A stretch of DNA of 63,819 nucleotides, counting the filler, from an uncultured archaeon (lineage in GTDB: Archaea; Iainarchaeota; Iainarchaeia; Iainarchaeales; 1-14-0-10-31-34): the NCBI GenBank assembly GCA_964442255.1. It is 9 parts of 9 records of this genome, joined end to end, with 100 filler letters (N's around TTAATTAATTAA, not from the genome) between each part and the next. Parts side by side here need not be neighbours in the genome. Positions count along the whole stretch, not along the records: positions 54,452 to 60,096 come from CAYTYC010000042.1; 8 more parts are not named here. One strand, 5' to 3'. Each line of letters begins with the position of its first letter. Position 1 is the stretch's first letter. Both the position numbers and the translations under genes were made by a program. Positions 1-63,819 of the stretch are shown here, piece after piece. The notes under the pieces were generated by a model. The model saw only the letters and a list, made by a program, of their open reading frames with translations, made no database searches and had not been told where the DNA came from.

Positions 1-15
1 TTTACCTGGATTACA

Positions 16-113
16 CAACCGACGGAAAAAAATCAGCTAAAAGCATTTGAGTTACTTTCCGCGCCAACCGACGGAAAAAAATCAGCTAAAAGCATTTGAG
101 TTACTTTCCGCGC
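16..113. repeat. 49-bp tandem duplication (2 copies) spanning the 3' ends of two convergent genes
   Basis: CAACCGACGGAAAAAAATCAGCTAAAAGCATTTGAGTTACTTTCCGCGC at 16-64 and 65-113. Confidence 0.9.
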
Positions 114-613
114 CTTTGCTTTCTCTTCCTTTTCTTAAAAAGACCCAATAGTCTTTTTTTATTTGCAGCCGCGTCCCTTGCCTCTTTTGCGGCCACGTTC
201 CTTGCAATGGTCAAGTCGCTTTTGTGGGTTGACGGCTTGGGTTGCTTTACTCCCGCAAGCGCCTTCTCTTTTTTTGCCCTGGCGGATCTAAGCAACCCGC
301 CTGCATAGAACTTAACCCCACTTATTTGCCCTCTTCCTTCAAAGTCCCACCACCTTACGCCTTTGGCTGCTTCTCTGGCTGCCTTCAGAAACCTGGCTCC
401 CTCTTTGGCATCTTCCACAGAAGAATCCAACAGCTTTGGATCTGCGCCCCTAAGCTTCAGCCTTTTCCTTTTGATTGCCCACTTTGTGGGAGTCATTTTT
501 TCACCTTCGCTTGCAAACAATAAAACCCGCAAACCCCTATTCATGGTTAGCCCCTCTTTTTGCCTTCCGGAAGGTATTTTATTCGTTTTTCCCCAATAAA
601 GGCTAAGGTGCAC
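101..613 (-). CDS. highly basic hypothetical protein (start uncertain)
   Basis: K/R-rich ORF divergent from thrS, no recognisable motif. Confidence 0.5.
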   Translation of the reverse strand: MHLSLYWGKTNKIPSGRQKEGLTMNRGLRVLLFASEGEKMTPTKWAIKRKRLKLRGADPKLLDSSVEDAKEGARFLKAAREAAKGVRWWDFEGRGQISGVKFYAGGLLRSARAKKEKALAGVKQPKPSTHKSDLTIARNVAAKEARDAAANKKRLLGLFKKRKRKQRRGK

Positions 614-618
614 GGAAA

Positions 619-2526
619 ATGAATGTATTGTTTATTCACTCAAACAGTCTGGAATACAAGGCAAAACAGAAGACAAAAATGGCTGAAGCGGTTTCAAAGG
701 ATTTAATGGAAAAAAGGGCCGGGGAATGCCTTGTGTGCTTCATGGCATTTGAGGAAGCCGACAACGGAAAAGAATTGGCGGTAAGCAAAGGGCTGGTGAA
801 GGAAATTGAAAGCGTTTCCTCACAGTTGGGCGTGAAAACCGTTGCGCTTTACCCTTTCGTTCACCTGCTTTTCGGAAAAAAGCCGTCCGAAACTAAAACC
901 GCTTTGCGGATAATGAATGAAACCCAAAAACAGCTGGAAAAAAAGTTTACGGTGGTGAAAAGCCCTTTCGGCTGGTACAAGAGCTTTAAGCTGGAGTGCA
1001 AAGGCCATCCCCTGGCGGAGTTAAGCAGGGAAATCTTGGGTGAAGGAAAAGCCGCGGAAGGAAAGGAAGTCTCAAAAGCCGTGCAGGCCGAAGAAAAGCT
1101 CAGGTCAGAGTGGTTTGTTTTGGATGAAAAAGGCAAGCTGCACGCGCTGAAGAAAGGGAAAGGAAAAATAGGGGGATTTGACTTCAAAAAATGGCCTAAC
1201 CTGGAAAAGTTTGCGGAATACGAGATTTCAAAGTCCCGGGAAGTCAGGGAAGAGCCGCCGCACGTGAAGCTAATGAAGCAACTGGAGTTGGCTGACTATG
1301 AGCCGGGCTCAGACCCGGGCAACTTAAGGTATCCCCCGAAAGGAAAGCTGGTGAAAAAGCTTGTTGAAGAGTTTGTCACAGCAAAAATGATTGAATACGG
1401 GGCAATGGAAATCGAAGCACCAATAATGTATGATTACGAGCACCCCGCATTAAAGGATTATTTGAACAGGTTTCCCGCCCGCCAGTACACGATTGAAACC
1501 CCAAACAAAAAGGTTTTTTTGCGTTTCAGCGCGTGCTTCGGGCAGTTTTTAATGCTGCATGACGCGGTTGTATCATACAAGCACCTTCCGTTAAAGGTGT
1601 ATGAGCTGACAAGGTACAGCTTCAGGGTGGAAAAGCGCGGCGAGCTCACTGGACTGAGAAGGCTTAGGGCTTTCACCATGCCTGACTGCCACGCGTTCTG
1701 CGCGGATTTGAAGCAGGCAAAAAAAGAGTTTGTGAAAAGGTTTGAATTGGGGAGAAAAATTCAGGAAGAACTGGGGTTAAATGAAAATGATTTGGAGTTG
1801 GCTGTGCGCGCAGTAAAGCCGTTCTGGAAGGAAAACGAAAAATTTATTCTGGAGTGGGTAAAGAAATGGAAAAAGCCTGTTCTGGTGGAAATGTGGGGCG
1901 AACAGTTCTTTTACTTTATCCTCAAGTATGAGCTGAATTTTGTGGACGCATTGGGAAAGGCCTCTGCCTTAACCACCGACCAGATTGACGTGGAAAACGC
2001 GAAAAGATACGGTTTAAGCTTTATTGGCGCGGACAACAAGAAAAAGTTTCCGTTAATCCTGCATTTAAGCCCCAGCGGCGCGGTTGAAAGGGTGCTGTAT
2101 TCCCTTCTTGAAAAGGCTTTCATGGACAAAAAAGGGAAAGGCAGGGGAAAATTTCCTTTATGGCTGTCGCCGGTTCAGGCAAGGGTTGCAAGCGTTTCAG
2201 ACAAATTCACGGAATTTGCGGAAAAAACCGCGGAAACACTGGAAAAGCACTGCATTCGCGCCGATGTTGATGACAGGGACGAAAGCATCGGGAAAAAAAT
2301 CAGGCAGGCGGAACTGGAATGGGTGCCCTTCATTTTGGTTGTCGGGGAAAAGGAAAAGAAAACCAGAAAATTTACGGTGAGGTTCCGTTCAACAGGAAAG
2401 CAAAAGGAAATGGGCCTGAAGGAATTGGTGAAGTTAATTCAAAAAGAGTGCAGGGGAAAGCCCTTCCACCCGCTTCCCCTTCCAATGCGCTTAAGCAGGC
2501 GCCCTGTTTTCATTCAGCAACAGTAA
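619..2526 (+). CDS. thrS: threonyl-tRNA synthetase, archaeal type
   Basis: N-terminal archaeal editing domain (YPFVHL, PFGWYKSF), LRFSAC, FRVEKRGELTGLRRLRAFTMPDCH, HLSPSGAVER, C-terminal anticodon-binding domain. Confidence 0.96.
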   Translation: MNVLFIHSNSLEYKAKQKTKMAEAVSKDLMEKRAGECLVCFMAFEEADNGKELAVSKGLVKEIESVSSQLGVKTVALYPFVHLLFGKKPSETKTALRIMNETQKQLEKKFTVVKSPFGWYKSFKLECKGHPLAELSREILGEGKAAEGKEVSKAVQAEEKLRSEWFVLDEKGKLHALKKGKGKIGGFDFKKWPNLEKFAEYEISKSREVREEPPHVKLMKQLELADYEPGSDPGNLRYPPKGKLVKKLVEEFVTAKMIEYGAMEIEAPIMYDYEHPALKDYLNRFPARQYTIETPNKKVFLRFSACFGQFLMLHDAVVSYKHLPLKVYELTRYSFRVEKRGELTGLRRLRAFTMPDCHAFCADLKQAKKEFVKRFELGRKIQEELGLNENDLELAVRAVKPFWKENEKFILEWVKKWKKPVLVEMWGEQFFYFILKYELNFVDALGKASALTTDQIDVENAKRYGLSFIGADNKKKFPLILHLSPSGAVERVLYSLLEKAFMDKKGKGRGKFPLWLSPVQARVASVSDKFTEFAEKTAETLEKHCIRADVDDRDESIGKKIRQAELEWVPFILVVGEKEKKTRKFTVRFRSTGKQKEMGLKELVKLIQKECRGKPFHPLPLPMRLSRRPVFIQQQ

Positions 2527-2614
2527 TTTCATTTAGTGCATTCAATAAACTGCTGATTCTTTCAAAGAATAAATTTATATAAAACAAAATAATGTAAATA
2601 TAGGGTTTTGCCTG

Positions 2615-4897
2615 ATGCCTGAAGACTACCTGCAGGACTTAATCAAAAAAGCCAGGAAGCTGAAGGAAGAGCAGAAAAGGGAAAAGGCTTCGCCTTCCCC
2701 AAAAGAAAAAAAAATGCCTTCCGCTCCCCCTGAAAAAGACATTCCAGGGGAACTGAAGCGCGAATTGTTTGAGCCCAAAATTTCCCCTGAAAGGCAACCC
2801 CCAAAGGCTTCCGGGACAGGGAAAGTGAAGGAAGAGGACCTGGCCGTGGAAACAAGGCTTCCGATTAAGCCCAGGCGGGTTGAAGAGCAGATGGCTTTGG
2901 AGAAAAAGGTTGAAGTTGAAGCATACAGGGGGGCAAAAATTTTTCGTGTCCCGAAACAGGAAATAATGTATTACGAGGCGCCGGTGCTGAAACCTACTGC
3001 CGCGGAAAGGACAATAATCAACACCATTAAAGAGGCTGCAACCCGCATCATAAGCATTGCACCCTACCGGATCCGTGACCCGGAGCAGAGAAGGAACGTG
3101 TACAAGCAAAGGGTTTTGGAAATTTTGCGCTCAAGCACGGAATTAAACATTCCGGAAAGAAGATACGAGTTTTACGCTGAATCAGTGGTAAGGGAAATGG
3201 TGGGCTATGGAATGATTGACCCGTTAGTGAGGGACGACCAATTGGAGGAAATAATGGTCATAGGCGCAAACAGGCCTGTTTACGTGTTCCACAGAAAATA
3301 TGAAATGATGCACACAAACATTGAGTTCGCGAACGAAAACGAAATCGTGGATTTGGTTAACAGGATTGCAAGGGAAGTGGGAAGGAGAGTGGACATGTCC
3401 TCCCCTTTATTGGATGCACGCCTTCCGAACGGCTCAAGGGTTAATGCAACAATTCCCCCGGCATCCATTTCCGGAGCGTCCCTTACAATAAGAAAGTTCA
3501 GGGAAGACCCTTACTCAATAGTGGACTTGATTTCCTTTGGGACTGTTGACAGCTACACCGCGGCTTTTCTCTGGCTTTGCGTGGACGGATTGGGGGCAAA
3601 GCCCGCAAACATTCTCATCACAGGGGGAACGGGAAGCGGAAAAACCACCACTTTGAATGTTTTGTGTTCCTTCATTCCGGACAGGGAAAGAATTGTCACA
3701 ATAGAGGACACCGCTGAATTAAACCTTCCTTTAAGGCACTACGTTTCATTGGAGGCAAGGCCGCCGGGACTGGAGGGTTCAGGGGAACTGACTCTGGACA
3801 TTTTAACGAAAAACTCTTTGAGGATGCGCCCGGACAGGATAATTGTGGGGGAAGTAAGGCACAGCGAAGCCTTCACATTGTTCACCGCGCTGAACACGGG
3901 GCATGACGGAGCGCTTGCAGGCGATTCATTGATTCAGCTTTCCAACGGAAACATGAAGGAAATAGGCGAAATTGCCGGGGAAGGCTTTTCAGAAAAGATT
4001 CCCGTAAAAGAGAAAGGGTTTGAGTTTGTTGAACTCGGGGAAAAGGCTTTTGAAGTGCCTTCAATGAACAAGGAAACCCTGCAGATTGAAAACAAAAAAG
4101 TAACGCATGTTTGGAGAAAAAAAACCCGGAAAAAAATCGTTAAGCTGAAGCTTAAAAGCGGAAAAGAATTAAGGCTGACAGGCGATCACCCTGTTTACAG
4201 GATATTCAACGGAGTGCAGGAAATAAGCGCATGCGACGCAAATAAAGGCGACTTCCTTGCGGTTCCGGATAAAACTTCCGGCAAAGAAAATTCAGCGGAG
4301 AACGGTTTGGATGGGCTTGTTCTGCTTGAATGCCTTGGTTCGGTACTTGCATTTGAGGAAATTGTTTCAGCTGAAGAAGAGGAGTTTGAGGGAATGGTTT
4401 ACGATTTGACTGTGGAAGGAAACCACAATTACATCGCAAACGGAATAATTGTATCAAACTGCCTGGGCACAATTCACGCGAATTCACCGCAGGAAACGGT
4501 TGTGAGGATTACCTCGCCTCCCATGAATGTTCCGGAAATAATGCTTTCAGGGCTGGACTTCATTTTGGTTGAGCACAGGATTCACGACAAAAGAAAGGGA
4601 ACAATAAGGCGGTTTATGGAGCTCGCGGAGGTAACAGGGGTTTTGGAGGGAAAAACCCAGACGCAAACATTGTTTGAATGGGATGCAGTGAAAGACAAAA
4701 TAGAGAAAACCAGGGCGGAATCCCATTACCTGAAAAACCTGATGAAATTCACGGGATACACCAGAAAACAGCTGGAAGAAACAATAAAGGAAAGGCAGGC
4801 AATACTGGAAGGCTTGGTTAAAAAAAAGGTTAGGTCCATTAAAGATGTGGGAAACGCGGTGCAGAAATATTACGCCGAAAAGGGTGCCAAAAAATGA
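2615..4897 (+). CDS. TadA/CpaF (KlbA-like) pilus assembly ATPase containing an intein
   Basis: Walker A GGTGSGKTT, IEDTAEL, LRMRPDRIIVGEVR; the NTGHDG...CLGTIHANS motif is interrupted by an intein. Confidence 0.93.
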   Translation: MPEDYLQDLIKKARKLKEEQKREKASPSPKEKKMPSAPPEKDIPGELKRELFEPKISPERQPPKASGTGKVKEEDLAVETRLPIKPRRVEEQMALEKKVEVEAYRGAKIFRVPKQEIMYYEAPVLKPTAAERTIINTIKEAATRIISIAPYRIRDPEQRRNVYKQRVLEILRSSTELNIPERRYEFYAESVVREMVGYGMIDPLVRDDQLEEIMVIGANRPVYVFHRKYEMMHTNIEFANENEIVDLVNRIAREVGRRVDMSSPLLDARLPNGSRVNATIPPASISGASLTIRKFREDPYSIVDLISFGTVDSYTAAFLWLCVDGLGAKPANILITGGTGSGKTTTLNVLCSFIPDRERIVTIEDTAELNLPLRHYVSLEARPPGLEGSGELTLDILTKNSLRMRPDRIIVGEVRHSEAFTLFTALNTGHDGALAGDSLIQLSNGNMKEIGEIAGEGFSEKIPVKEKGFEFVELGEKAFEVPSMNKETLQIENKKVTHVWRKKTRKKIVKLKLKSGKELRLTGDHPVYRIFNGVQEISACDANKGDFLAVPDKTSGKENSAENGLDGLVLLECLGSVLAFEEIVSAEEEEFEGMVYDLTVEGNHNYIANGIIVSNCLGTIHANSPQETVVRITSPPMNVPEIMLSGLDFILVEHRIHDKRKGTIRRFMELAEVTGVLEGKTQTQTLFEWDAVKDKIEKTRAESHYLKNLMKFTGYTRKQLEETIKERQAILEGLVKKKVRSIKDVGNAVQKYYAEKGAKK
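3911..4459 (+). mobile_element. 183-aa mini-intein with Ala1 (KlbA/class 2 type), no homing endonuclease
   Basis: GHDG|ALAGDSLIQLSNG...LRLTGDHPVY (block B TxxH)...VYDLTVEGNHNYIANGIIVSN|C. Confidence 0.92.
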
Positions 4898-6054
4898 GCA
4901 AGCTGGAGCAGTTAAGGAAAGTGATTGAAGAAAAAAAGGGGAAAAAAAAGAAGGCTGAAGGAAAGCCTGAGTCAGTTGACCTGAAAAAAGTCGACAAAAT
5001 TGTCTCCAGCATGAAAAAAAAGTACAAGGAAGAAGGCATTGAATTCGAGGAAGTCGGGGGAAAATTAAGGGAATTAAGGGACATCATTTCGGAAGGGGAA
5101 GGAAAAGAGGTTGAAGTCCAAACCGTGCAGGAACTGACGGGCTATAAAAGCGGCGGGGTAAGGGCTTTGGGGAACGTTTACCTGAAGCTCAGCGGGCTTT
5201 CAAAAGGCGTGCAAAAGGTTGTGGAAAAGTTTCCGCAGGTAAGGCAGCTCAGCTTCTACCTGTACAGCGCAAACATGCGGTTCAGCGCCAAGCAGTTCCT
5301 TGCGCTCATTACCGCGGCAGCAATGATGGTTTTCATTATTTCGCTGGTCGTCCTTATAACCGTTTTTTCCTTCATTCAAACCGATTTAATCCTTAAGCTG
5401 GTTTTCATTCCGCTGCTTTCATTTGTTTTTGCCGCGATTACCGTGGTAATTGGATTGCTGATTCCGAGGAGAAGGGCGCATGCACGGGGAAACGCGATGA
5501 GCATTGAACTGCCGTTTGCGTTAAGGCACATGGCAACCGAATTAAAGGCCGGAATCGGCTTGTACAGGACGCTTCAAACGATTGCGGTCGCGGACTACGG
5601 GGTTTTAAGCGAAGAATTTGCGAGAACAATCACGGAGGTAGAGGAAGGCACAGACACCAAAATCGCGTTAAGGCACTTTGCTTTAAGGTGCCATTCAAAG
5701 GCATTGAGGAACGCGTTGATTCACGTTATCCGTGCACTGAAAACCGGGGGAAATTTAAGCGAAATAATGGGCGACATTGCGGAGGATGTTGCGTTTGAGT
5801 TGAGGACAAAAATAAGGGATTTCGCGGAAAAAATGAATTTTTTTGCCGCAATTTACATTTATTTGGCGATTGTTGTGCCGGTGTTTATCGCGATTTTGGC
5901 GTCCATTAAAACCTTGCCTGTGGCGCAGGGAACCAATTTACTGGATGCCTTGCCGATTGACATCACGATGGCAACACTCTTTTATTTAGTTGGAATGCCT
6001 TTAGTATTGATTTACTTGATTGTGTTTGTTTCAATGAGCCAGCCCAAGGTGTGA
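4894..6054 (+). CDS. TadB/TadC-like type II secretion F-domain platform protein
   Basis: ELPFALRHMATELKAGIGL, YGVLSEEF, TM helices, follows the ATPase. Confidence 0.88.
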   Translation: MSKLEQLRKVIEEKKGKKKKAEGKPESVDLKKVDKIVSSMKKKYKEEGIEFEEVGGKLRELRDIISEGEGKEVEVQTVQELTGYKSGGVRALGNVYLKLSGLSKGVQKVVEKFPQVRQLSFYLYSANMRFSAKQFLALITAAAMMVFIISLVVLITVFSFIQTDLILKLVFIPLLSFVFAAITVVIGLLIPRRRAHARGNAMSIELPFALRHMATELKAGIGLYRTLQTIAVADYGVLSEEFARTITEVEEGTDTKIALRHFALRCHSKALRNALIHVIRALKTGGNLSEIMGDIAEDVAFELRTKIRDFAEKMNFFAAIYIYLAIVVPVFIAILASIKTLPVAQGTNLLDALPIDITMATLFYLVGMPLVLIYLIVFVSMSQPKV

Positions 6055-7037
6055 AAATGGCGGACAACCTTTACAGCAGGATTTCGTTTTTGCGGGACTC
6101 CCTTTTCATGCACGCGTATGAAAGGCACCTGGAAAACATTAAGCTCAAGGTCGACCCATTGCTTTGGATGATTGTCTCCGTTTTTTTCTCGGCGATTGCG
6201 GCTTCCGCGACCTTTTTGGTTCTCCTGCTTTTGAATGCAATGGGCGCAATGATAATGATTTTCGTTGTTTTTGTTGTTGTACTGGATGTTCTTGTGGGTT
6301 ATCCTTACATTAAGGGAATGCAGAGGATAACGGAAATTGAGTCGGATTTGCCTGACGCGTTGAAGCAGATGGCGGACATTTTAAAGGCAGGCGGCACTTA
6401 CGAGTATGCGTTAAGGGAAATCGCGCAGTCCGATTTCGGCCCCCTCACAAAGGAGATTGCAAATGTTTTAAGGAAACTGGAGGAAGGCGAAAACTTTGAG
6501 GCCTCTTTGTTAAGCCTTTCGCATAGCGTTGACTCAAGGCTCGTGAAGAGGAGCGTCACAATAATTGTTGACTCCGTGAGGGCTGGTGCCGGGCTTGCGG
6601 ACATTCTGGAGGAAATCGCGGAAGACATCAGGCAAACAAACAGAATCAACCACGAGAGAAAAGCAAGGACTTTAATGCAGGTATTGTTTATGGTGGCAGC
6701 CGGCGCATTCGTAACGCCCTTTATTTTTGGTTTGATCAGCATGCTCGCGGACTTTATGGCGCAGTCCACAATGGGATTGATTTCCGGGGCGGATTCGGCG
6801 TTGAAGGCCAGGATTTTGAGTGAAAAGAACTGGCTGATTTTCATGATTCAAATCTATGTTTTCATTGAAATTACCGCCACCAGCGTCATGCTTTCTTTGA
6901 TGAGGGAAGGAAATAAAAACAAAAGTATTATATATCTCCCAGCACTTTTATTCATAGCATATATTGTGTACTTTGTTTCGGTCTTCCTTACCGGGCAGAT
7001 GTTCCAGGGAACCGGTTCAGGCGGTGGATTGCTGTGA
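6051..7037 (+). CDS. TadC-like type II secretion F-domain platform protein
   Basis: LPDALKQMADILKAG, FGPLTKEI, TM helices. Confidence 0.88.
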   Translation: MKMADNLYSRISFLRDSLFMHAYERHLENIKLKVDPLLWMIVSVFFSAIAASATFLVLLLLNAMGAMIMIFVVFVVVLDVLVGYPYIKGMQRITEIESDLPDALKQMADILKAGGTYEYALREIAQSDFGPLTKEIANVLRKLEEGENFEASLLSLSHSVDSRLVKRSVTIIVDSVRAGAGLADILEEIAEDIRQTNRINHERKARTLMQVLFMVAAGAFVTPFIFGLISMLADFMAQSTMGLISGADSALKARILSEKNWLIFMIQIYVFIEITATSVMLSLMREGNKNKSIIYLPALLFIAYIVYFVSVFLTGQMFQGTGSGGGLL

Positions 7038-7201
7038 AATTGGGTGAAGAAAAAAAGGCACAAACTTCCATTGAATACCTGTTAATACTGGCTGCAGCCG
7101 TTGTTTTGGCGGTTGTTGTCGGATTGTACCTCAAAAGCATTCCGCCCCGGATTCACGATGAAGCGGGAGGAAAAACCGAAAACATTATTAATGGATTTTG
7201 A
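7034..7201 (+). CDS. class III signal peptide pilin-like protein (55 aa, absent from the ORF track)
   Basis: GTG start overlapping the upstream stop; MKLGEEKKAQTSIEYLLILAAAVVLAVVVGLYL... Confidence 0.85.
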   Translation: MKLGEEKKAQTSIEYLLILAAAVVLAVVVGLYLKSIPPRIHDEAGGKTENIINGF

Positions 7202-7235
7202 TTAATGTTTAAAGTAATTTCAAAAAAAAGGAGGG

Positions 7236-7427
7236 ATGAATGAAATGGACAACAAGGCACAGGGAGCACTGGAGTACCTTCTGTTAATCGGGGGTGCAGT
7301 GCTCATAGCTGCAGTGGTAATCACCCTGCTGGCAGGGATCGGGCCTACAGCAAGTCACTCGGCTCACACAGGATCAAGAGAAGCACACGAAGGAATAAAC
7401 ACGCTTGAACACGCACTCATAATATAA
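7236..7427 (+). CDS. class III signal peptide pilin-like protein
   Basis: NKAQGALEYLLLIGGAVLIAAVVI, GGAGG upstream. Confidence 0.88.
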   Translation: MNEMDNKAQGALEYLLLIGGAVLIAAVVITLLAGIGPTASHSAHTGSREAHEGINTLEHALII

Positions 7428-7609
7428 TGGTGCAAGCAAAGGAGCAAAGAACAATGAAAGAGGACAGAGGACAGACAGCAATAGAGTATCTATTGCTGTT
7501 AGCGGCAGCAGTGATAGTGGCAGCTATTGTCATTGTCTTCATGTCAAGAAGCACTGACGTGGTTAATAACGCAAACGACAGGCTGAACGATTTCCTGCAC
7601 GAAGTTTAA
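7427..7609 (+). CDS. class III signal peptide pilin-like protein
   Basis: DRGQTAIEYLLLLAAAVIVAAIV. Confidence 0.88.
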   Translation: MVQAKEQRTMKEDRGQTAIEYLLLLAAAVIVAAIVIVFMSRSTDVVNNANDRLNDFLHEV

Positions 7610-7610
7610 A

Positions 7611-7793
7611 GTGATTCAATTGGAACAAAAAGCGCAGATTTCACTGGAATATTTGCTGACGCTGTTGTTCAGCATTGTTCTAGTGATAGCTGCTTTCATT
7701 CTCCTGGATGCTTTGCGGGTTGTGGCTGCCGCGGCAAAAGTCGCGATAAAGGACAACGTGGAACAAACGATTGCATCGGTCATAGGGGGCTGA
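7611..7793 (+). CDS. class III signal peptide pilin-like protein
   Basis: QKAQISLEYLLTLLFSIVLV. Confidence 0.88.
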   Translation: MIQLEQKAQISLEYLLTLLFSIVLVIAAFILLDALRVVAAAAKVAIKDNVEQTIASVIGG

Positions 7794-7799
7794 CCCTTT

Positions 7800-8951
7800 T
7801 TGCCCTCCTTTTTTTTCCCTTTTTCTTTTCTTTATTTTGTTTTCTCGCTTTTCCTTCTTGGGTTGGGAACATACACTGATTTTAAGTGGAGGTTTATTTC
7901 CAACAAACTGACTTACTCAATGATTTTAATCGGCCTGGCTGTTCACTTTGGGGAATCGGTTTTAACCCAAAACTTTTTCACAATAGGAATCGCGGCCGGG
8001 ATTACCGCCGCAACCTTCTTTTTTTCCTGGCTTTTATGGAAGCTTGGGGTTTGGGCAGGCGGGGACGTAAAGCTTTTCACCGCGCTAGCTGCACTGAATC
8101 CGTTTAACCTCGGGGTTTTAAGGGACCTGCTTGGCTTGAAGTTTTCCCTGCTTGCCTCTCTCTCCATCCCGATTTTTCCTTTAACGCTTTTCATTTTCAG
8201 CATTTTTGCAATGGTTCCCTACGGCTCGCTTTTAAGCGTCCACGGGCTGAAAAAAAAGCCGGAGCTAAGGAAAGAACTGTTCAAGGACTTTAAGGCAAAG
8301 CTGGTGAATTCCGTTGAATATTCGATGCTGCTTGTCGGGATTTATGCCCTGCTGGGAAACTTTTCGCTTGATTTTTGGCTTCAGCTGGTTGCCACACTTG
8401 CCGTAATTTTTGCTTACCGACTGGTTAAATTCAGGCTTAAGCTTGCGGTTCCAATTGCCTTGTTTTTTTACAGCCTTTACCTTAATGCAATTTTCTCGGT
8501 TTCTTACGCGGTTTACCTTTTCCTTTTCTTTTTCGCGGTTTACGCTGTTTTAAAGCTGTATTCCGTAAGCAAAAGCGAGGTTTTAAGGGAAGAAATTCCT
8601 GTGGAAAGGCTGGAGGAAGGCATGATTCCCGCGGAATCCCTGTACGAGGTTGAAGGAAAGGTGGTGAAGGCGGAAAAGCTGTCAATAGGAAAAATTATAA
8701 ACAACTTTAGAACTAATAGTCTTGACTCCCTTCAAAAACTGCTTTCCCCTCCGGGAAAGGCAATAGTGGATGCGCGGAAGGCGCGCGGGCTTTTGAAGGA
8801 AGAAATAGATGAATTGCGGAAACTGCAAAGCGAAGGCAAAATAAGGGAAAAAATTTGGGTGAAAAAAACCGCGCCAATGATTCCGGCGGTTTTAATCGCG
8901 TACATTATCTTGAATTTGGTTGGGGATGCGCTGTGGAATTTGCTGTTTTAG
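7800..8951 (+). CDS. prepilin peptidase (A24, EppA-like long form)
   Basis: YTDFKWRFISN and WAGGDVKL catalytic Asp motifs; LEEGMIP and C-terminal PMIPAVLIAY. Confidence 0.88.
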   Translation: MPSFFFPFSFLYFVFSLFLLGLGTYTDFKWRFISNKLTYSMILIGLAVHFGESVLTQNFFTIGIAAGITAATFFFSWLLWKLGVWAGGDVKLFTALAALNPFNLGVLRDLLGLKFSLLASLSIPIFPLTLFIFSIFAMVPYGSLLSVHGLKKKPELRKELFKDFKAKLVNSVEYSMLLVGIYALLGNFSLDFWLQLVATLAVIFAYRLVKFRLKLAVPIALFFYSLYLNAIFSVSYAVYLFLFFFAVYAVLKLYSVSKSEVLREEIPVERLEEGMIPAESLYEVEGKVVKAEKLSIGKIINNFRTNSLDSLQKLLSPPGKAIVDARKARGLLKEEIDELRKLQSEGKIREKIWVKKTAPMIPAVLIAYIILNLVGDALWNLLF

Positions 8952-9508
8952 AAAACTTTTTGGGAAACCTTGCAAAAGATTCTTTTGCGGGGCCTCGCAA
9001 ACCAGTTGGTTTGCAAGGAAGTTTTATCAAAAATAAGGTAAAACAAAAAGGGCAGATGAGCGTTGAGTTCATGCTGTTGATAGTGGTTTTTCTTTTCTAC
9101 ATTCAGGTGATAGTCCAGCCCACCTTGAATGACGCTGAAATGGGTATAGCGGACACAAAGGCGGTGGTGCAGACAAAGTTTGCCGCCCAAAAGCTTGCAA
9201 ACGCGATTGAATACATTGGCGCGTCAAACGGCCTGGCAAGGGAAACAGTCACAATCATTGCGCCGGAGGGCAGCACTATTTTGTGCGGGAACGACTCCCA
9301 GCAGGATTACCTGCAGTACTCTGTTGTTGTGGGCGGGGATTACTCTGAATGCGTTGCAGGGGCATGCACTGAAAACATCAACTTAAGCAAATCAATTGAT
9401 GTAAGGGACGCGGAATGCAGCAATTTCAGCGTGAATGCAGCAGACAGGGCGGTTTCACGGGAAGTTGAGGTAAAGAAAGAAAGTGATGGCAGTGTCACAA
9501 TTTCTTAA
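8855..9508 (+). CDS. pilin-like protein (true start probably downstream of the ORF start)
   Basis: KQKGQMSVEFMLLIVVF class III signal followed by a Cys-containing domain. Confidence 0.75.
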   Translation: MGEKNRANDSGGFNRVHYLEFGWGCAVEFAVLENFLGNLAKDSFAGPRKPVGLQGSFIKNKVKQKGQMSVEFMLLIVVFLFYIQVIVQPTLNDAEMGIADTKAVVQTKFAAQKLANAIEYIGASNGLARETVTIIAPEGSTILCGNDSQQDYLQYSVVVGGDYSECVAGACTENINLSKSIDVRDAECSNFSVNAADRAVSREVEVKKESDGSVTIS

Positions 9509-9851
9509 CCGAAAAGGGCAGACAAGCTTTGAGGCAATCCTCATAGCTGTTTTGGTCATAGCGATGTCCGCATTTGTTTTGGGAAACTACTTTGAATTAA
9601 AGGATTCCACAACCGCCTTATCCCTTTTGAAAATTGATTTAGTGAATGAGTTAAACAAAGAGCCCGAATACTATCAGATAAACAACATTGAGTTTGTGGA
9701 AACTGGGCCAACAGCAATAGACTTTGTTGTTTACACTGAACCCGGCGACTTGGCCCTTGAAGTGGCTGTAATAGATGATTTAAAGCAGAAAATAGCTTCT
9801 GAAACAAAATACGAGGAAGCAAACATAACAATTACCCTTAATCCGCCATAA
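9483..9851 (+). CDS. pilin-like protein
   Basis: NRKGQTSFEAILIAVLVI class III signal. Confidence 0.8.
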   Translation: MMAVSQFLNRKGQTSFEAILIAVLVIAMSAFVLGNYFELKDSTTALSLLKIDLVNELNKEPEYYQINNIEFVETGPTAIDFVVYTEPGDLALEVAVIDDLKQKIASETKYEEANITITLNPP

Positions 9852-9860
9852 GTGAAGTAA

Positions 9861-10311
9861 ATGAAGAAAGACGAAAACTGGGGGAAACAAAACTCAACAA
9901 TCCTGAGGCTGCAGTTGTTAGCGATTGGGTTTGTTGTATTATTAGTGTTTCACACTTTCGGGGAAACCTTTTTCAATACCCTTCCCCTTTTGGCGGTGAA
10001 CGCGCTTCTGGCCCTGTACTTCTTTTACCTGCTTTTTGTTTCCGCGAAAAACGTTTTTGGAACGGAATTCAAGAAGATTGCGGTTTTCTTTCTTGCGCTG
10101 TTTGCTTTGGTTCAGGCAATGTGGGCGGTCACATTGATTGTGCAGGAATATGAGATGAGGTTCAACATCTCCTTTGGATTGATTTTCCTTTTGTTTGCCT
10201 TGTTTATTTTTGCGCGCTTTGGGTTAAGCAAAGGAAACGCGAAAGGAAAGGTTTTAAGCAGCAGCGGAGGCGTTACAGTTGTGGAAACCCCCTTTAATTT
10301 GGGCTCTTTCA
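9861..10311 (+). CDS. membrane protein, 5' part (continues at 41339-41509)
   Basis: Four TM helices; the last 55 nt (10257-10311) are identical to 41339-41393. Confidence 0.75.
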
Positions 10312-10419
10312 NNNNNNNNNNNNNNNNNNNNNNNNNNNNNNNNNNNNNNNNNNNNTTAATTAATTAANNNNNNNNNNNNNNNNNNNNNNNNNNNNNNNNN
10401 NNNNNNNNNNNCTGAATCA

Positions 10420-11271
10420 TTGTTTGTAAAAACAAAATCAAAAGAAACACTGGCAGGAAGAATATTCTACTTCAAAGTAGAAACATTATCCTTCAGAGAA
10501 TACCTGGATTTCAAGCAAAAAAAGCTTGAACCAACGTCACTTTATCAAAAGGAGTTGCTAAAAGAATTCAAAGAATTTATTCAGTCCCAAGGTTTCCCCG
10601 AACTTGTTGGTGTAACTGATAGGGAAGTAATACAAAAATACCTGCAAGAAAGTATGGTGGAAAAAATAGTCTATAAAGACATCCCGACTATTTACTCAGT
10701 AAAAGAAACGGCTGTTTTGGAATCATTGCTAAAGGTTTTAATGGAAGATCCGGGCCAAATCAGCGATATGCAAACCTTGGCATCCCAATTCAAAACTACG
10801 AGGCAAACAATCTCCAATTATTTCTCATTTCTTGAACATGCATTCCTTATCAGAAAACTCTATAATTATTCTCCAAACAAAAGAAAAGCTGAAAGAAAAC
10901 TCAAAAAATACTACCCTGCAATATTATCCCCTTCACTCACATTCAAAGAGGACACAATTTCACAATCAAAAGTTTTAGAATGCCTGATAGCCAACAACCT
11001 TAACGCTGAATTCTTCTGGCGAGACCAATACAAAAACGAGGTCGACATAATCCTCACAAAACCAGCCCTGCTTCCAATTGAAGTGAAATTGTCTGAAACA
11101 AAATCAAAAAGCCTCCAACTATTCATGCAAAAATTCAAAGCCAAAAAAGGGTATGTCCTAACCAAAAACAAAGAAGAAAAAGAAAAAGGCAAAATAGAAG
11201 TAATGCCTGCTTTCAAATACTTTCTGGTTAGGCAAAGAAAAAAAAGATACCATCATAAAGGGTTTTCATAG
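10420..11271 (+). CDS. AAA_14/DUF4143 ATP-binding protein, 5'-truncated by the contig edge
   Basis: ETLAGR, LSFREY, GFPE, EVDIIL...PIEVK PD-(D/E)xK tail. Confidence 0.85.
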   Translation: MFVKTKSKETLAGRIFYFKVETLSFREYLDFKQKKLEPTSLYQKELLKEFKEFIQSQGFPELVGVTDREVIQKYLQESMVEKIVYKDIPTIYSVKETAVLESLLKVLMEDPGQISDMQTLASQFKTTRQTISNYFSFLEHAFLIRKLYNYSPNKRKAERKLKKYYPAILSPSLTFKEDTISQSKVLECLIANNLNAEFFWRDQYKNEVDIILTKPALLPIEVKLSETKSKSLQLFMQKFKAKKGYVLTKNKEEKEKGKIEVMPAFKYFLVRQRKKRYHHKGFS

Positions 11272-11321
11272 GCAATTCTTAGAAATTTAAAGCAGATTTG
11301 CAAGTTTCTTGATGTCTTTCG

Positions 11322-11636
11322 TTCAAATTTTCAAAAGATGAAGGCAGGCTTGCAGAAAACATTACATTCATTGGGCTTAAAAGAAAGGAAAAAGAAATAT
11401 TTTACTGGAAAAATAAAAACGAAGTAGATTTCGTAATTAAAAATGCTGACAATTCGCTTGAAGCAATAAACGTTTCATACACCAGTGAAATAAACGAAAG
11501 AGAAACAAAAGGATTGCAGGAATTCAAAGAACAATTCAAAAAAACAAAAAAACTCACGCTAATAACAAAAGACACGGAAAAAAAAGAAAACGGAATAAAA
11601 TTTATGCCGCTGTGGAAATGGTTGTTGATGAATTGA
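11322..11636 (+). pseudogene. C-terminal remnant of a second AAA_14/DUF4143 ATPase
   Basis: Startless frame FKFSKDEGRLAENITF...FYWKNKNEVDFVIK...PLWKWLL*; in-frame TGA at 11310-11312. Confidence 0.75.
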
Positions 11637-11742
11637 AATAAGAATAACCACAAAAGCCAGCTTAATGGATTTAGGCAAAAAGAACGAAACCCATGGTGAC
11701 ACTATAAGAAAACTGCTTAAGCTTGCCAGAGTTTTAAAAGAA

Positions 11743-13053
11743 TTACGGCCTTCCGCCCTGTCCAGTTTCCGGTTTCTCTATTTCAGGTTTTTCTATTGGA
11801 ACGCTCTCAGGCATTTTTTCTTTGGCTTCTTCCGGAAGAGGAACCTCTTCTGAAATGCCACCCAAAGCATTTTTTTGTTTTAATGCTTCAACCATCTTTT
11901 CCCTGTTTTCCACTGAAACATCCATGGCTTTCTCGATAGTGGGTTTTGCCTGCTCTGGAACCTTTCCGTAAACCTCTGCCAGAATAGTTAAATGAATAGA
12001 TGCAGCTGCTGCAGCCAATTGTTCAACTGTTGTCGTATCTTTGCCCAGCCCTTGAGCGATTTGCAGGATTTCGTCTCCAAATTCAACAAGTTTTTCAAAT
12101 TCCTTTATTTCCTCTTTGGCGTCTTCAGCTTCGTTTTCTTCTGCCCTTTCTTTGGCTCTATTCAACCTGTTTTCAGCTGCCTTTAGGTTTATTTCAGTGG
12201 CTTTTTCCGGCTTTGCTTTAGCCAGCTCTCTCAGGGCCTCCTTTTGTTTTTCTAATGAGGCGGATTTTTTCTCCCCAACTTTTGCTTTCACGTCTGCTGG
12301 CGCAGTATCTTCCACATCATCCAAATCTTCTATCTGGCCGTTAAAGTTAGAGGCTACTTGCTCAAGAACGGCTTCATCTTTCCCGGCCAATTCCCCAGAA
12401 AACCCGGTTAGCTCTCCATATTCTTCCAAGGCTTGCTCAACGCCTTTGCTTTTGCCGGCCTCTGCCATTTCTTTGGCTTTATTCAGTCTTCCCTCCACTG
12501 TATCCAGATTTATTCCAATAGCCTTTTTTGGGTTATCTCCTGAAAGAATAGCCAAAGCATTATTTTGGCCAGTGACAGAGGCTTTTTTTGCTTTTGCAAT
12601 TGCTTCTTTTACCTGCTCAGGAACCCGGTCATAGACTTCATCCAATACGCCCAAATGTACAGAAGTTGCCAAACCAATCAACTCAGTGACTTTTGCTGTA
12701 TCTTTTCCAGTCTGCCGGGCGTTTTTGGCTATTTCATTTGATGCGTTTATGTTGTCCTCGTATTCCTTTGCCAAACCATCAACAAATTCGGGTCTGCCTC
12801 TTTCAGCCATTGCTTTTGCTTCACTAAGCCTTAGCCCGGCATAATTTGCATGCTTCTCTGCTTTCGCCAAATCATCAAATGTAAAGAACATGTCTGCGCC
12901 CTCAAAAAACCTTTTGAAACCATACGCCCATGAATCAGGTGTTGTTCCCGGATCAGGCAACTCCGGCCCCTGGGCACTCACTGCCTGCACTGGAAACAAA
13001 ATCGTTAAAACCAAAAACAAGCTAAGCGCATATTTAGCCTTCATTTCCTTCAC
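11743..13053 (-). CDS. secreted DUF5667-like helical repeat protein
   Basis: Signal peptide; PGTTPDSWAYGFKRFFE...AKAEKHANYAGLRLSEA; internal repeats. Confidence 0.75.
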   Translation of the reverse strand: MKEMKAKYALSLFLVLTILFPVQAVSAQGPELPDPGTTPDSWAYGFKRFFEGADMFFTFDDLAKAEKHANYAGLRLSEAKAMAERGRPEFVDGLAKEYEDNINASNEIAKNARQTGKDTAKVTELIGLATSVHLGVLDEVYDRVPEQVKEAIAKAKKASVTGQNNALAILSGDNPKKAIGINLDTVEGRLNKAKEMAEAGKSKGVEQALEEYGELTGFSGELAGKDEAVLEQVASNFNGQIEDLDDVEDTAPADVKAKVGEKKSASLEKQKEALRELAKAKPEKATEINLKAAENRLNRAKERAEENEAEDAKEEIKEFEKLVEFGDEILQIAQGLGKDTTTVEQLAAAAASIHLTILAEVYGKVPEQAKPTIEKAMDVSVENREKMVEALKQKNALGGISEEVPLPEEAKEKMPESVPIEKPEIEKPETGQGGRP

Positions 13054-13324
13054 CTATTTTAGGAAGTTCTTCATTTTCCTGTTGTTAAGTTTATTTTTTA
13101 TTATTAATTTATATGGTTTTAGTTATTTATAAACGTTCCGCCTGCGTTTCCCGAAGTGTTTTACTCCCCTTGATGTGACACGCAATAAGAGGTTACTCGC
13201 CGGAGGAACTGTTAACAAAAAGAGGGCAATTAGTTGCCCCAAAGAATTACCTCAGATACAATTCAATTTATGCAGAAGCGGCAGGAAGGCAACAGTATTA
13301 AGCATTATCTTCTATTCATTTCTG

Positions 13325-13458
13325 TTGGCAATGACGATGTTAACACCTTCTGACCGGCTTAAGTGTGTGAGCGAAAGCGAGCTGGCGCCATGCGCAGTAT
13401 GGCATACTCTGCCACCGTGAGCAGACGGCGTGATGAATTAACTCAACCCTGAACCCAA
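13325..13458 (+). ncRNA. box C/D guide sRNA with a 76-nt hairpin insert between D' and C'
   Basis: C ATGACGA 13331-13337, 12-nt guide, D' CTGA 13350-13353, C' GTGATGA 13430-13436, 12-nt guide, D CTGA 13449-13452, TTGG/CCAA terminal stem. Confidence 0.7.
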
Positions 13459-13476
13459 TAAAATAAGTGATTCTAA

Positions 13477-13728
13477 ATGAAACAAAAAACAAAGATTTCG
13501 TTAGCAGCACTCGCACTTTTTTTAGCCCTCTTTGCCTGGGCGCCTTGGCTTGATGACCAAGCCATTCACGACAAGGTCTTCAGGGAAAGGGCGCACATAG
13601 ACGGAACAATGGACAAACAAACCGGCAAGCTTATTTGCGATTACAACGTGATGTGGTTTCCGTTTGGCAGGCATGTTGCAAGCTGCGAAGGCGGCTACTT
13701 TGTGACTTTTTTCGGACAAACTCTCTAA
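13477..13728 (+). CDS. small membrane-anchored hypothetical protein
   Basis: N-terminal TM helix, two Cys. Confidence 0.6.
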   Translation: MKQKTKISLAALALFLALFAWAPWLDDQAIHDKVFRERAHIDGTMDKQTGKLICDYNVMWFPFGRHVASCEGGYFVTFFGQTL

Positions 13729-13835
13729 ACTGCGGCGGGTTAAAGCCCGCCGGTTTTTTTTTCCGTAAACGGCCTGATGGAAACAATTCATTTGCCCGTT
13801 GAAATGGGCGGGGTTCCCGGAAGGGGTTTCTAAAA
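13726..13835. repeat. ~110-bp dispersed structured repeat, copy A
   Basis: TAAACTGCGGCG...GGGTTTCTAAAA, homologous to 24742-24852 and 37337-37450. Confidence 0.85.
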
Positions 13836-13890
13836 ACCAAAAAAAAAAACTGTCTTTCATTTAAAAGAAAAAAAGACGCGCCGGCTGCAG

Positions 13891-14247
13891 CTAGTTCAGG
13901 CTGCAGCCTGAAACGGCGCTTAACTCCTCCAGGCTCTGCACTCCTCTGTGTGAAAGTCCTTGAGCGTCAATCCATGTGGGATAGCCCTGCACCTGATTTT
14001 CGGTGCAGAAGGCCTTCTCGTAGTCGCAGTTTTTGTAGTCAATGTATTTGAATGCTGTGCCGAACATTGCCTTCTGCTGCCGGCAGAAATGGCACCAGTC
14101 CGTGCCAGCCATTATCAATCCCGAATCAGAAAGGCATTGCGCGAAGCCGTCCAGTTCGGATGGCTTCTGGAGTTCCGCAAAAACAAAAAAGCCAACCGCA
14201 AAAATTGCGACAACTATTACTGCTAATCCAATATACATTTTATTCAA
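13891..14247 (-). CDS. membrane-anchored thioredoxin-like protein
   Basis: WCHFC, QKAMFG, VQGYPTW. Confidence 0.8.
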   Translation of the reverse strand: MNKMYIGLAVIVVAIFAVGFFVFAELQKPSELDGFAQCLSDSGLIMAGTDWCHFCRQQKAMFGTAFKYIDYKNCDYEKAFCTENQVQGYPTWIDAQGLSHRGVQSLEELSAVSGCSLN

Positions 14248-14356
14248 TGTGTATCGCCTTCACAAAATCCTTCACCATCTGAACCACAAAAATACCCAAA
14301 ACACGGCGGCCGCCACAATTGCCGACACAAAAATTGCACTCTTTTTTGTTTCCATT

Positions 14357-15178
14357 TCAGCCCCCCAAAAGCGGGTTAATTACAGCCTTGAACGCGTCAA
14401 ATGGCTGCGCCCCAACCAGTTTTACTGGTGCAGAGTTTCTTTTTCCGATGAAAAATGTTGGTGTTCCGCTTACGCCAAGGGCAGCGCCGTCTGAAAAGTC
14501 TTTATCGACTTCCCCCGAATACTTTTCGGAGTCAACGCAGGAATTAAACTGTTCAGTGTTAAGGCCGAGGCCTTCAGCCCACTGCTTATAGGAAGCGTCA
14601 CCCAAACTGCCCTGGTTTTCAAAGATTTTGTCGTGGAATTCCCAGAACTTTCCCTGCTCGCCTGCGCATTCAGCCGCAATTGCCGCGGGCTTTGCCTGCG
14701 CGTGAAAGCCTAAAGGAAAGTCCCTGTAAACCATCTGAACCTTTCCCGTGTCAATATAGTCTGACTGGATTGATGGCAGGGTCTCTGAGTAAAACCTTCC
14801 GCAAAAAGGGCACTCAAAGTCCGAGAACTCTATTATCAGCACTTCAGCTGAATCTGCCCCTTTTATTGCGTCATCATCCGCGAGATCCATTGTTTTCAGC
14901 AGCAGTCCATCCCCTGTCCCGGGTTCGACGGAGGGAGGTGCAAGGGCATCAGAGTCCTTTATACCTTTACTGGGGGGAGGTTCAGACTTAAGCGCCGCGG
15001 ATCCCGCGGTATTGATTCCCTTGAACCCCTCTCCAACCGAATTATTGATTAAGTTTCCCGTGTAAAGAATTGAACCTGAAATAATCAAGGCCGCAACTAT
15101 TAAGCTTATTCCCGTAAAGGATTCCCTTCCAGCGCCTTTGGGTTCGTTTTCCTGTTCCAACAGAACACCTCCGCACAT
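14357..15178 (-). CDS. DsbA family disulfide oxidoreductase
   Basis: EFSDFECPFC, YRDFPL, GVSGTPTFFI, GAQP. Confidence 0.9.
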   Translation of the reverse strand: MCGGVLLEQENEPKGAGRESFTGISLIVAALIISGSILYTGNLINNSVGEGFKGINTAGSAALKSEPPPSKGIKDSDALAPPSVEPGTGDGLLLKTMDLADDDAIKGADSAEVLIIEFSDFECPFCGRFYSETLPSIQSDYIDTGKVQMVYRDFPLGFHAQAKPAAIAAECAGEQGKFWEFHDKIFENQGSLGDASYKQWAEGLGLNTEQFNSCVDSEKYSGEVDKDFSDGAALGVSGTPTFFIGKRNSAPVKLVGAQPFDAFKAVINPLLGG

Positions 15179-15278
15179 ATTGCGGCTGAAACCATATATA
15201 GGGTTTCATGAAACCGTCTTTTTTCCGGCTTTTTGCGGGAGAAAGATTTAAAAAGGTTATGTGAAATATTTTTCACAT

Positions 15279-15602
15279 ATGAAGGATGTGTTTTTCCATG
15301 AATTCTTTGGGATGCTCTCAAACCCGCTTAGGGGAAGAATTGTTTTGGCTTTAAATGAAAGGCCCTCCGGGGTGAACGGTTTAACGGAAAAACTGGGGGC
15401 AGAGAGAAGCAGGATTTCCCACGCATTGCTTGAAATGAAAAAGTGCAGGATAGTGGAGCCAAAGAAAAAGGGCAGGGAAAGAATTTATTTCCTGAACAAG
15501 TCCACAATGGGGCCTTTGCTTAAGCTTGTGGACTCGCACGCGCAAAAAAACTGCCCTTACTGCTGGGCAAAAAAGGAAAACGAGTTAAGGAAAAGGAGTT
15601 GA
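15279..15602 (+). CDS. ArsR family transcriptional regulator
   Basis: LSNPLRGRIV...SRISHAL...KKGRERIYFL. Confidence 0.85.
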   Translation: MKDVFFHEFFGMLSNPLRGRIVLALNERPSGVNGLTEKLGAERSRISHALLEMKKCRIVEPKKKGRERIYFLNKSTMGPLLKLVDSHAQKNCPYCWAKKENELRKRS

Positions 15603-16382
15603 ATGAAACTGGATGAAAAGAAAACCGGCCAATTAATGCGGCTGCTTGAAAGGCTGAACAAAGGCGAAGAGCCGGAGAAAGTGAGGCGCGAGGCACAGGA
15701 ATTCCTGGAAAGCATTGGGCCTGCAGATTTGTCGTTTGCGGAGCAAAAGCTTTTGGATTCAGGCTTAAAGCCCGGGGACTTAAGGAACCTTTGCTCGGTT
15801 CACATGGAAATGGTTAAAGATGAATTGGAAAAGCTCAGGAAAAGCCTTCAGGAAGGGCACCCGGTGCATACAATGGTTTGCGAGCACGACGAAATACTGG
15901 GTTTTCTGGATGAACTGGAGAAAGTGAACAACGGAATCCGGAAGAAAGAAAAATTTGAGGAATGCGGAGAAGAAGTCAAAAAACTCAGGCACATTGCGCA
16001 CCACCTGCTTGAAGCTGAGGCGCATCACAAAAGGGAGGAAGACGTTTTGTTCCCTGAACTCGAAAAGCGCGGCGTTACGGGCCCGCCGCAGATAATGCGG
16101 ATGGAGCACGAGGACATGCGGAAAAGGAAAAAAGAGTTAAAGGAACTCGCGGAAAAAGCCGGGGAAACTGAATTCAGTGAATTCAGGAAAAGGCTTGATG
16201 CGGCAAGCAAATTCATTGTGCTGGCCTTAAGGGACCACATCTTCAAGGAAAACAACATCCTTTACCCCACCGCAGTGCAGGTGATTCAGGATAAGGGCGT
16301 GTGGGATGAAATGCTGAAGGAATGCAACAAAATAGGCTACTGCTGCTTTACCCCAAAAAACGAGAAAACCGGGGCTGAATGA
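15603..16382 (+). CDS. DUF438 / hemerythrin domain protein
   Basis: AEQKL...LCSVH, GHPVHTMVCEH, HHKREEDVLFP, HIFKENNILYP. Confidence 0.87.
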   Translation: MKLDEKKTGQLMRLLERLNKGEEPEKVRREAQEFLESIGPADLSFAEQKLLDSGLKPGDLRNLCSVHMEMVKDELEKLRKSLQEGHPVHTMVCEHDEILGFLDELEKVNNGIRKKEKFEECGEEVKKLRHIAHHLLEAEAHHKREEDVLFPELEKRGVTGPPQIMRMEHEDMRKRKKELKELAEKAGETEFSEFRKRLDAASKFIVLALRDHIFKENNILYPTAVQVIQDKGVWDEMLKECNKIGYCCFTPKNEKTGAE

Positions 16383-16383
16383 C

Positions 16384-16572
16384 ATGGCAAAAATAAGATA
16401 TGGCCAAAAAATGTGCATTTCCTGCGGGGCGTGCATAAATTTTTCAAAGAACTGGGCTGAAGACAACGGCAAAGTAAAGCCGCTTAAAAAAAATGTACGC
16501 GGGAAAGAGATTGAGGAAAACAGGCGGGCGGCTGAAGCCTGCCCGGTGGACGCAATCAAGGTAATTGAATAG
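16384..16572 (+). CDS. ferredoxin
   Basis: CISCGAC...AAEACPVDAI. Confidence 0.82.
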   Translation: MAKIRYGQKMCISCGACINFSKNWAEDNGKVKPLKKNVRGKEIEENRRAAEACPVDAIKVIE

Positions 16573-16603
16573 GCTTTAAAGCCTTTTTCAGGGGAAAAGG
16601 TTT

Positions 16604-17110
16604 TTGATGGAATCAAACAAAAAGCTTGTATTGGGGATTTTCGCGATTGTGGCTTTCCTTTACGCGGTTTCAACTGTGGCGGTTCTGCTTTCAAATGCAA
16701 GCAACACGGACTTCTGCCCCGCAAGCGGAACAGAGGACTGCCCGCACAAGCAGGAGCTTGACTTTTTGGTTGGGGCTTTGCCTTTGATTGCAAGCATTGC
16801 AATTGTGGCAGGGGCAGGGGCATATTATTTGATGGCAGGAAAGGTTGAAGGAAAGCAAAAAGCCGCGAAAAGCACCGCGGAAGTGCTGCTCAAGTTTTTG
16901 AACCCGGATGAAAGGAAGCTCGTGAATTTGCTCATTGAAAATGATGGAAAGGTTTTGCAGGCAGAATTAACCAGGCTGCCGGGAATGAGCAAAGTGAAGT
17001 CGCACAGGATAGTGCAAAGGCTCATGGACCGGGGGGTAATTGAAAAGGATTCACTGGGCAAGACAAACATCGTGGGTTTCACAAAAGAAATAAAGGAAGG
17101 GCTGATGTAG
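16604..17110 (+). CDS. membrane-anchored winged-helix regulator
   Basis: Two TM helices, then LNPDERK...LQAELTR...SKVKSHRIVQRL. Confidence 0.78.
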   Translation: MMESNKKLVLGIFAIVAFLYAVSTVAVLLSNASNTDFCPASGTEDCPHKQELDFLVGALPLIASIAIVAGAGAYYLMAGKVEGKQKAAKSTAEVLLKFLNPDERKLVNLLIENDGKVLQAELTRLPGMSKVKSHRIVQRLMDRGVIEKDSLGKTNIVGFTKEIKEGLM

Positions 17111-17317
17111 GGGAAAAAGGAAATGAAAAAACGGAAATGCTGAAATGCAATAAGGAAATTCACAGGAAACCCCGGACATCAGCCGCTTCACAAAAGAAAT
17201 AAAAGGAAGGGCTGATGTAAAACCGCGGATGAAGACGGAAACAGTTTGCAGCCGCAAAAAAAAAATTTGCCGGATTAATTAAGCGCACAGCCTGAAAAAA
17301 AAATATGGCGGAAGGCC

Positions 17318-17669
17318 TCCCGCTTATCTCCTGAAATATTCTTCCCTGCACTTGTAAGAATTGTTGTGGAAAAGCTTGGCACTGCATCAGCCCGCTTCCC
17401 GCTTATCTCCTGAAATATTCTTCCCTGCACTTGTANNNNNNNNNNNNNNNNNNNNNNNNNNNNNNNNNNNNNNNNNNNNNNNNNNNNNNNNNNNNNNNNN
17501 NNNNNNNNNNNNNNNNNNNNNNNNNNNNNNNNNNNACTGCATCAGCCCGCTTCCCGCTTATCTCCTGAAATATTCTTCCCTGCACTTGTAAGAATTGTTG
17601 TGGAAAAGCTTGGCACTGCATCAGCCCGCTTCCCGCTTATCTCCTGAAATATTCTTCCCTGCACTTGTA
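17318..17669. repeat. 79-bp tandem repeat interrupted by the scaffold gap (copy number uncertain)
   Basis: TCCCGCTTATCTCCTG... starts at 17318, 17397, 17552 and 17631. Confidence 0.85.
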
Positions 17670-17789
17670 GCCGCAGAACCTTCTCGCGTCAATGCTTCCG
17701 GTTGGGTTATGGAGTGAAGAGCCGCAGTTCAGGCACCGGTAATTTTTTGAGTGCTCCGAAACCCTGTCCTTTGTTATTGCGTAAGACAT
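17637..17789 (-). CDS. 50-aa zinc-finger-like microprotein (absent from the ORF track)
   Basis: MSYAITKDRVSEHSKNYRCLNCGSSLHNPTGSIDARRFCGYKCREEYFRR; GGTGA SD upstream. Confidence 0.7.
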   Translation of the reverse strand: MSYAITKDRVSEHSKNYRCLNCGSSLHNPTGSIDARRFCGYKCREEYFRR

Positions 17790-18259
17790 TTTTTCACCAT
17801 TTTTTTTTCAGTAAAAGTCTCCATCCCTTTCAGTGAAGGGCTCTTTTTCAGGGAACTCGCCCCTTTCCTTCCATTTGCTTTTCTTTTTTCTTTTCCCCAT
17901 TTTTTTGCCTCCAAAAAAAAATTTTTAGGCGGGCGGATTCACGCCCGCAAAAAGTTTCGCTTCACTCTCATTTGCTTTCTTTTTTCTTTTTGGATTTGCC
18001 TCTTCCAGCCATCAGAAACAACCTCCTGCCCAAAAAAGGGCATTGATTTTTTTTTCAAGGCCATCCCCGCCTAAAAAGAAACAGTTTTTCGGATTAGGGT
18101 TTTGGCCTTTTTTTTATTGCGCCGACAACCAGGGCTTCAGGAACCCTGCCTCCATCGGCTTCACAATAATATGCGCCCAACTAATATTTAAGCCGGTATG
18201 TTTGGGGAAAAAAAGGGAAAGGAAAAGAATAAATAACTGCCTGAAGTAAATTGGATTGA

Positions 18260-19549
18260 ATGGAGCCAAAAAAATTCCTGTTCGTTTCCCTGGACGGGCT
18301 TATAGGGGACATCGCCTGGCAGGTTTCCAGGGAAGGGCATAAGGTGAAGTACTTCATTGAGGAAGCAGAAGAAAAAGAAGTCGGGCAGGGATTTGTGCCC
18401 ATGGTTGAGGACTGGGAAAAGGAAACTGAATGGGCTGACGTGATAGTGTTTGATGACGTGCTTGGGCAGGGGACAAAGGCAAAAAAACTGAGGGACCAGG
18501 GAAAAAAGGTCATAGGGGGAAGCCCTTACACGGACAGGCTGGAGGACGACAGGGCGTTCGGGCAGGAGGAACTGAAAAAAGTCGGGGTCTCCATTATCCC
18601 TTACAGGGACTTCACTTCCTTTGACGAGGCAATAAGGTTTGTGAAGGAAAACCCTTCAAGGTATGTGATTAAGCCCAGCGGGCAAGCCCAAAACATTAAA
18701 GGATTGTTGTTTGTCGGGGAAGAAGAAGACGGAAAAGACGTTTTGCAGGTTTTAGGCGACTACCAAAAAGCGTGGGCAAAAAAAATTCCCGTGTTCCAGC
18801 TCCAGAAAAGGGTTGTCGGGGTTGAGGTTGCGGTTGGCGCGTTCTTCAACGGAAAGGAATTCATTTACCCGATTAACGTGAACTTTGAGCACAAAAAATT
18901 CTTCCCCGGAAACCTCGGGCCATCGACGGGAGAAATGGGTTGCACCATGTTCTGGAGCGGCCCCAACAGGGTATTCAACCAGACGCTTAAAAAAATGGAG
19001 CCAAGGCTTGCTGAAGAAGGGTATGCGGGTTACATTGACGTCAACTGCATCGTGAACAGCAACGGCATCTATCCCCTTGAGTTTACTTCGCGCTTCGGTT
19101 ACCCGACAATAAGCATTCAGCAGGAGGGAATGCTTTCGCCTGTCGGGGAATTCCTTTTTGAGTTGGCGGAAGGAAAAACCCCGAAGCTGAAGGTGAAAAG
19201 CGGGTTTCAGGTTGGGGTGAGGATTGTGGTTCCGCCCTTTCCGTTCAAGGACAAGGAAACATTTGAAGTGAAGTCAAAGGACTCCATTATTTTCTTCAAA
19301 AAGCCCGTGGAAGGCGTGCACATTGAGGACGTAAAACTGGTGAAAGGGGAATGGCTTGTGACGGGAACGGCGGGGGTCGTGCTTATCGTGTGCGGAACAG
19401 GGCAGACAATGAAGCAGGCGCAGAGGCAGGCGTACAGCAGAATCAGGAACATCCGCATCCCGAACATGTATTACCGCACGGACATCGGGGACCGGTGGTT
19501 TGAGGACAGCGACAGGCTGCATTCGTGGGGCTATTTGAGGGAACTTTAA
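18260..19549 (+). CDS. phosphoribosylamine-glycine ligase-like (PurD-like) ATP-grasp protein
   Basis: YVIKPSG, FEHKKFFPGNLGPSTGEMG, LEFTSRFGYP, YYRTDIG. Confidence 0.8.
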   Translation: MEPKKFLFVSLDGLIGDIAWQVSREGHKVKYFIEEAEEKEVGQGFVPMVEDWEKETEWADVIVFDDVLGQGTKAKKLRDQGKKVIGGSPYTDRLEDDRAFGQEELKKVGVSIIPYRDFTSFDEAIRFVKENPSRYVIKPSGQAQNIKGLLFVGEEEDGKDVLQVLGDYQKAWAKKIPVFQLQKRVVGVEVAVGAFFNGKEFIYPINVNFEHKKFFPGNLGPSTGEMGCTMFWSGPNRVFNQTLKKMEPRLAEEGYAGYIDVNCIVNSNGIYPLEFTSRFGYPTISIQQEGMLSPVGEFLFELAEGKTPKLKVKSGFQVGVRIVVPPFPFKDKETFEVKSKDSIIFFKKPVEGVHIEDVKLVKGEWLVTGTAGVVLIVCGTGQTMKQAQRQAYSRIRNIRIPNMYYRTDIGDRWFEDSDRLHSWGYLREL

Positions 19550-19555
19550 GAAAAG

Positions 19556-20187
19556 TTATCTTATCTTTCTGTGCATGAAAGGCGTTTTCAATCCGTTTTG
19601 CCCGAACCTTGCCCTTAATTCCTCAACCCTCTTCTTATTTCGCTCAGCTGCCTTTTTGACACAGTCCTTAAGTAGCCAAGGCTCTGAAGTGCCAGTGGAA
19701 GCCAAAAATTCCGCCCTCGATCTGAAACCAAAAATTTTCGGGGCGGGCATATCCACCTGTCCTTTGGTACCGCTAACCCGCTTAATAAGGGTAAAAATGT
19801 GCTGGTTTCCAAACCTTGCCTTTTTTCTGTAAATGTCAGGCCTTATTCCCTCAACAACCTGGATTCTGAAAGGGCCAGGTTCAACCGTGTAATATTTTTT
19901 GCCTGCATTGAATTCAACGACCACCGAAGGGAGAACAAGACCTTCAGCAGGAAGTGAATTCATTTGAAGCCTGAGGGTGTTTTTTATGCCGTTTGCTGTA
20001 AGCAATTGGGAGATTAGCGTGCAGTAATCAGAACAGTTACGGGTAAAAAAGATTTCTCCTGACTCCAAAATTTGGCGAGGAGTTCTGGTAAGAATATTCT
20101 CTTTTATTTCTTCCCTTGACCAGCTAACCCGCCTGATGTTTTCGTTGACCCATTCAAGCACCTGCTGAACCCTTTCGGTTTGGGTTC
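19556..20187 (-). CDS. hypothetical protein with a transglutaminase-like CSDY motif; 5' part runs into a mini-element
   Basis: Frame open upstream (GTQTERVQQVLEW) up to the hairpin element at 20188. Confidence 0.55.
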
Positions 20188-20242
20188 CCTTGAACTACGG
20201 TGGGCTGAAGCCCACCGAGTCTTTACTTGAACTGTAGCAAGG
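20188..20242. mobile_element. IS200/IS605-end-like hairpin element, at contig end
   Basis: CGGTGGGCTGAAGCCCACCG core, CCTTG/CAAGG ends; identical to 34421-34475. Confidence 0.6.
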
Positions 20243-20346
20243 NNNNNNNNNNNNNNNNNNNNNNNNNNNNNNNNNNNNNNNNNNNNTTAATTAATTAANN
20301 NNNNNNNNNNNNNNNNNNNNNNNNNNNNNNNNNNNNNNNNNNCGAC

Positions 20347-20577
20347 CTATCTGCCTGCCAAGGCAGGCAGGGTTGTCGCGTCATGAGAAACTAAAGGTGA
20401 CTGGCCCGTATTCAAAATAATTACTTCGAGAGTTTCATTGCCAGACAAAGAAGCGGGCTTTTCACCAGTTCCAGCCCTTGGCTCCGCACCCTGCATTTCC
20501 CGGACACAACCAGACAAAAAAGATGATCCAAAAAATGCAACTAACAAAACCGCAAACACGGAATTCTTTGAAATCAT
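20347..20577 (-). pseudogene. truncated lipoprotein resembling the start of a ComEC/MBL-fold protein
   Basis: Lipobox LSGC, then LEVIILNTGQ; ends in the palindrome CTGCCTGCCAAGGCAGGCAG (20351-20370). Confidence 0.45.
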
Positions 20578-20721
20578 TTCAAAAATACAGGTAAAACAAG
20601 TATTTAAAGTTTTTTCTGGAAAAAAATGGCCGCCCCCCTGCCTGAAGGCAGGGGCATCTGGTTTTTCATCGGGTAAAATGACCTGGCGACAGTTACTCAA
20701 CAGCATTTGAAAAAAAAGGCC

Positions 20722-20831
20722 TTTACCCACGCCATTGCTGCGCACACGCGACACAACTCACAAAAGAGTTAATAAAAATACTCCGGAAAGAAAATTTACC
20801 CACGCCATTGCTGCACACACGCGACACAACT
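20722..20831. repeat. two 37-bp direct repeats with a 36-bp spacer (CRISPR-like geometry)
   Basis: TTTACCCACGCCATTGCTGC(G/A)CACACGCGACACAACT at 20722-20758 and 20795-20831. Confidence 0.75.
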
Positions 20832-20889
20832 GAAGGGAACAATTATCGTTGAATGAGTGAAACAGGAAAACAACAATTGGCCCCCTTTT

Positions 20890-21234
20890 TCACTGCTTCG
20901 GAGTCGAGAGTTTCGGGTTCGTGTACTTCAGCGCACAGGTTCCTGCAAAGAAAACCATCACAATCGCTATAAGCAAAGAAAAGTGGGCGATAAAGAAAAG
21001 CCAGTAATTGGAGAAAGAGGAGTAAGTGCTTATCACGTCAATGGTTTTGTAGATTACGGTGAAAATAACCGAAAACGCAAACAGCTTCATGAAGCTGTGC
21101 AGTTCGCAATTCTCAAACCTTTTTAAGGCGAAAAACAAAAGCGCGGAGCCGGCAAATCCCGCGATCACAAAAAACAGGTTTATCAGGAAAACAAAGAGCT
21201 CAAGGTTTTCGTACAGCCATTCCACGGCATTCAC
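20890..21234 (-). CDS. small membrane protein
   Basis: Three hydrophobic helices. Confidence 0.6.
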   Translation of the reverse strand: MNAVEWLYENLELFVFLINLFFVIAGFAGSALLFFALKRFENCELHSFMKLFAFSVIFTVIYKTIDVISTYSSFSNYWLFFIAHFSLLIAIVMVFFAGTCALKYTNPKLSTPKQ

Positions 21235-21391
21235 CCCAAAAACGATTATTCTTTACTCACTTCAAGTATTTAAACATAGTTTTTGATTAAAAAAACACGG
21301 AAACCCCGCAGGGTCGCCAAAAAGAAGCCCGGGATTTGGGAAAAGCCTTTTAAATCCTATTTTGCTGTTTGAGTTAAGGAGGGAAACTTTT

Positions 21392-21940
21392 ATGGGAAAA
21401 ACCGGGGAAAACCTGAAAACAGCTTTTGCGGGAGAAAGCCAGGCAAGAAACAAGTACGATTACTTCGCGAAGGTTGCGAGAAAAGAAGGATTGCACTATA
21501 TTGCGAAGATTTTTGAGGAAACAGCGTTAAACGAAATGCAGCACGCAAAAGACGAATTCAAGAGAGTAAACGGAATAGGGGACACAAGACAGAATTTGAA
21601 GGCGGCAATTGAAGGGGAAAACTACGAGCACAGCGAAATGTACCCGAAGTTCAAAAAGGAAGCGGAAGAAGAAGGAAAAACCGAAATAGCCAGACTCTTC
21701 CAGGAAGTTTCAGAGGTTGAAGAGCACCATGAAAAACGCTATAAAAGGCTCCTGGAAATGGTGGAAAACGGCACGGTATACAAGAGAAGCAAGCCCATTC
21801 AATGGAAGTGCAGCAAATGCGGTTACGTTCACACGGGAACAGAGCCCCCGGAAAAATGCCCTTCCTGCCTGCATCCACGCGAATACTATGAACCGGCGTG
21901 CATGTGCTTCGAGGAAGGCTGCGGGCAATGCAACCCGTGA
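21392..21940 (+). CDS. rbr: rubrerythrin
   Basis: AFAGESQARNKY, EMQHA, EEHH, WKCSKCGY...CPSC rubredoxin domain. Confidence 0.93.
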   Translation: MGKTGENLKTAFAGESQARNKYDYFAKVARKEGLHYIAKIFEETALNEMQHAKDEFKRVNGIGDTRQNLKAAIEGENYEHSEMYPKFKKEAEEEGKTEIARLFQEVSEVEEHHEKRYKRLLEMVENGTVYKRSKPIQWKCSKCGYVHTGTEPPEKCPSCLHPREYYEPACMCFEEGCGQCNP

Positions 21941-22019
21941 AAGAAAATTTTGCCCGCCGCTGATGCGGAAAACTGTTTCTTTTTTATTTTTGACACCATT
22001 ATTTCCTTAAGGTGTTTCA

Positions 22020-22784
22020 GTGGGCGTTGTTTTAACCGGGTTACTGCTCGCGTTTTTTGCAGGGCTTTCAACCGCAATAGGCGGGCTGCTGGTTTTCGCC
22101 TTAAAGGTTCCAAAGAAATGCTATCTTGCATTTGGGCTGGCTTTCTCCACAGGTGTGATGATAACCGTTTCATTCGTGGAATTATTGCCCGCGGGAATGC
22201 TGGCAATCGGAAAAGCGCCGGCGCTGGTTGTGTTCTTTCTGGGCGCGGGAATAGCCTTTCTAATTGACCACTTCATTCCCCACGCATACGCAATGGAGAC
22301 AGTGAACGGAAAAAACCGGTTTGACGCAAAAATTTACAGGACAGGATTGTTTGTCGCGGCGGGAATAGCGATACACAATTTTCCGGAAGGCTTCGCCGTA
22401 TTCGCAGGAAACCTCCAGTCCTTTGAGTTGGGGCTCGTGCTGGCGATTGCTTTGGCAATCCACAACATTCCCGAAGGCTTTGCTGTTTCCCTGCCGGTTT
22501 ACTATGCAACCAAAAAGAAAAGGAAAGCCCTTGGAATATCGGTTTTGTCGGGAATAGCGGAGCCAATTGGGGCGGTCATTGCCGCAGTTGTATTGCTTCC
22601 CTTCCTTTCCCCCGCGCTTGTGGGGGCAAGCCTTGCGTTTGTCGCGGGAATAATGGTTTACATCTGCATTGATGAACTCCTGCCCACGGCCTACACCTGC
22701 GCAACCAATAAGTCGCATTTAATGACTTTCGCGTTTTTAATGGGAAGTGTTGTGATGGGCGCAACACTGCTGCTGCTGCCTTGA
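22020..22784 (+). CDS. zupT: ZIP family zinc transporter
   Basis: IAIHNFPEG, AIHNIPEG, SGIAEPIG, DELLP. Confidence 0.9.
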   Translation: MGVVLTGLLLAFFAGLSTAIGGLLVFALKVPKKCYLAFGLAFSTGVMITVSFVELLPAGMLAIGKAPALVVFFLGAGIAFLIDHFIPHAYAMETVNGKNRFDAKIYRTGLFVAAGIAIHNFPEGFAVFAGNLQSFELGLVLAIALAIHNIPEGFAVSLPVYYATKKKRKALGISVLSGIAEPIGAVIAAVVLLPFLSPALVGASLAFVAGIMVYICIDELLPTAYTCATNKSHLMTFAFLMGSVVMGATLLLLP

Positions 22785-22822
22785 ACGGAAAACTTTTATA
22801 GCAAAAAAGACAACGTATTGCC

Positions 22823-23290
22823 ATGGCAACCCCTGTTTCCGCAGCAGAATTAAGGAAAGCCAACAAAAGGCACTGGCTGGCTGTCGGGAAAACAAGGGTT
22901 TCACGTGAAGCCCTTCTGGCCCGCGAAAAAGAAAGGAAAGCCCATCTTGAGCAGTTACGGAATATTCAGTTTATGCGCAGGCTGTTGGACCCGACAAAAC
23001 AGAAAAAAATAATAATTCGTACTGGAGGAGAAATGCGCCAGTACACGCTTTTGGGCGTGGGTTTGGAAATGGCAAAACATCACAGGTCAGTGGTTGTTGT
23101 AATAGACAGCCCGGGGAGAGGGATTCTTTTCTACAGGAGCACGGGGTTAAACAGCGGAAAGCCGGGGAAATGGCTTCCGTTTGAGACAAGGAAGATCATA
23201 AAAGATAAACAGGGAAAAGAGCACGAATGGTTCGCCAAATTCAAGGGGCATCCAAATTTCCCAGAAGAGTACGTCAAACTGGGTGAGTAA
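22823..23290 (+). CDS. basic hypothetical protein (frame continues past the TAA to 23371; possible nonsense mutation)
   Basis: FYRSTGLNSGKPGKWLPF; 26 further sense codons after the stop. Confidence 0.5.
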   Translation: MATPVSAAELRKANKRHWLAVGKTRVSREALLAREKERKAHLEQLRNIQFMRRLLDPTKQKKIIIRTGGEMRQYTLLGVGLEMAKHHRSVVVVIDSPGRGILFYRSTGLNSGKPGKWLPFETRKIIKDKQGKEHEWFAKFKGHPNFPEEYVKLGE

Positions 23291-23381
23291 ATAAAAAAAA
23301 GGGAAGGGACGATAGATTTCTGGAAAACCTCGGATACAGATTTAATTGAGGCAATAGCGGGATACGTTTGAAGAAAGCCCG

Positions 23382-24491
23382 CTAACGCAGCTCAAATATC
23401 TCTGAATTATGGCTTCTGCCCACCCTTTCAAGGTGCTGCAACTCCATCAAATTGGAGCAAAAGCTGATTGCCCTGCCCCTCTTTCCCTGCCTTGCGGTTC
23501 TCCCAATGCGGTGAATGTAGGCCTCGTTTTCCTCCGGAAAATCAAAGTTAATTACGTTTCCAATGTCGTCCACATGAATGCCGCGGGCAACAATATCCGT
23601 TGCGATAAGGATTCCGTCTTTGGAGCGCTTGAAGTCTTCAATTATGCGGGTTCTCACGCTTTGCGGCTTGTCGCCGTGAATGGAAAGAGCGTAAATCTTT
23701 CTCCTTTCAAGCTGCCTTTCCAGCCAGTCCACTGTTCTCTTTGTTCTGCAGAAAATCAAAGCCTTGGAATGGTCGTCCAGCAGGATTTTGCACAGGGAAT
23801 CAATTTTCCGGTTCCTGTCAATCATCACATAAAACTGTTCCACCTCCTCCACAGGCGAATCGCCCTCACTCAAATCAAACACCACCTTTTCCGGTGAAAG
23901 GTGGCGGTCAATCAATTCAAGGATTGAGTCAGGCATTGTTGCGGAAAACAACATGGTCTGCCTTTTTTGGGGCAAAGCGGAAATGATTTTTTCCACGTCA
24001 TCCCGAAAGCCCATGTCAAACATTTTGTCCGCCTCATCCAAAACCAGGAATTTGGTTTTGCCGAGCCAAAGGGAACCACGGGAAAGCAAATCCAAAAGCC
24101 TTCCGGGAGTTCCGACAATTATTTCCGGATTTTTTTCAAGCAACCCGAATTGTATTCCAATCTTTTGACCGCCAAAAACCGCAACCGTTTTTATTCCGCT
24201 TCCCTGCGCGATTGAGGCGATTTCCTCCTTTACCTGCACAGCCAATTCCCGGGTTGGAACCACGATTAAGGCTGAAGAAGCCTGGCCGGGGGAAATTTTT
24301 TCAATTAACGGAACCGCGAAAGCCGCGGTTTTCCCTGTGCCTGTCTTGGATTTTCCAACCAAATCCTTTCCCTTCAATGCCGCAGGAATGACTTTTTCCT
24401 GTATCTCCGAAGGAGAGGAAAAAGCTTTCCTGCGCAAAGCATCCTGTATGCTATTGCTTATGTTCATTTCACTAAAATTCAATTCCATCAC
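23382..24491 (-). CDS. DEAD-box RNA helicase
   Basis: KTGTGKT, PTRELA, TPGR, DEAD, SAT, ARGI, HRIGRTAR. Confidence 0.95.
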   Translation of the reverse strand: MMELNFSEMNISNSIQDALRRKAFSSPSEIQEKVIPAALKGKDLVGKSKTGTGKTAAFAVPLIEKISPGQASSALIVVPTRELAVQVKEEIASIAQGSGIKTVAVFGGQKIGIQFGLLEKNPEIIVGTPGRLLDLLSRGSLWLGKTKFLVLDEADKMFDMGFRDDVEKIISALPQKRQTMLFSATMPDSILELIDRHLSPEKVVFDLSEGDSPVEEVEQFYVMIDRNRKIDSLCKILLDDHSKALIFCRTKRTVDWLERQLERRKIYALSIHGDKPQSVRTRIIEDFKRSKDGILIATDIVARGIHVDDIGNVINFDFPEENEAYIHRIGRTARQGKRGRAISFCSNLMELQHLERVGRSHNSEIFELR

Positions 24492-24741
24492 TCCTTTTTT
24501 GAGAAAGAGAAAAAAACAACACTATTCCGCCTTTGGACGGCAACGTTTTTCACTTAAGAAAAAAAATAGGGCCGTTCTGTTTTTTCTTTCTTCTAACCAA
24601 ATTGTGAAAGCAAAGGCTTTTAAAACAGGGGATTAAGCCCGTGTAAAAAAAAGCGCCTTACCTCTTAACCTTATTCTTTTAATCCACCAAAACGCCTTAA
24701 AAAAGGCGGAATATTATTTGAATTCTTCGTGTTACAAATTT

Positions 24742-24852
24742 TAAACTGCGGCGCGTTAAAAAATCCGCCGAATTTTTTTTCGTAAACGGCTTACTGGAAA
24801 CAATTCATTTGCCCATTAAAATGGGCGGGGTTCCCGGAAAGGGTTTCTAAAA
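24742..24852. repeat. ~110-bp dispersed structured repeat, copy B
   Basis: Homologous to 13726-13835. Confidence 0.85.
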
Positions 24853-25055
24853 TGCGCCATATTTAATAGTGCATAGTTAACTTTATAACCGGATAGGGTT
24901 ACTTTAAGTGTTTTGGCTTAAAAGGGGGCTTAAACAGGGTTTACTGCAAAAAAAGGAAAAAAACCCTTCCCTATATAAGGCTTGCTGCTGGAATATTGGT
25001 AAGCATTTAATTTAAATGCGATTTAGATAAGTAAAAAAAAGGTGAAAAAAAGTAC

Positions 25056-25214
25056 ATGGGATTTGACGACAACAGGGGATTTGACAGAGGCCCCCGGGAA
25101 ATGCACAAGGTAACCTGTGCAGAATGCGGCAAGGAAACCGAGGTTCCGTTCAAGCCTGACGGCACGAGGCCGGTTTACTGCCGAGAATGCTACATGAAAA
25201 GAAAAAAGTACTAG
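25056..25214 (+). CDS. CxxC-x17-CxxC zinc-ribbon protein (52 aa, absent from the ORF track)
   Basis: PREMHKVTCAECGKETEVPFKPDGTRPVYCRECY; AGGTGA upstream. Confidence 0.9.
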   Translation: MGFDDNRGFDRGPREMHKVTCAECGKETEVPFKPDGTRPVYCRECYMKRKKY

Positions 25215-25278
25215 TTCTGGTTTAAAGGAATTTGGATCGGATAAAAGCATTTTTTTCTGATTTTTTTCTTTTTATTTT

Positions 25279-25494
25279 TCACAACTGCCTTGACATCGGC
25301 CTCTTCCGCGTTTTTTCCGGCAGCTCTTCAATAGCATAGCGGAGGAGAACGCGGGGCATTGATTTCTTCCGTTCTTCAATAAACGCGATAACCTTCCTTG
25401 GGTTGGCTTTTGAATAGCCCTTCAGCACCCATCCCGCGCCCTTTTAAACCACACCATCTTCATCCCCCAAAAGCCCAAAAACAAGCCTGTCCAT
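25279..25494 (-). pseudogene. C-terminal remnant of an AlkD-like DNA alkylation repair protein
   Basis: DEDGVV*KGAGWVLK...MPRVLLRYAIEEL with an internal TAA. Confidence 0.7.
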
Positions 25495-25548
25495 GAAAAA
25501 AAAGAAAAAGGAATGGAAATAAAAAAAGAACCCGGCAGGATTAAGTGA

Positions 25549-26298
25549 ATGGTTCCCCTTTTATGGCTGTTTGGAAGCATTGCGCTGGTAAGCCTGATTT
25601 CAATTGTCGGAGTGATTGCACTCGGGCTAAGGGAAAAACACCTAAGGAAAGCACTGGTTTACATGGTGAGCTTTTCTGCCGGGGCGCTGATGGGGGGCGC
25701 GTTCATTCACCTTTTGCCTGAAACCGTGGAAGAATTCGGCTTCGGCACTGAAGTCGGGTTATTCGTTTTAAGCGGGATTGTGCTGTTTTTTGTGATTGAA
25801 AAAGTGATAAAATGGCACCACTGCCACGGCTATCCCGAAGGGAAATGCCCGCACAAAAGCTTTACCTACATGAATTTGATTGGGGACGGGGTGCACAACT
25901 TCATTGACGGATTGATTATTGCGGGAAGCTATTTGGTAAGCATCCCTTTGGGGATTGCGACAACCGTTGCAGTAATATTCCATGAAATTCCGCAGGAAAT
26001 TGGAGACTTCGGGGTCTTATTGCACGGGGGATGGAGCAAAAAAAAGGCTTTGGCAATGAACTTTGTTTCCGCCTGCGCGGCTTTTTTGGGCGCAATAATC
26101 GCGCTTTTCCTCAGCACAGTGGTTGAAAACATTACATTTTTCCTTCTCCCATTTACCGCAGGCGGGTTCATTTACATTGCCGGCACAGACCTGATTCCGG
26201 AGCTGCACAAGCACATCTCCCTGAAAACCTCGTTAATCCAGCTGGTTTCCTTTCTGTTTGGAATGTGGGCAATGCTCTCATTGCTTGGATTTGAGTAA
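25549..26298 (+). CDS. ZIP family metal transporter
   Basis: HWHH-like loop WHHCH, GDGVHNFIDG, HEIPQEIGDFG, DLIPEL. Confidence 0.92.
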   Translation: MVPLLWLFGSIALVSLISIVGVIALGLREKHLRKALVYMVSFSAGALMGGAFIHLLPETVEEFGFGTEVGLFVLSGIVLFFVIEKVIKWHHCHGYPEGKCPHKSFTYMNLIGDGVHNFIDGLIIAGSYLVSIPLGIATTVAVIFHEIPQEIGDFGVLLHGGWSKKKALAMNFVSACAAFLGAIIALFLSTVVENITFFLLPFTAGGFIYIAGTDLIPELHKHISLKTSLIQLVSFLFGMWAMLSLLGFE

Positions 26299-26342
26299 AA
26301 ACGCAAACTTTAATATACTGGAATTGCCTTTAAACTAATCCA

Positions 26343-27275
26343 ATGAAAGCAGGAATTCCTTTTGTTTTAGTGTTAAGTGTCCTGGTTTTTGGGTGCACCG
26401 CTTTGCCTGAACCCCTGCCAGAAAAGGGGGAGGCAATCGTGTTTGCAGAAGGGCTAGCGGAAGTGCAGGAATTCCGTGCAGCCCATCCGGGGGCAGAAGT
26501 TTCCGCGGTTTTCATCCCGGAAAACGATTTCAGGCAGATGTTTCCGGGAAAACTGCCGTGCAGTGGAATGAAGGCAAAGGATTACTGGCTCATTGAACTG
26601 GGCGAAAAAGGAAACAAGGTTCAGGTCTGGGCTGGCCGGGGCTTAAAAAAAGCGGAATGCGTTTCATTTGCCGGGGAAGAATTCGGGAAACGGGAGCCCT
26701 TAAAGGGGATTTTGTGCGAAAGCGTTTCACAGTGCAGGGACTCAAACCCCTGCACAACGGATTTATGCGAAGGCAGCCCGGCGATATGCGTTAACAGGAA
26801 GTTAACTGAATGCGTTTCAGGCGACAGCTGCTGCCCGGCAAACTGCTCTGGAAAAAATGATTCAGATTGTTTGGCTGGGGCGGAATGCGGGAGTGCGGAG
26901 GACTGCGACGACTTTGACCTCTGTACAGATGATTCCTGCGAAGGGGTGCCGCAGAAATGCGTTCACGCGGAAATAGAAGGCTGTTCCAGCGGGAAAAAAT
27001 GCTCTTCGGAAGAGGACTGCGACGACGGAATATGGGAGAGCCGGGAGGAATGCATTGAAGGTGAATGCAGGCACAGGCTTGCGACATGCGAAGAGTTTGA
27101 AGGGGAAGTGTGCACCGAAGGAACGGAATGCGATTCAACTCCCTTAAGGGCTTTTGACACCGCCTTCTGCTGCACAACCCAGTGCATTCCACTGGAAGAA
27201 GACTTATGTGAAGGGGTAAAATGCGGGAAAGGAATGAGGTGCATGGAAGGGGCGTGCATTCCCGCAGAAAGCTAA
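26343..27275 (+). CDS. cysteine-rich surface lipoprotein
   Basis: VFGC lipobox; repeated CxDxNPCTxDxC-type modules. Confidence 0.75.
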   Translation: MKAGIPFVLVLSVLVFGCTALPEPLPEKGEAIVFAEGLAEVQEFRAAHPGAEVSAVFIPENDFRQMFPGKLPCSGMKAKDYWLIELGEKGNKVQVWAGRGLKKAECVSFAGEEFGKREPLKGILCESVSQCRDSNPCTTDLCEGSPAICVNRKLTECVSGDSCCPANCSGKNDSDCLAGAECGSAEDCDDFDLCTDDSCEGVPQKCVHAEIEGCSSGKKCSSEEDCDDGIWESREECIEGECRHRLATCEEFEGEVCTEGTECDSTPLRAFDTAFCCTTQCIPLEEDLCEGVKCGKGMRCMEGACIPAES

Positions 27276-27301
27276 TTTTTTTTCAAATTAACCAGTAAGC
27301 A

Positions 27302-27350
27302 TGACGTCCTCCCCGCACTGAAGTGCGGGGTTTCCCAAATGTGGACGTCA
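27302..27350. mobile_element. IS605-end-like miniature element with terminal inverted repeats
   Basis: TGACGTCC-TCCCCGCACTGAAGTGCGGGGTTTCC-...-GGACGTCA. Confidence 0.6.
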
Positions 27351-27364
27351 ATTCCCCGCCAACA

Positions 27365-27515
27365 GCGAAGCCGCATAGCGTAAGCCACTTGCCGAAGGCA
27401 ATTTTTTGGCCAAACTTTTTTTTTCAAAAAGTTTGTTTTGATGAAACTTTTTTGAAAAGTTTCTCCGCCGAAGGCGGCCCTTTTTGATCAAACTTTTTGG
27501 AAAAAAGTTTGTTTT
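27365..27515. repeat. hairpin-module repeat (GCGAAGC, GCCGAAGGC, AAACTTTT..AAAAGTTT)
   Basis: Near-identical to 54225-54322. Confidence 0.8.
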
Positions 27516-27615
27516 NNNNNNNNNNNNNNNNNNNNNNNNNNNNNNNNNNNNNNNNNNNNTTAATTAATTAANNNNNNNNNNNNNNNNNNNNNNNNNNNNN
27601 NNNNNNNNNNNNNNN

Positions 27616-27656
27616 CGAGATCTACACTCTTTCCCTACACGACGCTCTTCCGATCT
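27616..27656 (+). other. Illumina TruSeq adapter contamination
   Basis: CGAGATCTACACTCTTTCCCTACACGACGCTCTTCCGATCT. Confidence 0.98.
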
Positions 27657-28961
27657 GGAAATTTGGTGGTGACAAACCGCTGCGATTTGAGCTGCTGGTA
27701 CTGCTTTTTTTTCGCAAAAGAAGGCGACCCAATTTACGAGCCCTCCCTCGCGCAGATAAGGAAAATGCTGCGAAATTTAAGGAAAGAAAAGCCGATTGCA
27801 AGCAACGCAATCCAGCTGACGGGAGGGGAGCCGACTTTGCGCGAGGATTTAACGGAAATAATACGGGTTGCGAAAGAAGAAGGGTTTGACCACGTGCAAT
27901 TAAATACGGACGGAATAAACCTGGCATTCAAAGAAGGGCTGGTGAAAAAAGTCAGGAAAGCAGGGGTCAACACTTTGTACCTGAGCTTTGACGGAACAAC
28001 CCCAAAAACAAACCCAAAAAACCATTGGGAGGTGCCGTTTGTTTTTGAAAACTGCAGGAAAGCAAATATGGGCGCTGTCCTGGTGCCGACAGTGATAAAA
28101 GGAATCAATGACCACGATTTAGGCAACATACTGAACTTCGGGTTAAACCACCTGGACATTGTCAGGGCGGTCAACTTTCAGCCGGTTTCATTGGTGGGAA
28201 GGATGCCGAGAAAGGAAAGGGAAAAACGCAGGATAACAATTCCCGGAACACTGAAAAAAATAGAGGAACAGACCCGCGGGCTGATTGCAATGGAAGACTT
28301 TTACGTCATCCCCTGCATAACTCCGTTCACGGATTTTGTGGAGGCCTTCACCGGAAAACCGAAATACGATTTGTCCACGCACTTCGCGTGCGGGGCGGCA
28401 ACATACATTTACATGGACGGAAAAACCCCCACGCCAATCACAAGGTTCATTGACTTTGAGGGATTGAGGGAATTCCTTTCAGAAAAAACGCGTGAGCTAA
28501 AGGAAGGAAAGCACAAGGCATGGGTTGGAAGCAAAATGCTGTTCAAAATAGGAAGTTTTTTAGACAAAGAAAAGCAGCCAAAGGGCCTGAATTTGGCGAA
28601 CATTTTATTCAACACAATAGTTAAGCACAACTACAGGGCAATAGGGGAACTGCACCACAAGACGATGTTCGCTGGACTGATGCACTTCCAGGACAAATAC
28701 AATTATGATGTGGAACGCGTGGAAAGATGCGACATACACTATGTGATGCCTGACGGAAGAATAATTCCATTTTGTGCGTTCAACGTAATTCCGGAAATTT
28801 ACAGGGACAAGGTGCAGGCACAGTACAGCATTCCGCAGGAAGAGTGGAGCAAAAAAACAGGGAAAACCCTTTTGGAGGGAAAGTACAGGAGAAAAACAAA
28901 AGAACTTGAGTCCAGCCCAGTTTACGGGAAAATTTATGATACGGTGAATTACTTTGAATGA
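27657..28961 (+). CDS. radical SAM enzyme, tetraether synthase (Tes/GDGT-MAS, MJ0619 family)-like; 5'-truncated
   Basis: TNRCDLSCWYCFF, IYEPS, QLTGGEPT, NFQPVSLVGR, HFACG, MHFQD, RCDIHY, IPFCAFN. Confidence 0.8.
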   Translation, partial: GNLVVTNRCDLSCWYCFFFAKEGDPIYEPSLAQIRKMLRNLRKEKPIASNAIQLTGGEPTLREDLTEIIRVAKEEGFDHVQLNTDGINLAFKEGLVKKVRKAGVNTLYLSFDGTTPKTNPKNHWEVPFVFENCRKANMGAVLVPTVIKGINDHDLGNILNFGLNHLDIVRAVNFQPVSLVGRMPRKEREKRRITIPGTLKKIEEQTRGLIAMEDFYVIPCITPFTDFVEAFTGKPKYDLSTHFACGAATYIYMDGKTPTPITRFIDFEGLREFLSEKTRELKEGKHKAWVGSKMLFKIGSFLDKEKQPKGLNLANILFNTIVKHNYRAIGELHHKTMFAGLMHFQDKYNYDVERVERCDIHYVMPDGRIIPFCAFNVIPEIYRDKVQAQYSIPQEEWSKKTGKTLLEGKYRRKTKELESSPVYGKIYDTVNYFE

Positions 28962-29220
28962 GCCCTTCAGGGAAATACAGAAAAAAGAGTACTCCGTCAG
29001 GGGATTGAAGTCAGAGAACGATGCAGCATTCCTCCAGTACAGGCTGTCGCTTCTTGATTCGGTCATTCGGGCGCATGTCGGCTTTGGGGAAGGAAAAGCC
29101 TTTGTGCTTTTTTCAGGCGAAGAAAAAGAAATCAAAAAAATCCTCGGGGAAAATGCAAAAGAGTTAAAAGGAGTTAAAACACAGTATTCTGATCTGGTGG
29201 AAAAAAGTTTCAGCAAATGA
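28954..29220 (+). CDS. hypothetical protein
   Basis: Operon-like spacing. Confidence 0.5.
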   Translation: MNEPFREIQKKEYSVRGLKSENDAAFLQYRLSLLDSVIRAHVGFGEGKAFVLFSGEEKEIKKILGENAKELKGVKTQYSDLVEKSFSK

Positions 29221-29232
29221 GGTGAAAAAAAA

Positions 29233-29673
29233 GTGGAGGAATCAATCCAGTTTGTGGCGAACTGCAGGGGATGGGTTTCAGTCAGGAAATTAAAGGTGAC
29301 GGAAGCTACTGACCCCCGCACAGTGCTGGAGTTTCTGGCGTCCCTTAACACGGGAATTGACCGCAAGGTGGAGGAGTATTTGGGAAAAATCGTGGATTTG
29401 GCTCCGCTGGATTCCGCATTAACTGATGTTTTGGGCGACTCCGGAAAAACTCCCGGGGAGGCGATAAAAGCGGTGAACAGTTTGCAGGTGAACAAAGCAG
29501 TGAATGAATTGGCTGAAGGGCTGGAGAAGCTGCAGAAAGGGGAAAAAAAAGAGGTCTCCGAGTTTTTGAAGGTTTACGCAATGCGGAAAGCGCTGAAGGA
29601 AAAGAAGATTAGGGTGGATTACTCGGAAATAGCGGTTCCGGGAATGAAAAAAGTGAAGAAAACAAAGGTTTAA
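29233..29673 (+). CDS. archaeal conserved protein (DUF2666-like)
   Basis: IQFVANCRGWVSVRKL...EFLASL; GAGGTGA SD. Confidence 0.6.
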   Translation: MEESIQFVANCRGWVSVRKLKVTEATDPRTVLEFLASLNTGIDRKVEEYLGKIVDLAPLDSALTDVLGDSGKTPGEAIKAVNSLQVNKAVNELAEGLEKLQKGEKKEVSEFLKVYAMRKALKEKKIRVDYSEIAVPGMKKVKKTKV

Positions 29674-29698
29674 ATTTTCCTTAAACTTATTTTTTTGG

Positions 29699-29968
29699 AT
29701 GGCAAAAGAAATATTCAAGGAAAGGGTTGGCCCCGGAAACCTGCGCGTCGGGGTAAAGGCGGGAAAAAAAATTCCCCCAAGACGGGCAATTGAATTCAAC
29801 TTGTACAGCAAATTCCACGGGCACGAGTACGTGATAAGGGGCAAAGAACTGTTTGAATTAAAGGGCGGAAGGCTTTCCATTGTGGAGGACGCGGCAGACG
29901 CGAGAATTGCGTTAACTAACGCTAAATGGAGTCAAAAGTCTTCCCTGGACAAAACCAAAATGAAGTGA
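29699..29968 (+). CDS. hypothetical protein
   Basis: ATG ORF in a co-oriented run. Confidence 0.5.
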   Translation: MAKEIFKERVGPGNLRVGVKAGKKIPPRRAIEFNLYSKFHGHEYVIRGKELFELKGGRLSIVEDAADARIALTNAKWSQKSSLDKTKMK

Positions 29969-29975
29969 AAATTGA

Positions 29976-30836
29976 ATGGCTTCGGAAATTGAACTGGTTC
30001 AATTTTTTCAGGGCTTTTCCAGCCCGGCGCTGGATTATTTGATGATTGCGTTAACCCAATTGGGAAACCCTTTCTTCTGGCTTCTGCTTACGGCCGTGGT
30101 TTACTGGAGCGGAAGGGACAGGGAGGCGTTGGGTTTTGCCAATTTGGTTTTGTTTTCTTCCATGGCTGTTGGAGTTTTAAAGCATTCGTTTGGGAAACTC
30201 CGGCCTCCTCTGGTTTCGGATTCGGTGAGGGCGGTTATTCCAATTGAATTCGGCCCTTTGGCTTTTCCTTCAGGGCATGCAACGCTTGCGGGGGCTTTTT
30301 TCGGGTATTTTTTGAAATACAAGAAACTTTTCTGGAGCCTTGGTTTGGGTGCAGGGGTTTTGGTTGTTGCAGTGAGCAGGGTTTATTTGGGAATGCATTT
30401 TGTTTCCGATGTTTTGGCGGGGGCTGTTTTGGGGTTGGTTATTGGAATGCTGAACATTAAATTGAGTGAACGGATCGCGAAAGCAAAACTGAAGCTGAGC
30501 TTGTGGAAAGAGGAACTGCTGGTTTTCGGGCTGATTGCCGCGAGCATTTTGCTTTTGATTTACTACAGGGAAAGCGCTTTGCCTGCCGCCTTCATCGGGT
30601 TTTACGCGGGTTTTTTCACCTTAAAGGAAGTAGAGTACCCGCATAAGTGCGAGAGAGGAAAAAGCCTTTGGGTTAAGGAAGGGCTTGGCTTGGCGGGAAT
30701 TGGGGCACTGCTTTTGGCTTACTTTTTTTCGGGAAGCTTTTTGCTTGAATTCGCCTTAATGGGCTTGGCCGGATTATGGATTTCCTTCATTTGGCCCCTT
30801 ATTTTTGACCATTCCCTTAAAGGCAACTGCTTTTAA
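29976..30836 (+). CDS. PAP2 family membrane phosphatase
   Basis: KHSFGKLRP, FPSGH, SRVYLGMHFVSD. Confidence 0.9.
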   Translation: MASEIELVQFFQGFSSPALDYLMIALTQLGNPFFWLLLTAVVYWSGRDREALGFANLVLFSSMAVGVLKHSFGKLRPPLVSDSVRAVIPIEFGPLAFPSGHATLAGAFFGYFLKYKKLFWSLGLGAGVLVVAVSRVYLGMHFVSDVLAGAVLGLVIGMLNIKLSERIAKAKLKLSLWKEELLVFGLIAASILLLIYYRESALPAAFIGFYAGFFTLKEVEYPHKCERGKSLWVKEGLGLAGIGALLLAYFFSGSFLLEFALMGLAGLWISFIWPLIFDHSLKGNCF

Positions 30837-30860
30837 ACCTTAAACGCACCAAATATTAAG

Positions 30861-30949
30861 GCTGTCATTTTCCGAGCGAAAGCGAGGAAATAACTACTAC
30901 AAAACGCAGTGAGGTAGTAGGGCACGCATATAAACTGGGCGTGACAGTT
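30861..30949 (+). repeat. REP-like multi-hairpin element upstream of the tRNA-Tyr leader
   Basis: CTGTCA/TGACAG closing stem; GAGCGAAAGCGAG and AACGCAGTGA loops. Confidence 0.55.
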
Positions 30950-31207
30950 TCCCGCCTTAGCATAGCAAACTTTTTCAAAAAAAGTTTGAACAAAAAAAGC
31001 TTTTTAAGAAACCTTGTAAATGCTTTGCGTCGTTAAAAAACCTTTCGGTTTTTTGACGCGTCGGAAACCTGCAGGTTTCCAACGTTACGAGGCCCCGCAA
31101 ACCTTAAAGTTTGCAAGGAAGCTTTAGCAAAAAAGCAAAAACCGGCTAACGCCGAAAACTTTTAGAAAAAGTTTGATCAAAATATGTGCTAAGGCAATGT
31201 ACTGCAA
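30950..31207 (+). other. tRNA-Tyr 5' leader: copy of the tRNA 5' end, hairpin element, antisense copy
   Basis: TCCCGCCTTAGCATAG at 30950-30965 equals 31208-31223; TGTGCTAAGGC at 31185-31195; the core is homologous to the tRNA-Pro intron. Confidence 0.8.
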
Positions 31208-31208
31208 T

Positions 31209-31428
31209 CCCGCCTTAGCATAGTAGCCAATGCGTCCGGCTGTAGTTGTTTCAACCGGTTTTTTTTTGAACCGGTGTGCTTTGCTTCAGGGCAAAGCGGG
31301 CGCATAAACCCGAAAGCGGCGGTGAGCGAGGCGAAAGCCGAGCCAGTGCCATACGCCAGTATGGCACGTTCCACTGCCGGGAACAGCCGGCAACCGGAAG
31401 ATCCCCGGTGCAAATCCGGGAGGCGGGA
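31209..31428 (+). tRNA. tRNA-Tyr(GTA) with a 147-nt intron at 37/38 (31246-31392)
   Basis: Acceptor CCCGCCT/AGGCGGG-A, D stem GCAT/ATGC, anticodon stem TCCGG/CCGGA, loop CTGTAG|A, T arm CCCGG-TGCAAAT-CCGGG. Confidence 0.85.
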
Positions 31429-31480
31429 TTTAGGCTTTTGAACGATAGTTTTATAATAACACTTTGTGTTACGCTATGTT

Positions 31481-31777
31481 ATGGAGTATGTTAGTTTCAA
31501 ATTAGATAAGCCTGTTTTGAAGCAGATAGAGAAGGGGATTAAGGAGTTCCATTACAGCACCAAATCAGACTTTTTAAGAGACGCTGTAAGGACAAAACTG
31601 CAGCAGCTTGAAGAGGACAGGGCCAAAAAGAAGGCCTGGGACGCGCTGTTCGCAGCAAGAGGCGTATTGAAGGGACAGGGAAAGGCAAAAACAGACGAAG
31701 AATTTAGGAAAATTACTGAGAAAGCAGCAGAGGAATACATTGAAAAATTGGAAAAGAAATTTTCTGCTCAAAAGTGA
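31481..31777 (+). CDS. ribbon-helix-helix (CopG-like) putative antitoxin
   Basis: VSFKLDK...YSTKSDFLRDAVR. Confidence 0.8.
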   Translation: MEYVSFKLDKPVLKQIEKGIKEFHYSTKSDFLRDAVRTKLQQLEEDRAKKKAWDALFAARGVLKGQGKAKTDEEFRKITEKAAEEYIEKLEKKFSAQK

Positions 31778-32187
31778 ATGTCTTCAGGCATTGCAATTTT
31801 TACAATATCTGCCAAAGCATCAAAGTGCCTGTCTCTTGTAACCATTACTGCTTTGTTGTCTCTCGCTAACACAGCATGCAGAACATCCTTAAAATGCGTT
31901 TCTTTGACAGAAGAAGAAATTTTTCGTGCCTGAGAAATTTGTTCATCAGAGAGAAAAACCTTAACAAGAATATCCTCAAATGGAGAAAAAAGCCCAGCAA
32001 TTCTTTCATCAGAATAATCAGATTTTAGCTCTTCCACAACCAAATCAGAAAACAAAACCTTACAATTGTTCTTTTGACAATTTTTCAAGAATTGGAAAGC
32101 AAAATCCCCCAAAGGCCTGATACTGTCTCTTCTGTCTTCAAAATAGTCCCGCCAGATTGCAGTATCCAGGTAAAACTTTTGCACCAT
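31768..32187 (-). CDS. PIN-domain (VapC-like) toxin
   Basis: YLDTAIW, VVEEL, DVLHAVLA, VTRDRHF. Confidence 0.87.
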   Translation of the reverse strand: MVQKFYLDTAIWRDYFEDRRDSIRPLGDFAFQFLKNCQKNNCKVLFSDLVVEELKSDYSDERIAGLFSPFEDILVKVFLSDEQISQARKISSSVKETHFKDVLHAVLARDNKAVMVTRDRHFDALADIVKIAMPEDIHF

Positions 32188-32366
32188 AGTAACAACTATT
32201 GCTTAACATTATTTAAAACAAATTAACCAAAACAAGGTAAGCAATGGCTGAAATTGTCGGGAGTTGCACTCACAGATGGAGGTTGGGAGGCGGGAATTTT
32301 TTTTTCAATAAAAAGGAATGCCGGATGGCAGCATATTTATAAATTGTTTACATTAAGATATATTGT

Positions 32367-32903
32367 ATGACAAAGTTGCTTGTTATTAGCGACAGCATTT
32401 CTTTGATTATTGGAACTAAAGCAGGCTTGCTTGATGCAATATGTGAAGAATTCCAAGTTGAAATTCCTGAAAAGGTTTTTGAAGAAACGGTTTTAGCTGG
32501 AAAAGAATTGCAAAAAATTGATGCACTGAAGATTGAGGATGCAATTAAAGAAAATAGGATAGCGGTTAAAAAAACAAAGCCGTTGAAAGAAGGCAAAACA
32601 GCCAATTGGCTCAGCCAACTTAATTTGGATACGGGGAAAATGGAAGCAATAAAGCTCTACATTCAGACAAATGCAAAATTAATGTTAATTGATGACCGGC
32701 AAGCAATAAACGCAGCAAAGTTGCTTGAAATAAACTGGGCAACAATTCCAGACATTATCGTTGAATTTGCGATAAGGAAAAAAATCTCAAGAGAAATTGC
32801 ATTAGAAGCATTAAAAATCGCTCAAAGAGAAGGAAGATACAAAATAGAGTTTGTTCTCAAAGCATTTAATAAAATTGAAAAAATAAAAGGAGGGAAAAAA
32901 TGA
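32367..32903 (+). CDS. PIN-like (DUF3368-type) toxin; lacks the usual GE motif (reads GK)
   Basis: VISDSISLI, IPEKVFEE, LDTGKMEAI, LIDDRQA. Confidence 0.75.
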   Translation: MTKLLVISDSISLIIGTKAGLLDAICEEFQVEIPEKVFEETVLAGKELQKIDALKIEDAIKENRIAVKKTKPLKEGKTANWLSQLNLDTGKMEAIKLYIQTNAKLMLIDDRQAINAAKLLEINWATIPDIIVEFAIRKKISREIALEALKIAQREGRYKIEFVLKAFNKIEKIKGGKK

Positions 32904-33214
32904 AAACAAAACTCGTTTCCGCAAGGTTTGCAAAGAAGGATACTGCATTAATAGAAGAGGTTGCCAGAGAAGAAAAAACAGACAAAACCACGGCGTTAAA
33001 AAGAATATTTGTACTCGGCGCAAAACAATACAAACTAGATAAAGCGATAAAAGATTACCAAGAAGGAAAAATAAGCATAGGGAAAGCAGCAGAAAACGCC
33101 GAAATAAGCTTGTGGGAGATAATGGATGAACTAAAAGAAAGAAACATAGTGAACCCATTAGGCGAAGAAGAATTCAAGGAAGGATTGAAAAACCTTCAAA
33201 AGGTCTGGAAATGA
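32900..33214 (+). CDS. UPF0175 family antitoxin
   Basis: AIKDYQEGKISIGKAAENAEISLWE. Confidence 0.87.
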   Translation: MKTKLVSARFAKKDTALIEEVAREEKTDKTTALKRIFVLGAKQYKLDKAIKDYQEGKISIGKAAENAEISLWEIMDELKERNIVNPLGEEEFKEGLKNLQKVWK

Positions 33215-33503
33215 AAAAAACCACAAACCACTAACCATTCACTACCAACCGCAAATCCAAGCAGCTCCGGGAGGCGGGATGCCCCCGCAAGAAGCGGTTT
33301 CAGGGGCTCCTTGAACTCCGCGGAAAAGGAAAAAACACCACTCACTCCATAAAACAACAGCCCTGAAAAAAAACATGTTTTAGGCACTACAAACCCTGTC
33401 CGGATAGCCTTTAAAATGCCCGGCAAATGTCCGGAAAGGAGGCACGGGCAATTTTTGCAGATGGCGCAAATTCGGTAAACCCCCAAATTCACCCACAAAT
33501 ATT

Positions 33504-33758
33504 TCAACTTTTTCTTTTTGTTAACAGCTTAGGCAAATCATCAGCGGTTAAACCACAATCCCTTAGAATGCCTTTAAGCGTTCCAACTGGCAGCATTTTC
33601 TTGGTGTGGCAGGGAATGGTAGTGTACCTCAGCTCTCCCTTATAAACGCCTTTCAGCTGAATGTGTGAACCCTTTTGCCTTACAGGAATTATGCCGATTT
33701 TAGACAAGACTTTAACTAATTCTTTTGCCTTGATAGCAGGCAATTTCCTTTCCACCAT
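33504..33758 (-). CDS. hicA: HicA family toxin
   Basis: LPAIKAKELVKVL...RQKGSH...IPCH...GTLKGILRD. Confidence 0.9.
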   Translation of the reverse strand: MVERKLPAIKAKELVKVLSKIGIIPVRQKGSHIQLKGVYKGELRYTTIPCHTKKMLPVGTLKGILRDCGLTADDLPKLLTKRKS

Positions 33759-33767
33759 AAAAATAAG

Positions 33768-34028
33768 CTACAAGGCCTCAACTTGGATTTGACTTTTACT
33801 TTCTGCGGAATCAGTGGGAAGATCAACTACCAAAGTTAATATGCCCGAAACTGCCTGTTTAATCTTTTGTTCCCCCTCCACATTCAGCAAATAAGCTTCC
33901 TGAAAGTTTCTTAAAGCTTCTTTAAATGTTTTTCCGTAAGTGTTAATATGGTAGTCGTCATTCCTTATCAGGACATGTTTTCCTTCTTTCCAGACCTTAA
34001 TCTTTACTATCTGCGGGACCATAGACAT
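33768..34028 (-). CDS. HicB-like antitoxin
   Basis: TYGKTFKEALRNFQEA; adjacent to hicA. Confidence 0.75.
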   Translation of the reverse strand: MSMVPQIVKIKVWKEGKHVLIRNDDYHINTYGKTFKEALRNFQEAYLLNVEGEQKIKQAVSGILTLVVDLPTDSAESKSQIQVEAL

Positions 34029-34367
34029 TCACCCAAACACTAGCCTGCTTTTCCCATCTACTGAAAATTTAATGGAATTTCCAACCTGATACTTGTCTTT
34101 TACAGCCTTCCATTCATCTTCCGAAAAATAAATAATCGCCTTAAATTCCTCAGGCTCCACAGGCGGCACTCCCGGCACAATAGGAACCGACAAATTTTTT
34201 GGGCTTTTTGATAATTTAACCGGATGTTTAAAAGTCAAGTCAACACGAACAGCTGAACTGCCGTCCGGGCGAGTCGCCCTAATGACATTCTTAACGGCTA
34301 CAAGGTCAGCCGAACCCACTTTTTCACCTAAGAATTGTATGCCCAAAACAGTTTTAAAATCATGCAT
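34029..34367 (-). CDS. hypothetical protein (OB-fold/arcadin-1-like appearance)
   Basis: Co-oriented with hicBA; IYFSEDEW...YQVG. Confidence 0.5.
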   Translation of the reverse strand: MHDFKTVLGIQFLGEKVGSADLVAVKNVIRATRPDGSSAVRVDLTFKHPVKLSKSPKNLSVPIVPGVPPVEPEEFKAIIYFSEDEWKAVKDKYQVGNSIKFSVDGKSRLVFG

Positions 34368-34420
34368 TATTTACAAAAAGCCCCCAATGCCCCTGAAGAA
34401 GAGAAAAAATATCGCTCACT

Positions 34421-34475
34421 CCTTGAACTACGGTGGGCTGAAGCCCACCGAGTCTTTACTTGAACTGTAGCAAGG
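34421..34475. mobile_element. IS200/IS605-end-like hairpin element, at contig end
   Basis: Identical to 20188-20242. Confidence 0.6.
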
Positions 34476-34714
34476 NNNNNNNNNNNNNNNNNNNNNNNNN
34501 NNNNNNNNNNNNNNNNNNNTTAATTAATTAANNNNNNNNNNNNNNNNNNNNNNNNNNNNNNNNNNNNNNNNNNNNGAACCTGAAGTGCCTCAAATACTCC
34601 CTGAAAGAATTCCTCACAAGCCCTTTAGCCATAAAACCATTGTTCCTCTAATTTCTTTTAAACCAGTTGGTATACTGGAAAAAAATATATAAAGAACCTT
34701 CAATTACTTTGGAT

Positions 34715-35500
34715 ATGGGAAAAAGTTGGTGGGAGGAAAAAAACGGGTTTTTCGGGGAATTCTACGCCGAAGGCGACAATTCAATAGAGGGTTACCGGGC
34801 GTCTCCTCAAACGCTTGGGGAAAGAACCCGGCGGGAAGCGGACGGAGCCGTCTTTTTGCTGAAGCTGGAAAAAGGGGATAAAATTCTCGATGTCCCATGC
34901 GGTTACGGCCGCCACTCAATAGCCCTCGCGAAAAAAGGCTTTCAGGTGACAGGCTCTGACATTAACCAAGTGCACCTGAAAAAAGCCAAACAAGCCGCAA
35001 AAGAGAAAGGCGTTAAAGTTGAATGGAAAAAGGAAAACATGCTGAAACTCAAATACAATGAAGAGTTTGACGCCTGCATAAATATGTTTTACTCATTCGG
35101 ATTTTTTGAACAAGAATCCGAAAACTTCAAGGCACTAAAAAAGATGTTTAACTCCCTGAAAAGAGGGGGAAAATTGCTGTTTCACACAGACGTGAATATG
35201 CAGCGGGTTTTAAAGGGAAAACACCTGTTTGAGGAAATCCGGCACCTGCAATCAGGGAACACGCTGGTAATAGTTGAAAGATTCAACCCGAAAACCAAAA
35301 GAATGGACGGCAGCTGGACAATCCTGAAAAAAGACGGTTCAAAAATTAAAAACAATTACTCAATGAGGGTTTACTCAAAAGAAGAATTCATCGGGTTGTG
35401 CAAAAAAGCAGGGTTCAAAAATGCGGCAGCCTGCGGCGAATGGAACGGCAAACCTTATACTGAAAAATCAGAGGACATGATAATAGTCGCGGAAAAATAG
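34715..35500 (+). CDS. class I SAM-dependent methyltransferase
   Basis: ILDVPCGYGRH, LKRGGKLL. Confidence 0.9.
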   Translation: MGKSWWEEKNGFFGEFYAEGDNSIEGYRASPQTLGERTRREADGAVFLLKLEKGDKILDVPCGYGRHSIALAKKGFQVTGSDINQVHLKKAKQAAKEKGVKVEWKKENMLKLKYNEEFDACINMFYSFGFFEQESENFKALKKMFNSLKRGGKLLFHTDVNMQRVLKGKHLFEEIRHLQSGNTLVIVERFNPKTKRMDGSWTILKKDGSKIKNNYSMRVYSKEEFIGLCKKAGFKNAAACGEWNGKPYTEKSEDMIIVAEK

Positions 35501-35503
35501 GCC

Positions 35504-36745
35504 TTAAAGAATTTCCCCGATTAAATACGTGGGCTCAGCCTTTGTTATGCGAACCTTCACAAACTTCCCCAAAAAGTCTTCCTTCAGGACAACCGGCTTG
35601 TAGGATTCAGTCCTTCCGATGAAATTTCCTTTTGGGCCGCGCCCGGTTACAAGCAATTCAAACTCTTTTCCAACCAATGAACAATTTTTCTCCAAAGCAA
35701 GTTTATTGTACAGTTCGGTTACAATCCTGCTTCTCTGCTTTTTTATTCTTCCATGCAATTGCCCCGGTATTTCCGCCGCAACAGTGTTGGGGCGCTTTCC
35801 GTAACGGGAAATATTCAATACATCCGGCTTGGCTTTTTTCAGGAGCGCAAGGCTTTTTTGGAAGTCTTCTTCGCTTTCCCCGGGAAAGCCCACAATCAAA
35901 TCAGTGGAAATTGTGAGGGAAGGAATTTTTTCCCTGAATTTTTCCACAAGGGAAAGGAACTGCGCGGAAGAATATTTTCGGTTCATTTTTTCAAGAATTT
36001 TGTCGGAACCGCTTTGCACGGGAAGGTGCAGGAATTTAAAGAATTTGCCTGAATTAAGTGCCTTCACAATTCCCTGAAAGTTTTTTTCCGCGTTATGCGG
36101 GTTCATCATTCCCAAACGCACACGGAATTTTCCCTCTGTTTTCAAAAGCGCTTCAAGCAATTCGGTTAAATTTCCCCCAAAGTCATGGCCGTATGCGGCT
36201 GTGTCCTGCGCGGTGAGCCAGATTTCAGGGGTTAAGGAAACGGCTTCGGAAAACCTTTTTGTTAATTCAGGGAGCGGGTGGCTTTGTAGTTTGCCTCTTG
36301 CATTTTTCACGCAACAGTAAGTGCAGCTTGAATTGCATCCCCGGGAAACCGGAATAATTGAAACAAAGGTTTTGAATCTTTCCGCGGGAAGGGAAAGGCA
36401 AAAGTCCCGGGTTTTGATTCCCAGCGCTTTCCCGAGTTCCCTTAAATCCGGGGGAACAATTTCGGCAGAGGGCGCGGCTTCAGCGATTTTTTGCGGGGAA
36501 ATTTTTGCAAGGCATCCGAATGCAATGAGCTTCTTTTTTTCTTTTTCCGCAAGGGAGTTTAATTCCTTCAGGCGCTTCAGGATTTTCTGTTCTGTCTGCT
36601 CCTTTACTCCGCAGGTGTTCACAATAATTAATTCTGCTTCATTCAGCCGGGATTCAGTGAACCCGTTTTCCTGGAGGACGCCTTTAATTGTTTCCGAGTC
36701 CGCTGTGTTAAGGCTGCAGCCATAGGATTCCAAAAAGAATTTCAA
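35504..36745 (-). CDS. archaeal tRNA methylthiotransferase (e-MtaB/MiaB-like)
   Basis: SYGCSLN, VNTCGVK, GCL, CNSSCTYC, HLPVQSGS, TRAM domain. Confidence 0.92.
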   Translation of the reverse strand: MKFFLESYGCSLNTADSETIKGVLQENGFTESRLNEAELIIVNTCGVKEQTEQKILKRLKELNSLAEKEKKKLIAFGCLAKISPQKIAEAAPSAEIVPPDLRELGKALGIKTRDFCLSLPAERFKTFVSIIPVSRGCNSSCTYCCVKNARGKLQSHPLPELTKRFSEAVSLTPEIWLTAQDTAAYGHDFGGNLTELLEALLKTEGKFRVRLGMMNPHNAEKNFQGIVKALNSGKFFKFLHLPVQSGSDKILEKMNRKYSSAQFLSLVEKFREKIPSLTISTDLIVGFPGESEEDFQKSLALLKKAKPDVLNISRYGKRPNTVAAEIPGQLHGRIKKQRSRIVTELYNKLALEKNCSLVGKEFELLVTGRGPKGNFIGRTESYKPVVLKEDFLGKFVKVRITKAEPTYLIGEIL

Positions 36746-36755
36746 TTAAAGCGCC

Positions 36756-37208
36756 TTACTTTTTTTTGCCGGACTCAATTGCCTTGTAGGAAACCCATCC
36801 AAGCAAAGCCGAAAAAACGAACACAAGGAAAGCGGAGTCCAAAAGCACTGGCCAGAAGTCAAAGAATTCCGCAGGGCTTTTTCCCTGCCCCTGCAAAAGG
36901 GAAACGTTTCCGTAAAACCAGTAAACAGCGACATAAAACGCGGCGAGGGAAGACGCAAAAAAGTACAATGCAAAGTAATGGCTTTTCGCGAAGTCCTCCT
37001 CCAAAAGCCGGTCCATCCAGTCAATGGAGAAAAACATCAGGAAAAAGCCCGCGAAAGGCATTAAAAAAAACATGTAATCCAGCCTGCTTAAATCCCATGT
37101 GAATCCCCAGTCATGCAGCGGGGTAATCATTCCAAGAACGTAAAGCAATGCATAGGATAAAATGAACAGGCCGAAAAGCTTTTGCTTGTCTTTGAGCGTT
37201 AAATTCAT
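36756..37208 (-). CDS. membrane protein
   Basis: Four TM helices. Confidence 0.65.
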   Translation of the reverse strand: MNLTLKDKQKLFGLFILSYALLYVLGMITPLHDWGFTWDLSRLDYMFFLMPFAGFFLMFFSIDWMDRLLEEDFAKSHYFALYFFASSLAAFYVAVYWFYGNVSLLQGQGKSPAEFFDFWPVLLDSAFLVFVFSALLGWVSYKAIESGKKK

Positions 37209-37336
37209 TTAAAAAAACCCGGGGTTTTTTAAAGGCTTAAAATGCGGCAGCATTTTAAATCCATTTTTTGATGCCTTAAAGGAAGCTCCTGGGAAAAGGA
37301 TTTAAAGGAATTCATTTGGTTCCCAAGCCTTTTCCC

Positions 37337-37450
37337 TAAACTGCGGCGGGTTAAAGCATGCCGGTTTTTTTTTCCCGTAAACGGCCTGCAAAAACCCTGA
37401 TTAATCCGCGCATTGAAAAAGGCGGGATTCCCGGAAAGGGGTTTCTAAAA
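37337..37450. repeat. ~110-bp dispersed structured repeat, copy C (diverged)
   Basis: Same ends and hairpins as copies A and B. Confidence 0.8.
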
Positions 37451-37599
37451 TACTTTGTGCCCCAAACCCCTAACCTGCCGCCCGGCGGCGGAATGCCCTT
37501 TGGCTGGCGCTGTTTTCTTTTAAGTTTCATAACCTTCCCCTTAATTCATTTTCCGGATTCATTCTATTTAAAACCATTACTTTGGGAAAAATTTATTTG

Positions 37600-38565
37600 A
37601 TGAAAGAAAACGCTGAACTGGGGCTTCCGTGGGTTGAAAAATACCGCCCTGAAAGGCTGGACGAAGTTGTGGGACAGGAGGAAATAACGAAAAGGCTGAA
37701 AAGCTATGTGAAGAACAGGAGCCTTCCGCACCTTCTTTTTTCCGGCCCCGCGGGAGTGGGAAAAACGTCTTCCTCTGTTGCAATGGCAAAAGAATTGTTT
37801 GGGAAATCCTTTGAGCAAAACTTTTTGGAACTCAATGCAAGCGATGACCGCGGAATAGACGTTGTAAGGAAAACAATAAAGGATTTCGCGAGAACGCTTG
37901 CGTTTGACTCCGGGTTCAAGATAATTTTTTTGGATGAAGCCGACGCACTGACCGCGGACGCGCAGCAGGCGCTGCGGAGGACAATGGAAAAATACACCCG
38001 GACATGCAGGTTTATTTTAAATGTCAACTATTCCAGCAAAGTGATTGAGCCAATTCAGTCCCGTTGTGTTGTGTTCAGGTTCCGGCCCCTGAAGGAAAAA
38101 GGCGTTGAAGAAAAACTGAAGGAAATCGCGAAAGAAGAGGGGCTGGAATTGGATGACGGGGCATTGAAGGCAATCGGGTATGTTTCGCAGGGCGACTTAA
38201 GGAAAGCAATCAATGTTTTGCAGGCCGCGGGAAGCATGGAAACAAAAATCATGGAGAAAACGGTTTTTGACGTGAGCAGCCGGGCAAGGCCCGAGGAAGT
38301 CAGGCAGCTTATTCTGCTGGCGCTGGAAAAAAATTTTTTGCAGGCAAGGGAAAAACTCGACTCACTGTTATACGATTACGGGATGAGCGGGGAAGACATT
38401 ATTTTGCAGCTGTACCGCGAACTCATTGAATTGGATGAAAAAACCCTTCCTTCCGCAAAAAAAATCGAGTATCTGGACAAAATAGGGGAATACAATTTCA
38501 GGCTCGTGGAAGGCGCGAACGAAAGGATTCAGCTGGAGGCGCTTATCGCCCAGCTGATGAAGTGA
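37600..38565 (+). CDS. rfcS: replication factor C small subunit
   Basis: PWVEKYRP, GPAGVGKT, ELNASDDRG, DEAD, SRC. Confidence 0.96.
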   Translation: MKENAELGLPWVEKYRPERLDEVVGQEEITKRLKSYVKNRSLPHLLFSGPAGVGKTSSSVAMAKELFGKSFEQNFLELNASDDRGIDVVRKTIKDFARTLAFDSGFKIIFLDEADALTADAQQALRRTMEKYTRTCRFILNVNYSSKVIEPIQSRCVVFRFRPLKEKGVEEKLKEIAKEEGLELDDGALKAIGYVSQGDLRKAINVLQAAGSMETKIMEKTVFDVSSRARPEEVRQLILLALEKNFLQAREKLDSLLYDYGMSGEDIILQLYRELIELDEKTLPSAKKIEYLDKIGEYNFRLVEGANERIQLEALIAQLMK

Positions 38566-38641
38566 AGCGGTTTTGCGGAAAAAAAAGCCCTGTTTAAGGG
38601 TTAAGCAAGTATTTTATACCAGTTAAGCGGATTATTTTTGC

Positions 38642-39094
38642 ATGGGCTTTATTGCGGGATTCCTTGGATTCTTTGTTCCCGGCTTGGGGCAGCTTGTAAA
38701 CAAAGAGTGGGTGAAAGGAATTATTGTGCTGTTTTTCTGGCTCGGGGCAGTGGGATGGGCTTACTTCAGCCTCACAGAATACCCGCTTTACCTTGTAATG
38801 ATTGGAAGCGTTTACCTTTTCTTTTCCGTTTACTCCGCGATTGACGGCTTCATGCATTCAGGAAGGGAAAAAGAAAGAAAGGAAAGGCAGTTCCAGGAAT
38901 TCAAGGACTTCTATGAAAGCGAAAAAGAGACAGTGAAAAGGGGAATGAAAAGGGACGTAATGGACAAGTACCTGACGGAAAGCTTCAAAATACTGGAAAT
39001 GGAGCCATTTCACGGCCACTGGAAAGCAAAAGTGGAAATAAAGGGAAAAGAATACAGCTTCGAGCTTTCAGGCGAGGGAAAAATCCTGGATTAG
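38642..39094 (+). CDS. membrane protein
   Basis: FFVPGLGQ motif, TM helices. Confidence 0.65.
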   Translation: MGFIAGFLGFFVPGLGQLVNKEWVKGIIVLFFWLGAVGWAYFSLTEYPLYLVMIGSVYLFFSVYSAIDGFMHSGREKERKERQFQEFKDFYESEKETVKRGMKRDVMDKYLTESFKILEMEPFHGHWKAKVEIKGKEYSFELSGEGKILD

Positions 39095-40320
39095 CCGAAC
39101 TGCAAAAGGCTTTTCTGGAAAAATGCCCTGTCAAGCAAGGCGGATTTTTTGAGGATTGTTTTCGCGTTTTCCCCCAAATGCGTTTTCAGGAAATCCAGTG
39201 CAAGGCTTAAATCAGGGAAAACCATTGGCTTTTTCCTTAACGCGTCCCTCACCGTTTCCCTTATCACCCACACTCCAAGGGGAAGAAGGTAATCCCTTCC
39301 AATCAGCCTTACTACCAGACAGGCTGCCTGAAGTTTTTCCTTCACAAGGTATTCCGCAACGGCAAGCTTTGCCGCATAGTATGCGCCGGCAACATCCGCC
39401 GCATATGCTTTCCTTCCCCCAAAAAACTCGAAATCCGAAATCACCTGCAAACCTTTTCCTTTTTGCGCCCACACGCTTCCCGGAACCCAGGCTTCAAGCT
39501 GCTCAAACGCCCAGGGGAAAGGAAAAAAGAGGACGTAAAAGGCGTTTCCCTGGTAAGAGGAAAAAAACAGTTTCGCTGAATCAATTTTCCCGTAGTCCTT
39601 GAGTTTTTCAGCCAAAGCGTCCGCGAGACTGGAGTCGGCTGCGGTAATGCTCCACCGCGTGGGGGTCAGCCTGCGCTTTTTTTTCTTTCCAAGAAGCCCG
39701 GCGCTTAAAAGCTTGGAGATTGTTGTGACACTGTAATCAGAGGAAAACAATTCATTCATTGCCTCATTCGCTTTGGCGTCGGTGTCGGAGACAAGGTAAT
39801 CAATTTTTTTGTCAACTCCTGGACTGGAGGTTAAGGAAAACTCTTTCAATGGGGCGCCTGGGCCGACCGGGGAGAGGGTTGAATCAAAGCTGAGCCTGGG
39901 GGAAGGCATTGACTTCAGCTTCAGTTCCACTTCCACGGGCTTGGAGGAAAGAAGCATTTCCTGGGCTTTGGACAAAAGCCGGGAGGGGTTTGCCGCTGAA
40001 ACGGATTCCATGCGTTTTGAGCCCCCCACCAGGCTTTCCCGGAAGGAAAGGATTTTTTCGGTTTCCAGCCCAAACCATTTTTCCGGCGCATCCAGTTCCC
40101 CGGCTTTATCCGGAAAAAACGGGGGAGCCATCGGGGAAAAGGATACTTTTGGGTAATGGGTCCAGGAAACAAACACTGAGGGAGGGGAAGGGCCGGAAAC
40201 AGTGTTGTTTTTTATTCCGGAAACCGTTTTTCCCGTGCTTTTGTATTTCTCAAGTATGAAGCATTTTTCCCCGCACCACAGCCTTCCCTTGCATTTCAGG
40301 CAGTCCCTTTTTGAAAGCAT
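39091..40320 (-). CDS. nreA: Nre family archaeal DNA repair protein
   Basis: CLKCKGRLWCG, SPPSVFV, LTPTRWSITA, GAYYA, C-terminal PIP box QKSLLQF. Confidence 0.9.
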   Translation of the reverse strand: MLSKRDCLKCKGRLWCGEKCFILEKYKSTGKTVSGIKNNTVSGPSPPSVFVSWTHYPKVSFSPMAPPFFPDKAGELDAPEKWFGLETEKILSFRESLVGGSKRMESVSAANPSRLLSKAQEMLLSSKPVEVELKLKSMPSPRLSFDSTLSPVGPGAPLKEFSLTSSPGVDKKIDYLVSDTDAKANEAMNELFSSDYSVTTISKLLSAGLLGKKKKRRLTPTRWSITAADSSLADALAEKLKDYGKIDSAKLFFSSYQGNAFYVLFFPFPWAFEQLEAWVPGSVWAQKGKGLQVISDFEFFGGRKAYAADVAGAYYAAKLAVAEYLVKEKLQAACLVVRLIGRDYLLPLGVWVIRETVRDALRKKPMVFPDLSLALDFLKTHLGENAKTILKKSALLDRAFFQKSLLQFG

Positions 40321-40354
40321 AATATTTTAATGTGAAATAATGTTATTATTGTAA

Positions 40355-41233
40355 ATGGAAGTATCAGAAACTTTGGGCAAAATTCTTTCCTCTTCGGTTA
40401 AGCCAAAAATGTGGCTGATGGCATTGATTTACTTGGCGGGGAGTGTTGCAGCGGCTTTCGCGGGAATAATTTCAATGATTGCAGTAATTTTTTTGGGCGC
40501 TTTAACGGGAAGCGCCGTTGGGGTTCTTGCAGGGTTTTTGGCCGGGATGGCGGCAATGCTTTTGGTTGTTTTTGTTGTGGCATCAATTTTGCTTGCGGCG
40601 ATGATGGAAGCCGCGAGAAACGTTTTGCCTGGAAAGGATTTCAGGGTGGAGGACGCGCTCGCTTTTGGAATAAGGAAATGGAAAACCCTTTTTGGAACCA
40701 TCATAGTTTACTCGGTGATTTGGCTTGTTGTTTTGATTGCGGCGTTTGCGCCCGCGTTTTTCGGGTTTTTGGGGGTAATGCAGGAATTAATGCAGAACCC
40801 GGCACAGTTTGCGGTGCTTGCAGGAATTTCCCAAACCTCTGCGCCTGCTGAAGCGGTTTCCGCCCTTTTTCCGCTTTTTGCCCCAATTATTCCCCTTGTT
40901 TTGCTTGGGGCGGCTGTTTCCGCTGTAGCTTTTCTTGTGCTTACCCCCCTTATGGTGCTGTTTTACCCTTCCGCGGTTTTCAGCGGGAAAGGGGTCAGGG
41001 GAAGCGTTTCGCACGCGTTTGCGCTCGGAAAAAAGCATTATTTAAGGAACTTTGTGTTTTCAGTTTTTCTTGGGCTTCTTTACGTTCCGGTTGTCGCAAT
41101 CAGTTTTTTTGATTTCACCGGAATTATTGCGATTGCAGTCGGGTTGTGGATGGAAATAATTTTCGTTCTCATTGTAACCCGGCTTTACCTGGATTACACA
41201 ACCGACGGAAAAAAATCAGCTAAAAGCATTTGA
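40355..41233 (+). CDS. multi-pass membrane protein
   Basis: Six hydrophobic helices. Confidence 0.7.
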   Translation: MEVSETLGKILSSSVKPKMWLMALIYLAGSVAAAFAGIISMIAVIFLGALTGSAVGVLAGFLAGMAAMLLVVFVVASILLAAMMEAARNVLPGKDFRVEDALAFGIRKWKTLFGTIIVYSVIWLVVLIAAFAPAFFGFLGVMQELMQNPAQFAVLAGISQTSAPAEAVSALFPLFAPIIPLVLLGAAVSAVAFLVLTPLMVLFYPSAVFSGKGVRGSVSHAFALGKKHYLRNFVFSVFLGLLYVPVVAISFFDFTGIIAIAVGLWMEIIFVLIVTRLYLDYTTDGKKSAKSI

Positions 41234-41338
41234 GTTACNNNNNNNNNNNNNNNNNNNNNNNNNNNNNNNNNNNNNNNNNNNNTTAATTAATTAANNNNNN
41301 NNNNNNNNNNNNNNNNNNNNNNNNNNNNNNNNNNNNNN

Positions 41339-41509
41339 AGCAGCAGCGGAGGCGTTACAGTTGTGGAAACCCCCTTTAATTTGGGCTCTTTCAGCAAGGC
41401 CGAGAGATATGTTGTTGAAAGCCAGAAAAAATATTCTGTTGGAAAGGAAGTTGAAGTTAAGGTAAGGAAAGGCTTTTTTTCCGGCGAAAAAGCCGAAATA
41501 CTGGAGTAA
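41339..41509 (+). CDS. 3' part of the membrane protein that starts at 9861
   Basis: 55-nt overlap with 10257-10311; ...VEVKVRKGFFSGEKAEILE*. Confidence 0.7.
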   Translation, partial: SSSGGVTVVETPFNLGSFSKAERYVVESQKKYSVGKEVEVKVRKGFFSGEKAEILE

Positions 41510-41563
41510 TTCGACGATTGCCGTTTCAAAGTTTTTTAAATTCCTTTTTCTCCCCGCTCCAAT

Positions 41564-41932
41564 ATGGAGTTAAGTGAAACTCTGATCAAAAGAATCTCCT
41601 TGCTCTGCTCAATCCTCGGGATAGCGGGGGTAATGGCTGTTTCCCCTCTTGCGGGCTTTCAGGAAACGAAACTAAGCGAAATAAGTTTGGATTCACTGGA
41701 AAAAAAGGTTGAAGTTGCAGGATTCCCTGAAAACGGTTTCGTGAAAAAAGGCACTCTCTTTTTTGATTTGGTTCAGGGAAAAGACAGCATAAAGGTCGTG
41801 GTTTTTCGCCCAAAGAAAGGGCAGATTGACTTGGCTTTAGGGAAAGGGCTGCTCAAAGTTAAAGGGGAAGTTCAGCTGTACGAAAAAGAGCTGGAAATAA
41901 TTGGGGAAGAAGTGCTGAAAGCCGATGAATGA
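41564..41932 (+). CDS. membrane-anchored OB-fold protein
   Basis: TM helix, then IKVVVF...VKGEVQLYEKELEI. Confidence 0.75.
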   Translation: MELSETLIKRISLLCSILGIAGVMAVSPLAGFQETKLSEISLDSLEKKVEVAGFPENGFVKKGTLFFDLVQGKDSIKVVVFRPKKGQIDLALGKGLLKVKGEVQLYEKELEIIGEEVLKADE

Positions 41933-43112
41933 AGTGTTGTTTGTTGTTTTGGGTGCTTTTCTGGGGGTTTTCACCGGACTAATTCCGGGGATTCACACAA
42001 ACACTTTGGCTGCGTTTGCGCTTTTCTTGGGCTTTATGGGGGAACTGAACCTTTCGCTCATGGTTGTTTCAATGAGCGTGGTGCACAGCTTTGTTGACTT
42101 TGTGCCAAGCATTGCTTTGGGCGCGCCTGACTCTGAGAGCTTTCTTTCCGTTCTCCCGGGCCACAGGCTCCTGCTCAAGGGGCTGGGAAATTACGCAATC
42201 CAGCTGACCGCAATCGGCGGGCTTTTTGGGGGGCTTATTGCGCTTGGCTTCAGCCCATTCTATCTCTCTTTTCTCCTCCAGTTCAGGGAAATGATTTATT
42301 TTGCTGTTCCCTTTGTTTTGCTTGCGGTTATCGGGTTGATGGCCTGGTTTGAGGAAGGAGTGAAAGGAAAGTTTTATGCTTTGGTTGTGATAGCATTGTC
42401 CGGGGCGCTGGGCTTGATTGTTTTGCAGGGAAGCATTTCAATCCGGAACGAGATTTTTCCTTTGGTTACCGGCTTTTTTGCTTTTCCCACAATCCTTTTT
42501 TCTTTGCGTGAAAAGACAGTTGTCCCAAAGCAAAAGAAAACTGTTCCAAAGTTTTACGCAAAAAATTCTTTTCTGCACAGTTTTCTGAGCTCTTTGGGCG
42601 GGGGAATTGTTTCAATTTTTCCCGCGATCGGCGCAAACCAGGCGGCATTTATTTTGCGGGTGTTCCTGAAAAAAATGCGCACTTCCTCTTACCTTGTTTT
42701 GTTGGGGGGAATTAACACCGCGAACATGGTTTTCAGTTTTTTCATGCTTTACGCGCTGGGAAAAACGCGCACCGGCTCTGCCGTAGTTTTAAAGCAGTTG
42801 ATTGAAGTCACTCCAATCGAGCTTTTGCTGGTTTTTTTTGCGGTTTTATTTGCCTTGGGCTTCGGGGTTTTGAGCACTTTTGCGGTTGGAGGCTTTGTGG
42901 TCAGGAACATGAAAAAGATTGCGTACCGAACAATCAATGTTGCAGTGCTTTTTGCCTTGATACTTTTGGTTTTGGCTTTAAGCGGGCCGTGGGGGTTGGC
43001 TGTTTCCTTTGTTGCGGCATCCACGGGGATGCTGGCGGTCTCCGCCAAAGTGAAGAGAACCAATTGCATGGGGTTTTTGATGGTTCCGGTTATAGTCAGT
43101 TACCTGATTTAA
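41925..43112 (+). CDS. TctA/DUF112 family membrane protein
   Basis: GLIPGIHTN, FVDFVPSIALGAP, SVLPGHRLLLKG. Confidence 0.87.
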   Translation: MNEVLFVVLGAFLGVFTGLIPGIHTNTLAAFALFLGFMGELNLSLMVVSMSVVHSFVDFVPSIALGAPDSESFLSVLPGHRLLLKGLGNYAIQLTAIGGLFGGLIALGFSPFYLSFLLQFREMIYFAVPFVLLAVIGLMAWFEEGVKGKFYALVVIALSGALGLIVLQGSISIRNEIFPLVTGFFAFPTILFSLREKTVVPKQKKTVPKFYAKNSFLHSFLSSLGGGIVSIFPAIGANQAAFILRVFLKKMRTSSYLVLLGGINTANMVFSFFMLYALGKTRTGSAVVLKQLIEVTPIELLLVFFAVLFALGFGVLSTFAVGGFVVRNMKKIAYRTINVAVLFALILLVLALSGPWGLAVSFVAASTGMLAVSAKVKRTNCMGFLMVPVIVSYLI

Positions 43113-43992
43113 TGTCTGCAAGAAATCCAAAGAGAACTATTTGAATTCCAATTAAAATCAGTAACGCGGTTAAAATAATCAAAGCCAGGTGACCGAAGAT
43201 TCCTCCAGTGAAGTGAAGGAAGGTGAGGTAAGCCCCAAAAATCAAGCCTATGAAGAAAAGAAAAAGCCCTATAAAGCCAAAAAACTTCAGCGGAGCAAAG
43301 TCCCTGTAAACTCTTACAAGGTTTACGCCTGCCCTGACCGCGTAATTGAGGGGGCTGGAGATTAGCCTGCTTTTTCCGTGCCTTTTCCTGAAATGCGTCG
43401 GAACCTCCTTTATCCTAAACTCATTTCGAAGCGCCCGGATTATTTGCTCTTGTGTATAAGTATAATTACTTATTAATTTCAGTTTAGCTACGCAAACATT
43501 GAAAGCCCGGAACCCTGTTTGGGAATCAGAAATCCTTGTTCCAGTGATTTGTGAAATTACTTTGGAAAAGAGGAGGTTTCCAACCTTTTTAACCAAAGGC
43601 ATCTCTTCAATAGTCCCACTAAACCGGCTAGCCAAAACCAAGTCATTTCCTCTTAACACTTCACGAACAAGAACGGGAATCTGTCTAGCATCATATTGCA
43701 AGTCTGCATCAAAATTCACTAAGACATTTGGTTTGAGCTTTAGTGCCTCTTTGACTCCAGTTCTAAATGCCCGCGCAAGCCCTCTGTTTCTTGGATGGCT
43801 TATTACTTTAGCTCCGGATTTTTTGGCTTTAGTAACTGTTGAATCCGTGCTGCCATCATCCACTACGATAACCTGGTGCTTAAAATCAAGCAGTTCTTTG
43901 TTAACATTAACTATGGCTTTTTCAATTGTCTTTTCTTCATTAAAAGCCGGAATAATCACCACAACATCCGGCGAATTCTTTTTCCCAGCCAT
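43096..43992 (-). CDS. GT2 glycosyltransferase (Dol-P-Man synthase-like)
   Basis: IPAFNEE, VDDGSTD, DADLQ, DSQTGFR, C-terminal TM helices. Confidence 0.9.
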   Translation of the reverse strand: MAGKKNSPDVVVIIPAFNEEKTIEKAIVNVNKELLDFKHQVIVVDDGSTDSTVTKAKKSGAKVISHPRNRGLARAFRTGVKEALKLKPNVLVNFDADLQYDARQIPVLVREVLRGNDLVLASRFSGTIEEMPLVKKVGNLLFSKVISQITGTRISDSQTGFRAFNVCVAKLKLISNYTYTQEQIIRALRNEFRIKEVPTHFRKRHGKSRLISSPLNYAVRAGVNLVRVYRDFAPLKFFGFIGLFLFFIGLIFGAYLTFLHFTGGIFGHLALIILTALLILIGIQIVLFGFLADIKSGN

Positions 43993-44000
43993 AGGAAATC

Positions 44001-45101
44001 TTAGACTTCAAATGTTTTTTTAGGTTTGCGCTTTACTGACTCATATGCCTTTAAGTATCCTTCAATCACCTTATCCCAACTGTACTCTTCTAAAGTAAAC
44101 TTTTTTGATTGTAGCCCAAAAGAAGCCCTTTCTTTCTCGTTTTCTATCAACCTCAAAATAACCTTTGAGAAATCCTTCACGCACCCAGACTTTGCCAAAA
44201 ACCCGTTCTTGTTATGTTTAATGGCGTCCCCAATCCCCTCAATATTTGAAGCAACTACTGGCAGCCCTGCAGCAGCGGCCTCTATTGCGACAATTCCAAA
44301 TCCTTCAAAATCATTTTCTACTTTGATGTTTGGCATTACAAAAACGTTTGCCGAAGAGTAAAGCAGTCTCAGCAGTTTGTCATCTACTCTCCCCAAAAGA
44401 AAAACCTTCCCTCCCAGCCTCTTTTTGTCCACTATTTTACGCAACAGGGGTTCCATTGGCCCTCTGCCCACAATCAAATAAATCAAAGTATTATTTTTTT
44501 TAAGCAAATTCGGAAAGACTTTTTCAACAAACCAACTGAAGCCTTTCCTTTCGACAAGCCTTCCAACAGACAAAATAATTTTTTTATTAGTGCTTTGCAT
44601 CGATTCCATGGACCGGATCAATTCCATCTTTTCTTGCGAAGACGGTTGTTCTGGTCGCTCAACCCCAATTGGAATAATAACACATTGGGCTTCGCTTGCA
44701 CCCCTTTTCAAGCATTCTTTTTTGGATGCCTCGCTTATGCAAATTATTTTGTCAAATTTTTTCAAAGAAAAAGAAAGTACTTTTTGATACAACATATTTG
44801 GAAAAGTGATATCCAGCCCATGGGCTGTGATCAACACCGGAGAACCATAAATTTTTTTGAATAAAGGCCCAAAAAAACTCAATGCCCCATCCCCGACATG
44901 CAATATTACATTCTTTTCCCTTAACTCCATTAGAAGCCTAAAAAACAAATAAAAAACGAAAAAAGGCAAGAGTACACGTTTTCTAAGTGCAATAGTCTTC
45001 ATGCTAAAACTTTTTTCTGCCCTGCTACTTAACTCATAGCTAAGCTTTTCCATCCCCCCAAGATTTGGAGGGAAACAGCGCGTAACATACACAACATTCA
45101 T
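44001..45101 (-). CDS. GT4 glycosyltransferase
   Basis: GRLVERKG, EGFGIVAIEAAAAG. Confidence 0.9.
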   Translation of the reverse strand: MNVVYVTRCFPPNLGGMEKLSYELSSRAEKSFSMKTIALRKRVLLPFFVFYLFFRLLMELREKNVILHVGDGALSFFGPLFKKIYGSPVLITAHGLDITFPNMLYQKVLSFSLKKFDKIICISEASKKECLKRGASEAQCVIIPIGVERPEQPSSQEKMELIRSMESMQSTNKKIILSVGRLVERKGFSWFVEKVFPNLLKKNNTLIYLIVGRGPMEPLLRKIVDKKRLGGKVFLLGRVDDKLLRLLYSSANVFVMPNIKVENDFEGFGIVAIEAAAAGLPVVASNIEGIGDAIKHNKNGFLAKSGCVKDFSKVILRLIENEKERASFGLQSKKFTLEEYSWDKVIEGYLKAYESVKRKPKKTFEV

Positions 45102-45150
45102 TCTCTTTGAAATAGAAGAAAAGCAAAAGGCATTTAAAATATGCGCCAGC

Positions 45151-46041
45151 TTATTTTCGCATGTCCGCCATGAAACCAAAAAGCATTACCTGGATTCCGC
45201 CAATTATGAGAAGGGCCGTAAGAATTATCAAAGCAATATGGCCAGTGACCGGCTGGGTTAAATGAAGGTAACTGAGGTAAAAACCAAAAATAAGCCCAAC
45301 AAAGAATAAAACCAACCCAAGAGAACCAAAAAACTTTAAGGGAGCAAAATCCCGGTAAGTCCTGAGTATATTTATGCCCGCATTAACAGCATACGCAAAA
45401 GGACTTGAAATCAGCCTGCTTTTCCCTTTCCTCACCCCAACAGTAATTGGCACTTCTTTTACAGTAAACCCCTTTTTAGCCGCCAACAGTATCTGTTCTT
45501 GGGTATATGTGTAAGTGTTCCGGAGTTTTAATCCCGCAACCTCTCTGGTGAATGCCCTAAACCCGCTTTGAGAGTCAGTTATTTTCTGGCGAATCATGTG
45601 AGAAACAACCCAAGAAAAAGCCTTATTTCCCAGTCTTTTCAGCAAAGGCATTGGGGGAGTTTCGAGCAAAAACCGGCTTCCCAAAACTAAGTCGTTTCCT
45701 GCCCTAATCTCATTCAATAGCAGGAGTATTTCCGCCGGATCATGCTGCAAGTCAGCATCCATCTGCACTATTACGTCCGCGCCAAGCTTAAGTGCTTCCG
45801 CTATCTCGGACCTAAAGGCTTCAGCAAGGCCAAGGTTATGTTTATGGGAAATCACAAGTGCCCCCGCCTTTAAAGCGCATTCCCTCGTGCGGTCAGTGCT
45901 TCCATCATCCAAAACAAGGACTCTGTGCGGAAAATTTTTCAGGCTGGACTTTATTTTTTTTATCAGTACAGAAATTGTTCTTTCTTCGTTGAACGCTGGA
46001 ATAACGACAACTACCTTTAATCCTGAAGCCAATTCTTTCAC
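45151..46041 (-). CDS. GT2 glycosyltransferase, paralog of 43096-43992
   Basis: IPAFNEE, DDGSTD, DADLQH, shared YTYTQEQI and RDFAPLKFFG. Confidence 0.9.
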   Translation of the reverse strand: MKELASGLKVVVVIPAFNEERTISVLIKKIKSSLKNFPHRVLVLDDGSTDRTRECALKAGALVISHKHNLGLAEAFRSEIAEALKLGADVIVQMDADLQHDPAEILLLLNEIRAGNDLVLGSRFLLETPPMPLLKRLGNKAFSWVVSHMIRQKITDSQSGFRAFTREVAGLKLRNTYTYTQEQILLAAKKGFTVKEVPITVGVRKGKSRLISSPFAYAVNAGINILRTYRDFAPLKFFGSLGLVLFFVGLIFGFYLSYLHLTQPVTGHIALIILTALLIIGGIQVMLFGFMADMRK

Positions 46042-46103
46042 TCAATATCTAAGAAAGGCAATTATTTTTTAGCAGTATGTTTTTTAAGCAGTTAAACTAC
46101 TAA

Positions 46104-47834
46104 ATGGGTGGCTGGGGGAGCCAAGTGCTGGAAATCTTATTGCTACTGCTAATACTATTTGTTCCCGGCTTTATCGCAACAAGAAACCTAAAGCTTGAGT
46201 TCTGGGAGAGGACAATCTATGCCGTCATACTTTCTTTAGGGATTTCTTCTTTCACTTTATACCTCCTTTCATTTTTTACCAGAGTATCCCCTTTAATAAT
46301 TTGGGCCTACGTAGCCTGTTTAGTTTCACTGCTTTTTGCCTGCAGGAAAAACATTCAAGAATATGTCAAAACATTTGACAAAGAGGGGCTGAAGAACCGG
46401 GATCCTTTCTTTTGGGCGGTTTTCTTGCCCATGATTTCGATAGTCGTTTTTGCTGCGTACACTGTCAGTAATGGCCCTCCGTTATATCCCGATGAGTACA
46501 CTTATCACCTCCCCATAATAAATGAGTTTGCGGAAAACGGGCAAATAAGCACATTTGAAAACCCAATCAATGCATACCAGCATATATCAAACCAGCTGCC
46601 CTTCCTGTTTGAATCATTTGCAGGCTTTCTCAAGATGTTCTTTTTGAAGCCCTTCTGGAAATTTTTGAGCCCACTAGCCATGCTTCTTGCTGGCGGAGCC
46701 CTATACTACACAACAAAATCGGTAAGCCAAAGGACCTTGTTGCCCCCAATATTCTGGATTTTGAGCCCAATAGTGTTAATCTTTGGGTTGGGATACTTGG
46801 TTGATGTTTTCCTCTCCTTTGCCTTTTTTTGCTCGGTTTTATTCCTGTCTAAGAATTTTGAAACAAAAGAGCATAGATATATTTACTTCGCAGGATTCTT
46901 TGCAGGCATAACAATCCTTACAAAATTGATGGGGGGGGTTTTAGCCCTTATTTTGCTCCTTTTTTTAGTCGCTGAAAAAAGATATCCGCAGAGTCTAAAG
47001 TTTTTTGCGGCAACATTCCTCACCTCGCTAATATTTTTTACCAAAAAAGTCTTAGTTGAGCCAAGTATTTCTTCACTTACCCTCCAAGAGAACTTTGAGG
47101 TTTATGGGTTTTTAATTAAGCTTACTGAGGCTTTAGGTCAGCTGCCTGTCCTGTTCTTATCAAGATTATACCTTATGCCAATTATTTTGGGTTTAATCCC
47201 CTTAAGCCTTTGGCTAAGAAAAAAAGGCCTAAAGAGAATTCAAGTCCTGTGTTACATTGGGTTCTGGGTTTTTGTTCTCATAGTAAGCGCCGTTCCAGGA
47301 ACACGAACAGAGGGCGCGTTCCCACGCTATTTTATACCTATTTTGGGCTTGTTTTCATTGGCTGCGGGGATAACCTTTGAAACCATATTGGAAAAAATAA
47401 AAAAAAGAAAAAAAAAGGTTCTTGCCGGATTACTCCTAATCTTTCTTTTATTTTCCCTCACCACTTATTCTGGCTTAGCATTAAATATTTTTAGAATGCA
47501 AGAAGAGACGGAAGAAAAGTACGGTCTCTTTTCAAAAAATATTCCAAACGACTCCTCAAGCTTAGTTTTGGTCTTAAACGGCAGGGGATTTATTTATGGA
47601 TTGGAAAAAGTAACCTACTATGATCACCTAAGTTCCTTAGAGTATTACCGCCCCGCATGCGATTTCCTAAGAGAAAATAAAATAAGCCACGTGGTATACC
47701 ACCACCCCCACACAATGCCTTGGAGTGTGCCAAAGGAATTTGGAGAGGATTTAAAGCAGGCGCTAGACAAAAACGTCTGCAGCCAGCCAGTGGGCAGCTA
47801 CTCCACCTGGGTAACCATATACAAAGTAATTTAG
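46104..47834 (+). CDS. GT-C fold (ArnT/PMT-like) membrane glycosyltransferase
   Basis: DEYTYHLP, many TM helices, LTK, RYFIP. Confidence 0.7.
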   Translation: MGGWGSQVLEILLLLLILFVPGFIATRNLKLEFWERTIYAVILSLGISSFTLYLLSFFTRVSPLIIWAYVACLVSLLFACRKNIQEYVKTFDKEGLKNRDPFFWAVFLPMISIVVFAAYTVSNGPPLYPDEYTYHLPIINEFAENGQISTFENPINAYQHISNQLPFLFESFAGFLKMFFLKPFWKFLSPLAMLLAGGALYYTTKSVSQRTLLPPIFWILSPIVLIFGLGYLVDVFLSFAFFCSVLFLSKNFETKEHRYIYFAGFFAGITILTKLMGGVLALILLLFLVAEKRYPQSLKFFAATFLTSLIFFTKKVLVEPSISSLTLQENFEVYGFLIKLTEALGQLPVLFLSRLYLMPIILGLIPLSLWLRKKGLKRIQVLCYIGFWVFVLIVSAVPGTRTEGAFPRYFIPILGLFSLAAGITFETILEKIKKRKKKVLAGLLLIFLLFSLTTYSGLALNIFRMQEETEEKYGLFSKNIPNDSSSLVLVLNGRGFIYGLEKVTYYDHLSSLEYYRPACDFLRENKISHVVYHHPHTMPWSVPKEFGEDLKQALDKNVCSQPVGSYSTWVTIYKVI

Positions 47835-47868
47835 AAAAACCCCAAACTGATAATTTGGATTCACTCAT

Positions 47869-47921
47869 GACATCCTCCCACGGCTAAAGCCGTGGGTTTC
47901 CCTGAATTCGTTGAGGATGTC
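47869..47921. mobile_element. 53-bp IS605-end-like miniature element
   Basis: GACATCCTC/GAGGATGTC inverted ends around CCCACGGCTAAAGCCGTGGG. Confidence 0.65.
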
Positions 47922-48023
47922 NNNNNNNNNNNNNNNNNNNNNNNNNNNNNNNNNNNNNNNNNNNNTTAATTAATTAANNNNNNNNNNNNNNNNNNNNNNN
48001 NNNNNNNNNNNNNNNNNNNNNAT

Positions 48024-48076
48024 GACATCCTTCCACGGCTAAAGCCATGGGTTTCCCTGAATTCGTTGAGGACGTC
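48024..48076. mobile_element. 53-bp IS605-end-like miniature element
   Basis: Three differences from 47869-47921. Confidence 0.65.
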
Positions 48077-48241
48077 TTTTTAAGCCAAAGAAACGCTGGT
48101 TAAGATTCATGAGCAGTAAAGATCCGTTAGTAAACCTCCAAAAACCCGCTGTTGAACTTCATTTAAAGGCACTTACTGCTGCCAGCTACCCAAAGCAAAG
48201 AAGTTTAAATAAGTTGCGTGAACTGATTTTTAGGTGGTTGG

Positions 48242-48493
48242 ATGGCTGAAGAAAAAAAGGTAAAAAAGGAAATGACTTTTGCGCAGGTTTTGGAGAAATG
48301 GCCGAAAACCGGCATGATTATGGCGCAGCACGGCCTGCACTGCATTGGCTGCCATTTTTCCGCGGCAGAAAGCATTGAGCAGGGCGCAAAAGCCCACGGA
48401 ATGAACGAAGAACAGCTGGAAAAAATGCTGGACGACCTGAACAAAGCCGCGGAAGAAGGGGAAAACGCCGGGAAAGAGAATAAAAAAGAGTGA
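48242..48493 (+). CDS. DUF1858 family redox disulfide protein
   Basis: GLHCIGC...ESIEQGAKAHG. Confidence 0.87.
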   Translation: MAEEKKVKKEMTFAQVLEKWPKTGMIMAQHGLHCIGCHFSAAESIEQGAKAHGMNEEQLEKMLDDLNKAAEEGENAGKENKKE

Positions 48494-48515
48494 GGACAAA
48501 CGCCCATTAGTGTAC

Positions 48516-48641
48516 ATTGCTTCGCTTTTTGTGGAAAGGAAAAAGTTAAAAACAAGCGATTGCTTCGCTTTTTGTGGAAAGGAAAAAGTTAAAAACAAGC
48601 GATTGCTTCGCTTTTTGTGGAAAGGAAAAAGTTAAAAACAA
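48516..48641. repeat. 43-bp tandem repeat, about 3 copies
   Basis: ATTGCTTCGCTTTTTGTGGAAAGGAAAAAGTTAAAAACAAGCG at 48516, 48559 and 48602. Confidence 0.9.
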
Positions 48642-48698
48642 ACGGGCACTCATACATACGTTGTTCTTTGGTAGGAGCTATTGGGAGCCGGATAAGAA

Positions 48699-48881
48699 TT
48701 GCCTGAAAGACCGTACATAAACTACGCAAAATGCGGAGGAAACGGAACCTGCATGGAAGTATGCCCTTTAGGCGTTTTCACGAAAGAAAACGGAAAAATA
48801 AGGATTCAAAAGCCTTCGGAATGCATCCAGTGCAGGGCCTGTGAAGTGAGCTGCCCGCAAAAAGCAATTGAAGTGAAATAA
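48699..48881 (+). CDS. 4Fe-4S dicluster ferredoxin
   Basis: CGGNGTCMEVCP and CIQCRACEVSCP. Confidence 0.87.
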   Translation: MPERPYINYAKCGGNGTCMEVCPLGVFTKENGKIRIQKPSECIQCRACEVSCPQKAIEVK

Positions 48882-48886
48882 ATGCT

Positions 48887-49288
48887 TCAATTCCTTTTTT
48901 TCTTTTTTTCCCTGTAATCTTCAATCGCTTTCCTCAATCCCTCCGAAGACAAAACAGAGCAATGCATTTTCACGGGCGGAAGGCCCCCCAGCGCCTTTGC
49001 TATGTCCTTTTTGGATATCTCCAAAGCCTTTTCCAAAGTTTTTCCTTTCGCCATTTCGGTTAAAACAGAGGAAGTGGAGATTGCGGCAATGCAGCCAAAA
49101 GTCTTCACCTTAACGTCCTCCAGAATTTCCTCGCCTTTTTTGTTTTTTCCGACCCTAATGTAAACCCACATAATGTCGCCGCAGGCAGGGTTTCCGACTT
49201 TCCCTATTCCGTCAGGGTTCTTTATTTCCCCGATGTTTTTCGGGTGCCTGAAATAATTCATTACCTTTTTTGAGTAAAGTTCTTTCAT
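48887..49288 (-). CDS. iscU: Fe-S scaffold IscU/NifU
   Basis: GNPACGD, TFGCIAAI, LPPVKMHCS. Confidence 0.93.
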   Translation of the reverse strand: MKELYSKKVMNYFRHPKNIGEIKNPDGIGKVGNPACGDIMWVYIRVGKNKKGEEILEDVKVKTFGCIAAISTSSVLTEMAKGKTLEKALEISKKDIAKALGGLPPVKMHCSVLSSEGLRKAIEDYREKKKKRN

Positions 49289-49298
49289 TTTTTCGCCT

Positions 49299-50513
49299 TC
49301 AATGGCTGTGCCCGTGGCCGTGTGAAACCATTGACTCAATTTCCCCAATGTTTTCCCTGTTCAACGGGCTTATCGCCCTGAGTTTTTTCACTATCGGCGG
49401 CAAAACCTTCAGCACGTAATCAATTTCAGTTTCCGAATTAAACCTTCCAATGGTCAGGCGCAGGGAGCCGTGGGCCTGAACATGCGAAAGCCCGAGCGCA
49501 AGAAGCACATGGCTTGGCTCAAGGGAAGAGACGGAACACGCCGACCCTGTGGAAGCCGCAATTCCCTTAAAATCCAGATGCGTAATCAAACTCTCCCCCT
49601 CAATGAAGTCAAAGGAAACATTCACGTTTCCGGGCAAACGTTTTTCCCTTGAGCCGTTGACCTTCACCCCCTCAATTGAGCCAAGGATTCCGTCAATAAT
49701 TTTTTCCCTCAGCCTTAATTCTTTTTCGGACTGTTTTTTCATTTCATTTACGGACATGTCCAAAGCCTTAGCCAATCCCACCGCCCCGGCAACATTTTCC
49801 GTTCCGCTTCTCCTGTTTTTTTCGTGTCCTCCGCCAACCATTAAGGGCCTGAGCGGTGAGCCTTTTCTCACGTAAAGGAACCCCGCCCCCTTTGGGCCAT
49901 AAAACTTGTGCGCTGCCGCGGAAAGCAAATCCACATTAAGCTTCTCCACATCAACGGGCAGTTTCCCAACTGTCTGCACCGCATCGGTGTGGAAAGTTAT
50001 GCCTTTTTTCCTGCAGATTTTTCCTGTTTCAGCAATCGGCTGGATTGTTCCAATCTCGTTGTTTGCGTGCATAACCGAAACCAAAATTGTTTCATGGGTG
50101 ATTGCGTTTTCAATTTCCTTTGGGTCAACAATTCCTTCCCCTGAAACCGGAACAAAAGTCACATTAAATCCCTCTTTTTCAAGTTGCTCCGCAGTATGCA
50201 GAACGGCGTGGTGCTCGATTTTTGTTGTGACAATGTGCGAGCCTTTTTCTTTAAGCGCGTAAGCCGTTCCCTTTAATGCAAGGTTATCCGACTCCGTGCC
50301 AGAAGAAGTGAAAACAATTTCATTTGGGGACGCGTTCAAATGCTTTGCGACAACTGCACGGGATTTTTCAAGGGCCTCTTTTGCTTTTCTTCCAAATGAA
50401 TGCAGGGAAGAAGGGTTTCCGTACTCTTTCGTGAAGAAAGGCTTCATTGCCTTCAAAACCCGCTTATCGGTTTGAGTTGTGGCCGCATTATCGAGGTAAA
50501 TTTTTTTCTTCAT
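49299..50513 (-). CDS. iscS: cysteine desulfurase
   Basis: YLDNAATT, GNPSS, AHKFYGPKG, STGSAC. Confidence 0.94.
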   Translation of the reverse strand: MKKKIYLDNAATTQTDKRVLKAMKPFFTKEYGNPSSLHSFGRKAKEALEKSRAVVAKHLNASPNEIVFTSSGTESDNLALKGTAYALKEKGSHIVTTKIEHHAVLHTAEQLEKEGFNVTFVPVSGEGIVDPKEIENAITHETILVSVMHANNEIGTIQPIAETGKICRKKGITFHTDAVQTVGKLPVDVEKLNVDLLSAAAHKFYGPKGAGFLYVRKGSPLRPLMVGGGHEKNRRSGTENVAGAVGLAKALDMSVNEMKKQSEKELRLREKIIDGILGSIEGVKVNGSREKRLPGNVNVSFDFIEGESLITHLDFKGIAASTGSACSVSSLEPSHVLLALGLSHVQAHGSLRLTIGRFNSETEIDYVLKVLPPIVKKLRAISPLNRENIGEIESMVSHGHGHSH

Positions 50514-50517
50514 TTTT

Positions 50518-50901
50518 TCACGCACCCGAGCAGACTGTGCAGCCGGCGAAAGGCTTGCTTTGCTCGGAGGAATGCATTGAGCACAGGCGGAGTTCATTTC
50601 TGACTTTTTTGCAGAGTTCGCAGCTTCCGTGAAGGAGTTCCTGCTTTTGGCCTTTTGCGTCCTCTCCCGCCAGCCTTGAGCCAAGTTTGTGTATTGATTT
50701 TTTTTCTTCCTTATTGAATTTAAATGAGTTTCCGCGCCTGGATTTAAGGTACTGGCATACGGCAGCCTGCGTCAAGCCCAAAGCCTCGGCTGTTTTTGCG
50801 CGGGAAAAGCCCTTCTCTTTAACCAGGTAAACGCACAGCTCTTTCCTTATTGCTGGAAGAACAAACCATCCCACCAACTCACAGGGGAATTTTAGGCTCA
50901 A
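50518..50901 (-). CDS. HTH regulator with Cys ligands, upstream of iscSU
   Basis: PCE...LPAIR...LGLTQAAVCQYL...C-terminal Cys/His cluster. Confidence 0.8.
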   Translation of the reverse strand: MSLKFPCELVGWFVLPAIRKELCVYLVKEKGFSRAKTAEALGLTQAAVCQYLKSRRGNSFKFNKEEKKSIHKLGSRLAGEDAKGQKQELLHGSCELCKKVRNELRLCSMHSSEQSKPFAGCTVCSGA

Positions 50902-51100
50902 GGCTCACCACTTTTTAACAATCGTTAAAAAGGTTTTTAAACACGTATGCCCCAATATAATTCCCCGCCGGCAATCATACGGAAACCGAATGAAAAAAGG
51001 GACAGGCCGTTTGGTTTCTGAAATGATACCCGCAAGATAGAAAAAGTTTTTAAACAACGGCGACATTTGTATTTGTGCGGGGGAACTTTTTGGTGAGAAC

Positions 51101-53125
51101 ATGCCTTCAAAAAACAAGCCATTTCCGTCAATTCGAAAACGGGACGGAAGAATAGTCGAATTTGACCGGAAAAAGATTACGGAAGCGATTTTCAAGGCTG
51201 CAAAGGCGGTGGGAGGGGAAGACAGGAAAATTTCTGAAATTCTCTCCCAAAAGGTTGTTGAAGAGCTGAAAAAAAGGGCCGGAAAAAGGGTTCCAACCGT
51301 TGAAGAGGCACAGGACGTAGTTGAAAAGGTCCTGATAGAGGAAGGGCACGCAAAAACAGCGAAATCCTTCATCCTGTACAGGGACAAGCGCGCGGGTTTA
51401 AGGGACGTAAAAAGCTTTCTTGCAAAGGCGGATGAAATAGTCCAAGGCTATTTAATGGAGTTTGACTGGAGAAGCAAGGAAAACAGCAACGCATCCTACT
51501 CCCTTTCCGGGTTGCAGGCCCATGTTTCAGGCGCGGTTTTGGCTGAATACACCCTGAACCACATTTACCCCAAAGAAATAAGCGACTCGCACAGGAACGC
51601 CGACTTCCACATTCACGATTTGGGGATTGGAACGTTTGGGGGTTATTGTGCGGGATGGTCACTGAGACAGCTGATGCTGGAAGGCTTTAACGGAGTGCCG
51701 GGAAGGGTTGCAGCAAAGCCGGCAAAACACTTTAACGCGGCATTGGGGCAAATAGTCAATTTTTTTGGAACACTGCAGAACGAGTGGGCGGGTGCGCAGG
51801 CGTTCAGCTCCTTTGACACTTATCTCGCGCCATTGGTAAGGAAAGACAACCTGAACTACGAAAGGGTAAAGCAAAGCATCCAGGAATTCGTGTTCGCGAT
51901 AAACCAGACCTCACGCTGGGGAAACCAGGTTCCGTTCACCAACCTGACATTCGATTGGGTTGTGCCGGAGGACATGGAAGGGCAAAAAATAATCTACGGC
52001 GGAAGCACGGTAAATGAAACCTACGCGGACTACCAGAAAGAAATGGACCTGATTAACAAGGCATTCATTGAGGTGATGACTGAAGGCGACATGGACGGAA
52101 GAATCTTCACTTTCCCGATTCCAACCTACAACATCACAAGAGACTTTGACTGGAATTCGGAGAACTCCGAACTGTTGTTTGAAATGACCGCAAAATACGG
52201 AATCCCATACTTCCAAAACTTCGTCAACTCCTCGCTTAAGCCCGGGGATGTGAGGAGCATGTGCTGCCGCCTGCAACTGGATGTAAGGGACCTGAAATAC
52301 AAGACAGGCGGATTATTCGGATCCGGGGAGCAGACAGGAAGCATCGGGGTTGTGACGGTAAACATGCCTAAACTCGCCCACACATCCAAAAACGAGGAAG
52401 AATTGTTTGAAAAACTTGAAAGGCTGCTTTACCTTGGAAAAGAATCGCTTGAGATTAAAAGAAAAGAGGTAATGAAAAACATGAACCAGGGTCTCCTCCC
52501 ATACACAAAACGCTATTTGGGCCACCTGAACAACCACTTCGCAACCCTCGGAATAGTTGGAATGAACGAGGCATGCGAAAACTTTTTCGGAAAAAACATT
52601 GCAAGCCCGGAAGGAAAAAGGCTTTCCTCAAAGGTTTTGGATTTTTTCCGGGAAAACTTAACCCAGTTCCAGGAAGAAACCGGGCACATATTCAATTTGG
52701 AGGCAACCCCCGCTGAAGGCACTTCATACAGGCTCGCGAAAATAGACAAAAAACATTTCCCTGAAATCAAGACCGCGGGAACAAAAAACCCTTTTTACAC
52801 GAACTCCACCCACCTTCCCGTGGGATACACGAACGACATTTTTGACGCACTGGACCACCAGGATGAATTGCAGGTAAAGTACACCGGCGGAACGGTTTTG
52901 CACGGCTTCATTGGAGAGCAGATTTCCTCTTCCGGCGGATGCAGGAGACTGGTGAAAAAAATCGCGGAAAATTACAGGCTTCCCTATTACACTGTCACGC
53001 CGACTTTCAGCGTGTGCCCTGTGCACGGCTACATTAAAGGCGAACACCGGGAATGCCCTTTAACGGTTAACGGAGGTAATGAAAATGGAGAAAAAATGCG
53101 GGCAAAAAACCGAAGTATACAGTAG
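51101..53125 (+). CDS. nrdD: class III ribonucleotide reductase with ATP cone, lacking the glycyl-radical C-terminus
   Basis: IRKRDG ATP cone, HIHDL, RSMCCRL, EATPAEG, YTGGT, CPVHG. Confidence 0.93.
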   Translation: MPSKNKPFPSIRKRDGRIVEFDRKKITEAIFKAAKAVGGEDRKISEILSQKVVEELKKRAGKRVPTVEEAQDVVEKVLIEEGHAKTAKSFILYRDKRAGLRDVKSFLAKADEIVQGYLMEFDWRSKENSNASYSLSGLQAHVSGAVLAEYTLNHIYPKEISDSHRNADFHIHDLGIGTFGGYCAGWSLRQLMLEGFNGVPGRVAAKPAKHFNAALGQIVNFFGTLQNEWAGAQAFSSFDTYLAPLVRKDNLNYERVKQSIQEFVFAINQTSRWGNQVPFTNLTFDWVVPEDMEGQKIIYGGSTVNETYADYQKEMDLINKAFIEVMTEGDMDGRIFTFPIPTYNITRDFDWNSENSELLFEMTAKYGIPYFQNFVNSSLKPGDVRSMCCRLQLDVRDLKYKTGGLFGSGEQTGSIGVVTVNMPKLAHTSKNEEELFEKLERLLYLGKESLEIKRKEVMKNMNQGLLPYTKRYLGHLNNHFATLGIVGMNEACENFFGKNIASPEGKRLSSKVLDFFRENLTQFQEETGHIFNLEATPAEGTSYRLAKIDKKHFPEIKTAGTKNPFYTNSTHLPVGYTNDIFDALDHQDELQVKYTGGTVLHGFIGEQISSSGGCRRLVKKIAENYRLPYYTVTPTFSVCPVHGYIKGEHRECPLTVNGGNENGEKMRAKNRSIQ

Positions 53126-53216
53126 GGTTGTGGGATACTTTCGCCCTGTCCAAAACTGGAATGCAGGCAAAAAAGAGGAATTCAGGGAAAGAAAACCCTA
53201 TTCGGTAGAGAATTGA
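53079..53216 (+). CDS. separate NrdD glycyl-radical domain (45 aa; start may be 53085; absent from the ORF track)
   Basis: KCGQKTEVYSRVVGYFRPVQNWNAGKKEEF; GGAGGT SD at 53072-53077. Confidence 0.87.
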   Translation: MKMEKKCGQKTEVYSRVVGYFRPVQNWNAGKKEEFRERKPYSVEN

Positions 53217-53217
53217 C

Positions 53218-53919
53218 ATGAAAATAGGCGGACTCCAGAAAACAACATTGATAGACTTTCCCGGAAAGGTTGCGGCCACGGTTTTCACTGTGGGCTGCAA
53301 TTTCCGGTGCCCTTACTGCTACAACATTTCCCTCGTGAAAGACACGGGCCCAACCCCGGAAATGCCTTTGGAGGAATTCCTTTCCTTTCTGGAGAAAAGG
53401 AAAAAGGTTTTGGACGGCGTCTGCATTACGGGGGGAGAGCCCACACTGCACTCCGATCTCCCAAAACTAATTGACGAAATTAAGTCCCTGGGTTTGGAGG
53501 TAAAGCTTGACACAAACGGCTCAAACCCTGAAATGCTGGGCCAACTCATTAAAGAAAAAAAGCCGGACTACATTGCGATGGACATAAAGGCTCCACTGGA
53601 AAAATACGGTTCAATTTCAAGAGTGCAGTTGGACAAGGAAAAAATAAAAAAAAGCGTTGAGCTCATAAAGAATTCGGGAATTGAATACGAGTTCCGTTCA
53701 ACCGTTGTTCCGGGCCTGTTCACCAAAGAGGACGCGAAAGCAATAGGCGAATGGCTTAAGGGCGCGAAGGCTTTTTTCATCCAGCAGTTCCGCCCAATGG
53801 ATTCAATGCTGGATTCTTCGCTTAAAAAGGTTCTGCCTTTTTCCAGGGAAGAACTGGAAGAATTTAAAAAAACTATGGAGCCCTTTTTTGAAAAAGTGGA
53901 AATCCGCGGAGCGGAATAA
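53218..53919 (+). CDS. nrdG: class III RNR activating enzyme
   Basis: GCNFRCPYC, ITGGEP, KLDTNG. Confidence 0.92.
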   Translation: MKIGGLQKTTLIDFPGKVAATVFTVGCNFRCPYCYNISLVKDTGPTPEMPLEEFLSFLEKRKKVLDGVCITGGEPTLHSDLPKLIDEIKSLGLEVKLDTNGSNPEMLGQLIKEKKPDYIAMDIKAPLEKYGSISRVQLDKEKIKKSVELIKNSGIEYEFRSTVVPGLFTKEDAKAIGEWLKGAKAFFIQQFRPMDSMLDSSLKKVLPFSREELEEFKKTMEPFFEKVEIRGAE

Positions 53920-53964
53920 ACAAAGGATTCCTGGAAAAAAAAGAAAAAAAAGGAGGAATTAAAG

Positions 53965-54159
53965 ATGGAAAAAATTAAAATCACGCAGGAACTGGATAAG
54001 TGCATTGGATGCGGAAGCTGTGCGGCAATCTGCCCGGACAACTGGGAAATGGCTGGAGACAAAAGCAGGCCCAAAAAAACGGAGCTGGATGAGGTGGGCT
54101 GCAACCAGGAAGCAGCGGACAACTGCCCGGTGAGCTGCATCCACATTGAAAAGGCATGA
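53965..54159 (+). CDS. ferredoxin
   Basis: CIGCGSC...CPVSCI. Confidence 0.88.
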   Translation: MEKIKITQELDKCIGCGSCAAICPDNWEMAGDKSRPKKTELDEVGCNQEAADNCPVSCIHIEKA

Positions 54160-54210
54160 CATCCTTCCACGGCTAAAGCAATGGGTTTCCCTGAATTCGT
54201 TGAGGATGTC
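54158..54210. mobile_element. 53-bp IS605-end-like miniature element overlapping the ferredoxin stop codon
   Basis: Homologous to 47869-47921. Confidence 0.65.
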
Positions 54211-54224
54211 TTTTTCCGTTAAAG

Positions 54225-54322
54225 GCGAAGCCGCATGGCGTAAGCCACTTGCCGAAGGCAATTTTTTGATCAAACTTTTTTTTTCAAAAAGTTTGTTTTG
54301 ATGAAACTTTTTTGAAAAGTTT
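54225..54322. repeat. hairpin-module repeat
   Basis: Near-identical to 27365-27462. Confidence 0.8.
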
Positions 54323-54451
54323 TTTGGGAAGAAATCCGCAAACCGCTGCCTNNNNNNNNNNNNNNNNNNNNNNNNNNNNNNNNNNNNNNNNNNNNTTAAT
54401 TAATTAANNNNNNNNNNNNNNNNNNNNNNNNNNNNNNNNNNNNNNNNNNNN

Positions 54452-54888
54452 TCTGGCTTGAAGTTTCCTGCCGTAAAGTAAGTGCAGAGGACGAAGTCAT
54501 AGCTGTGCCTGAAGATTTCGTTTTTGGTTTTTCTGCCTAAATCCACGGCATCAAAATATAGAGCCTTAACCTTGTCTGCAAGCTTTGCTTTGGCTATCTC
54601 TTTCCTGGATTTTTCAACCATTTTTTTGCTGTTGTCAAATCCCACATATACGCCTGTTTTTTCCCATATTGGTTCTTTGCTGAGAAGCAGCGGAAGCCTG
54701 CTTTCCCCCACGCCTATGTCAAGTATTTTCAGTGGCCCTTTGGATTCCAGCGTTTTTTCTCCCAGTATTTTTTTCAGTTCCCTGAATTCCGCCTTTTGGG
54801 ATTCTATAAGGTAAGGAGCCATCCACTTTTCATTCAGCGTGCGGCCAACAATTTTTTCGTTTTCATACATTACAAAAGTTTTTTCCAC
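54452..54888 (-). CDS. SAM-dependent methyltransferase, 3'-truncated
   Basis: ILDIGVG, VGFDNS. Confidence 0.75.
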
Positions 54889-54972
54889 AGATTATTTTTT
54901 CTCCAAAAGGCACAAAAAGATATCCCCCACTGAAAGGAAAAGCTTTTTATTGCTAAACGCGCTTTTTCTGTT

Positions 54973-55995
54973 ATGGCGTTAACAAAGAAAGAAGAGCAGC
55001 TACTTAAACGAATAAAGGTTTACTCCGAAAACGACCCCAATAACCCGGAGTTTCCGCCCGAAAACCCGAAGTTTCCCGCAACCCCGACATACAAGATTGA
55101 GGTTCCAGGTTTTTCAAACGTTTGGCTGAAAGACGAAAGCGTTAACCCGACCGGAACACACAAGGACAGGATGGCCTGGGAAATGGTCGTAACATACAGG
55201 GACATTTTGCTTGCAAAGAAAAGGGGGCAAGTGAAAGGCGCCTTGCCTCAAATGTCAATCATCAGTTCAGGCTCGGCCGCAATAGCCATTCAAAAAAGGC
55301 TGAAAGAATACGGGCTGCCTGACTTAAAGGTTTTGATTGACACCAATGCGGACGAAAAAATGATTAAGGCAATGAAAAAACTCGGCTGCGAAATATTTGA
55401 AGTTGACCTGGGAAAAAAGGCTTTTGAATGGAGAGAAATTCTCCACTTGACCCACAACACCCCCGGCTTTGACATAACTTCCTGCGAAGCCTTGGACCCC
55501 ACGACAAGGTTTTACGACTGGCTGAGCTATGAAATAATCAACATTTCCCCTGATTACTGCTTTATTCCATTCGGCACAGGAAACCTTTACGAAAATGTTT
55601 TGAACATCAACAAGAAAGAGGTTTCCACAGCCCACCATGACCCAAGATTCAGGGGAGACGTTAAAAGGCTCAGAAACTGCCGTTTTTTGGGCGCAACATC
55701 CAACAACCCGAAAAGCAAGGCAGACAAGCTTTATTCCCCGCACCTTCCATTTGTTCACGTTGACGAGCAGTGGATAAGGGTTTACCGTTACTCGGGGTTC
55801 TGCGGAAATGATTCAAATGTTCACCTCCTCAAAGAAAGTTTTCTGGATAAAGCAATTAAACTGGCTGAAGCACAGGGCATAGAGTGCGAGCCGTCGGGAA
55901 TTGCGGGCCTGGCTTTAATGCTGCAAATGAAAAACAAGCTGCCAAAAAACAAGAAAATGCTGGTCGTAAACACAGGAAAAACAAAAATTCCCTGA
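54973..55995 (+). CDS. PLP-dependent fold-type II enzyme (threonine synthase-like)
   Basis: LKDESVNPTGTHKDR, SSGSA, PFGTGN, CEPSG, NTG. Confidence 0.8.
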   Translation: MALTKKEEQLLKRIKVYSENDPNNPEFPPENPKFPATPTYKIEVPGFSNVWLKDESVNPTGTHKDRMAWEMVVTYRDILLAKKRGQVKGALPQMSIISSGSAAIAIQKRLKEYGLPDLKVLIDTNADEKMIKAMKKLGCEIFEVDLGKKAFEWREILHLTHNTPGFDITSCEALDPTTRFYDWLSYEIINISPDYCFIPFGTGNLYENVLNINKKEVSTAHHDPRFRGDVKRLRNCRFLGATSNNPKSKADKLYSPHLPFVHVDEQWIRVYRYSGFCGNDSNVHLLKESFLDKAIKLAEAQGIECEPSGIAGLALMLQMKNKLPKNKKMLVVNTGKTKIP

Positions 55996-56035
55996 TTGAA
56001 AAAAAAATGGCTGCCCCAAGAAGATCTGAACCGCT

Positions 56036-56356
56036 TTAAGCCCCCACTGTTACCGCTGTTTTCATGGCTTCCTTTACCGTCCCGGTTTGCCTGCTTTTTT
56101 CCTTAAACTCTTTCGGGGTGTAGCAGAATATTTCCAGTGGCGCGGTTTCAGTCCAGTAGTCATACATTTTTTCGGTTCGCCTGAAAAAATTCGTTCCCTC
56201 AAACGCCTTGCTCACAACTAGCACATCAAAATCGGATTCCAGCAACGCGTTGCCTTTTGCGCGGGAACCAAACAAAAACACTTTGGCGTCAGGGAAATCC
56301 GCCTTAAGCCTTTCCGCGAATTCCTTCACTTTTTCTGAATCTGTTTTTCCGCCCAT
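56036..56356 (-). CDS. minimal nucleotidyltransferase (MNT) antitoxin
   Basis: LFGSRAKG...SDFDVLVVS. Confidence 0.88.
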   Translation of the reverse strand: MGGKTDSEKVKEFAERLKADFPDAKVFLFGSRAKGNALLESDFDVLVVSKAFEGTNFFRRTEKMYDYWTETAPLEIFCYTPKEFKEKSRQTGTVKEAMKTAVTVGA

Positions 56357-56437
56357 TCGAACACCTTCTTTGCTTCCCCCAATAAATCGGCTGCAATCTC
56401 GCTGTCGTAAGCCTCTTTTGGGAATCTCCTTTCTCAT
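56326..56437 (-). pseudogene. internally deleted HEPN toxin remnant
   Basis: MRKE start joined out of frame to PKEAYDSEIAADLLGEAKKVFEWAEKQI*, overlapping the MNT start. Confidence 0.6.
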
Positions 56438-56523
56438 GAAAAACACCAAACCAGAAACAGTATTTAATTATAACCAAGAAAAGGGATAGCCCGGGGGAGA
56501 TTCGGGCATGGTGCAACCATCCA

Positions 56524-56745
56524 TTAAAGCAATTTCAGGAATTCTTCTCTTGAAATGCCGGTTTGTTTCAGGATTGACAACAGCGTCCCGGGAACAACAA
56601 TTTTGTGGTTTGGAACAGTTACCCTCCTGAAAGGCGCCTTGTTTTCCCTTAAAATAAAGTGGCTGCCTGTCTGGTGGTCGACTTCAAAACCGGTTTTCCG
56701 CAACGCCTTTATTATTTTGGTTCCGGAAAGAACGGGAAGCTTCAT
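56524..56745 (-). CDS. hicA: HicA family toxin
   Basis: LPVLSG...HQTGSH...VPNH...GTLLSIL. Confidence 0.9.
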   Translation of the reverse strand: MKLPVLSGTKIIKALRKTGFEVDHQTGSHFILRENKAPFRRVTVPNHKIVVPGTLLSILKQTGISREEFLKLL

Positions 56746-56964
56746 TTAAGCCACAGAAACAGCCGCGATTTCAACAGTTCTTTCAAAAACCTTTTCCTCA
56801 GGGTGCTTTTTCAGGCTCTCCAAATAGCCCTTAACCGCATCCTTAATGTTTTTCAAAGCTTGGGCCTTGGTTTTTCCCTGCGAAATGCATCCAAGCAGCC
56901 CGGGAACTTCGGCCACAAACCAGCCTGTTTCAGCATCCTTTGTCAAAACAACTTTATACTCCAT
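56746..56964 (-). CDS. hicB: HicB family antitoxin
   Basis: VPGLLGCISQGKTKAQALKNIKDA. Confidence 0.9.
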   Translation of the reverse strand: MEYKVVLTKDAETGWFVAEVPGLLGCISQGKTKAQALKNIKDAVKGYLESLKKHPEEKVFERTVEIAAVSVA

Positions 56965-57004
56965 AAAAACCAACAAACATTATGCAGGATAGGCTTTTTA
57001 TAAT

Positions 57005-57077
57005 TAGCCCCGAGGAGATTCGAACTCCTGTCAAGAGGTCCAGAACCTCTTATGCTTGGCCGCTACACTACGGGGCT
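57005..57077 (-). tRNA. tRNA-Gln(CTG), no intron
   Basis: AGCCCCG/CGGGGCT-A acceptor, AGAGG-TTCTGGA-CCTCT anticodon arm, GTTCGAATC. Confidence 0.95.
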
Positions 57078-57137
57078 GTGCTCCGCAGCCTGTTTTTTGG
57101 TGAACCTTTTTTTAAAAGGTTCCCAGGCTACGGGGCT
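57078..57137 (-). other. tRNA-Gln 5' leader: copy of the tRNA 5' end, hairpin, antisense copy
   Basis: AGCCCCGTAG duplicated (57128-57137); GCCCCGTAGCCTG pairs with CAGGCTGCGGAGC. Confidence 0.75.
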
Positions 57138-57166
57138 ATCAGAAAAAATCTAATTAAGCAGGTTAT

Positions 57167-57553
57167 TTAACCTTTTCTTCTTGCCGGATCGCTTCCGCCA
57201 AAGGCAATTAAGCGGTCTTTTACTTTTTTACCCAACCAGTATTTTCCATGCGTTCCCTCCCCATACTCGTCTATCATCGACTCCAATCTTTTCGCCAAAA
57301 GCTCTGCAAGGGTTTTTTCTTGGAGACGGCCTTGATGTTCCATGCTTTGAGCACTCCTTTGCACCAGCCTGAAAAGCCATAACGCTGAATTGAAATCAGG
57401 GTCAGACCATTCTGCAGCCGGCTTTTCAAGCAAAGCAGTCAAAGCCTTTCGCCTTTTTTTTCTGTCCCGCCCGTCGGCTTTTCGGTTGGAAGGTTCTGCA
57501 GCCTTTTTTCCGCCGCCCCGTGAACCTCTGCCCCCTGCTTTTTTTGCCGGCAT
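57167..57553 (-). CDS. basic hypothetical protein
   Basis: K/R-rich ORF with no recognisable motif. Confidence 0.5.
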   Translation of the reverse strand: MPAKKAGGRGSRGGGKKAAEPSNRKADGRDRKKRRKALTALLEKPAAEWSDPDFNSALWLFRLVQRSAQSMEHQGRLQEKTLAELLAKRLESMIDEYGEGTHGKYWLGKKVKDRLIAFGGSDPARRKG

Positions 57554-57620
57554 TCAAGTAAAAAAAGGCGGAAAAACTTAATTAAGGCTTCGTTTTGCGG
57601 GAGCCTCAATAAGGTGAAAA

Positions 57621-58328
57621 CTATTTCCCGAACCTTCTCTGCCTTTCGTAAAATTCGTCAACCGCAAGCGCCAAATCCTGCTGCGAAAATTCCGGCCAAA
57701 ACTTGTTCAAAAAATAGAGCTCGGAATAGGAGGACTGGTAGGTGAGAAAACCGCTTAATCTTTGAGTGAAGCCTGTCCTGACAATCATGTCAGGGTCCCG
57801 GAAACCGGAGTAAAGGTAATTCTTGAAAGAACCTTCATTCAAAGTTGAAAGGTCAAGGTTGTTTTGCTTGTATTGTTCCGCGATTTTTTTTGCGGCATCC
57901 ACTATTTCGGCCTGCCCGTTGTAGCCGAGCGCCATTGTGACAACCTTTTTTTTGAAGGACGAAGTGAAGTCCTCTGCCTTAAGCATTTTTTCCTGCAATT
58001 TTTTTGGAAGTCCCTCTGTTCGCCCGATAAACTTGAGCCTCACTTCATTTCCGGTGAAAGTTGAAGTGCTCCAAACCTTGTCCAGTTCGCGCTCAAAGAT
58101 TTTGAAAAGAATTCTCAGTTCCGCGCTTTTGCGGGTGAGGTTTTCCAAAGACAGGGTGTAAAAGGTTCCTGCCTTAATTTTGGGGTAAAAGTTAAGCCAG
58201 TCCAGGACATCCCAAGCCTTTTTTGTGCCAAGCTGATAGGAGTGAAGCAGGGAGGCGCCGCTTTTAAGCGCATACCTTCTGTTTCCGTCGGGAATGAATC
58301 CGATTGAGGTTAACTCCAAAATGCCCAC
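57621..58328 (-). CDS. uppS: cis-prenyltransferase
   Basis: IPDGNRR, SLEN, YNG, PDMIVRTG...RLSGF, RRFGK. Confidence 0.92.
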   Translation of the reverse strand: MGILELTSIGFIPDGNRRYALKSGASLLHSYQLGTKKAWDVLDWLNFYPKIKAGTFYTLSLENLTRKSAELRILFKIFERELDKVWSTSTFTGNEVRLKFIGRTEGLPKKLQEKMLKAEDFTSSFKKKVVTMALGYNGQAEIVDAAKKIAEQYKQNNLDLSTLNEGSFKNYLYSGFRDPDMIVRTGFTQRLSGFLTYQSSYSELYFLNKFWPEFSQQDLALAVDEFYERQRRFGK

Positions 58329-58712
58329 CTTTTAATGCAATATAGACGTAAATCTAAGTCAAATAAACTAATAAACCTTATTAACTATTTAAATATTATG
58401 CTCAAGCAGTTAAAGCCCATGGGAGGCAATAACATGAAAAAACGGCCCAGGGAAAGGGACGAATTCGCGGAAAACGTGAAAAAACTGTTTGTAAATTTCA
58501 GCGAAACACGGGAATTCAGGCCAGAGCTGGGAAGCGCGGAAAAAATCAGGTCGGAACTGGAGGAAATAAAGGTTCCGTCGCTGAAAGCGCTGAAAGAAGA
58601 GTAAGTCTTTACGGCAGTCTGCAAAAGCCGTGAAAAAAAAAAGCAAGGCTTCCGGGGTTTCCTGAAAAAAAATTCCCAAAGACTCAAAAGCCTCAAAAAA
58701 AAGTGTAAAGCA

Positions 58713-59063
58713 ATGCTCTTCAACAAAACACGCAACAGAAAACTTGTCGAGAAAACGGAGATTGCTGATTCTTTCCTGAAAAGGTTTCGGGGACTGATGT
58801 TCAGGGGAAAGCCTGATTACGCGTTAGTGTTTGAACTGGAAAAAGAAACGCGTTTGGGGGCAAGCATTCACATGCTTTTCGTTTTTTTTCCGATTGACGT
58901 GGTTTACCTGGATTCGGGGAAAAAAGTGGTGGACATTAAATCAGGGTTAAAGCCATGGAGCCTGAATTACACGCCGAAAAAGGCCGCAAAATATTTTGTG
59001 GAATTTCCTGTGGGAAAATTGCGGGAAAAGATTGGATTGGGCGATGTTTTGCAATGGGATTAA
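58713..59063 (+). CDS. DUF192 family protein
   Basis: RFRGLMF, IHMLFVFFPIDVVYLD. Confidence 0.9.
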   Translation: MLFNKTRNRKLVEKTEIADSFLKRFRGLMFRGKPDYALVFELEKETRLGASIHMLFVFFPIDVVYLDSGKKVVDIKSGLKPWSLNYTPKKAAKYFVEFPVGKLREKIGLGDVLQWD

Positions 59064-59095
59064 ATTTAAATTAGGGTTTAAGGACAGTATTATCG

Positions 59096-59329
59096 GTGAA
59101 GGAAATGGAAAGAATTGAATGCTCTGCGGTAATCGTTAAGGGGGAAGTGGCTTTTGTGGCTTTTTGCCCGGAGCTGGGGGTCACAAGCCAGGGGAAAACC
59201 GAGAAAACCGCTTTTTCTAACCTGAAAGAAGCCGTTGAACTTTACCTGGAAGACGAGGATATAAGGGAGCAGCTGAAAACGCATCCTGTAAAGAAAGCGA
59301 AAATAAAAACCATTGCTGTCAGCGCTTAA
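59096..59329 (+). CDS. hicB: HicB family antitoxin
   Basis: CPELGVTSQGKT...NLKEAVELYLE. Confidence 0.88.
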   Translation: MKEMERIECSAVIVKGEVAFVAFCPELGVTSQGKTEKTAFSNLKEAVELYLEDEDIREQLKTHPVKKAKIKTIAVSA

Positions 59330-59339
59330 GGCGGTTTTT

Positions 59340-59573
59340 GTGCCAAGGCTTCCAATAATTTCCGGAAAACGGCTGGTTAAAATTCTTTCAAATAACGGCT
59401 TTGAAGTTGTTGGAAGGAAAGGAAGCCATGTGCGGCTCAAAAAGAAAACAAAAGAAAAAACGCTTGTAACCGTTGTGCCGCTGCATAAAGAGCTTGACCC
59501 GGGAACTTTGCTTGCGATACTGAAGCAATGCGAAAGTTCAAGGGAAGAATTTGATTCAATTTTGGCGAAGTAA
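59340..59573 (+). CDS. hicA: HicA family toxin
   Basis: LPIISGK...RKGSHV...VPLHKELDPGTL. Confidence 0.9.
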   Translation: MPRLPIISGKRLVKILSNNGFEVVGRKGSHVRLKKKTKEKTLVTVVPLHKELDPGTLLAILKQCESSREEFDSILAK

Positions 59574-59618
59574 AAAATAGAGGGAATTCGTAAAACAATA
59601 ACAGTGGACACAGAAAAC

Positions 59619-60096
59619 TTATTTTAGTTCCCCCAATTTTTTGTTTTTCGCAAGTTTTGTTAAAGCTTTTTTCAATGCTGTCAAAATGGTTTTCTCTGGT
59701 TTATCCAAGATTATGGCTGCTTCTTCCACAGTTAGGTTTCTTTTTTTGCTTGAAAAGAAAATAACCTCAACAACATTTCGTTGCGTAGCAGCCAAAGAAT
59801 CCAAAGCGCTGCCAATTACTGCAGTTCTTTCTTTAAGGATTAAATCGGTTTCAGAGGTTCTCTTGGTTACGGCAACTCTTTCCCCGTAATCCCAACCTAA
59901 ACCATGAATTCCCAGTTCTTCGGATAACTCAGCCATTCTGCGCCAGTAATCATTCCAGTATCTGGCAATGCCTTCCCTTAGTTTTCTTTGAAAATCCGGG
60001 TCCTGATGCAACCTCCTCATCCTCTCATCCCTCGCCCTAGCAAAATCCGGGTCCTGATGCAACCTCCTCATCCTCTCATCCCTCGCCCTAGCAAAA
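59619..60096 (-). CDS. 17-aa repeat protein with a C-terminal sigma70 region-4-like HTH; 5'-truncated
   Basis: 51-bp tandem (59991-60096) encoding MRRLHQDPDFARARDER; ALDSLAATQRNVVEVIF...TVEEAAIIL...KALTKL. Confidence 0.65.
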
Positions 60097-60196
60097 NNNN
60101 NNNNNNNNNNNNNNNNNNNNNNNNNNNNNNNNNNNNNNNNTTAATTAATTAANNNNNNNNNNNNNNNNNNNNNNNNNNNNNNNNNNNNNNNNNNNN

Positions 60197-60540
60197 GAGC
60201 AAAGCGAAGGAGGTGGCATCTCAGTGCCGGCGGACGAAACCGCCAAACGCGGGCGAAGCGAGCAAATCTGCCTCAAGCGAAAGCGAGAGGCAGCCTCCCG
60301 GCACTCCCACCCGAAAGCATGGCACACTCCACTCCCGCGAGCAGGCGGGATTCCGCTGCCGGGAACAGCCGGCATACCGGACCTGCCCTATGGAATGGGC
60401 AAATGCAAACGCGTAGCGTGAGCAACAACCATGCGCTAGCATGGCTCCCTGCACTGCCGGCAGAAGCCGGCAACCGCGAGCGAAGCGAGCAACAACCATG
60501 CGCTAGCATGGCTCCCTGCACTGCCGGCAGAAGCCGGCAA
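60197..60540. repeat. GC-rich hairpin-module array abutting the tRNA-Pro 3' end
   Basis: 54-bp direct repeat at 60420-60473 and 60487-60540; GCGAAGC, CCATGCGCTAGCATGG and TGCCGGCAGAAGCCGGCA modules. Confidence 0.85.
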
Positions 60541-60541
60541 A

Positions 60542-60803
60542 TGGGGCCCCGGGGATTTGAACCCCGGTCTACACCACGTTGGAACGCTTTTTTCTTTTCC
60601 CACGGCTTTTCGCCGAAGGCGAGTTTTTTGATAAAACTTTTCCTTGCAAACCCAAAGGTTTGCGAGGCTCCGCAACGTTGGAAACCTGCGGGTTTCCGAC
60701 GCGTCGAAAAACCGAAGGTTTTTCAACGAAGCTTTGCTTTTACAAGGTTTCCAAAAAGTTTTTCCCCAAGGTGCAATGCTAGTCCAGGCTACACCAAGGC
60801 CCC
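60542..60803 (-). tRNA. tRNA-Pro(GGG) with a 187-nt BHB intron (60577-60763)
   Basis: GGGGCCT/GGGCCCC-A acceptor, GCACC/GGTGT anticodon stem, loop TTGGGG|T, BHB helix TTGG/CCAA with 3-nt bulges. Confidence 0.9.
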
Positions 60804-60838
60804 TTGAATAAAACTGGAAAAGAAATGTTTTAATATAC

Positions 60839-63505
60839 ATGAACTTAGTATTAATTATGATGGGGGCAGATAACTTGCTTGGAAGCCTGTTTACCGCGCT
60901 TTTGTTTTTAACTGGCCTGCCTTTTACTGGCACCGGGATAGACTTGGAAAACCTCGCCGTAAGCGACTACAATGTGAGCACCAATTCCCCTTCCCTGAAT
61001 GAAGGCGACTGGCTTGAGCCGGAGAAAGCTTATGGAAAAGGAGGAGGGCAGTCTTTTGCCTTGGATTCAGGGGTTTCCCATGAATTCAGCGGCTTTGGCT
61101 TTGACATTCCCGCAAAATCAACAATTAACGGAATTGAGGTGCTGGATGACAGCTGGGTTGAAGGAACAATTTTTTCCCCTAAACTCAAGGTCTTTCTTTC
61201 AGGGGACGGGGGGAACAGCTGGACAAACCCAAAATCGCATGCACTCACTGATTCAGAACAAACGCATTCCTTAGGCGGGCCGGAAGACAGCTGGGGAGTA
61301 GACTGGCTGAGCGGGGAAATAAACAGCGACGATTTCAGGGTAAAAATTGAGTCAGCTTCAGGGCTTATGATTGCGGGAAGCAGTTTCAGGGAAGACTGGG
61401 TAAGGGTTAAAGTGCATTACACTGAACCTGTTGACTCGTATGCGCCTGACCTGAACTTGAAGAGCCCAAAAAACAAGAAATACGGTTTTGATGAAGGGAT
61501 TCCCTTAAGCTACGAGGTTTCTGATGATGTTGCTTTATCCAGGTGCTGGTACAATCTGGACGGCGACGAAAATATTACGATAAAAAATTGCGAAAACACT
61601 TTTTTTGACGCCAACAAAGGAATTCACTCCCTTAACTTGTTTGCAGAGGACACTTCAGGAAAGGTAAGCACTGAATCAGTTAAGTTTTTGGTTTCTTTGA
61701 AGCCAAGCCAGCCGGTGCTTGTGCTTTACGACAGCTCAATGCCTTCAAACCATTACGACCACTACCTGGCGGAAATACTGAAAACAGAGGGTTTAATGGC
61801 TTTCCAGAAGGCAGACCTTTCAGATTACCGGAAAGGCTTTTTTCCTTTAAACGGGTTTGATTTAGTGATTCTGCTGGAAACAACTGGGTTGAACGTAAGA
61901 GAGGTAATGGATCTCAAAATGTTTGTGAGAAGAGGCGGAAGCCTGATTGGAGTCAATCCAGACAAGAGGCTTGCAAAAGTATTCGGGGTTAAGCCGCTTA
62001 ACTCAAGCCAAAACGGCGGATACATTAAAGTTAACGGAAGCACGGAAATTGGGCACGGAGTTGAGGAAACTCCTATTCAATTCCATTCTGAAGCAGAACT
62101 GTACGAACTGGAGGGAGCTGAAGCGGCTGCATGGCTGTACTCTGACAGAAACAATGCAACAAACTTCCCTGCAATAACACAATACAGTTACGGAAAAGGC
62201 CGCAGTGTTTTATTCGCTTACCCTCTTGTGAAGTCGGTTGTTCTCCTGCACCAAGGGGATGACAGCATGCAAGACATGACTGACACGGACGGGGACGGAA
62301 AATACAGGCCGCAAGATTATTTTGCGAACGGCTTCTATGACGCAAGCAATGCAAGCATTCCGCAGGCAGACGAGCACCAGTCTGCACTGGTTAATTCCGT
62401 TTATTATTTGATGTCAGAAAAGAAGCCTCTTCCAAGGGCCTGGTATTTTCCGGACTACAGCAAAGTAATTTGCCTTATTTCAAGTGACTCCGGCGGAGAC
62501 GACGGCGGAAGGGACATTGAAGTGGAATACCATTCAAACAAGGTGGAGTCATACGGCGGCTGCGCGCATTACAATATTTTGGATTTGGATTTAAGTGTCC
62601 GCGAACACCGCGCCCTCACTGAAAACTGCCACAGCGTTTCGCCTCATGCATATGTAAGCGATACCCCGACACTGGAGGAAATGGAGGGAGGCGTAAGAAG
62701 GGATGTAAGGGACTTCAAAGAAAAGTTTGGGGACCTTGGGAAAGTGCAGGTAACCCACAGCAACATATTTGTGGGTTACTGGGAAACCGCAAAATATTTT
62801 GCTGACAACGGCATTAGGATGAGCGCACAAAACGGCGCCCCAATACATGAAGCCCCTTACCATGGCTACCTGTTTGGCACGGCCCTGCCCTTTAAAATAA
62901 TAAAAAACGAGGACGGCAATCCCGTGATAAACGCGTTTCAGCAGCCTTTGGTTTTCTCGGACATGGTGATGATAGAATACGGCGGATACAATGAAGCGGA
63001 AGCAAAACAAATAACGAAAAACATTTTGGACAACCTGAAAAACTCTTACTACGGGACTGCGAGGTTTAATTTCCATGCTTACGGCCTTTACATTGACAAT
63101 GGCGGATTTGAAAGAGACTGGTTTGATTACACGCTGGATTACTGCAGCCGGAATTCCATGCCTTTATGGTCCTCGGACCACTTTTACAACTACTGGACTG
63201 ACCGCCTTATAACAGAATTTGAAAACATCAGGTTCAACGGGGAACTGTTAAGCTTCCGGGTTTGGGCTGCGCCAAACAATTCAACTATCCTGGTTCCAGG
63301 TAAATTTAATGGATTGGAAGTAAAGTCGGTTGAGGTTGACGGATCGGAAGTTTCCCATTCAAGTTTTCCAGCGGACGGAACAGAGTACACGGGATTCACT
63401 GTCAGCGGCCCAGACCACCGGGTTAAAGTCTTATACGCTGAAATAAAACAGGAAGAGCCGCCAAAGCCAGGCAAAAAAACCGTTCCAAAACTTGTTTCGG
63501 TTTAG
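60839..63505 (+). CDS. large secreted multidomain protein (Ig-like, GATase-like and polysaccharide-deacetylase-like regions)
   Basis: N-terminal hydrophobic segment; YLAEILKTEG, IPQADEHQ, PLPRAWYFP, FNFH. Confidence 0.65.
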   Translation: MNLVLIMMGADNLLGSLFTALLFLTGLPFTGTGIDLENLAVSDYNVSTNSPSLNEGDWLEPEKAYGKGGGQSFALDSGVSHEFSGFGFDIPAKSTINGIEVLDDSWVEGTIFSPKLKVFLSGDGGNSWTNPKSHALTDSEQTHSLGGPEDSWGVDWLSGEINSDDFRVKIESASGLMIAGSSFREDWVRVKVHYTEPVDSYAPDLNLKSPKNKKYGFDEGIPLSYEVSDDVALSRCWYNLDGDENITIKNCENTFFDANKGIHSLNLFAEDTSGKVSTESVKFLVSLKPSQPVLVLYDSSMPSNHYDHYLAEILKTEGLMAFQKADLSDYRKGFFPLNGFDLVILLETTGLNVREVMDLKMFVRRGGSLIGVNPDKRLAKVFGVKPLNSSQNGGYIKVNGSTEIGHGVEETPIQFHSEAELYELEGAEAAAWLYSDRNNATNFPAITQYSYGKGRSVLFAYPLVKSVVLLHQGDDSMQDMTDTDGDGKYRPQDYFANGFYDASNASIPQADEHQSALVNSVYYLMSEKKPLPRAWYFPDYSKVICLISSDSGGDDGGRDIEVEYHSNKVESYGGCAHYNILDLDLSVREHRALTENCHSVSPHAYVSDTPTLEEMEGGVRRDVRDFKEKFGDLGKVQVTHSNIFVGYWETAKYFADNGIRMSAQNGAPIHEAPYHGYLFGTALPFKIIKNEDGNPVINAFQQPLVFSDMVMIEYGGYNEAEAKQITKNILDNLKNSYYGTARFNFHAYGLYIDNGGFERDWFDYTLDYCSRNSMPLWSSDHFYNYWTDRLITEFENIRFNGELLSFRVWAAPNNSTILVPGKFNGLEVKSVEVDGSEVSHSSFPADGTEYTGFTVSGPDHRVKVLYAEIKQEEPPKPGKKTVPKLVSV

Positions 63506-63673
63506 CGGTAAACGCAATGTAGAATTTTTTACATGCAAAACGACTGCGCGGCAGGAATGGGTTGAAGAATTTGCCTTTGGTGAAATCATCAAATGCAAGT
63601 TTCCTATTCTTATTTTCCTATGCGCATAATCCATCCCAAGAAAAGCAAGGACTGAATTGGCGTGGCTTGTTCT

Positions 63674-63819
63674 TGCCTGGCGAAACCGGCAAATGCGAGC
63701 AAACCTGCCTCCGGAGCAAAGCGAAGGAGGTGGCATCTCAGTGCCGGCGGACGAAACCGCCAAACGCGAGCGAAGCGAGCAACAACCATGCGCTAGCATG
63801 GCTCCCTGCACTGCCGGCA
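63674..63819. repeat. GC-rich hairpin-module array, same family and orientation as 60197-60540
   Basis: 63714-63768 is identical to 60197-60251, followed by the repeat unit of ~60475-60529. Confidence 0.88.

Follow-up and report, generated by a model that had tools for sequence, protein, structure and literature searches.

A probably composite tRNA-Tyr intron with a dispersed repeat at its 3' splice site in an uncultured Iainarchaeota archaeon

The tRNA-Tyr(GUA) gene of an uncultured archaeon of the Iainarchaeota is interrupted by an intron of 147 nt whose splice motif is imperfect and whose end recurs elsewhere in the genome, which raises the question how such an intron came into being and how it might be removed. 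The initial annotation had left two answers side by side, namely splicing by an endonuclease of relaxed specificity or a gene in decay. The reading favoured here, with a probability of roughly 0.6, is that the locus is the sole assembled and likely functional tRNA-Tyr gene, whose intron consists of a 79-nt intron with a complete splice motif and of a 68-nt repeat that inserted at the 3' junction, probably as single-stranded DNA, whereby the end of the repeat forms a one-mismatch motif predicted to be cut by a single-subunit EndA, with RtcB acting thereafter.

The tRNA-Tyr gene and its probably composite intron

The window analysed, 63,819 nucleotides in all, is a string of contigs from a host assembly of 1.28 Mb, which comprises 51 contigs and is 93.8% complete. 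The tRNA-Tyr(GUA) gene lies on its plus strand, whereby the 5' exon (31209-31245) includes the anticodon GTA at 31242-31244 and G37 at 31245, and the 3' exon (31393-31428) includes the T loop TGCAAAT, the C1:G72 pair being formed and A73 following. Joining both exons in a script yielded a clean 73-nt tRNA-Tyr(GTA) in ARAGORN, confirming the 147-nt intron at the canonical 37/38 position (31246-31392, plus strand) that had been annotated; its removal gives a complete cloverleaf with all stems intact. ARAGORN's own call for the locus, a tRNA-Asp(GUC) obtained by a 35/36 cut, was rejected, as it costs 13.7 kcal/mol and breaks the anticodon stem, and a separate tRNA-Asp is present. A second tRNA-Tyr, for which the initial annotation had advised to look, was found in the assembly neither by ARAGORN, Infernal and BLAST nor by an anticodon-arm scan, and the locus is the sole assembled tRNA-Tyr.

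The D loop reads AGTAGCCA, with A18 replacing G18, and hence does lack the GG as annotated; the G55 of the T loop had been overlooked. For comparison, 78 Tyr loci were collected, which after subtraction of 10 duplicates and 6 unresolved loci left 62 distinct resolved genes, a biased sample, as the search pattern was built from the D arm of this gene. Among these, all 49 genes without the GG carry G55 and all 13 genes with the GG carry T or C at position 55 (n=62, kin not being independent), a co-occurrence that may be read as an A18·G55 contact replacing the usual elbow contact; among the papers listed by a literature search, none on A18:G55 was found. A 37/38 intron of 21-258 nt is present in 52 of the 62 genes, and ten are intronless. 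In a tRNA-Tyr labelled as Micrarchaeota (locus L127), an apparent second insertion was seen in the T loop.

The intron folds far better than its shuffled versions (z -4.45; 0 of 200 as good). The earlier description of it as being made of repeat modules holds for the 3' 67-68 nt, which are a genomic repeat, but not for the 5' 79 nt, which are single-copy and for which blastn gave no significant second match in the genome (best E 0.034). The intron-terminal 19-mer CTGCCGGGAACAGCCGGCA occurs exactly at 31374-31392 and, just as had been noticed, at 60356-60374; the window holds two further copies at 3 mismatches, 0.02 copies being expected by chance and none of 100 shuffles reaching four, and five exact copies exist genome-wide. 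The single-copy part (31246-31324, plus strand), which is taken to be an older 79-nt intron, forms hairpins at 31254-31275 and 31278-31297 and leads into a fossil 3' splice motif (31314-31325, plus strand), in which 31314-31318 are the 5-bp h' partner of intron nucleotides 2-6, GCGG at 31319-31322 is a full partner of the exon CUGU and TG|A at 31323-31325 provides the bulge. The cassette, a three-hairpin repeat of family 'B' (31326-31393, plus strand), follows with a tandem-GA hairpin (31326-31343), a hairpin at 31346-31367 and a terminal hairpin (31375-31392), its last A being A38, whereby one A is ambiguous at either end. The present 3' splice strand (31380-31393, plus strand) is wholly derived from the cassette: 31380-31386 pairs with intron nucleotides 1-7, CCGG at 31387-31390 faces CUGU, and CA|A forms the bulge. 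The mismatch annotated for this central helix was identified as U35·C, the other three positions being paired.

A truncation scan of the intron revealed 31324 as the only point that gives four helix pairs, a next base A and a 5-bp h', and the cassette starts 2 nt past it. A complete internal splice motif was found in one of 65 Tyr introns, as compared to 0.38% of shuffled ones, and a fossil-like motif is absent from all 30 other cassette-like left flanks. Deletion of the 68 nt in a script restored the strict motif and made the splice-competent fold cheaper, at 3.0 instead of 6.7 kcal/mol. As the complete and sole fossil motif directly precedes the cassette and the deletion restores the strict motif, the cassette most likely entered immediately before or after A38, at what was then the 3' splice junction, and the intron is likely a composite of an older 79-nt intron and the 68-nt repeat. 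Replacement of GCGG-TG by the cassette end CCGG-CA would have given rise to the U35·C mismatch; among the relatives, true intron ends most often read GCGG-NN (27 of 52), and one central-helix mismatch occurs in 11 of the 52 related Tyr introns. A relative carrying the 79-nt pre-insertion allele was not found, an exact-pattern metagenome scan yielding 0 loci and a wider scan 26, none of them close. Reading of 31246-31392 revealed neither RUGAUGA nor CUGA of a box C/D guide, and Rfam 15 gave nothing above the gathering threshold for the intron, so that ribozyme and ωRNA readings were dropped.

In the 5' flank of the gene (30951-31208, plus strand), 15 nt of the tRNA 5' end are repeated directly at 30951-30965, an A/T-rich array of hairpins belongs to another repeat family, and an antisense stretch at 31185-31195 pairs with the copy and thereby masks it. 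A TATA-like hexamer at 30929-30934 precedes the copy, so that a leader of 258 nt on the precursor is possible. The 5'-end duplication is confined to this gene among the 62 Tyr genes; both tRNA-Gln genes show a shorter version of it, and tRNA 3'-end duplications from the T loop onward, with a hairpin module in between, were seen on contigs C17 (after Ser-TGA, Leu-GAG and Arg-TCT) and C31 (after Ala-CGC). Downstream of the gene (31466-32187), a ribbon-helix-helix-like gene and an opposite-strand PIN-like gene were recognised by eye, the latter matching no NCBIfam family, and further small toxin-antitoxin-like genes follow up to 34028.

The cassette family and its presumed movement

A covariance model of the 3' part of the intron defined the cassette as a unit of ~65 nt with three hairpins, and 36 matches to it were identified in this genome, 13 of which had trained the model; within the two modelled stems 7 of 14 pairs covary. 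Of the 36 matches, 22 lie at most 400 nt from a tRNA gene, a zone amounting to 3% of the genome, and the family is polar: all 21 tRNA-flanking copies (nine loci) point their terminal hairpin at the tRNA, eight of these loci doing so at a distance of 1-4 nt. The cassette is present in 21 of 60 relatives and in 33 of 140 genomes of the phylum, a viral scan for it gave 0, and among 28 loci of relatives read by eye 11 end within ~2 nt of a tRNA end, all facing the tRNA. In one Tyr locus (L065) a cassette has the antisense orientation, at a distance of 1 nt from the 5' splice site.

Within the window, an array of copies (60285-60540, plus strand; units at 60285-60351, 60352-60374, 60405-60473 and 60476-60540) runs antisense to tRNA-Pro(GGG) (60542-60803, minus strand) and ends at its 3' end, and a copy cut off by the contig end occupies 63766-63819 (plus strand). 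Further sites are a box C/D-like sRNA, the Cys intron and two proteins in frame. The copy in the sRNA (13367-13431, plus strand) is diverged, the same insertion being found in two relatives (L173, L177). In tRNA-Cys (contig C13:28582-28873), the cassette stops 7 nt before the 3' splice site of a 221-nt intron, and the helix is perfect. One in-frame variant is read through in a DNA polymerase II large subunit-like protein (contig C7:10803-10890, L141), recognised by its motif, and another forms part of the C-terminal tail of a ribosomal S19e-like protein (contig C24:12244-12310, L143); both resemble Rickettsia palindromic elements in this respect. A second cassette family with a possible pseudoknot was seen in the introns of Gln-TTG, Pro-TGG, Pro-CGG, Glu, Arg-TCT, Ser-GCT and Gly-CCC and in several 3' flanks, whereby its end hairpin is in some copies, on the opposite strand, a variant of the terminal hairpin described here. 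The 216-nt intron of tRNA-Trp (contig C26:9121-9408) holds A/T-rich repeat modules and C/D-box-like guides, with two central-helix mismatches.

As to the route by which the cassette moves, its loops are informative. The element strand shows 33 GNA triloops versus 2 on the other strand, GNYA and GNRA loops are equally frequent on it (14:14), UNCG is absent and loops are closed by C-G; words of the type GCGN(N)AGC, described in PMC13037366 as DNA mini-hairpins that are less stable as RNA, are enriched ~20-fold. Since this loop usage (GNA, GNNA, C-G closing, no UNCG, single strand) fits mini-hairpins of single-stranded DNA, a DNA route is favoured, and the cassette presumably moves as DNA, preferring tRNA cloverleaf edges. 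Helpers of the RAYT/IS200 or reverse transcriptase kind were rejected, as neither is associated with the cassette in the genome or across relatives: Y1 transposases occur in 5 of 21 cassette-positive versus 12 of 39 other relatives and reverse transcriptases in 3 of 21 versus 6 of 39, without tracking the cassette, and a one-contig, 99%-complete relative has ten cassette copies and neither enzyme. In this genome no match to a reverse transcriptase was obtained, the scores of its two Y1 genes either indicate IS200/IS605 types or stay below the cut-off, and no cassette was seen in their immediate flanks, the nearest weak match lying ~0.8 kb from the stand-alone Y1. This latter gene is a divergent Y1 (HUH) gene on contig C9 (L063:1459-1956) with flanking hairpins of its own, and its score does not reach the IS200 cut-off; at L062 there is a complete tnpA-tnpB element of the IS605 type, and the genome encodes a single tyrosine recombinase.

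It is possible, if rather unlikely, that the cassette arrived via RNA instead, whereby tRNA pieces cut by EndA or processed at their ends would be linked to cassette RNA, either through ligation or through a reverse transcriptase that jumps between templates, and then be written back into DNA, anatomy and splicing of the intron remaining unchanged. An RNA-templated route accounts for the geometry of the junctions just as well, as all four junction types lie 0-4 nt from processing sites, with sense copies at tRNA 5' ends and the 3' exon and antisense copies at 3' ends and the 5' exon; likewise, head-to-tail arrays exist, and EndA and RtcB are present. What counts against it is the reverse transcriptase distribution given above, together with the DNA mini-hairpin character of the loops, the lack of CCA between tRNA 3' ends and cassette and the occurrence of copies in coding genes and intergenic DNA.

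The cassette at this splice site could also be old. In that unlikely case it would have been inherited from an ancestor of the family, gene conversion with other copies in the genome having renewed it, and the fossil would be due to chance or to an older event. Cassettes do occur at the same site in family relatives, which allows inheritance plus gene conversion in place of a fresh insertion: among 64 other Tyr loci, matches to the family model end on A38 in four at E<0.05 (L147, L149, L125 and L119) and more weakly in two (L111 and L092), and the sRNA copy is common to family relatives too. However, none of these six introns holds a fossil motif, a terminal hairpin is missing at the intron end of the family members L016 and L077, and the cassette shares exact stretches of 31, 27 and 24 nt with its siblings in the genome.

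Predicted splicing of the enlarged intron

The mechanism proposed for the favoured reading would start from a 79-nt intron with the strict splice motif GCGG-TG|A, into whose 3' splice junction the 68-nt three-hairpin repeat would have inserted later, probably as single-stranded DNA, whereby the last bases of the repeat took over as a 3' splice motif with one mismatch. According to folding prediction, the old GCGG strand would then pair with the left arm of the terminal hairpin and hold this hairpin open: 31317-31324 of the fossil pairs with 31372-31379 (8 bp), and the terminal hairpin, suppressed by this pairing, has a probability of 0.0003 in the native intron versus a mean of 0.89 after randomising the fossil strand, 119 of 120 random 8-mers in its place making the splice fold costlier. 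The last loop of the cassette is predicted to pair with the first seven bases of the intron, which would place the right arm of the cassette opposite the anticodon loop, and the single-subunit EndA would cut at 37/38 before RtcB joins the exons. Pairing upstream of the cassette as a general rule for guiding it to its target was discarded, 8 bp being found only here and 0-7 bp at the other 53 copies. Likewise, selection of a best variant is unsupported, since other hairpin variants of the genome would splice more easily, those ending in GCGGCA giving a perfect helix at 1.6-4.3 kcal/mol in this intron.

Speaking against the favoured reading, a closed register (U33-A, G34-C, U35·G; P 0.96) is the lowest-energy structure predicted, and the splice-competent fold, at 6.7 kcal/mol, ranks 40th among the 52 Tyr introns (median 4.5, maximum 11.7). 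As the closed fold dominates and the cleavable one is minor, the enzyme would have to capture a minor conformer, as it would for the 12 of 51 other Tyr introns that are predicted with a costlier splice fold. The strict hBHBh' (3-4-3) arrangement, formed by the inferred 79-nt intron, is not reached by the present one, in which three of four helix pairs form and the 5' side is an internal loop; a relaxed motif, i.e., a 3-nt 3' bulge closed by the anticodon stem, helix and intron-internal helix, is possible at +6.7 kcal/mol, a cost that falls inside the range seen in related introns. When the 37/38 introns of this genome were parsed by hand, 16 of 21 showed a full helix and 5 of 21 a mismatched one, the pair at 35 being missing in four (elongator Met, Leu-UAG, Leu-CAA and Tyr) and Trp being without two pairs. 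Every Tyr intron with the mismatch found here closes with a terminal hairpin of 5 bp or more (7 of 7 versus 10 of 57 others, one intron under 25 nt being left out of this count).

The type of EndA, which the initial annotation had proposed to determine, is that of a single-unit, alpha4-like enzyme: one 170-aa gene (L001:1276-1788) is the only match in this genome, no second subunit was found, and exactly one match was obtained in 54 of 61 genomes. The protein aligns over its full length to the homotetrameric EndA of M. jannaschii, the only insertion relative to 1a79 (residues 3-168) being one residue near the N terminus, and hence an L1, L2 or L3 specificity-loop insertion is lacking. Tyr106 and His116 are kept, and Thr147 aligns to K334 of PDB 5x89 so that no Tyr-His-Lys triad is formed; in the catalytic Lys column, none of 30 aligned sequences (out of the 54 EndA found) has Lys. 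The genome also encodes one RtcB and an RNase P RNA. Splicing by a relaxed endonuclease, as had been suggested, is therefore the likelier of the two annotated options, given the single EndA, RtcB and the five mismatched introns, while the lack of a loop insertion implies that any relaxation is not of the described loop type; from need, the enzyme splicing at 37/38 would tolerate a 3-bp central helix. Counting against the favoured reading, alpha4 EndAs are stated to require a strict motif in PMC3239211. For DPANN archaea published work describes subunit type as a poor predictor of specificity, and PMC4307357 reports a verified cut in S. tokodaii tRNA-Met despite central-helix mismatches, with longer flanking helices.

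Continued use of the fossil motif is improbable. EndA would cut the 5' site in the old register, with its perfect helix and bulge, and after refolding of the RNA the 3' site in the cassette-derived half motif. The old register is still available without disruption of the anticodon stem and provides a canonical 5' bulge, but it costs 9.9 kcal/mol, the distal register 6.7; cutting at the old 3' site would leave the 3' exon with 68 extra nt, and other introns with the same mismatch hold no fossil motif. Still less probable is the annotated decay of the gene, with a working tRNA-Tyr hidden in the unassembled part of the genome. Such a pseudogene would agree with the incompleteness of the assembly, in which tRNA genes often lie near contig ends, and with the dominance of the closed register in the predicted ensemble. 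Nevertheless, the exons carry the commonest features of related Tyr genes, the splice fold is not the costliest among related introns, and the single-copy genes for elongator Met, Leu-UAG and Leu-CAA are mismatched at the same pair; as the sole tRNA-Tyr has intact stems and its missing GG is compensated by G55 across relatives, decay is unsupported, and the locus is a real gene that is likely functional. A mis-assembly that placed a repeat copy into the gene is barely credible, for although contig breaks and gaps elsewhere are caused by the repeat family, no exact stretch longer than 31 nt is shared with another copy, cassette middle and both junctions are unique, the cassette pairs with intron start and fossil strand alike, and cassettes end at the same base in other species.

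Relation to known systems and meaning of the locus

In its workings the intron resembles both a canonical archaeal tRNA intron of relaxed motif and a repeat of the REP/MITE type. With canonical 37/38 introns, as portrayed in PMC5829648, PMC3239211 and PMC4307357, it has in common the position, the 3-nt 3' bulge, the flanking helices and the presence of EndA and RtcB; it differs in that its 3' splice strand comes from a dispersed repeat, that an older motif lies 68 nt upstream and that the EndA is a single-unit enzyme without specificity loop or catalytic Lys. On the repeat side, multi-copy palindromes with conserved stems, as expected of REP elements, are seen for the cassette, and a cognate RAYT flanked by repeats is not. 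REP and REPIN elements bear a terminal GTAG or CGTC tetranucleotide. At neither cassette end was this tetranucleotide seen by eye in the alignment of 54 copies. The ends are unlike each other (GCGAG... and ...GGCAA), and the terminal inverted repeats and fixed target-site duplication of MITEs were not found: direct repeats of 13-25 nt flank the cassettes of a few relatives (L180, L188 and L199), and here at most one A is duplicated. What the cassette shares with REP/BIME/REPIN, MITE-like and Rickettsia palindromic elements, including those in PMC3184786, are short non-coding multi-hairpin units, tandem arrays, a hairpin signature on one strand and in-frame copies in proteins, whereas it has no linked RAYT and is strongly polar toward tRNA ends. 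As strict BHB, RAYT linkage and terminal inverted repeats are all lacking, it is a plain member of neither class.

That introns in several tRNA genes of a genome contain related sequences, as found here, has been described for intron transposition in Thermoproteales, for which action at the DNA level by an unknown mechanism was proposed (Fujishima et al. 2010, as cited in PMC4033280, PMC4090602 and bioRxiv 10.64898/2026.10.13.758758). In contrast to that case, the moving unit is here a cassette smaller than an intron, which enlarges an existing one, and it also occurs outside introns (both tRNA flanks, sRNA and coding genes) and in both orientations. In Caldiarchaeum, integration of a mobile element at tRNA-Thr was tied to changed intron content and a 5' tRNA fragment (PMC3293823); a 5' tRNA copy is likewise present at this locus (15 nt, 258 nt upstream), but that element measures 1.8 kb and includes a recombinase, whereas the cassette is non-coding and comprises 68 nt. 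A search of the accessible literature gave no paper on these introns or repeats, and a longest published intron length was not found in the accessible part of PMC4033280.

The mechanism by which sequences enter archaeal tRNA introns was called unknown by a 2014 review (PMC4090602), and a 2026 preprint reports that no general route was found in Asgard archaea (10.64898/2026.10.13.758758). For the growth of an archaeal tRNA intron, the present locus gives donor, target and junction at base resolution, and the 79-nt strict and 147-nt relaxed precursors are a defined substrate pair for an alpha4-like EndA without loop or catalytic lysine. Its interest to specialists lies in this base-resolved record of intron growth by a repeat that seeks tRNA edges. 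As a tentative and rather doubtful generalisation, Iainarchaeota may carry an undescribed class of miniature non-coding polar elements, which would be delivered to exact tRNA processing sites (5' end, 3' end and both splice sites) by a route independent of the Y1 transposases and reverse transcriptases detected in these genomes and whose terminal hairpin would substitute for a splice motif, thereby building and extending introns, with this gene preserving the state before and after.

Follow-up and report, generated by a model that had tools for sequence, protein, structure and literature searches.

A decoy, hairpin and antisense leader before an archaeal tRNA-Gln gene: a candidate self-masking scar of a recurrent kind

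Between a TATA-like box and the first base of a tRNA-Gln(CUG) gene in an uncultured archaeon lie some 60 bases that give the beginning of the tRNA twice more, once directly and once inverted, around a small hairpin, and the question that this locus raises is what such a leader is and how the tRNA behind it can fold. The window (the whole stretch of DNA analysed, 63,819 nt) is a chain of short contigs from a 1.28-Mb metagenome bin (51 contigs, 46% G+C; labelled G000 here), and the locus lies on its contig C42 (5.6 kb; window 54452–60096). Judged from sequence, the host is a DPANN archaeon, since the closest named relatives of the neighbouring undecaprenyl-diphosphate synthase gene belong to Candidatus Iainarchaeum (57–64% amino-acid identity).

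The features of the locus all lie on the minus strand. The tRNA (57077–57005; ARAGORN) is intact and has no intron, and it matches the Rfam tRNA model RF00005 with 59.3 bits (threshold 29, E 2.8e-10), the leader falling outside the match; tRNA is the only Rfam family found in the window, both at the gathering threshold and at E ≤ 1. Reading upstream from tRNA base 1, a two-base linker in the sequence, AC (57079–57078), is followed by a 13-base antisense, CAGGCTGCGGAGC (57092–57080), which pairs with bases 14 to 2 of the decoy, and by a run of six A residues that are single-stranded in the fold (57098–57093) and form the tail of an apical hairpin module. This module, GG-GAACCTTTT-AAA-AAAAGGTTC-A-CC (57123–57099), has a 9-bp stem with two further base pairs across a bulged A, and contains the hairpin GAACCTTTT-AAA-AAAAGGTTC (57122–57102) that is evident from both sequence and fold. 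The decoy, AGCCCCGTAGCCTG (57137–57124), is identical to the tRNA over bases 1–10, and has diverged from it over bases 11–14, as have the antisense partners; in relatives this region of the decoy reads TCTAG and the antisense matches. The first 10–15 bases of tRNA-Gln(CUG) therefore occur in three copies, direct in the decoy, inverted in the antisense and direct again in the working gene, and the ...GAGCAC junction at which leader and tRNA meet recurs in the Gln(UUG) paralogue and at locus L080 of a relative. Further upstream the sequence has a T6 run (57148–57143) and the TATA-like box TTAAATAA (57170–57163), which overlaps the stop codon (57169–57167) of a 128-aa upstream ORF and whose 5' and 3' edges lie 33 and 26 nt upstream of the decoy. 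In archaeal promoters about 26 nt separate the centre of the TATA box from the start of the transcript, and TTAAATAA, if used, would place the start of transcription about 0–3 nt before the decoy. The ORF itself (57167–57553, minus strand) would encode a very basic protein and lies between the synthase gene and tRNA-Gln; in several relatives the tRNA promoter follows directly after the synthase stop codon.

Decoy bases 2–14 and the antisense pair at 12 of 13 positions, with eleven Watson–Crick pairs, one U8–G pair and a sole mismatch of C4 opposite A. The 63-nt leader folds at −30.1 kcal/mol as against −12.6 ± 2.6 in 200 shuffles, none of which did as well (z −6.65), and leader and tRNA together fold into the leader hairpin plus the cloverleaf (z −5.46). 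The initial annotation had described this order of decoy, hairpin and antisense before tRNA-Gln, had counted 12 of 13 paired positions, and had assigned the TATA-like box to the decoy rather than to the tRNA. The layout is real, its description and coordinates being correct on the minus strand; the count of pairs is confirmed from sequence and fold; and the place of the box agrees both with the sequence here and with genus g2, in which the promoter region abuts the tRNA when the leader is missing and the decoy in the genome that carries it.

The consequences of this pairing for the tRNA were examined in a partition-function model, in which the real acceptor stem of the tRNA-Gln(CUG) locus as it stands has a probability of 0.88, and of 0.975 if the leader is taken away. 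Shuffling the antisense reduces this to 0.012, the decoy then taking the 3' strand of the stem, and shuffling the decoy reduces it to 0.27, the antisense then taking the real 5' strand, while shuffling both gives 0.47. According to the model, decoy or antisense alone would be harmful and the two together would cancel; that each half is predicted to be harmful alone may well be the reason why the pairing is kept and why duplications are seen only with an inverted copy. For the leaders of two relatives, G008 and G057, the equilibrium fold gives the decoy the 3' acceptor strand and leaves the real stem a probability of 0.04–0.055.

Comparison with related genomes indicates where the added bases entered. 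In genus g2, some 90 nt of upstream sequence are common to genomes G007, G004 and G006; they lead into the tRNA in G007 and G004 and into the decoy in G006, where 59 nt were added after base 15; since the same upstream sequence meets either tRNA or decoy, the decoy stands at the former start of the gene. No cassette is present in 19 of the 25 distinct Gln upstream regions among those listed. Across 16 syntenic loci of undecaprenyl-diphosphate synthase (UppS) and tRNA-Gln, a covariance model of seven Gln leaders (R2) gave one full-length match (L085, 84 bits); at L080 the same decoy:antisense stem and ...GAGCAC junction enclose a different small hairpin at the tip, and the ten other UppS loci among the 12 whose upstream regions were inspected have no cassette. 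Leader-free orthologues, with which the initial annotation had proposed to compare the locus, thus exist, and their tRNA is directly adjoined by the same promoter region. As far as these sequences allow us to judge, the cassette is dispensable.

The leader is nevertheless no singular accident of this genome. A DNA search of 61 genomes found it, together with its tRNA, in G001, G006, G008, G010 and G057, and when R2 was run over 151 genomes of the order, 25 of its best 32 matches comprised decoy, module, tail, antisense and the downstream tRNA copy; these best matches amount to at least 25 cassettes in at least 23 of the 151 genomes and at least eight families. The tRNAs behind the 25 cassettes are Gln in 16 cases, Asp in four, Glu in two, and Arg, Tyr and Trp in one each, as identified by ARAGORN and by reading the anticodon loops by eye, because ARAGORN miscalls several of the intron-bearing genes. 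In the 12 best-aligned rows the decoy matches its own tRNA at 12–15 of 15 bases, lineage-specific substitutions included, and for cassettes with long linkers the match was read from the printed sequences. The duplicated length varies from 10 to 23 nt across cassettes, and in a leader of G006 (contig C64) several modules stand between decoy and antisense.

Within G000 itself, the leader of tRNA-Gln(CUG) recurs before the Gln(UUG) gene, which is interrupted by a 170-nt intron and lies in the interior of the 106-kb contig C1. Another leader, of about 240 nt, precedes tRNA-Tyr(GUA) on the plus strand (window 30951–31208; tRNA from 31209, locus to 31440), where a 15-base decoy, CCCGCCTTAGCATAG (30951–30965), is followed by about 215 nt of hairpins (by eye, two clear copies of the module family and others), an antisense and the tRNA. 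The tRNA-Tyr gene has a long intron after the anticodon; it was called neither by ARAGORN nor by the Rfam scans of the window, and ARAGORN with introns allowed labels the site tRNA-Asp. A Tyr leader with the same type of module had been asserted beforehand and does exist at this place, and an antisense specific to each tRNA is seen across the cassettes, the Tyr leader included. The accompanying proposal, that the design arose separately at each locus, stands for Gln as against Tyr and the other tRNA types and fails among the Gln leaders, since the two paralogous leaders agree at 57 of 60 bases when the tRNA bodies agree at only about 62 of 75 (exon borders from ARAGORN), and the leaders of other genomes align with them column by column.

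Moreover, script scans revealed mirror-image cassettes behind four tRNAs of this genome, Ser(UGA), Ala(CGC), Leu(UAA) and Leu(GAG), in the order tRNA 3' end, antisense, opposite-strand module and a 17–20-nt copy of the 3' end. The tRNA-Leu(GAG) trailer (G000:C17:22700–23360, tRNA on the minus strand) consists of tandem units, with an assembly gap among them, each made up of the last 20 nt of the tRNA with antisense and module. A further cassette lies at the junction of the ribosomal protein genes L23 and L2 (G000:C5, about 9900–9990, plus strand), with a 23-nt duplication that takes in the stop codon of L23 and the start codon of L2 and with one wobble pair, on the strand opposite the mRNA. 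This duplication also opens a 22-codon frame at the spare ATG; the frame closes with the duplicated TGA immediately ahead of the true start of L2, and translational coupling may in this way be preserved. All cassettes of the genome follow one order, namely outer copy, hairpin, A-tail, inverted copy and working gene, whichever strand is transcribed. A genome-wide search for pairs of direct 9-mer repeats that enclose an inverted copy gave 104 raw matches and served as a finder (of the Ser and Ala trailers), not as a clean control, because most matches are coding repeats or hairpin arrays. In the leader of tRNA-Thr(CGU) (G000:C1:64080–64104) we also noted CTACTGCG, the complement of tRNA bases 3–10, placed 24 nt upstream and followed by a tRNA-start-like GCCCTTGTAGCTC, which may be a decayed cassette without module.

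The hairpin module also occurs outside the cassettes. Its pattern matches 85 times in the 1.28 Mb, in arrays and singly, and a 28-nt stretch at the tRNA-Gln(CUG) module is 100% identical to a copy at G000:C23:70–97. Over 28 nt the module is 93–100% identical between families, all 25 cassettes share an identical U4/A4 core, and a tail of the type RNSAAAA follows the hairpin across the module family. By our reading of the lists, 81 of the 85 copies can be evaluated; eight of these have a duplicated target, all eight with an inverted copy as well, and 73 have neither a direct nor an inverted target copy. The suggestion that the central module is common to the Gln and Tyr leaders therefore holds, and its being special to the design does not, given that it is a genome-wide repeat of which eight in 81 copies sit in cassettes and that the L080 stem has another tip. 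Modules also occur directly before or after other tRNAs, within tRNA introns and after the 3' end of 16S rRNA; the last of these copies (G000:C17:3162–3191; GGATCACCTCC...) directly adjoins the rRNA, and the repeat is thus present in the rRNA spacer too.

The helix itself is well maintained. In the seven Gln leaders 88.3% of helix cells are paired and five pairs have changed on both sides, slid registers giving at most 50%; in the 25 cassettes 90.6% are paired and 14 of 22 pairs have changed on both sides, slid registers giving at most 52%, in an alignment that was fitted to the model structure and in which related genomes are not independent. Copying from the target alone would give much of this pairing and covariation signal. 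In the present genome the decoy departs from the tRNA at bases 11 and 14, the antisense partner of each having changed with it, and G010 and G062 also have double changes away from their own tRNAs; as sequence evidence, we regard the double changes at bases 11 and 14 as probably more telling than the covariation in the alignment. In columns 12–18 of the seven-leader alignment the non-Watson–Crick cells are all G–U on the tRNA strand (five cells, no mismatch), and this bias in the upper stem hints at selection on the RNA, albeit in a small sample and with the L23/L2 wobble on the other strand. Decoy position 4 is unpaired in all seven Gln leaders, which have an interruption at positions 3–5 throughout, as by eye do Asp and other Gln cassettes, and in no case does the antisense retain the complete G-run by which it would copy the 3' acceptor strand of the tRNA.

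Considering these findings together, we suggest, with about as much confidence as doubt, that the 60 bases between promoter and tRNA-Gln(CUG) are a dispensable scar of direct–inverted–direct duplication or insertion, with a repeat hairpin at its tip, which masks itself and is removed by RNase P. It would be one case of a recurrent and apparently undescribed kind at tRNA gene ends. Transcription would run from the old promoter and start just before the decoy; decoy and antisense would pair once both had been made and close the leader into one hairpin; the real 5' strand would then be free for the acceptor stem, and RNase P would cut the leader off. Since an archaeal gene for RNase P RNA is present (97.9 bits against a threshold of 84), removal of the leader in the usual way may be expected, and the weak base of the stem may let the enzyme reach position −1. 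Selection would keep the stem, because either half, if unpaired, would misfold the tRNA, the decoy by competing for the 3' acceptor strand and the antisense by capturing the real 5' strand. In G008 and G057 the order of synthesis would decide, decoy and antisense being made first and pairing first; going by their modelled equilibrium folds, either self-masking needs the order of transcription or the model would be wrong.

As to the origin of the scar, two routes appear likeliest, a small copying error at the gene end, by template switching or fold-back, in whose loop the repeat hairpin was placed, and a single insertion event that copied its own target. Neither an exact direct-repeat pattern run over 196 genomes nor the module list of G000 yielded a direct repeat lacking the inverted copy, a form from which the order of events could have been read. 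Three points in the sequences would speak for two steps, a copying error and later colonization of the loop by the repeat, namely the L080 stem with its other tip, the several modules in the Tyr and G006 C64 leaders, and the lack of target copies at most modules. A single event, on the other hand, is suggested by the constant polarity, by the link between direct and inverted copy in eight of eight cases, and by breaks at the palindromes CTAG and TTCGAA. The conservation of the module, the unpaired decoy position 4 and the spread over at least eight families would seem to fit a function as well as they fit a scar.

That the leader is functional, with the decoy/antisense hairpin as a built-in control of tRNA maturation, is accordingly the first alternative to be weighed, and we hold it possible but unlikely. 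It could act as a folding switch that sets the share of RNase P-competent pre-tRNA-Gln, offer the conserved module to a binding protein, or give rise to a stable leader RNA. Its occurrence in at least 23 of 151 genomes and the nearly invariant module would suit such a role, as would the constant interruption in the Gln leaders, and the four segments (decoy, antisense, 5' strand, 3' strand) have a 1:2 / 2:3 / 3:4 pairing topology in which two folds compete. Yet close relatives, including members of the same genus with the same promoter, do without the cassette, no signal or partner is known, and the layout recurs at 3' ends, where the module lies on the other strand, and between two protein genes, a place at which a switch of tRNA maturation would make no sense.

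Rather unlikely, in our estimation, is a new small mobile element whose hairpin and A-tail insert at gene ends and which itself makes the direct and inverted target copies, for example by snap-back synthesis at a staggered break. Consistent with it, every one of the eight modules with a duplicated target has the inverted copy too; decoy, hairpin, tail, antisense and gene interior keep their order at 5' ends, 3' ends and L23/L2; and an exact direct-repeat pattern found four matches among 196 genomes, all four containing module and antisense. The variable length of the duplication (10–23 nt) is as in repair-type rather than transposase-type insertion, and by eye the decoy ends at the palindrome CTAG in Gln, Asp and Glu tRNAs and at the palindrome TTCGAA at 3' ends. 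Against this, 73 of 81 modules show no target copies, the L080 stem lacks this module, and, since several modules stand in the Tyr leader and in one leader of G006, modules can arrive later. An unpaired tail between hairpin and antisense would, moreover, be hard to obtain by simple fold-back priming, and no enzyme is linked to the module: the genome has two Y1 transposase genes (PF01797), neither flanked by it, and neither Cas1 nor reverse transcriptase was found in this 93.8% complete genome. One of the Y1 genes belongs to an IS200/IS605-type pair, in which the transposase is followed by a TnpB-like frame (G000:C21:4189–5100); the other is solitary, stands between G+C-rich palindromes (G000:C9:47136–47477) and might be RAYT-like for the G+C-rich hairpin arrays of the genome.

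We think it quite improbable that the module is a portable promoter, its A/T-only centre, TTTTAAAAAAA, being the working TATA box. The transcript would therefore start inside the antisense and exclude the decoy. TTTTAAAAAAA begins 40 nt before tRNA base 1, by eye the TATA-like boxes of leader-free Gln genes are similarly spaced (about −41 to −33), and similar TATA-like boxes precede other tRNAs of this genome; the ancestral promoter is, however, retained before the decoy, linkers of 16–42 nt break the spacing in some cassettes, and L080 has no such A/T centre. A transcript of this kind would also begin with about nine bases complementary to the tRNA's own 5' strand.

We attach very little weight to a non-canonical intron, in which the decoy would serve as the genuine 5' exon and everything from the module through the antisense to the second copy would be removed by the archaeal splicing endonuclease, even though the genome is rich in long, odd tRNA introns, splicing anywhere in the repeat would yield a normal tRNA and the decoy occupies the tRNA start of leader-free relatives. 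The second copy alone makes an intact tRNA, an intron would not need the duplication, and no bulge–helix–bulge is conserved in register: a script scan of five pre-tRNAs (two 3-nt bulges and a 4-bp helix as criterion) gave 27–171 chance candidates per sequence, three pre-tRNAs having none in register and two having one loose candidate each, at different positions. An assembly artefact or chimera, which the initial annotation had named as a possible refutation and which a short 5.6-kb contig in a fragmented bin with contig ends full of repeat might suggest, has next to no probability, as the leader recurs inside contig C1 and homologous leaders occur in independently assembled genomes.

A broader proposition, which we regard as conceivable and no better than doubtful, is that in ultra-small archaea the ends of tRNA genes, and of other genes that the cell cannot do without, recurrently gain a cassette of copy, hairpin and reverse copy through a dedicated mechanism or mobile element, which would copy its target into its own arms, and that the cell uses the resulting leaders and trailers. 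If so, such use might lie in the timing of tRNA folding, in access for RNase P or RNase Z, or in the release of a stable small RNA.

Several known systems resemble the cassette in part. Behind tyrT of E. coli lie 178-bp repeats (rtT RNA; Rfam RtT), each carrying a copy of the tRNA's end. Like these, the cassettes are non-coding units beside a tRNA with a copy of its end, and the trailer of tRNA-Leu(GAG) on C17 repeats such units in tandem; the tRNA-Gln cassette differs in that it stands at the 5' end, is archaeal, is a single 60-nt unit, and includes both an explicit inverted copy and a hairpin that is itself a repeat. The two are alike in design alone, and the window has no Rfam RtT match at the gathering threshold or at E ≤ 1. 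The module, for its part, is short, abundant, palindromic, non-coding and often arrayed, as are REP, BIME and REPIN sequences, and with 85 matches in 1.28 Mb it is a short palindromic repeat in many extragenic copies, in a genome that also encodes two proteins of the Y1 transposase family. Unlike REPs, the cassette has direct and inverted copies of its target; a Y1 gene flanked by the repeat, as in the REP/RAYT arrangement, was not found, one Y1 gene being part of an IS605-type tnpA–tnpB pair and the other being accompanied by G+C-rich palindromes. Small rearrangements of the order duplication, inverted copy, duplication are known from human and bacterial genetics as products of template switching at the replication fork. 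The cassettes share with them the direct–inverted–direct order and the breaks at short palindromes (CTAG, TTCGAA), and depart from them in their 10–23-nt scale, their recurrence at gene ends, the repeat hairpin at the turn and their long retention.

Other classes fit less well. The inverted arms copy each target and not the element, and the duplications (10–23 nt) have no fixed length, so that a MITE is not indicated. For a C/D box sRNA, linked to a tRNA as in Nanoarchaeum, by eye UGAUGA is absent from the tRNA strand of the leader, where a CUGA immediately before the decoy is all that is seen; if a module has an ATC tail, its opposite strand does read UGAUGA, and by eye no matching D box was seen. 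An integrase attachment-site remnant is not supported either, as the repeats flank a mere 50 nt, made up of hairpin and inverted copy, and no coding remnant fits. In the split tRNA genes of Nanoarchaeum equitans and in bulge–helix–bulge introns of archaea, extra RNA pairs through lineage-specific complementary stretches (PMC4033280). The cassette is likewise extra RNA beside a tRNA with lineage-specific complementarity; unlike the pairing in split tRNAs, which builds a bulge–helix–bulge and joins exons, its helix is continuous with one mismatch and both partners lie in the leader. In the accessible portions of the literature outside subscription journals, no such cassettes are described for DPANN tRNA introns and leaders, for tyrT/rtT or for archaeal MITEs at tRNAs, and likewise none for pre-tRNA leaders or for tRNA gene fragments and duplications.

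What the cassettes amount to is a defined, recurring architecture at tRNA ends across a DPANN order, with at least six tRNA types at 5' ends and both gene ends affected in this genome, each copy being fitted to its own tRNA and kept base-paired. Leaders of tRNAs are usually regarded as short, throw-away spacers. Even if the cassette is only a scar, it shows essential genes surviving insertions, with the gene end duplicated and the spare copy masked, and provides a natural test set for how pre-tRNAs avoid misfolding; if a dedicated mechanism or a use in control lies behind it, it would count as an element of a new class. The cassettes also bear on annotation: a decoy resembles the start of a tRNA, and both ARAGORN and the Rfam tRNA model overlooked the Tyr gene with its long leader.

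Finally, some neighbouring features deserve mention. On the 3' side of tRNA-Gln (window 56036–56976, minus strand) translations contain HicB-like (76 aa), HicA-like (73 aa) and nucleotidyltransferase-like (137 aa) frames, and a second HicB/HicA-like pair, also read from translations, lies at window 59096–59573 on the plus strand. On contig C47, tRNA-Pro(GGG) (window 60542–60803, minus strand) has an intron of about 187 nt made up of several small hairpins, and two tandem G+C-rich hairpin units stand behind its 3' end.

Follow-up and report, generated by a model that had tools for sequence, protein, structure and literature searches.

A dispersed nested-hairpin repeat within the predicted intron of an archaeal tRNA-Pro(GGG) gene

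In the MAG of an uncultured DPANN archaeon of the Iainarchaeales (Iainarchaeota; GCA_964442255.1), we identified a tRNA-Pro(GGG) gene whose canonical 37/38 BHB intron consists, for about 85% of its length (~158 of 187 nt), of one copy of a dispersed repeat built from nested hairpins. We consider it likely that this gene works and that its intron has been filled, most likely by enlargement of an older short intron, with that repeat copy. The genome is a 1.28-Mb MAG of 51 contigs with a completeness of 93.8%. The window, by which we mean the whole stretch of DNA that was analysed (63,819 nt), holds nine contigs joined by N runs; among these, the 3.6-kb contig C47 (window positions 60197-63819) bears the tRNA-Pro gene, and C38 (27616-34475) bears the region upstream of a tRNA-Tyr gene that an earlier, sequence-only reading of this DNA had called the "Tyr leader".

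The tRNA-Pro(GGG) gene and its predicted splicing

The tRNA-Pro(GGG) gene was missed both by ARAGORN with default settings and by Rfam at the gathering score, and only a tRNA-Gln was called in the window. With introns allowed, ARAGORN placed an intron of unusual length, 187 nt, between tGGGG and TGGTG, i.e., between G37 and U38, at the very coordinates that the sequence-only reading had proposed. In the following lines, arrows mark the predicted splice sites.

60803-60542, minus strand: tRNA-Pro(GGG) gene with intron (C47 c[346,607]; ARAGORN, introns allowed)
60764..60803, minus strand: 5' exon, 40 nt, tRNA positions 1-37, with anticodon GGG and G37 (ARAGORN)
60577..60763, minus strand: intron, 187 nt, at the canonical 37/38 position (ARAGORN); junctions bridged by X1 and X2 contigs
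60542..60576, minus strand: 3' exon, 35 nt, from U38 to discriminator A73; CCA not encoded
60766..60769, minus strand: 5' strand of the BHB central helix, UUGG (tRNA 32-35), followed by GG↓A, the 5' bulge and splice site
60579..60582, minus strand: 3' strand of the BHB central helix, CCAA (intron nt 182-185), followed by CG↓U, the 3' bulge and splice site

Both exon-intron junctions are covered, with 0 differences, by Logan contigs of two DNA runs (X1 and X2). Neither run gave a joint that skips the intron, and hence no intronless allele was seen, a result that applies to contigs, where rare variants are dropped. The cloverleaf given by ARAGORN is regular and intact, with a mature anticodon loop of UUGGGGU. 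Of the proline codons counted over 523 long ORFs, 49% are CCC or CCU, and the MAG yielded no other tRNA-Pro(GGG) gene, so that this gene is probably needed by the cell.

The BHB described in the sequence-only reading can be read directly from the sequence. Its outer helix h is the 5-bp anticodon stem GCACC/GGUGU, and its 4-bp central helix UUGG/CCAA, in which all pairs are Watson-Crick, lies between the 3-nt bulges GGA and CGU. These central pairs sit exactly where the exons dictate, for which we estimate a chance of ~0.4%, from (1/4)^4. The inner helix h' is weak, with 2 A-U pairs, a 2x2 internal loop and 6 pairs; being interrupted in this way, it makes the BHB motif slightly relaxed. A fold constrained to the cloverleaf and the BHB had a free energy of -97.4 kcal/mol, or -97.0 kcal/mol with h' forced, whereas the unconstrained MFE of -103.8 kcal/mol, which is 6.4-6.8 better, contains no BHB and counts against our reading. 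U5 runs, which can serve as terminators in archaea, are present inside the intron and likewise count against it.

As to the enzymes, the MAG encodes an EndA with one catalytic domain in a single frame of 171 aa (PF01974, 96.7 bits; C19:20859-21119 region) as well as RtcB (528.8 bits). Alpha4-type EndA is reported from several DPANN lineages (PMC5829648), and the size of 171 aa fits this type. From the intact BHB, the intact exons and the presence of EndA and RtcB genes, we infer that the intron is probably spliced.

The repeat, its copies and its fold

The part of the intron that belongs to the repeat, the remaining tail and the features around the tRNA-Tyr gene are given below.

60606..60763, minus strand: long-form copy of the nested-hairpin repeat in the tRNA-Pro intron, intron nt 1 to ~158 (nhmmer 1.8e-41; covariance model 149 bits)
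60577..60605, minus strand: intron-specific 3' tail, 29 nt, outside the repeat, which provides the 3' strand of h' and the CCAA of the BHB
30993..31143, plus strand: long-form copy upstream of tRNA-Tyr (covariance model 170.9 bits)
31209..31429, plus strand: tRNA read as Tyr(GUA), with an intron of ~147 nt (ARAGORN label: Asp(GTC))
30950..30965, plus strand: 16 nt that duplicate the tRNA-Tyr 5' end (TCCCGCCTTAGCATAG); their twin lies at 31208-31223, and the two bracket a 242-nt insert that includes the repeat

Comparison of the intron with C38:3380-3519 (window 30995-31134) gave 84% identity over 140 nt (E = 2.1e-35), in the same sense as the adjoining tRNA, in agreement with the ~140-nt alignment reported before. 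The significance of this match, for which a check against shuffled controls had been proposed, was confirmed by a Smith-Waterman score of 164, compared with 24.1 +/- 3.4 and a maximum of 41 in 1000 dinucleotide shuffles (z ~41). The homology exceeds the 140 nt first noticed, since a copy in the rRNA spacer of contig C17 aligns with intron nt 2-157 in BLAST. Homology to the element sets in right at the 5' splice site, from intron nt 1-2 onwards. The GCCTTCGGC hairpin of the intron is also present in short forms of the repeat, and the GCCUUCGGC hairpin (intron nt 143-153) also forms the 3' end of the short forms in the genome G023, which are described below.

Searches of the MAG with nhmmer detected 10 full copies of this repeat of ~145-160 nt and one more that is cut by the end of contig C22, together with partial modules, which bears out the claim of a dispersed element. 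Five copies are associated with stable RNAs: they lie in the tRNA-Pro intron, in the 16S-tRNA-Ala spacer, in the trailer of tRNA-Phe, where the copy starts directly 3' of the discriminator base, and upstream of tRNA-Tyr (71 nt before the gene) and tRNA-Ser (81 nt before). The other six are found in intergenic DNA between protein genes, whose products match the Pfam families or descriptions Endonuc_Holl, topoisomerase, NIF3, TFIIB, NurA and subtilase. Of the 11 copies, 5 lie inside a tRNA or at most 300 nt from one; the share of such regions in the DNA estimated to be non-coding is 9.8% (binomial p = 0.0025). All five stable-RNA copies and the single copy between co-oriented genes are in sense orientation; the other intergenic copies have divergent or unresolved contexts and are uninformative in this respect. 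Identity among the rRNA-spacer (ITS), Phe and Tyr copies is 97-99%, whereas the intron copy shares 82-84% with that subfamily and is thus not the newest. The term "Tyr leader" stands in so far as a long-form copy lies upstream of the gene; ARAGORN, on the other hand, labels this gene Asp(GTC), and Tyr(GUA) is our reading, based on C1-G72/A73, which we take to be the identity rule of tRNA-Tyr, on the absence of any other Tyr call in the MAG, and on a BHB with 3 of 4 central pairs.

Only the tRNA-Pro copy among the 11 long-form copies lies in an intron called by ARAGORN, and other introns share other modules of repeats. Across the genome, 15 of the 17 ARAGORN-predicted introns of at least 40 nt contain sequence that is repeated elsewhere in the genome, a count that includes the output of a tool some of whose intron calls elsewhere in this genome are wrong (Stop and Pyl labels). 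The tRNA-Pro intron is the clearest instance of this genome-wide pattern of repeats in predicted introns. A/T hairpins resembling the closing stem P0 of the element are abundant, with 99 regex matches, many of them at contig ends. Rfam 15 gave no match to the element at the gathering score in the window and none at E <= 1 on the 11 copy loci.

The copies share a fold in which a stem, P1, encloses the hairpins P2 and P3 and is followed by P4, with the two ends of the element joined by the A/U stem P0. The positions of these parts in the intron, and that of a short-form copy, are as follows.

60754..60762, minus strand: 5' arm of P0, AAAACUUUU (intron nt 2-10), which pairs with nt 123-131 (60633-60641) in the constrained fold
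60703..60727, minus strand: P2 hairpin (intron nt 37-61), in which one U.G pair is invariant; both sides of pairs 45:66 and 53:58 have changed
60675..60702, minus strand: P3 hairpin (intron nt 62-89), almost without variation, closed by a G.U pair and bearing a conserved C.A mismatch
60642..60667, minus strand: P4 hairpin (intron nt 97-122); pair 107:129 is UA, AU or CG
8949..9043, plus strand: short-form copy of the same repeat superfamily, without P2-P3 (covariance model)

In the alignment of the copies, 96.9% of the cells in paired columns pair, and six pairs have changed on both sides. P0 differs in a compensatory way between the intron, with AAAACUUUU/AAAAGUUUU, and other copies, with AAAGCUU/AAGCUUU. 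The covariation score of 0.152, compared with 0.086 for shuffled alignments, was reached in 0 of 500 shuffles, although the signal lies mostly between two subfamilies and so reflects few independent events. Variable columns account for 20 of 72 paired and 29 of 39 unpaired positions (Fisher p = 3e-6), so that the earlier observation of kept stems and differing loops holds for the whole set of copies. G.U cells (33) outnumber A.C cells (6), which favours the sense strand acting as RNA. P1 of the intron copy contains three G.U pairs and a mismatch, so that this copy may be decaying.

The element is nested, with P2-P3 inside the loop of P1 and the core inside the loop of P0, as is apparent from short forms that lack P2-P3 and from the occurrence of P2-P3 alone. 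The short forms, of ~95 nt, which were detected with a covariance model built from the 10 copies, number four in this genome and 15 loci in the complete genome G023, a member of another family of the same order, and a few also occur in G033, G022, G011 and G003. Those of G023 are intergenic: one of the 15 loci adjoins a tRNA and none lies in an ARAGORN-called intron. A 31-nt invariant core of the element had one match in a collection of genome contigs, namely the P2-P3 module alone in the Candidatus Iainarchaeum MAG L067, and matched 0 stretches in a collection of metagenome contigs. "Empty" P0 hairpins without the core occur in tandem within the rRNA spacer. The long form was found only in this genome, and the relatives contain rearranged short forms.

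Origin of the intron and spread of the repeat

A comparison of tRNA-Pro(GGG) intron length across relatives, which had been suggested as a check, was carried out with a loose tRNA-Pro pattern in eight genomes of the same family but of other genera; the gene was found in six, and G001 and G008, which gave no match, were left out of the comparison. This pattern replaced a stricter one that had been applied to 151 genomes and was too strict, matching only the window's own genome. The gene labelled tRNA-Pro(GGG) by ARAGORN is intronless in G003, G004 and G007, and it contains introns of ~21 nt in G006, 58 nt in G005 and 79 nt in G002, all at position 37/38 and unrelated in sequence to the 187-nt intron described here; the ~21-nt intron is our own reading of a gene that ARAGORN mislabels. 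In five genomes from other families, the gene is likewise intronless. Intron-bearing genes that ARAGORN labels "Pro(ggg)" in G004, G005 and G006 were read from their loop and BHB as tRNA-Pro(UGG), and were set aside as not orthologous. Because tRNA-Pro(GGG) of the relatives is either intronless or contains a shorter, unrelated intron, the comparison shows the repeat to be a secondary arrival in the tRNA-Pro intron. The introns of G005 and G002 open with an A/T hairpin right after the splice site, as does the present one, and this shared start favours enlargement of an older short intron, which would have grown by gaining the core, over de novo birth of the intron.

We propose that the repeat folds as a self-contained RNA domain, the two ends of which would be joined by P0. 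As its ends pair, the element could fit the tip of an intron, a leader, a trailer, an rRNA spacer or a UTR without disturbing the host RNA. The insert leaves the anticodon stem, the UUGG/CCAA helix and both 3-nt bulges intact, so that EndA could cut at GG↓A and CG↓U and RtcB could join the exons. The element would have arrived as DNA, either inserted or copied in by gene conversion, in the hairpin loop of a pre-existing intron. The element itself appears to be selfish or neutral rather than functional. The sequence-only reading had taken the locus as direct evidence that a structured repeat can form or expand a spliceable tRNA intron. What stands of this statement is that one copy of a dispersed repeat, which arrived secondarily, accounts for ~85% of the intron; the words "direct evidence" and "spliceable" exceed the data, which moreover do not distinguish "form" from "expand".

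Birth of the intron de novo, by insertion of the element into the anticodon loop of an intronless tRNA-Pro(GGG) such that the insert and a few later mutations made the BHB, is unlikely in our assessment. It would agree with the intronless state of the gene in 3 of 6 same-family relatives and in 5 of 5 more distant ones, with the flush start of the element homology at the 5' splice site, and with the fact that merely ~29 nt of the intron are non-element. However, CCAA and the 3' strand of h' lie in precisely this non-element tail and were therefore not delivered by the element, an insertion without a ready BHB would kill the only tRNA-Pro(GGG) gene found, and three same-family relatives have short introns at the same site with the A/T hairpin start. 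The reverse direction, in which the family began as this or another tRNA intron and spread outwards, for example via excised intron RNA, is very improbable. The intron copy is the most divergent of its subfamily (82-84%) and could for that reason be old, and excised BHB introns circularise and can be stable; against this, tRNA-Pro(GGG) of the relatives lacks the element, and the short forms of G023 are intergenic, with one of 15 loci next to a tRNA and 0 in an ARAGORN-called intron. That the gene is a pseudogene disrupted by the repeat, or an assembly artefact at a repeat junction, can be regarded as extremely improbable: although the element is repeated, the MAG is fragmented at repeats with A/T hairpins at many contig ends, and C47 is a contig of just 3.6 kb, the element is framed by the two halves of one tRNA, both correctly ordered and on the correct strand, contigs from two DNA runs bridge both junctions without a difference, a perfect 4-bp BHB helix with two 3-nt bulges occupies the canonical site, the cloverleaf is intact, and no other tRNA-Pro(GGG) gene was found.

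A different kind of explanation holds that the element is a functional small RNA, freed by EndA and RtcB, RNase P and tRNase Z in the form of an intron circle and of linear leader and trailer pieces. The structure is kept with compensatory changes and sense-strand-specific G.U pairs, the orientation is sense in all informative contexts, copies are enriched near tRNAs, and the Phe and intron copies are flush with the discriminator base and the 5' splice site, respectively, all of which speaks for such an RNA. We nonetheless judge it rather improbable. For six of the 11 copies, which are flanked by protein genes, no processing site is apparent, a permissive BHB scan around the nine non-intron copies gave no signal (72 hits over all 10 loci, or 7.2 per locus, compared with 6.05 per random control locus), no Rfam family matches, and the intron contains no RUGAUGA or CUGA box; the restriction of the long form to this genome and the rearranged short forms of its relatives fit a fast-evolving selfish repeat better. 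A function of the element as RNA is compatible with the enlargement of an older intron by the repeat as regards the origin of the intron.

How the repeat spreads was examined from the ends of its copies. No target-site duplication of fixed length, as would mark a MITE (non-autonomous DNA transposon), was found, as flanking 16-nt direct repeats occur at only 2 of 10 copies (Phe and Tyr) and both are tRNA ends; no target duplication was found at the tRNA-Pro intron copy. The Phe and Tyr copies are bracketed by 16 nt of their own tRNA end, with inserts of 245 and 242 nt, respectively. Of 42 ARAGORN tRNAs, 6 have 15-21 nt of their own end exactly duplicated in the flank, compared with 0 of 168 control comparisons. 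The duplicated 3' ends (n = 5) each begin within the T loop, an A/T hairpin immediately precedes each of them, and the duplicated 5' end of tRNA-Tyr stops in the D loop. The element ends form the palindromic A/T stem P0, which may be a terminal inverted repeat or simply an RNA stem. A search for a coding partner sharing the element ends, covering Y1_Tnp as the only transposase family, gave none. This genome (G000) has two IS200-like Y1 genes, neither of which reaches the REP_Tyr_transpos cut-off, and one of them lies ~900 nt from a copy. Mobilisation of the Y1/RAYT type was considered and dropped, as the copy-rich G023 (99% completeness, 15 repeat loci) gave 0 matches to Y1_Tnp.

The position of P2-P3 in the P1 loop and of the core in the P0 loop, together with the T- and D-loop ends of the duplications, can be read as a sign that hairpin modules insert one inside another into hairpin loops, including the anticodon, D and T loops of tRNAs. 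We offer this reading tentatively and regard it as doubtful. If true, it would account for filled or newborn BHB introns, for the nesting seen in the repeat and for tRNA ends duplicated over 15-21 nt, and it would constitute an observable route by which archaeal tRNA introns arrive.

Relation to known systems and significance

In several respects the element resembles the REP, BIME and REPIN repeats, which are short, mosaic, intergenic hairpin repeats that are transcribed with their neighbours and whose copy number differs sharply between close lineages. It shares with them the short, hairpin-forming mosaic build, the presumed transcription with neighbours and the uneven copy number among close lineages. 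REPINs, however, are tied to the RAYT (Y1) transposase, unlike the repeat described here, for which G023 has 15 loci and no Y1_Tnp, and to our knowledge REPs do not occur inside spliced tRNA introns. A second point of comparison is provided by C/D box sRNAs, which occur within introns (tRNA-Trp of Euryarchaeota) or linked to tRNAs (Nanoarchaeum equitans, in which Randau reportedly described tRNA-linked C/D box sRNAs in 2012). Both are structured RNAs in the discarded parts of tRNA transcripts and may shift between intron, leader and trailer, but the present intron has no C/D boxes and no Rfam match, and many copies of the repeat are not linked to tRNAs.

Transposition of tRNA introns is already known, and what is new here is that the relatives of the intron are not introns. 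The closest precedent is that of the transposed tRNA introns of Thermoproteales (Fujishima et al. 2010, Mol Biol Evol 27:2233), as described in two reviews (PMC4033280, PMC4090602), with a mechanism stated to be unknown. Near-identical sequences fill BHB introns there as well, after recent spread within the genome, and intron gain is lineage-specific. The relatives in Thermoproteales, however, are introns of other tRNA genes, whereas here one member of the family is an intron and its relatives are located in tRNA leaders and trailers, an rRNA spacer and the intergenic DNA of protein genes, with a conserved multi-hairpin fold. In Caldiarchaeum subterraneum, a tRNA gene was disrupted by an integrating mobile element (Sugahara et al. 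2012, PMC3293823). Intron gain and leftover tRNA fragments were likewise ascribed to mobile DNA there, and fragments of tRNA ends bracket the insert, as at our Tyr and Phe loci; that insert, however, is 1.8 kb long and carries a recombinase, whereas the repeats described here are non-coding hairpins of 54-320 nt with no enzyme. The route by which introns arrive is called unknown in one source (PMC4090602) and likewise in section 2.5 of a 2026 preprint, a census of Asgard tRNAs in which inter-tRNA copying, mobile elements and reverse transcription were tested and no general route emerged (10.64898/2026.10.13.758758). In the literature searched, we found no described case of a dispersed intergenic repeat with one of its copies as an archaeal tRNA intron.

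For one archaeal tRNA intron, the donor family can thus be named, its non-intron copies can be counted, and relatives with an intronless gene or a short intron are at hand, which makes the question of intron origin testable within one lineage. The locus also suggests a simple rule of tolerance, according to which a highly structured insert of ~160 nt is compatible with a canonical BHB if its own ends pair. As default tRNA finders miss such genes, the tRNA sets of DPANN MAGs are likely to be under-called.

Duplicated tRNA ends next to tRNA genes

In the genome of the uncultured archaeon (G000, with contigs numbered C), 6 of the 42 tRNA genes annotated by ARAGORN carry in their flank an exact 15-21-nt copy of their own tRNA end, separated from the gene by 54-320 nt. 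Such own-end copies occurred in none of 168 control comparisons. The six exact matches are located as follows:

C5:25754, tRNA-end duplication
C12:16052, tRNA-end duplication
C17:23360, tRNA-end duplication
C17:24816, tRNA-end duplication
C31:71, tRNA-end duplication
window 30950-31223, tRNA-end duplication

All five 3′-end copies start within the T loop, and an A/T hairpin (GAAACTTTTT..AAAAGTTTC) lies immediately before each of them; the sole 5′-end copy, that of tRNA-Tyr, ends within the D loop, with an A/T hairpin of the same kind after it. At locus L065 of a same-family relative (G006:C13), GC-rich hairpins occupy approximately 165 nt downstream of tRNA-Pro(GGG), and beyond them the 3′ end of this gene recurs as an exact 21-nt copy, GTTCAAATCTCGGCGGCCCCA.

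Annotation of tRNA-Tyr and tRNA-Pro genes

ARAGORN labeled the gene at window 31209-31429 as tRNA-Asp(GTC), with the intron placed inside the anticodon. Read as tRNA-Tyr(GUA), the gene has G37 and A38, with three of four pairs formed in the central helix of the BHB, and its intron contains a U9 run. A hairpin pair in this intron (window about 31320-31393) resembles, as judged by eye, the GC-rich cassette described below.

Uridine is almost universal at tRNA position 33. Several of the tRNA-Pro(GGG) genes called by ARAGORN in relatives have the anticodon loop UCGGGGA, with C33. Canonical introns were found in tRNA-Pro(UGG), measuring 78-126 nt in the relatives G004-G007 and 83 nt in G000; those of G004 and G006 have an A/T hairpin directly past the splice site. 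Three tRNA-Pro(UGG) genes among the loci below were mislabeled by ARAGORN as GGG.

L062, L063, L066, L065, L040 and L043, tRNA-Pro loci examined in relatives
L032, L033, L035 and L038, tRNA-Pro(UGG)
C1:106501-106660, tRNA-Pro(UGG) of G000

Hairpin cassettes and transposase genes

A second, GC-rich hairpin cassette abuts the 3′ end of tRNA-Pro(GGG) as two tandem units antisense to the gene, and is also flush with tRNA-Arg, tRNA-Pro(UGG), tRNA-Trp, tRNA-Gly and tRNA-Ile genes in G000. A hairpin with a unit of approximately 21 nt, AAACTTTTT-NNN-AAAAAGTTT, forms arrays at the ends of many G000 contigs (among them C5, C7, C16, C17, C19, C23, C24, C27, C35, C36 and C49); because its arrays occupy these ends, this repeat seems to be the cause of the fragmentation of the assembly. 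Some copies adjoin mature tRNA 5′ ends. G000 also has two IS200/IS605-type Y1 transposase genes, of which the C9 gene is flanked by GC-rich hairpins of its own and lies about 900 nt from a long-form copy.

window 60413-60540, antisense to the tRNA, GC-rich cassette at tRNA-Pro(GGG)
C9:29938-30063, GC-rich cassette
C1:106656-106707, GC-rich cassette
C24:7828-7904, GC-rich cassette
C28:12579-12690, GC-rich cassette
C12:38336-38388, GC-rich cassette
C24:4912-4932, ~21-nt hairpin before tRNA-Val (at 4933)
C12:23021-23041, ~21-nt hairpin before tRNA-Val (at 23044)
C9:47097-47594, minus strand, divergent Y1 transposase (49.5 bits)
C21:4219-4587, Y1 transposase

Long- and short-form repeats in other contexts

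The 16S-tRNA-Ala spacer of the rRNA operon (L003; C17:3155-3790) contains tandem "empty" P0 units (AAGAAAGCTTTTTGGAAAAAAGCTTTAGCAAAAAGGAGGCTTACGCC), in which the terminal A/T hairpin stands without the core; these units are broken by a run of N, after which a full long-form element follows. In G023, a complete genome from another family of the order, five short-form copies, which lack P2-P3 (L099, L101, L103, L104 and L105), lie within a larger repeat and share the flanks gacgggttcatg.cgtccattaaatg... on the left and taggca.gggagg.cgtcat on the right. The near-identity of these flanks suggests that the G023 short forms are nested in yet another element.
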